Below, piece by piece: positions 1-20,000 of a stretch of 20,000 nucleotides of DNA (position 1 is the stretch's first letter; every line of letters begins with the position of its first letter). Both the position numbers and the translations under genes were made by a program. The notes under the pieces are model-generated. The model saw nothing but the letters and a program-made list of their open reading frames with translations. It had not been told where the DNA came from and searched no databases. This DNA comes from Atractiella rhizophila. Taxonomy: Eukaryota. Location of the stretch: positions 53,462-73,461 of the forward strand of contig MU271400.1 in the NCBI GenBank assembly GCA_021432655.1. The letters run 5' to 3'.

Positions 1-735
1 TGGATTGGGTTTTCCAGGCCGTTCATGCCCGAAGTGACTGCTGGTTGTGACAACTTGGACAACGGTAAGCCTCCATGGCCGCACCAGGTTCTGTGCTCAT
101 TCATTTATACCACTTAATGAACTCGGCATATTCAAGCCAATTAAGCCTTGTTCACGAAGCTGGTATTTCGTGTTCGGGCCGTTTGAACCCGAAAAGTTCA
201 ACTACCTAGATGTTGCCTTGTTAAGCAAATCTCGAAACAGTCTTTCCGCAAGTCTTCTCAGTGTTGATAACTAGCATGTCCGCATGGTCCAATTGCGGTA
301 ACACTTTTGACCAGAAGCAGAATAATTATTGTGAGCAGAAGAAAAATTATGCTGCTGCGCCACGGTTGATGACACATAGTCAGCCTAAGGTGGCTTGCGA
401 TTCCTTATTGTGCACGCGAGAAGCAAAATGCAGGCACCACGATTCAAGCGGACTTCTGCAGGTATAAGAGAATCATAACCAGAAACCTAATAAGACGAAC
501 CAGGTCACCATAATTGCAGTTCTTCTCATTTGTCCCTTCTTTCGTAAACAACATATAACTGCGACTGAAGTAAGGTCCAATAGTTCAAAAGAAGAGATAC
601 CCATTATCAGTCCTTGTTAACAACATGCCTTCAGCTGAAACGAAGCAACCTCTTTCGTTTCCTCTTTCTTATTTATTTCCTAACGCCTATCATTCCAGAA
701 CTTTATGGAACTATAGTGTTAGTACCAAGTCCGTT

Positions 736-1537
736 TCATGCGCTGCCTAAGTACTCCGCAAATTTCTTGGGCTTCCATTCTGGCCAGACTTTGACAGCAT
801 TGATGCGCTCCGAAGAGTCACCTGGCCCTAAATCGAATGTAGTCGTCCCATAACCGTCATCGATCTGCAAAGAAATGTTATTTGAGCGAAGCTGCTGAAG
901 AAAGAACAACAAACATGAACAAGAAGAAAGTTGACAAAGCCCGCAAGATCTTGGGTAAGCGGGAGGTCATCCCTCTTCACATGGACGATTTCACCACCAT
1001 ATTTGTTCTTCAGCAATTCCTGCAGTACGGACTATCGGTGAATACCTAACAGTTGAGAGAGAGGGGAAACATACGGCAACCTCTTTGATGGTCAGACGAT
1101 CTCCTTCCAACCTCCAGATAGAGTTGTACAGCTGCTCTTCCGGAAGCGTGGTCAACGACCAGGCGACGAAGCGACCGACGTCGACGAATGATGTGATGCT
1201 GAGGATACTGTTCCCGTTCAAGACCTTCACTTTCTCTTTCCCGAACAGCCTGCAGAAACAAGAATAAGTCTGATTGACATCTCATGGATGCAACAGGAAG
1301 GACTGGAGTTACCAAGACACATATTCTGCAAAAAGACTGTTGAGGTAGATCGCAGTAGGTATTCCTTCCTCTTCTGCCAGCTTGCGAATTGTGAGCTTCG
1401 GTGCAAGAGGGCTGTTTTCTGTCCGTTGAACCATGTCAGTGCTCTATGTCAAATTTAAATGAGTTCGAAGTCGACCTCACCTTTGGGAATTGAACCGTAT
1501 TCAGAGGGAACGAAAAGCTTGATTCCCGCTTTCTTCG
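736..1537 (-). CDS. NmrA / isoflavone-reductase-like NAD(P)-binding oxidoreductase, 3' exons (normally oriented part)
   Basis: Manual splicing on the minus strand gives AKKAGIKLFVPSEYGSIPK / ENSPLAPKLTIRKLAEEEGIPTAIYLNSLFAEYVSW / LFGKEKVKVLNGNSILSITSFVDVGRFVAWSLTTLPEEQLYNSIWRLEGDRLTIKEVA / ELLKNKYGGEIVHVKRDD...FLLVH / IDDGYG...WPEWKPKKFAEYLGSA*, stop TGA at 738-736. The 'AGxKxFVPSEYG' and 'DVGRFVA' segments are typical of NmrA/IFR-type atypical SDRs. Introns are GT-AG. Confidence 0.85.
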
Positions 1538-1586
1538 CTGATAATAGGAGAACAGGCATGAAGTAAGTACGGTTGATTACACGTAC

Positions 1587-2183
1587 CGCTTCAACACCCA
1601 CCCCTTAATAACTTCACTAGTGCGTTCCCCGTTCATCTCGACGACCTTCCCCTGGTTAGACTACGAGTGGAGTAGGTCGGGCGGCACCGTGGGGAGCGGC
1701 GACGACTAACTGCTAGTGGTTAGTACTTAGTGACGTTCAACGAAGTTACGCGCCGTTGTCACGCTCTGTACCGCTGTAGATACCTTAGACTCGCTGAAAT
1801 TTTTCCCTACTCCTACTCCGTCGACGTAGTCGAACTTCGAGTGTTCGTTTTGTAGAGTCTGTACTGAAAGTTCTGGAAGCGGTAGCGACCTTAAAGACCT
1901 TGGCAGAGATTCTGAAAGGACGTTTCACATCCAAATAGAGGGAGAACAAGTTTCGCCAAGGGACTTCACCGTTAGGTCAAAGAGCTGGAGGGTGCCCAGG
2001 GCTTCTATATGTAAGAGTCAGCGGTCCTGTTTGGACTGCAAGGGAGTGTAGGTTTGCAGTAACAGGAATTTCATCTAATAAGGAGCGGTCTATAGTAACG
2101 GCGAAGATAAGTCCCGTTCCCCTAACTCCAGGACTAGTCATGGTAACCACCCTTAGACGATCGCGTCCTTGGCAACCAATTTC
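1587..2183. other. Mirror-written block 1 (reversed without complementation); left boundary about 1587-1590
   Basis: It codes only in the complement-without-reversal reading. A minus-strand intron with donor GTACGT (1586-1581) and acceptor CAG (1540-1538) sits immediately to its left and accepts the block's last codons in frame. Confidence 0.85.
1862..2183. CDS. 5' exons of the same NmrA-like gene, readable only as the non-reversed complement of the given sequence
   Basis: The complement read left to right gives ATG at 1862, MTFKTFAIAGISGTVSKTFLQS, intron 1928-1978 (GTAGGT...CCAG), then FLDLPRVPKIYILSRQDKPDVPSHPNVIVLKVDYSSPDIIAASIQGKGIEVLISTIGGNLLAQEPLVK up to the gap edge. This is a Rossmann-fold start that continues into the AKKAG exon at 1537 (-). 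Confidence 0.9.
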
Positions 2184-2737
2184 NNNNNNNNNNNNNNNNN
2201 NNNNNNNNNNNNNNNNNNNNNNNNNNNNNNNNNNNNNNNNNNNNNNNNNNNNNNNNNNNNNNNNNNNNNNNNNNNNNNNNNNNNNNNNNNNNNNNNNNNN
2301 NNNNNNNNNNNNNNNNNNNNNNNNNNNNNNNNNNNNNNNNNNNNNNNNNNNNNNNNNNNNNNNNNNNNNNNNNNNNNNNNNNNNNNNNNNNNNNNNNNNN
2401 NNNNNNNNNNNNNNNNNNNNNNNNNNNNNNNNNNNNNNNNNNNNNNNNNNNNNNNNNNNNNNNNNNNNNNNNNNNNNNNNNNNNNNNNNNNNNNNNNNNN
2501 NNNNNNNNNNNNNNNNNNNNNNNNNNNNNNNNNNNNNNNNNNNNNNNNNNNNNNNNNNNNNNNNNNNNNNNNNNNNNNNNNNNNNNNNNNNNNNNNNNNN
2601 NNNNNNNNNNNNNNNNNNNNNNNNNNNNNNNNNNNNNNNNNNNNNNNNNNNNNNNNNNNNNNNNNNNNNNNNNNNNNNNNNNNNNNNNNNNNNNNNNNNN
2701 NNNNNNNNNNNNNNNNNNNNNNNNNNNNNNNNNNNNN
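2184..2737. other. Assembly gap (554 N)
   Basis: Run of N. Confidence 1.
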
Positions 2738-3491
2738 GTTCTTGTAGAGATAATAGTTCCGACTACAAAGGCTGGACCTAGTTTAGCGAGTTCGCCGGTT
2801 TCTTCATCTCCGAGTCAACTTGCCGTTTCCAGAGCTATAAGACCACTTGTTCAAGCATAATGGGGAGAATTTATCATTTGTGAGTTTAAGAAAAAGTCAC
2901 GACCGTAGTGACCTTGAGGAGTCCCACGTCTGCATTACTGGAAGGGGAAGTGGAGGTTGTGCCGCCTTCGGAAGTGTCTTCGCAAGTCTCAGTTGCAGCA
3001 ACCCGGGTAGCTCTGATGTTTCCGAAAGGATGGCGACGAATCCTTCCCTCATCTGTTCTTTTAGCAGAAGTAGAGGAGGTTGGAGCCTGAGGTCATGTTC
3101 CAACCGTGTAGCGAGCTAAAACTACGCTTGTTTCAACCTTACAGACCTGGCATGAGACAAAGCTTCTGCCGCGAGTTATACCGTTCAGTATTCGAACGTC
3201 AGCTCGAGCCTTTTCTTCCTAAATAACAGAAGGAGGAAGTAGGACCGACCCATTCGAAGCAAGAAAGGGAGGTAAAGGTGGACTGAGTTTCTAGTAATGT
3301 CCAATTCTGACTATACCCATAGAGAAGAAAGAAAACTTAATAGCCTCCGAGATTGATACAGTTGTCCTTGCCTAATACGGGGATACTGGGGTCTTCTCTC
3401 GTAGTTCGAAGTCAACCTGTTCAATGTGAGCAACTGTCTCTTTCTTTCAAGCCAGAAGACCCGGCGACTACCCGAGGGACAACCTAAAATT
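2738..3491. CDS. CsgA/C-factor-like classical short-chain dehydrogenase/reductase, central and C-terminal exons, readable only as the non-reversed complement
   Basis: The complement gives KNISIIKADVSDLDQIAQAAKEVEAQLNGKGLDILVN/NAGITG...FRVNVVGPIETTKAFLPLLRKGVDKKIVFISSNLG...GPYSVSKTALNMASHKLAVELGKEGFIVFLLHPGW/VKTDMG/TDYAPMTPEESIK...FWAADGLPVGF*. Introns at 2852-2898, 3251-3301 and 3318-3366 are all GT-AG; stop TAA at 3489-3491. SDR motifs NNAG, catalytic YxxxK (YSVSK) and HPGWVKTDMG are present. Confidence 0.93.
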
Positions 3492-4081
3492 CCATCATTT
3501 AACTTGGTAGGGACTGGTTAACAGAACTACGGTCAAAGTTTGTACTAACCCTTCAGCGGTAAAGGTTAAGCCGCGCTGAGAATGTTATCTCTTTGCGTGA
3601 CAAACAGGGCAAACGCCAAGAAGAAGACGGTAAACTTACAAGGGGAGAACCGAAGTGGTGCCGGATACTATAGTCTCGAGACCTCCACTGCTGTCTCGCC
3701 ACTCTTTTTTGTCTTGGAAGATGTTAAGACATATTTCCCTTCAGATTCAACTGGCGGCAGCTTTAAGACAGATTCTCGTCTAAAACCTCAATTGAGCACA
3801 ACCCGTCCGTTTAGCATGCGAGTTAAGCAATTGCTTATTCGACTCGAAGCCTATAAAAAACGGAGACTGAGTAGTAAGTTGTTAACCGATCTACAAGACG
3901 TTAGTTCAAATTCCCTATGATGTGATCGATACACAGTCCAACACTTCCTTCCTGTTTATCTATTACCACTCGGATGACCAATACCAAGAGAGTATGCACG
4001 GTTCAGGCAAACTTAACATTGCAGACGTAAAATAAAGTGCGGACGTGCTATGTCTAAAACACAATGTTGAATAGGAACGTA
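2738..4081. other. Mirror-written block 2 (reversed without complementation), 1344 bp
   Basis: Its complement starts C AAG AAC ATC and completes the codon left open on the minus strand at 4082 (AAG GAG CG|C AAG AAC = K-E-R-K-N). Confidence 0.92.
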
Positions 4082-4279
4082 CGCTCCTTAGCTAGCGCTG
4101 CGAGATTTGATGCAGATGAAGGATCCCGAGCTAGCGCAAAGACGGTGTTGTTGGAATCTGAGGACAGTTGCCTAACATACTCGAGACCTATACACCTTCA
4201 ATGAGCTCGGTTTGCATGAAAATAACACTGTACCCAATCCTCGAGACGATCCGGTAATAGCGTAAGACTTTCCAGCCAT
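4082..4279 (-). CDS. N-terminal exons of the same SDR (normally oriented)
   Basis: ATG at 4279; exon 4279-4234; intron 4233-4188 (GTACAG...ATAG); exon 4187-4082. Translation MAGKSYAITGSSRGLG LEYVRQLSSDSNNTVFALARDPSSASNLAALAKER contains the TGxxxGxG cofactor motif. Confidence 0.92.
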
Positions 4280-4370
4280 ATTTGTTGTTGGTTTCAGAGA
4301 TGATCAAGGAGATTAAGAGGTTTTGTGGAGCTGTGGGATTCCCTGTTGGTCCTGGAGCCCTTTTAAAGCA

Positions 4371-4376
4371 TTTATA
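4371..4376 (-). promoter_or_regulatory. Candidate TATA box of the SDR gene
   Basis: TATAAA on the minus strand about 90 nt upstream of the ATG at 4279. Confidence 0.4.
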
Positions 4377-5428
4377 AAGCCCGACGATGAAGGCTGATTA
4401 TTAGGCAACTCCGAAGAGTTCCAGTAAGATTCTTTCATTTCATCGCACTTTCTCTTCACTCCTGTAGGACTCTACGGCTCAAAGAGTGTGCAGTCGTTGA
4501 TAACCGCGGGTCGGCGTTAAGGCCGCCTTCTCATCCAGGAATAGACAGAAAAGTACTGTACATATCTTACACCGTGCGCAATGTTTTATCTCAAACGCTG
4601 ACGACATGAAGCAGCGGTTGGCCTGGGAAACAGTGAAGCACTGTACATATGCTTCGGTGACGGGTTGCGCCCGTTACTTGACTTTGGTTTCCTGAACGAG
4701 GAACAACTGATGGATTGGACGACGTGCCCATCTGGTCTACATGAATCGGAAGCCGACCCGTCAACGTACTGGTGAAGTAAGCCAGCGGGCACCATGAAAA
4801 GAACACACCACAGATCATAATGGAGTAACTCTTTTGAAACAGCGCGACCGGGCATTTGCGTTCTCTATGACCCTGGAATGCTGGAGCAATGGAGCAGCCA
4901 CGTTTGAGGCCACGACGATGTGTTACTTTGAAGCTATGGCCTTCATTCTGGCTCCTACTCTTTTATTCGCACAATAATAGCCAAAACGACAAGGCGCAGC
5001 GAAAAATTAGAGTCTTAAGAAGAGAAACAGAGATCTGCTTGAGGCAGCATGAAGTTAGCATGGGAAATCCTAGAGTGCATGGCAACTTGTAGTTCCTGCC
5101 TCCGTGGAATCTACTTGCACAAATCTGCATACTATGAGACAGTAACAGATGGCTTTCCTAAGGTTAGAGCGAGGAAAACATCAGGCGTTCAGACAGCGCG
5201 GATGACAATACCTGTCAATTACCGTTCTCGATTCGACTCCGGCCTGCTTCTTCATCTCATATGTTTTGGAATAATGCAGCTTTCATGCTGATCATTATTC
5301 GAGAGTAGGCGGAGAAATCATAACTTGAAGTGAATGAGACAGGCAGGACCAAGGTTCGGACAGTTTGAGAGTCGGCATTTTATGAGCGCAACGTTCAAGA
5401 CGCGTTCGTTGTTCAGAATCGGTACAAC

Positions 5429-8400
5429 ATGCCCTTCGTATACCATCCTACGCCTTCCCCTGGCCTTTCCTACTTCTCTGCTCTGCCTCCCCCGTCACCA
5501 CCCGTTCTTCCCCACGTAATCTCGAACTTGCGCATCCCAAAAGCGACACAGGCACTTCTGCCAACCCCATCCACTTCGAGCTCCTCGACCCATCCAACAC
5601 GAGTTTATTACCATGAGAGTGACGAGGAACTTGTATGGCATCGTTCTACGGTTGTGCATTCGAGAAAGTCAACCATTTACAGGATCTATGATCTTGCCAG
5701 TTACAAGGAGAAGGTCTCTTGTGCGACTTTTGGGATGTTCGAAATCTCATCAAGCAAAACCTTCTTGTACGAGACATCCACGACATTTCTCGGTTCGAGG
5801 TTCACGCTCGAGACCGCCTTGAATGCTCACTCGAAAGAAGAAGAGGAGAACCCAATTTTCGGACCCTGGCTTTCTCCTCCAGAACCAAAACCATCTTTTG
5901 AACCTGTACCGCAACGAGGTCTTCTGATAATCTTGGAGCGTCTAATGCTCGTCTACTTCCCCGATGGACGAGACTTCCTTCTCCGCGTACCATTCCCCGT
6001 TGCAGCAGTTGCGACTCTGCGAGTCGGGGTTCTCCTTGAAGCCGCGACGACGAAGCGGAGCACCTCAATATTTGAGCAGGACGAAGAGGAAGCGGGAGAT
6101 GTTCCACGCTTATACTCTACCACCACTCCCTTACAGGAACTTCGGCCGGTCGGAGGTATTGAGGTAGATGATCGGCTAGTCTGGGCAGAAGACAGTTGGT
6201 TGGTTTCGACGAAAGAGAGGGAGGGAAAGATTACAATCTGGGAAGTGAGAGAGGCGGAGGTGGTGGAAGATGACGATGAGGGAGATGGGAAGGAGAATGA
6301 AATGATTCTCGAGGAGTTAGACAATCCCCAAAGCAAGATGCTAGATATCGAGCAACATTTCCTTTCGAGTCGACAGCATGGAAGGTATCAATTCCTTCTC
6401 AGTCCTATGTTCAACATCGCCACAGATATACCATATACGTTCGTATTATTTTCATGACTAAGAGGTAACAGTTGACTAAATCTGATCATCATAGTGCAAA
6501 AGAAATAAAAGTGACTCGCGGCAACGACGTCCTCATCATCACAACCCCGCGCTCAACACACTCACTCACTTTCGCTCCTTCCACCTCTCCTTCGTCAAAC
6601 GAAATCTCCATCACTGAGTCTACAACCTTTGGAGAACCGTCCGTCCATACAACTGTGCGAACGCCGTACGGATCATCCGTTCTTCGATCCAACCCAGACA
6701 GGGGAACGGTCACCGTACTGGACCAAGGAGTGGAGGTCAGAGGTTCGATAGAAGGCGTACGATTCGTGGATAATCTAGCGCGCGACGGCTGGAAGGGTCT
6801 GAGACGGGTATTGGAGAGCGTGAAGGACTTATTTGGGGTAGAGAGGTGGAGTAAAGTCGAGGAAGGAGGATGGGATGCACTACACGATGTCTTAATTGGT
6901 CCGTCTGGCCCAGGAAATTCGAAGAAAGGAGCTGCGGAGGTGTGGGAGCGCTTCTTGGCCATGGAACGAGGAGAGGTGTTGGAGGAGGAAGAAGATGAGG
7001 AAATGATGCGCTTTAGAGGGGGAGAGAAAGAATGGCTGGAAGCGCTGATGATGCCTCTTCACGTGGTCTTTCAGGAGTTCCTTCTCTTTGAGAGTCAGCA
7101 CGCAGATGCCCGGAGGCTGGGCAATGTGATGGTGGACTTAAGTAGGAAGGTAGGATGGGTAGATTGGTGGGATTATTACATTCGGTTCGGTGGGAAGGAA
7201 AGCTACACGGGTACCTGGGGAGGTATGTTGTTCATCTTTACATCCTTCCTTTGTTGAAACATCTCTGTTTGAGCATAGAGTCTATCACCCATCCACCGCC
7301 GCCAGACTTCCTCGACTCCTTCCGCGTTGGTCTTCGCAATCCATCAGATATCTCTCCAGAGTTGTTCTCATGGGTTCCTCGCCCGTCACGATTATACGAT
7401 ATCGCGAGCGTTGCTCTGGCTTCCCGAGACGGATTGCAAGACGTAGACAAATACGCACGAATTTCAGCCCTACTGTTGGACGCCAATTTTTGGACTGCAG
7501 AAATGGTCGATGATCTCTCTTTAGGCTTCAGGGCCGTGGTTTCTGAAGTCATCGCCGTCATAAGACGATTCCCAATCCCAAATTTGGACAAGTCTCTTTC
7601 TGAATTGATCGGCAGAGAGGATATGAGGATGATGGCTCCGGATACGAATAAGAGGTTGGATTATAAGGACATGTGTGAGTGGAAGAAGTGGAGTCCTTGG
7701 AGGAATCTAGAGAAACCTATAACGTTCCCGACAATAAATCCTGTCCCTCACTTTTGGAAGAAGCCGTCCTCTCCACCATCTCAACCGGTCCATACCCAAA
7801 ACATCAGATTCTCGAAAGATCGTCGACTCGAAGATGTCGCAAGGATCTTGCAGTACATTGAGCCTGTCACTCTTTCGGTTCCATCTTTACAACAAGATCA
7901 CAATATCCCCAGCCGAACAAACACGTACATGGGACATTTGGCACTCAGGACTCTCTCTCTCCAGCTCGGTTTTGCCATGTATACTTTCCGGTCGCGGATG
8001 GCTCCGGAGGAAGGGATGGTGGATAAATTCGCCTTGAAGACTCCTATCTGTCTTTTTGCCAGGTTGTTACCGGGAAAGAGTTTGACCAAGTACGAAGACC
8101 CGAGTTTGAAGAAAGAATGGCCCACATTTCATCACGGTGTCGCCAGCGCGCTCATGTCGATTTATCCATCCGATCTCTCCGATATACCAGTCACTTCTCT
8201 GCATGCTACAGGGGACCGTGATCCCGCTCACGGAGGTGCCTTGTTGGGAATGGGATTAGCTGGTCTTATGAGGAGGATGACTAAGTTTCAGGCATTTCGA
8301 CACCTCACTGAGAAAGAGAACTTTACGACAATCGGTATTCTGCTGGGTCTCTCAGCTTCACATATCGGAACAGAATCTCCAGACGTCCTCTCGGTCCTCC

Positions 8401-10679
8401 TGCCCTTCATGCCAGCTTTCCATCCACCGGACTCCATTGCGTCTGCTCTTTCGCCCATCGTCCAATCTTCGGCCTTATTGGGTTTGGGATTACTGAATTT
8501 GGGTAGCGGGAAGAAGAGGCTGGCCGACACGATGCTACGAATTTTAAGTGGAATAACACTTTCCACTACATACAACGCGGATGCTTGTACAGAGGCTTAT
8601 GCTCTTTCCGCAGGTCTCGCGTTTGGCATGATTATGATAGCCAAAGGAGCAAAGACGGAGCAGCCTGGTGACGTGGGAACGCTCAAGACCTTTCGAAAAC
8701 TCATAGGAGACTTTGAATATTCTCCCATCCTCGACAGGAAGAAGAAACCAGAGACGGTTATCGACGTCAATATAACTTCTCCTGCGGCTACCATCGCTCT
8801 TGGATTAATGTATTTTAACACTGGGAGGAAAGACATCATCAACATACTCGAGATTCCAGATTCCAAGGTACGGTTGGATTACGTTCGATCCGACCTTGTT
8901 CTCCTTCGAACTTTAGCGAGACATTTAGTGATGTGGGAAGACATCTCCCCTAGTATAGAGTGGATCAACAAATCGTTACCTCCGCTGTTAGCCCCGCGAC
9001 AAGACGGGATGATTTGGCGAGACACAGAGCTCCTGCTAGCAAACTGGTGTATTAGAGCTGGAAGTGCTTTTGCCATGGGTTTGAAGTTTGCAGGAACTGG
9101 GAGTCATCTCGCTTTCACTGCCTTGAAGGGGATGTGCGCGCATTTTAGAGCTATGATGCCTCAAATCCGAGGTCAGTTTCTTCTGGTCATCTGTTTAGGA
9201 CATTTAACCAACTTTTGAGTCCCACCTTGAACAGGGAGAAGTCTCGATGCCACAACTCGCCGTCATGCTCTTCGCACCTGTTCCAACATCGCTTACATCT
9301 CACTCTGTCTCGTGATGGCAGGTACTGGTAATGTAGAGGTTCACAAAAAGCTGCGAGAGCTGCATGGCATTGTGGGAGAGTTGATAACCTATGGACAACA
9401 TGTAGCACATCACCTCGCATTAGGTCTGCTCTATCTCGGTGGCGGCCGTTATACTGTTGGGACGAGTCCAGCAAGCATCGCTGTCCTCATCGCCGCCTTC
9501 TTCCCCATCTTCCCAAAGGATCCGTCAGACAACAGAGCTTACATCCAAGCCTATCGCCATCTCTGGGTACTCGCAGCAGAACCTCGTTTCGTATCTACCC
9601 GTTCCACAGATGGAAGCAGCGTTGGTGCCCCAATACCTATAAGGGTGTGGACAAAAGACGCTCCACCTCCCCGACAAAACTGGAGCGCCTTCAACCCCAT
9701 CCCTGAGCTCAGGCACATCAAGTCTATTTCGATCAACGGGTCACTCCACTTCCCTAATTCGTTTCAACCCGATCCGACGAAAACGAACGGATACGTCTAT
9801 CGATCTTTCCTCAGGAATCGAACAGTATACGCTACACCGAAAAGGAATCCCGAAGCTATGTGGTTACCAGAACTGGACAACTTCCCTTTCTTTGTTGATG
9901 AAAGCCTTCTTGTGGAAGCTGCAAAAGAGGCAACGGTACAGGCAGTCGAAGAGAAGCAAATAAATGACCATGACTCCCTTTTACCAGCAAATGTCGTCGC
10001 ATATTCACTCTGGAACAAGTTCAGGAGACACGATTTCACTTCAACTCTCTTGCGATCGTTGATACAGTCCCTCGCGACAGATGATTCCCTTTCTCTCATT
10101 TCGCCTTTCCACTCCCTTTTTGACCATGCGTACGATCTCTCTCCCACGTTATCAAACTCTACGACAATGGAAAAAATTATTCAGGCGCGTCACAGTGGGT
10201 TCCTGATGGAGTTTTACGTCTCCTCTGGAGGTGAGGGTGGAGGAGAGCTTAAGACTAGTCTATTCGACAGATACATCAGGTTTCCAGAGATCGACGATAC
10301 ATGGGGTCGAGATAAGCGTCACGATAAAATGGCCTCCCTCTCCCTCTTCATCGAACGTGAACTGGAAAACATTCTCGTTTCCTCTACCTCCTCCCGTTTA
10401 ACTCGAGATTTCATCACGTTCCTCACATCCAAACAATCTCACCGATATCCTGCGGATGAGCGACGGAGAGCCGATTTGTTGACGTTGTTGTGGAAGTTGA
10501 ATGTGCCCACGTCGTTTGAGCAACTAGAAGGCATGAGAAAAGCGGTGGAGGAGATGGAGGGCGAGTGGGAGGAGAAATGGGACGCAGTGTTGGCTGAGCG
10601 ATGGGGAATGAGAGGCGGAGTGTCGTTCAAGGTGCTAAGGGAAGGGTGGAGAATGGCCAGACAATCGGAGGATTTTTAG
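5429..10679 (+). CDS. APC1: Anaphase-promoting complex/cyclosome subunit 1, about 1670 aa
   Basis: Four long ORFs join in frame via introns 6385-6494, 7223-7278 and 9172-9234. APC1-typical segments: RFSKDRRLEDVARIL, EWPTFHHGVASAL, PC-repeat stretches (HGGALLGMGLAG, GILLGLSASHIGT, SPAATIALGLMY), MAGTGN, YGQHVAHHLALGLLYLGGGRYT, DNRAYIQAYRHLWVLAAEPR. The first intron boundaries are the least certain. Confidence 0.93.
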
Positions 10680-11254
10680 GTCAGTTGCGTACCAGTAGTG
10701 CTAAAATGTGTAGAAGATCGCGTAGGATTTGTACAAGCAAGTGGTTAATGCTGTCACTCAAAATGTGATATATTCCATTTACAACGTGAAAGTCTATCGG
10801 TTGACGGAACATGTAATGTCCAAATTGCAATCATTTACTGTAAGGGTAAGCATCAACATTACAGCAGGCCAGAAGCTTTGACTGTTACGAAGTTACTGTA
10901 CCACTGACCAGTTCTACCCTTACTAACCTGAGTTCCCACTTCTACCTTTTTCTTATAACTCTTCGTCAGCCGTCGATGTTCTAGCCTAGGCCGAATCTTT
11001 CTCCTATTTCTCCAGTTACTTATTTTTGAGTTATAGCTATTGTGTAGAGAATAGTTCATTGGTTCCTTGCAAGATGCTAAGGGATGAATGGAGCAATCTG
11101 ACAACTTGCGATAGATACTAGTAGAATGATGTGAAAGCCCATGACTAAATCTGATACTCAGATGTGGTATATTTCATCCTGTACAAAGTCCTTGCAATCA
11201 AATACAGGACATGCCTCATTTCGAAGCTTGCTCTCCAGGACTTTGCTCAAATCT

Positions 11255-12085
11255 CTACATTGGAATATTCCTCAACTCCTCCAAGGTCCAATACTTCTTC
11301 ATATTGTCCCACCTCAGACTCTGAACTTCCTCATCCAAATCTATCCCAATCCAATGTCAGCGAGGGTGAACCAAGCGGCGCAGATATACATACGTTTGAA
11401 GAGCACCTGCTCAAAGCTCTCCATTAACGCTTTTAATTCGGCGGGATCCAACTTCGACGGGTCCTTACGACATTTGTCCAGATACGCTTCGTAACGGTCC
11501 AGACCGTCGTGAATTGCTCTATGCGACTGCGGGTGCTCGTCTATCGTTTCGTTCAGCATAGCGAGGGGGTTATGGTAGAAAGAGACGGACCACGGAACTC
11601 GGGCATTCGTTCAGCAAGAACGGGGAATACATATTGTCTTGGAATCACAACTTAGTGATGGACTGGGGGAGGCTGACGACTCACTCTTCAATGTTGTGAT
11701 GTAACCCTAGGTATTGGTGTAACTGGTCGGCATACGAAATGAACTCCCTAGTGTTATAGTCTTCTTCCTCATAATTGTCAGCTAACTGAACAAAGTGAGC
11801 CTCATGTCAGTTCGAGCTTCAGAACTGAGCGCAACAAAGCAATCTTCGAGAACGGGTTATGGTTACCTTGTAGATAGACCGAAATAAATGCCTGAAGTGA
11901 TTGTGGAAACCTTCCATCCTGTCTGCAAGCCTATTCGCCTGACGAAGTTGGAAAGCAGTCAGCTTGGGTTCTTCCTTGTTGGTGGACTCCTTGGGAATGG
12001 GAACATCGGATTTGGTCGATGACGATGGGGAGGCATCATTACACCCGTCGAGACCCTTGGTCGTAGTGGAATTAGATGTCGACAT
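11255..12085 (-). CDS. Hemerythrin-like (HHE cation-binding domain) protein, 5 exons
   Basis: Spliced translation: MSTSNS...ADRMEGFHNHFRHLFRSIYK / LADNYEEEDYNTREFISYADQLHQYLGLHHNIEE / QYVFPVLAERMPEFR / DEHPQSHRAIHDGLDRYEAYL...FEQVLFK / HLDEEVQSLRWDNMKKYWTLEELRNIPM*. The H, HHxxEE, FP, H and HLxEE ligand pattern is that of hemerythrin-like four-helix bundles. Stop TAG at 11257-11255. Confidence 0.88.
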
Positions 12086-13714
12086 CTTTCGCGGAGTGCT
12101 TGAAGTATATGAAGAGAAGTATGAACCTTTAGGTGCAAAATTCGCCACGAAAGGACAAGGTTTTAGACTGAAAGAGGTATGCCCTCGGGATGTTGTTTGA
12201 AGTGCTCGAGCTGGACAAATTCTCGGGAAGGGCGCCAGATTTCTACGTTGTACAAACTCCTAGATTTGAGAAAGGTGCGAGAGCGAGAAATTGAGGTGGT
12301 CGAAGCAAAAATGGGAGATACGCAAAGACGGAGCCCGCGTTACAGCATCAAGTTGCGGCGGCCCGCTCCGCCTCCCGCTCTTCCCGAACTTGTGCTTGAT
12401 GACGATGACGGGCTTGATCAGTGTTAAGGGACCGGAATATCGACAATCCATTGTAATCATTTACCTCCGTTCCAATCCTGATTCCAATCCTATTCTCAGC
12501 TGTAGGGCCCCAGGAGGACGGATTTTTCTGTGCAGCTCTCGGATGGTGAGTTAGACCAGATGGTTGGGGGAGGAGCTAACACTCCGCTTGAACGTCCGGT
12601 TACAGCGAGAACAAGGAGAGGGGGTGTTTTTCGTTTCAGTCACGGTCATGCATGTGTGAGGATCCAAGAGGTTGAGAAATGACGCTTCCAAGAAAGAAGA
12701 GGCGACGTCCACTGACAGACTTGCCTTAAATTCGAGCTATCTTGGTTCAGCTTAAGGACGGCGTATAATTACTGGATCATCACACTTTCATTGAAATATG
12801 GCAAATGGACCTTGAAACTGGGATTGGAGAGGAGAATACCAATGAAACGAGAATTACCCACCGCGCAGAGCTCTCTTTTGAATCGTTCTGAGTGTACGAA
12901 TAGTAACCGTCACCACAAATAACCTCTACAGTAGTCAGAATGCAGATGACAACCTTGACAAATGCTGACCGAGGTGACTCTATGCCCTTAGAGGATTGAG
13001 TTCCTCTTCTTCCACCTGTTCCAATCAACGCAAATGCTCCCTCTCAACGATACAAGACCCGGTCTTCTTCTCTTTGCCTCTTCTTTCTCTTGAAGCTCCT
13101 TCATCTTTAAGTTGCGTTGCAAAGAATAAACACAACCGAGAGTCCAACCGCCTTATTGAATAGAATAGATAAATACTTACCTCTTCTTCCTCGTTATTTA
13201 CAAGCTCACATTCTTCCCCCACTAACACTCGATGTCGTTCAAAATCAACGTTGCCTCCTTCTTTCACGCGTTCTCCTTGCGTTCTTAACAGGAAAATCGC
13301 GTCCATTTCTTCCAAATCTTCGTTAAGAAGGAGCACCTTTCGTCCAATCACAATCAGCACAGTTTCATTTGCTTAGTTCTCCCAAGAGCGAGAGACGACA
13401 CGAACCTTTCCATTCCCTTCCTGCACGACAACAAAGCCGTCAGCCCACGTCGGGTTCTTCCTCAACAATTGGTCGGTGTACATGCACGTGTAACTCTTCT
13501 TTCCATCCATCCCTGCCTGCAGCCCCGCCATTTCTACGCGTCCAAGTCGTCTTCAAACTACAGTCAGGTCGGGAAGGTCGCGCAAGTCGCGCTGGCGGTC
13601 GGATAAACGCGCGCTGTTTTCTCAAGAATTGTGGCGTATTGAAAACCACGAAGCTGATTTCGAGCTGGAACAAAACGCGGCTGCATCCCATTAATTTGTG
13701 GTTAGGGACACATC

Positions 13715-16700
13715 ATGGCTCCATCGTTGGACACAGTCCTGCAAGCCACTCTATTAGATCCTAGCGTAAGTTCCCAGTTATTATTGTTACCTCAAACCAC
13801 TGACGACATTGGCCAAACGGACGGACAGGCGCGTGTCCCCCCGACTTATGCGCCTGCTCTCACAGCGCATCTCGCTCTCTTCCCCAATGACACGCATTTC
13901 GCTATCTCCTTCGAACCTGGGAGTGGTTACGGTACAGTGACATGCTTGGAGAGGGGTTGTGAGATGGATATCCCCCTTGGAGCAGCCAAAGGGAGAGGAG
14001 GGGGAAAGAGAATTGGGTTTGGAGAGCTGAAACATTATCATGTGCGTTCTCTCTTCATGTTAGTTGGTGCTATTGTGGACGATGGCGAGTTTCCACACCT
14101 GTGTTAATAGACAGAGAGTTGTTCTCACTACTTGGGAGATATGGACGAGATGTTCGATATCAGAGGATACTTTATTCCTATTGCCGTTGTGTTCAAAAGG
14201 CGATTCAACGATGAATTCCATTGGAAAATGAGACCGAAAGCGTCACACATTTCTCAATCCATAACTTCTCAAGTGAGCCGCACACTTCCCGGTTCTTAGG
14301 ATGACTAAATGCTCGTCTAGAGGAAATAGGGGAGAATACGTTTCGTGTGACATCCTCATTTACTTGTTCTCCCTTTGTTAGAAATTCGGATTTCGTTCTC
14401 ATTAAGAGAATAGCGTGTCACTCACGAAATTCACATCATTGGCTCTGTGCCGAAGAAACGCAACGCGTCTCTTGCATTCCTACCTATAATGTACTTTACG
14501 GTCTATTCAGCAGCTACAAAAGAGTGGACCGCTCCCCTTCCGAATTATTTGCAGGAGTTCGTTTCGAGTAAAGCAAAATCGAGCAAGCCACATGGTCGTG
14601 TTTGTCCCAACTTTCTTGAACATTAGCAATGCGAGCCTCCCTCTGAAATTATTTGATAAAAGGATACTGCGGCTACAGCAGGAGGCCCAAGATGCCTTTC
14701 TTCAGTTTCTCGACACATTACGCCTCTGCAGTGTTTTCGATATACTTGACATTGCCGTCCTGGTTATTGATTTCTGAATGACTGGGAATGTTCGTAACAC
14801 TTAATATGTCTCTGTTGGTAGAGTTTTGTCCTTCTGAATAATCCCCTGTAAATATTGTGCCGAATGATTAGAACAAGACTGAGCTCGAGTCGAGGCTGAC
14901 TATCTCCACAGAATCACATAATGACCCATCCGACACATTCGCGTATGCGAGACGAGCGCGTCCTTCAGTTAGAGCAGCTGACGAAGAAGTCAGTCGAGAA
15001 GAAGAAGAAGAAAAAGCGAACTTCAGACGAAGCTGAACTCCCGGTTTTCTCTTCCGTGCAAGGGAATAAAAAGACAAGGATTGACAGTATTGATCTCGAC
15101 AACATGAAAATGACAAGGGAGGTGGGCCGAGTTGAACCTATCGATTTGGAGGCGATGGATATGGAAACTCCTACCCGAGTGACTGCATTTAGCAGGGAGA
15201 GGGAGGCGAATAGAGTGGCTATCCAACGCTTCGAGACCTCACCTGCTACGGCTTCGACGTCCAGTAGAATCCATCCTTCCACCTCAGCGGTGGCGCTTGA
15301 CGTGTTACCTCCGAATTCGCCGCAGAAGTCGAAATTAGGCAAGCTGATTGTTATGTTCAAAGAAGCGGTGGAGAAGGAGGGACAGTGTGAGAAAGAGATC
15401 TCGGATGGGATCAGATATCTTTCGAACGAGCAAATACGAGCTTTGCAAGCACAGGTGAAGAGCTGGCAGGCGATAAAGGAGCTGGTTAGGAAACAGATCG
15501 GCGATGGAAAGGCCAACCAAATACTCGCTGCCACCACTGGAGCAATGACACCTGCCAGACCCACTTTCAACGCGAACGCCATTGCAGGACCTTCATCTGT
15601 CCCGAATGTGAACAGACACTACCCTCACTGCCATCCCATCTGAAGGTAGACGAACGGGAAGAACGTCTCTGCCTTCTTCCAACACAGCATTCGGTGTGGC
15701 CACCCACGCAGCTGTCGCACTCCTCTCTGGACAAGCCTACCTCCCGGACCAGTTCGACCTTGACGATGACGACGACTACTCGTATCTTCAGCATCGTGCG
15801 AGCGGGGCAGAGAGAAGAGAGGAGCTGGAGAGCCTGATGAAGAAGGCGGCGGAAGGAGACTTCGAGGGAGAGGGCATGACGGTAGGAGAGGCAATGCAAA
15901 AGTTGGGATTGGACGACGACGCGACCCCATTACCTGGAAGCCAGATCAACTTGATGCCTCATCAGATTTTGGGTGTGGCATGGATGCTTGATCAAGAGAA
16001 CAGCAAGAATAAGGGAGGGATTTTAGCAGATGAGATGGGTTTGGGGAAAACCGGTTAGCTTCCCTCCGTCCGCAACGAGGTTCAATTCTGAAAGGTAGAA
16101 AAACAGTCCAGACCATAGGCCTATTGGTGCAGAATCCTCCGCAAGACTCGAGGCGACGAACTACGCTCATTGTTGCTCCCCTCTCTCTGCTCGACCAGTG
16201 GAAAAATGAAATCATGCAGTACGCTGATGGGCTCGAAGTCCTAATTTATCATTCTTCCGGAACTAAGGTAAAGACCACAAAGGAGTTGCAGGAATACGAT
16301 GTCGTGCTCACTAACTACGAAACGTTTGTACTTTCTAACCTCGACCTTGGCAAATTCTGAGGAATGTTTGAAAACTAGGCTGAGATTTCAATGGCCAGAC
16401 GATCATCTTGATGAATTAGGCAGATATCATGAACCGAAGGAGAAGAAGAAGAAGAAAAGAAGGAGCGAGTTAGAAATGTTTGAAGAGAGCGATGGTGAAA
16501 GCGAGGATGTCGAGAAGCGCGAGAGGAAAGGTTCAGCTTCCCCCGTTTGCTCTCTTCGAGTTGCATCTAACCTGAAAGGAACAGCTGGGATTCTCATAAA
16601 GATGAAGTGGTACAGGGTTGTTCTAGGTGCGCCATTGCCTTCTCGATCCGGTATAACCTACTCATTCGCCCATGGACAGATGAAGCTCGTGCGACTTCCT

Positions 16701-19149
16701 ACTCTTTATTTTGACATTCCTTACTCTGCAGCAGACATCATCCGCAATCCAAACTCCCTTACATCTAAGGCGATAACTAGAGGCCTCGATGCAAAGTACC
16801 GTTGGTGTCTCTCAGGAACGCCGCTGATCAATGGACTCAAAGACGCCTTTCCGCTACTCAAATTCATCAGACTTCGAGTCTACAGTGACTGGGTCGAGTT
16901 CAATCGGCATGTGAGTCCAGAATTTCAATTCAAACACTGAACTAAAGGGTTGTAGGTCATGAAAGGAATGGGATCAGAACCTGGAAACGCTGGGCAGCGC
17001 CTTCAAGTCATCTTCAAGAGCTGTATGTTCAGGAGAAGAAAGACCTCCACGCTGGGAGGGAAGCCAATGTGGCTCGTTCGTTCCTTTAATTTATATCACT
17101 GATGTCTCGTCTCAGCCTCAAATTGCCTCCGAAAGTCATTGAAGATGTTCCTTTGGAGTTCTCCGAAGACGAACGACAGGTGCGTAGGCATTGACTACTA
17201 CGGCGTACTTCTGAGAGAATCACAGATCTACGCGGCTGTTGAAAGGAGGGAGAAGGCGAAGTTCAACAAGTTTTTGAGGTTAGTTCTGCGTCTATAATGT
17301 ACCCACAATCCTAATCCTAGTCTAGGGAAGGCACCGTACTCAAAAACTTTGCTCAAGTGCTAGTAATGCTTCTCAGGTTGCGGCAGATCTGTAACCATCC
17401 TTGGTAAGTAAGCCTCACAGCAGTATCTATCGCTCAAGGTATCAATATATCTCAGTCTTATTACTGAAGATGTCAGCACTCATCGTTATCAGTCGGGGAA
17501 TTATTTAACCTCAAATGCAGATGAATCCGTTCGAACTAAGCGCAGAAGATACGAAGTCTGAGGTAGCTCGAGCTTTGCAAGAATCTGGACACGATTTTGT
17601 GATGCGCCTGAAGAGAATGTTGCGGGACAGAGTATCCATTTCTCAGTCAGCTTCGAAATTATTGACGTGTAAATGCAGTTCGAGGAGAAGGTGGAAGCGG
17701 AAAAAAAGGGGAAAGACGTTGAGGTCTTCGACGAATGCCCCGTCTGTGCCGACACTCTGGAGAACAGCTACGGTATGGCCTATTGCTCCTGAGAAACTGA
17801 GCTTACAAACGGAACCACAGCCGTTGCTCCGTGTGCCCACATCTTCTGCTCTCCATGTCTAGAGAAGATATGGACCAGCCCGCCACCGATGAACGATCTC
17901 AACGACCGCATCGCCCCTCAATATGCCGAAGAAGAGCGAGCTTGTCCCACCTGCAGGTTTGTGACCCATCAAACATTGAAGCGTTCTAAACTTTCAGCAG
18001 GGGCCCTATTTGCAGGCAGCGGACCTATAATATCGAAGCGTTTGAGCCATCTCGGGATGATATGCTTGGGGCCAAGCGCCTGAAAACCTTGCTTTTCAAT
18101 GAGGAAGATTCTGACAGTGATGACGATGGGTCGGTTCGTGTCCCTGCTCTGATTCTGTCCTTACAGGATGCTCACTTATAGCCAGCTCAAGGATTTTAAT
18201 GTTCATGGAAATGAGAGTTCTGACGTTGAATGGCGACCAAAGCTTGAAAATAACGGCAAAGGTGTCGTGAAAAAGCCCATAATAATTGATGAAATAAAAA
18301 TGGTAGGTGATTTGCTCCGATTATTTTTCTCCCAATTGAACTTCAACAACAGGAAATCAACGATGAAGCGGAAGTGGATGGAGCCGTCTTCGTGAAGAAA
18401 ATGTCATCTCAAGAGGGTAAACCTGTCGTCAAGCTGAAGGGTGATAAGGAGATCATGAAAATGGTTCAGAATTTTGACAAGATGATCCCGTCCACAAAAA
18501 TGACTTGGATGTTAAATACAATAAAGTCCTGGCGAGCAACTGATCCAGACGACAAGGTAAGATGGGCTTATTGACGGTTTACACTGACTGTTCATCTACA
18601 GGTGGTTGTCATAAGTCAGTGGACGAGCTGTCTTGACATTCTCGCGAATTACTTATCTGAGAACAACATTCGCCATGTCAGCTACACAGGAGACATGAAG
18701 GCTGACGAGCGAGCAGAAGTTGTGCAAAAATTCCAAAAGGGAAAGATCAAGTATCTGCTCCTCAGCTTAAAGTGTGGTGGTGAGCATGTTTGCTAGCCTT
18801 TAATATTTTCTCACCTGTTGAGCAGGGGTTGGTCTTAATCTCACCAAAGGGAATCGCATCATCCATTTTGATCTTGCTTGGTCTGAAGCCGTGGAAGCTC
18901 AAGCTTTTGACCGATGTCATAGGATCGGCCAGAGAAAGGCCGTTCGTGTGAACAGAATTACAATCAAACAAACTGTGGAGGAGAGGATCAAAGAGCTGCA
19001 GGAACGCAAAAGGTTGTTGGTCGAATCTTCACTTGGGGAGGGTGGTGGAAAAAGTGCGTCGCTTATTCACAGTTATCCATGCTCATGAGCTCCTAGAAAT
19101 TGGTAGACTCTCTGTCCAGGACCTCTGCTTCCTTTTCGGCGTTGCGTGA
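13715..19149 (+). CDS. SNF2-family ATPase with embedded C3HC4 RING finger (Rad5/Rad16/Uls1-Ris1-like), many introns
   Basis: Q motif LMPHQ; motif I GGILADEMGLGKT/VQ; TTLIVAPLSLLDQW; motif II VVL/DEA/HIIRN; motif III WCLSGTPLIN; LLRLRQICNHP; RING CPVC...PCAHIFCSPC...CPTCR; PSTKM; VVISQWTSCLD; LLSLKCGGVGLNL; motif VI QAFDRCHRIGQ; C-terminal RLSVQDLCFLFGVA*, stop at 19147-19149. The helicase/RING part (about 15750-19149) is secure; attaching exons 13715-14041 and 14912-~15607 is less so. Confidence 0.85.
14997..15016 (+). repeat. Short (GAA/AAG)n tract encoding a poly-Lys stretch (possible nuclear localisation signal); a similar tract lies at about 16440-16462
   Basis: GAGAAGAAGAAGAAGAAAAA encodes EKKKKKK(R); the second tract encodes EKKKKKRR. 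Confidence 0.5.
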
Positions 19150-19550
19150 GACGACTGATTGCATCTGTAATTCGCGTTCCACTTCATTTTGCATGCATGC
19201 CTCTGCTCTGACTCCCCTTTCGTTTTGCTTCCAGTTGTTGACTTGCCATCGATTCGTTCGGTTTCCCTTTATCACTTATCCCCCCTTGTGTACAAGTTAA
19301 CCTTGAAATTTATCCCGTCGTTATTAGGATTTGGTATCTCTGAAGTTCGTGAGAAAACGACAGAAAATGGGTTTCATGGGATTTCTGCATTTATTACTTT
19401 TTATCAAGGCTTTGAAACTTAGAAAATTGAGCTTTTGGGGGTCTATTAATCTCGACCATATCTACCTCATCTAACCTATGCCTTCTTTGCTGTATATCAC
19501 AAATAAGTTATAATGCATGGAAGACGGCTGTGTGGGAGGTGCTGGACGAT

Positions 19551-20000
19551 CTATGATAACGTTGTGCTCAACCTCGGGGTTGCAATCGCATCACCATCCT
19601 CTGCACCAGGAATTGCGAGAGAGTCTTGCGTCCCTACTTCCGCAAGACCAAGAGTAAGGTGGGAGGGGGATGTAACCATGGAGTTCATGGACAGCTTCTG
19701 CCTGACCCCATCTGCTCCTATTTGACAGTCTCAGGTAACCGAAGAGAGCAGACGAAACTCTAAGACGAACCAACTTCGTAGTGAAGTCCCTCCAATGGCG
19801 TTGTGGATTTCTTCATGAAATGTGACTTTGCGTAATATCTACTTAAAACTTGCATGGCGGGCGAGAGATCGGTGTGGTTAGTGAGTAATCTTCAGTTAGA
19901 GTCAGTGGGTCTAAGTAAGTCTTTTTGCAGCAACACATACCGTCGTGGTTGCGCCTGGATAGTATGCTTGGAATCCAAGTTGAGGTGTGGGAGGGACGAG
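19551..20000 (-). CDS. Probable 3' end of an unidentified gene entering from the right edge
   Basis: Minus-strand splice signals (GTATGT...AG, GTTGGT...AATAG) allow LVPPTPQLGFQAYYPGATTT / ILRKVTFHEEIHNAIGGTSLR / RADGVRQKLSMNS...TPRLSTTLS*. No recognisable domain, and an alternative frame also splices. Confidence 0.35.

Follow-up and report, generated by a model that had tools for sequence, protein, structure and literature searches.

Two blocks flanking a gap in an Atractiella rhizophila contig are written in mirror order, each hiding part of a minus-strand gene

The 20,000-nucleotide stretch of Atractiella rhizophila contig MU271400.1 analyzed here (the window) contains a single run of N, and the sequence on either side of it, 1541-2183 on the left and 2738-4081 on the right, is mirror-written. 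Almost certainly this is a computer strand-handling error in which each block was mirrored in place, and turning the blocks restores two intact minus-strand genes, one for an NmrA-like reductase and one for a short-chain dehydrogenase. As neither strand of either block is readable, both genes look truncated in the record. Below we describe the orientation of the blocks, the two junctions at which they rejoin correctly written sequence, the corrected reductase gene and the family of its product, and then consider how such a fault could have arisen.

RESULTS

The N terminus of the NmrA-like gene is readable only in mirror orientation

A correctly written 58-residue exon of the reductase gene (P0001; window positions 1075-1248, minus strand) was used as the query for a protein search. 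Four proteins among 47 candidates had E values of 0.001 or below, all named as Atractiella rhizophila, and P0003 was the best of them. In tblastn, residues 1 to 89 or 90 of all four homologues (P0003 to P0006) match the mirrored sequence only, at window positions 1862-2182, with E values from 9e-50 (best) to 7e-35. On either strand of the window as written, the same proteins match only from residue 87 or 88 onward, at 1550-739. The outcome was identical whether positions 1-2183 or the whole window was searched. Thus the complement of 1862-2183 supplies residues 1-90 of the NmrA-like protein, a segment that the initial annotation had reported missing from both strands and had found in this same complement.

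The open reading frames agree with the homology. We read 1587-2183 in twelve ways, in three frames each of the plus strand, its reverse complement, its complement and its plain reversal. A single long open frame emerged, in frame 2 of the complement taken left to right; it begins with a start codon at 1862 and stays open as far as the gap edge (2183). No long open frame was found in the upstream part, 1541-1861, after turning, and a frame of 155 codons is open across the corrected 1540/1541 junction. The left block therefore holds the start codon, the Rossmann-type N terminus and the upstream region of the minus-strand gene, as the initial annotation had it. The A of the start codon, at 1862, happens to be the exact center of the block 1541-2183, and its coordinate is left unchanged by turning.

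A second approach needs no proteins and agrees with the homology result. A third-order Markov model was fitted to the normally written sequence of the window, and stretches of sequence were then scored forward versus reversed. All 28 normal 600-base windows left out of the training had a direction score above zero (mean, 23.4; standard deviation, 8.0; range, +8.8 to +37.2). In contrast, the left block scored -27.6 and the right block -46.2, with three parts of the latter giving -18.5, -18.6 and -24.8. No further block of comparable size in the window scores as reversed.

Read contigs depart from the written sequence after 1540 and carry on into the mirrored gap edge

Logan contigs from four public sequencing runs (X1, X3, X5 and X9, out of 11 runs listed) were aligned to window positions 1-6000 as written. 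What they say about mirror writing concerns the two block edges, 1540 and 4082. At the left edge, one X1 contig fits 1231-1540 without a gap and then continues with CTTTAACC; it runs through two unspliced introns and so is genomic. The loose end agrees at 8 of 8 positions with the letters leading up to 2183 in mirror order, versus 2 of 8 with the letters as written. Proof of the left junction at the DNA level consists of these 8 letters of one contig. Over the fitted part the same contig has 5 differences from the window in 310 positions and probably represents the other haplotype. The window may have been assembled from the X1 sample itself, in which case X1 checks the assembly but carries no independent biology.

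The other two runs that reach this edge, X3 and X9, are labelled as other organisms and have diverged from the window. Two X9 contigs leave it at exactly 1540, with a loose end of 106 letters that matches the mirror of the gap-edge letters at 27 of 30 positions, versus 6 of 30 as written. One X3 contig also leaves at exactly 1540, with a loose end of 84 letters (24 of 30 to the mirror, versus 6 of 30 as written). The homology, the open frame and the contig edges thus agree that the sequence to the left of the gap has undergone reversal without complementation, as the initial annotation proposed.

Coverage adds little. Depth was zero in every bin of 1601-4000 in all four runs, and the uncovered part proves nothing by itself. 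At the level of index words, the best runs, X1 and X2, have a fraction of 0.41 of the 179 words sampled from 400-2183, and none of the 11 listed runs reaches half; this fits a block that is missing from the reads (ceiling, about 0.63), and we do not count it as evidence. The 11 listed runs sharing index words of 400-2183 included no RNA run.

The block begins at 1541 rather than at 1587 or 1590

The same contigs decide where the block begins. In the initial annotation it began at 1587 or 1590, and the gap edge was spliced to 1537 through a real 49-base minus-strand intron at 1586-1538 (GTACGT...CAG). Neither boundary disrupts the reading frame, and the GT..AG ends of the supposed intron look plausible. 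We modelled both, and the contigs that exit at 1540 ruled them out. Under that version a contig would exit at 1537-1539, lacking three letters that the contigs do have; instead, the contigs of X1, X3 and X9 fit as far as 1540, and their loose ends open with the mirrored gap edge in full. Moreover, no contig joint exists at 1538-1586, while four other introns of the gene are bridged. The X1 contig retains two other introns and yet is devoid of 1541-1586, so in the DNA these 46 bases are not located there; they are part of the mirrored block and after correction adjoin the gap. The protein sequences point the same way. The two joins offered, LVKAKKAG and LVKGAKKAG, differ from all four homologues, the first being a residue short and the second replacing the A or T of the homologues with G. 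Taken together, these observations make a boundary at 1587 or 1590 with a real intron very improbable. The proposal to turn the block and align it with homologues was sound in that it restores the N terminus, provided that the turned piece starts at 1541 and not at 1587 or 1590. Likewise, reads were expected to fix the boundary, and the contigs did locate an edge, at 1540/1541.

The corrected gene has six exons and encodes 281 residues

Once 1541-2183 is turned in place and five introns are taken out, the gene has six exons and yields a product of 281 residues (Table 1). Its coding sequence crosses the 1540/1541 junction without an intron. The product aligns with P0003 (also 281 residues) without a gap, with 274 of 281 residues identical and LVKAAKKAG at the junction in both. 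The initial annotation had also placed one 51-nucleotide intron in the mirrored part, and we retain it as a predicted intron with GT..AG ends at 1928-1978, whose removal gives the gapless fit to P0003. The remaining four introns are bridged by contigs of X3, X5 and X9, which indicates that spliced copies of the gene or of close relatives are present in those runs.

Near the 3' end of the gene, one X3 contig joins across 453-500 and 559-600 (both with CT..AC ends) and reaches 755, beyond the stop codon of the NmrA-like gene at 736-738. These joints, in 452-755, belong either to a spliced 3' untranslated region or to a downstream minus-strand transcript that overlaps the end of the gene.

Table 1. 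Features of the two mirror-written blocks and the genes that they interrupt (coordinates of the window as written)
Feature	Position	Length (bases)	Strand	Remarks
Left mirror-written block	1541-2183	643		True plus strand is the letters read from 2183 back to 1541
Upstream region (promoter and 5' leader), mirror-written	1541-1861	321	-	Includes 1541-1586
NmrA-like gene, exon 1	1862-1927		- after correction	Start codon and residues 1-22; unreadable except as the complement left to right
NmrA-like gene, intron 1 (predicted from homology)	1928-1978	51	-	GT..AG as the complement left to right
NmrA-like gene, exon 2, first part, mirror-written	1979-2183		-	Residues 23-90 and first base of codon 91; continues straight into 1540
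NmrA-like gene, exon 2, remainder	1481-1540		-	Correctly written
NmrA-like gene, exon	1312-1418		-	Correctly written
NmrA-like gene, exon	1074-1248		-	Correctly written
NmrA-like gene, exon	915-1018		-	Correctly written
NmrA-like gene, last exon	736-864		-	Stop codon 736-738
NmrA-like gene, other introns	1419-1480, 1249-1311, 1019-1073, 865-914		-	Bridged by contigs of X3, X5 and X9; CT..AC ends
N run	2184-2737	554		Single N run in the window; scaffold gap or masked stretch
Right mirror-written block	2738-4081	1344		Flipped in place; holds the rest of the short-chain dehydrogenase gene
Dehydrogenase, residues 40-76 of P0043	2739-2849			Complement left to right
Dehydrogenase, residues 77-199 of P0043	2897-3265			Complement left to right
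Dehydrogenase, 5' part	4082-4279		-	Correctly written; start codon near 4277-4279, one intron; open frames

The right-hand block was mirrored separately

On the other side of the gap, the short-chain dehydrogenase gene shows the same pattern. Residues 1-39 of P0043 match 4197-4081 as written, and residues 40-199 match the mirror only (E 3e-86). Pfam gave no family for the 38-residue dehydrogenase piece. An X1 contig that fits 4082-4572 carries 202 loose letters before 4082, the last 30 of which agree at 30 of 30 positions with the mirror of 2738-2767, versus 11 of 30 as written. At 4543-4887 and elsewhere, pairs of X1 contigs cover the same place, one identical to the window and the other with 15 differences and 6 gaps; such pairs are what two haplotypes would give if the fungus is heterozygous or dikaryotic.

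The two blocks and the gap form one uninterrupted stretch, as they would had all of 1541-4081, gap included, been mirrored as a single unit. Such a unit would put 4081 beside 1540 and 1541 beside 4082, whereas the contigs show 2183 beside 1540 and 2738 beside 4082, and open frames run across both junctions once the blocks are turned separately. We give a single mirrored unit practically no chance: since 2183 adjoins 1540 and 2738 adjoins 4082, each block was flipped by itself and not with the gap, in keeping with the initial annotation.

No contig from the four runs bridges 2184-2737. A false gap, one whose corrected gap-facing ends overlap, was rejected, the comparison of those ends giving only two 9-base matches (E 2.6).

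The gene product is probably a member of the NmrA-like family

Since P0003 is identical to the product of the corrected gene at 274 of 281 residues, it was used as a stand-in for family searches. Residues 5-278 of P0003 match the Pfam family NmrA (PF05368) with 60.3 bits against a cut-off of 27, and residues 12-110 match NAD_binding_10 (PF13460) with 26.2 bits, just under the cut-off of 27.2. The P0001 exon by itself had no Pfam family match. The N-terminal Rossmann-type NAD(P)-binding segment is present in the restored residues 1-90 and is glycine-rich at 8-16; a glycine-rich loop of this form is typical of the NmrA-like family.

P0003 also matches nine distinct sequences of solved structures. 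The best is 1qyc, a phenylcoumaran benzylic ether reductase (E 1.1e-07), followed by isoflavone reductase homologues, isoeugenol synthase and pinoresinol reductase. In the alignment of P0003 with 1qyc, the lysine after the SE[FY]G segment is aligned between the two proteins, and this lysine is catalytic in the phenylcoumaran benzylic ether reductase/isoflavone reductase group. By sequence similarity, the gene product is a member of that group, and its function is most likely that of an NAD(P)H-dependent reductase, the activity that family membership would imply. The plant phenylcoumaran benzylic ether, isoflavone and pinoresinol reductases (1qyc, 9qrg, 2gas and 7cs9) are similar to P0003, the best of them, 1qyc, over residues 55-280. 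However, the similarity is distant (34.6 bits), the fungal protein is about 25 residues shorter, and its first 54 residues are unaligned.

The closest relative is P0003 itself, called 'NAD(P)-binding protein' in its NCBI record, which has the same length and the same junction sequence as the window's protein but seven substitutions. It is encoded on another, shorter A. rhizophila contig of 16,765 bases and is thus an allele, a recent paralogue or an orthologue. P0043 lies beside P0003 on that contig, just as the dehydrogenase gene lies beside the NmrA-like gene in the window, and P0004 is found there as well; the gene neighborhood is therefore conserved.

Other genes in the window

Farther along, the plus strand of 5369-10679 carries a long gene of several exons that encodes anaphase-promoting complex subunit 1. 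A search with the APC1-like frame at 7146-9215 gave 36 hits, the best named one from Microbotryum intermedium with 39% identity, and Pfam assigned PF18122, PF27562 and PF21282 among them. No Atractiella protein was found among the long candidates for this frame. Open frames at 15612-16940, also on the plus strand, contain DEMGLGKT, which we take to be typical of SNF2-type helicases.

DISCUSSION

A DNA strand cannot be reversed without being complemented, a consequence of the polarity of its backbone that is established chemistry. The pattern at 1541-2183 and 2738-4081 is therefore a computer error, and no DNA molecule carries this letter order. One could still take the sequence as written for real DNA, with the likeness of its complement to an N terminus due to chance or to some unfamiliar biology. 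We found no support for this reading. Backbone polarity forbids it, and it would have to accommodate a mirrored match with an E value of 9e-50, a direction score about 6 standard deviations below that of normal windows, and contigs that exit at both block edges and go on as the mirror. Its probability is negligible.

Two slips in handling strands would produce identical letters: a minus-oriented piece could have been complemented but not reversed, or a piece could have been reversed but not complemented. Our best guess is that scaffolding or gap closing introduced a faulty flip as short minus-oriented contigs, or partial gap extensions, were written out. Both blocks abut the scaffold gap exactly, which suggests a step of this kind. 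A different origin is that the mirror writing arose after the public assembly, in later handling of the data, so that the deposited record would be free of the fault. With block edges that coincide exactly with a scaffold gap, an assembly or scaffolding step is the better fit, a matter of fit rather than a test, and we regard later handling as unlikely.

The assembly or scaffolding error that we favor has ordinary counterparts. Orientation errors in draft assemblies, such as inverted contigs and faulty gap fills, likewise leave a wrong-way piece beside a gap and broken gene models. In those cases, however, the misoriented piece, being a reverse complement, still reads normally on its opposite strand, whereas here the piece has been reversed only (or complemented only) and neither strand is readable. 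We found no description of a reversed-only assembly block in the titles and abstract openings of the literature searched, and nothing pertinent there on the assembly of Atractiella.

It is about as likely as not that the fault is systematic, with short gap-flanking pieces complemented but not reversed throughout this assembly, and perhaps in others from the same pipeline. If it is, parts of many genes would be hidden from annotation. Within both blocks, gene prediction, searches for homologues and the mapping of reads all break down, and truncated genes or odd sequence of this kind could be mistaken for novelty. The k-mer direction score could find such blocks in public assemblies without reads. 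At this locus there is no new biology: the gene is that of an ordinary, intact NmrA-like reductase with an annotated relative of 97.5% identity. The corrected boundaries, 1541 and 4081, together with the direction score, give curators the means to repair the locus and to seek the same fault elsewhere.

Follow-up and report, generated by a model that had tools for sequence, protein, structure and literature searches.

The public genome assembly of Atractiella rhizophila (GCA_021432655.1) almost certainly holds a sequence-handling error, and no property of the DNA itself, at a scaffold gap in contig MU271400.1, where the two pieces adjoining the gap have each been reversed in place without being complemented. 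We analysed 20,000 nt of this contig (positions 53,462 to 73,461 of the forward strand), a stretch that we call the window and by whose numbering all positions are given. The two mirrored pieces, here the left and the right block, adjoin one and the same gap, are of unrelated lengths, and join the normal sequence with no base lost or gained (Table 1). A sequence-only reading of the window had described mirrored DNA beside the gap; the right block that it delimited proved exact to the base, but it missed the second block to the left. Elsewhere the window has the look of ordinary fungal nuclear DNA, its genes interrupted by short introns. Its normally written neighbours include an ANAPC1-like (anaphase-promoting-complex subunit 1) gene at about 5429-10679 on the plus strand (PF12859, E 6.6e-13; PC_rep, E 1.1e-4) and an SNF2-related helicase at about 16299-16940 on the same strand (PF00176, E 6.1e-14).

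Table 1. Layout of the gap region and of the two genes that cross into the mirrored blocks, in window coordinates as deposited
Feature	Position	Strand or reading	State or evidence
Normal sequence	1-1540		as written
Left mirrored block (643 nt; in-place reversal, no complementing), next to the gap	1541-2183		direction test, contigs, P0002
Scaffold gap, 554 N, sole N run of the window	2184-2737
Right mirrored block (1344 nt; in-place reversal, no complementing), next to the gap	2738-4081		direction test, contig, tblastn
Normal sequence resumes	from 4082
SDR exon 1	4279-4234	-	normally written
SDR intron 1, 46 nt, GT..AG	4188-4233	-	normally written
SDR exon 2, first 106 nt	4187-4082	-	normally written; ends mid-codon on CG
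SDR exon 2, remainder	2738-2851	complement, left to right	mirrored
SDR intron, 47 nt, GT..AG	2852-2898	complement, left to right	mirrored
SDR exon 3	2899-3250	complement, left to right	mirrored
SDR intron, 51 nt, GT..AG	3251-3301	complement, left to right	mirrored
SDR exon 4	3302-3317	complement, left to right	mirrored
SDR intron, 49 nt, GT..AG	3318-3366	complement, left to right	mirrored
SDR exon 5 including stop	3367-3491	complement, left to right	mirrored
NmrA-like exon 1, ATG at 1862	1862-1927	complement, left to right	mirrored
NmrA-like intron 1	1928-1978	complement, left to right	mirrored
NmrA-like exon 2, 5' portion	1979-2183	complement, left to right	mirrored
NmrA-like rest of exon 2 and exons 3-6, stop at 738-736	736-1540	-	normally written
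P0157 false start MPVLLLS, first six codons and one base	1541-1559	-	read from the mirrored block as deposited

The right block hides most of a short-chain dehydrogenase/reductase (SDR) gene whose 5' end is written normally. The sequence-only reading had placed the N-terminus on the minus strand, ending mid-codon, and had proposed that the first base of the block completes the codon; this is what we find, since the complement of base 2738 turns the split codon at 4082 into CGC (Arg) and the reading frame is kept. Read onwards from there as the complement, left to right, the block yields the intact SDR with three introns that had been claimed, and the model across the junction comprises 252 aa, with a stop codon that ends at 3491. 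Classical SDRs are defined by the cofactor motif TGxxxGxG, by NNAG and by the catalytic YxxxK, and the model carries all of these: TGSSRGLG at residue 9 (the glycine-rich cofactor motif), NNAG at 88 and YSVSK at 174, together with HPGWVKTDMG at 203. In total, 603 of the 759 coding bases of the gene, about 80%, are hidden by the mirroring.

Database comparisons agree with this model. A search with the normally written SDR exon picked out one protein among 22 candidates, P0001, whose source name is 'NAD(P)-binding protein, partial [Atractiella rhizophila]' and which matches Pfam adh_short (E 1e-27). Against the window as deposited, a tblastn search with P0001 aligns residues 1-39 only (4197-4081) and stops at the junction. 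With the blocks reversed in place, as the sequence-only reading had advised for the right one, the same query spans the junction with residues 1-76 (97.4% identity) and 77-199 (98.4%), at E 1.3e-107. The full-length member of the P0001 cluster, P0155, is identical to the model at 250 of 252 residues, scores 119 bits against PF00106 adh_short (E 2e-34; cut-off 26.6), and resembles solved reductases of the sniffer type (PDB 7xwl, E 2.9e-33; sniffer itself, 1sny, E 3.8e-27). We also built a local SDR profile HMM from 115 homologues of 230-275 aa, the 149 new representatives listed having been reduced by 34 that were dropped for length. This HMM matches the model with E 5e-91 over profile positions 3-237 of 242. 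On the right block it detects complement frames with E 5.6e-37 and 8e-14, while the best frame of either true strand reaches E 2.1. Of the 18 open reading frames listed for a Pfam scan, six running through the N run were left out, and none of the other 12 (true-strand frames of at least 50 aa wholly inside the two blocks) reaches the Pfam cut-off, in line with the earlier statement that neither true strand of the right block encodes anything recognisable. With the classical motif set and similarity over its full length, the hidden gene is, as judged from its sequence, an ordinary sniffer-like short-chain dehydrogenase with nothing unusual in the gene itself. A metagenome scan with P0001 as query returned 328 stretches matching the pattern and among them a single relative (L001), at 29% identity.

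The left block bears the first third of an NmrA-like gene. Here too the reading of the complement runs left to right, ends at 2183, and resumes base-exactly on the minus strand at 1540. The resulting model has 281 aa in six exons with five GT..AG introns, and 274 of its 281 residues are identical to P0002, a protein that covers profile positions 4-298 of 298 of Pfam NmrA (PF05368) with E 3e-16. Aligned with the window as deposited, P0002 matches from residue 88 only; once the blocks are reversed in place, the alignment begins at residue 1, with residues 1-110 at 1862-1482. The first 107 codons thus lie in mirrored sequence, and the NmrA-like gene itself is ordinary.

The boundaries of the blocks follow from these genes and from public reads. 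Reading frame alone had placed the left boundary at 1537/1538; it was shifted by one codon to 1540/1541 because of the contig letters at 1540, with which P0002 agrees (LVKAAKKAG). A reversal of 1541-4081 as one piece was considered as well and is excluded, because it would swap the junction partners (2738 with 4082; 2183 with 1540), and the complement of 2738, not that of 1541, follows on from the exon that stops at 4082. After in-place reversal of each block separately, both genes cross their junctions in frame and base-exactly.

A test that makes no use of genes gives the same picture. We compared third-order Markov log-likelihoods of the forward and the reversed reading, with the model trained on both strands of the remaining window. 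In 162 normal windows of 643 nt the difference averages +19.8 per kb (sd 6.3) and is never negative, whereas the left block scores -20.4 per kb. In 148 normal windows of 1344 nt, likewise without a negative value, it averages +20.0 per kb (sd 3.5) and does not fall below 12.1; the right block scores -17.4 per kb. The direction-dependent composition therefore changes sign inside both blocks and is positive everywhere else in the window, and mirrored and normal windows of 0.6-1.3 kb are separated by about 6 to 10 standard deviations. Over 3492-4081, the two fifths of the right block that are non-coding, only the direction test indicates the mirroring.

Public sequencing runs show ordinary orientation at the places where the deposited sequence departs from it. 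We used two DNA runs from one sample (X1 and X2) and one RNA run from a root metatranscriptome (X3). As the two DNA runs come from a single sample, which may be the source sample of the assembly, they count as one line of support. Their contigs on positions 1-6500 match up to 1540 and resume from 4082. At the right junction, a contig of 693 letters matches from 4082 and is preceded by 202 loose letters, of which the last 30 were examined and equal the reverse of 2738-2767 at 30 of 30 positions. At the left junction, a contig of 318 letters continues past 1540 by eight letters, all eight being the reverse of 2176-2183; this 8-mer has no other occurrence in the window on either strand. The public contigs thus carry the ordinary orientation across both junctions. 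The share of sampled words from 2738-5425 present in X1 and X2 is 0.40 and 0.36, approximately the normally written half of that stretch. No contig of X1, X2 or X3 falls on 1541-2183 or 2738-4081, and every bin between 1737 and 3906 has a depth of 0; neither missing cover nor zero depth is by itself usable as evidence. In X3, a contig of 163 letters on 4110-4318 matches SDR exons 1 and 2 without mismatch and with the 46-nt intron spliced out. The splice joins 4185 to 4232 with 46 positions skipped, and the intron reads CT..AC on the plus strand when the cut is set two places further right. A natural root sample thus contains spliced transcripts of the SDR gene.

The runs differ from the window at three further places. 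At position 731, five bases beyond the NmrA-like stop codon (736-738), one X2 DNA contig and one X3 RNA contig lose their match leftwards and end in 69 and 71 loose letters; the 3' region may differ between haplotypes or in structure. At the start of the window, X1 and X2 contigs contain a joint at which 137 is followed by 30 letters of other sequence and then by 5, which suggests a small rearrangement or a repeat difference. Over 4543-4887, X1 holds two contig forms, one with no differences in 345 letters and the other with 15 differences and six gaps in 343, a pattern that suggests either two haplotypes or two copies within the sample.

The mirrored sequence has already left its mark on a public protein. 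P0157, a 197-aa member of the P0002 cluster, derives from a contig of 73,461 nt and agrees at all 197 residues with the protein obtained by splicing the deposited window from an ATG at 1559. It lacks 84 residues of the full NmrA-like protein, and its NmrA match begins at profile position 93 (93-298 of 298). Because P0157 equals the deposited reading, codons of the mirrored block included, the error was already there when the record was annotated. The other members of both protein clusters come only from a contig of 16,765 nt under the same organism name, and no contig of at least 20 kb was found to supply an intact public copy of either gene. For the SDR gene, a search for a truncated model with a read-through tail found no candidate among public proteins of 23-76 aa, and among longer ones P0001 was the sole hit. 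That a public SDR model is missing at this locus is weakly supported, since the searches carried limits of length and word.

The 16,765-nt contig bears two SDR copies, P0155 (252 aa) and P0001 (partial, 204 aa), and at least three NmrA-like copies, P0156, P0002 and P0003. The presence of so many copies on one contig means that the SDR/NmrA pair may be tandemly duplicated. Such a duplication could be the reason for the assembly break here, and the gap of 554 N may conceal more than 554 bases.

Several other origins of the mirrored blocks have to be weighed against a handling error in the record. The sequence-only reading had raised the possibility that the data were otherwise manipulated. The public record would be correct if the mirror-writing had come in after deposit, for example while the window was being prepared or because a control had been planted. 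The position of the blocks beside the N run fits this idea, as some N runs in these data can be withheld stretches, but P0157, which takes six codons and one base from the mirrored block, shows that the annotators' gene caller saw the mirrored sequence, and this effectively rules out manipulation after deposit; with no intact public copy of either gene from a contig of at least 20 kb besides, we consider such an origin very unlikely. An ordinary biological inversion or a mis-oriented contig is a common type of orientation error at gaps and shares with our case the orientation fault at a scaffold gap. Either would leave the block as the reverse complement of the true sequence, still readable in six frames, and the blocks here are not reverse complements: the SDR profile finds nothing in the reverse-complement and plus frames that compares with its matches in the complement frames, and the direction test is strongly negative although it was trained on both strands and is blind to a strand swap. 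We take this reading as refuted by the P0001 alignments, the profile scores and the direction test.

DNA strands are antiparallel and polymerases copy 5' to 3', and we know of no process that yields a pure reversal of DNA. The deposited blocks would nevertheless be real if the isolate truly carried two reversed, non-complemented stretches made by an unknown mode of DNA synthesis, whether by parallel-strand copying or by 'swinger' exchange of A<->T and C<->G combined with inversion. Both the general and the specific form of this idea strike us as extremely improbable. The closest idea in print is that of Seligmann, who proposes such an exchange for GenBank records, for example for a stretch of Kamimuria wangi 16S rDNA (PMC4942731). 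The likeness lies in a stretch of a record that becomes sensible only after base-by-base complement exchange and that switches sharply to normal sequence. The proposal differs from our case in treating the exchange as real polymerase behaviour, whereas here the public contigs are ordinary at both junctions and continuity needs reversal. Complementing in place fails to restore that continuity, because the 5' exon of the SDR gene lies to the right on the minus strand: the exchanged block is not colinear with its flanks, running left to right while the exon arrives from the right at 4082. Real blocks would moreover have destroyed both genes, yet their coding sequences have stayed intact under the mirroring and share 97-99% identity with the other copy. 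The reading as real DNA survives only in so far as X1 and X2 may come from another isolate.

As to how the record acquired the error, the sequence-only reading had suggested a gap-extension piece that was complemented but not reversed, and the contigs that continue with the reverse of the block (30 of 30 at the right junction) bear out its prediction about reads and support such a handling artefact. We infer that both pieces are gap extensions and that the fault lay in complementing each without reversing it. On this view the gap once measured about 2.5 kb, and a gap-closing or finishing step lengthened the contig on its left by 643 nt and the one on its right by 1344 nt, so that 554 N remained. 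When the pieces were turned to scaffold orientation, each would then have been complemented and its reversal omitted, piece by piece. A fault of appending in place of prepending would mirror the leftward-growing piece only, and a complement-only fault acting on each piece is therefore favoured. The same outcome would arise from a hand edit in finishing, 'reverse' having been chosen for 'reverse complement' in a sequence editor with no automatic gap-closing step. Two unrelated lengths at one common gap fit two pasted finishing reads or sub-assemblies, but nothing in the window separates a hand edit from an automatic step, and a software fault predicts cases at other gaps; we think a hand edit unlikely, if by no means far-fetched. 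It is also possible, though more doubtful than likely, that the two blocks are the visible trace of a software fault that recurs systematically; extension pieces would then be mirrored at many gaps left partly closed, both here and in other assemblies from the same pipeline.

The nearest parallel to the handling error is found in database records in which a sequence was entered reversed where the reverse complement was meant. Such records likewise read correctly only when reversed, have base-exact junctions, are opaque to six-frame tools and come with ordinary reads. They differ in that the whole submitted sequence is affected, while here it is two internal scaffold pieces flanking a gap. Judged by titles and the openings of abstracts, we found no literature on mirrored gap flanks in genome assemblies.

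The mirrored blocks are no biological feature, and their value is for quality control only. In consequence of the error, one public scaffold conceals the greater part of an SDR gene along with the first third of an NmrA-like one, and the mirroring has yielded at least one wrong public protein, P0157. Mirrored sequence escapes BLAST, gene finders and any quality control that works without reads. If the fault were systematic, genes adjoining gaps would be silently lost, many of them hidden from every six-frame tool. The Markov comparison of forward and reversed readings could scan whole assemblies for mirrored blocks without a reference, and this locus of A. rhizophila serves both as a correction to the public record and as a test case for such a simple direction scan.
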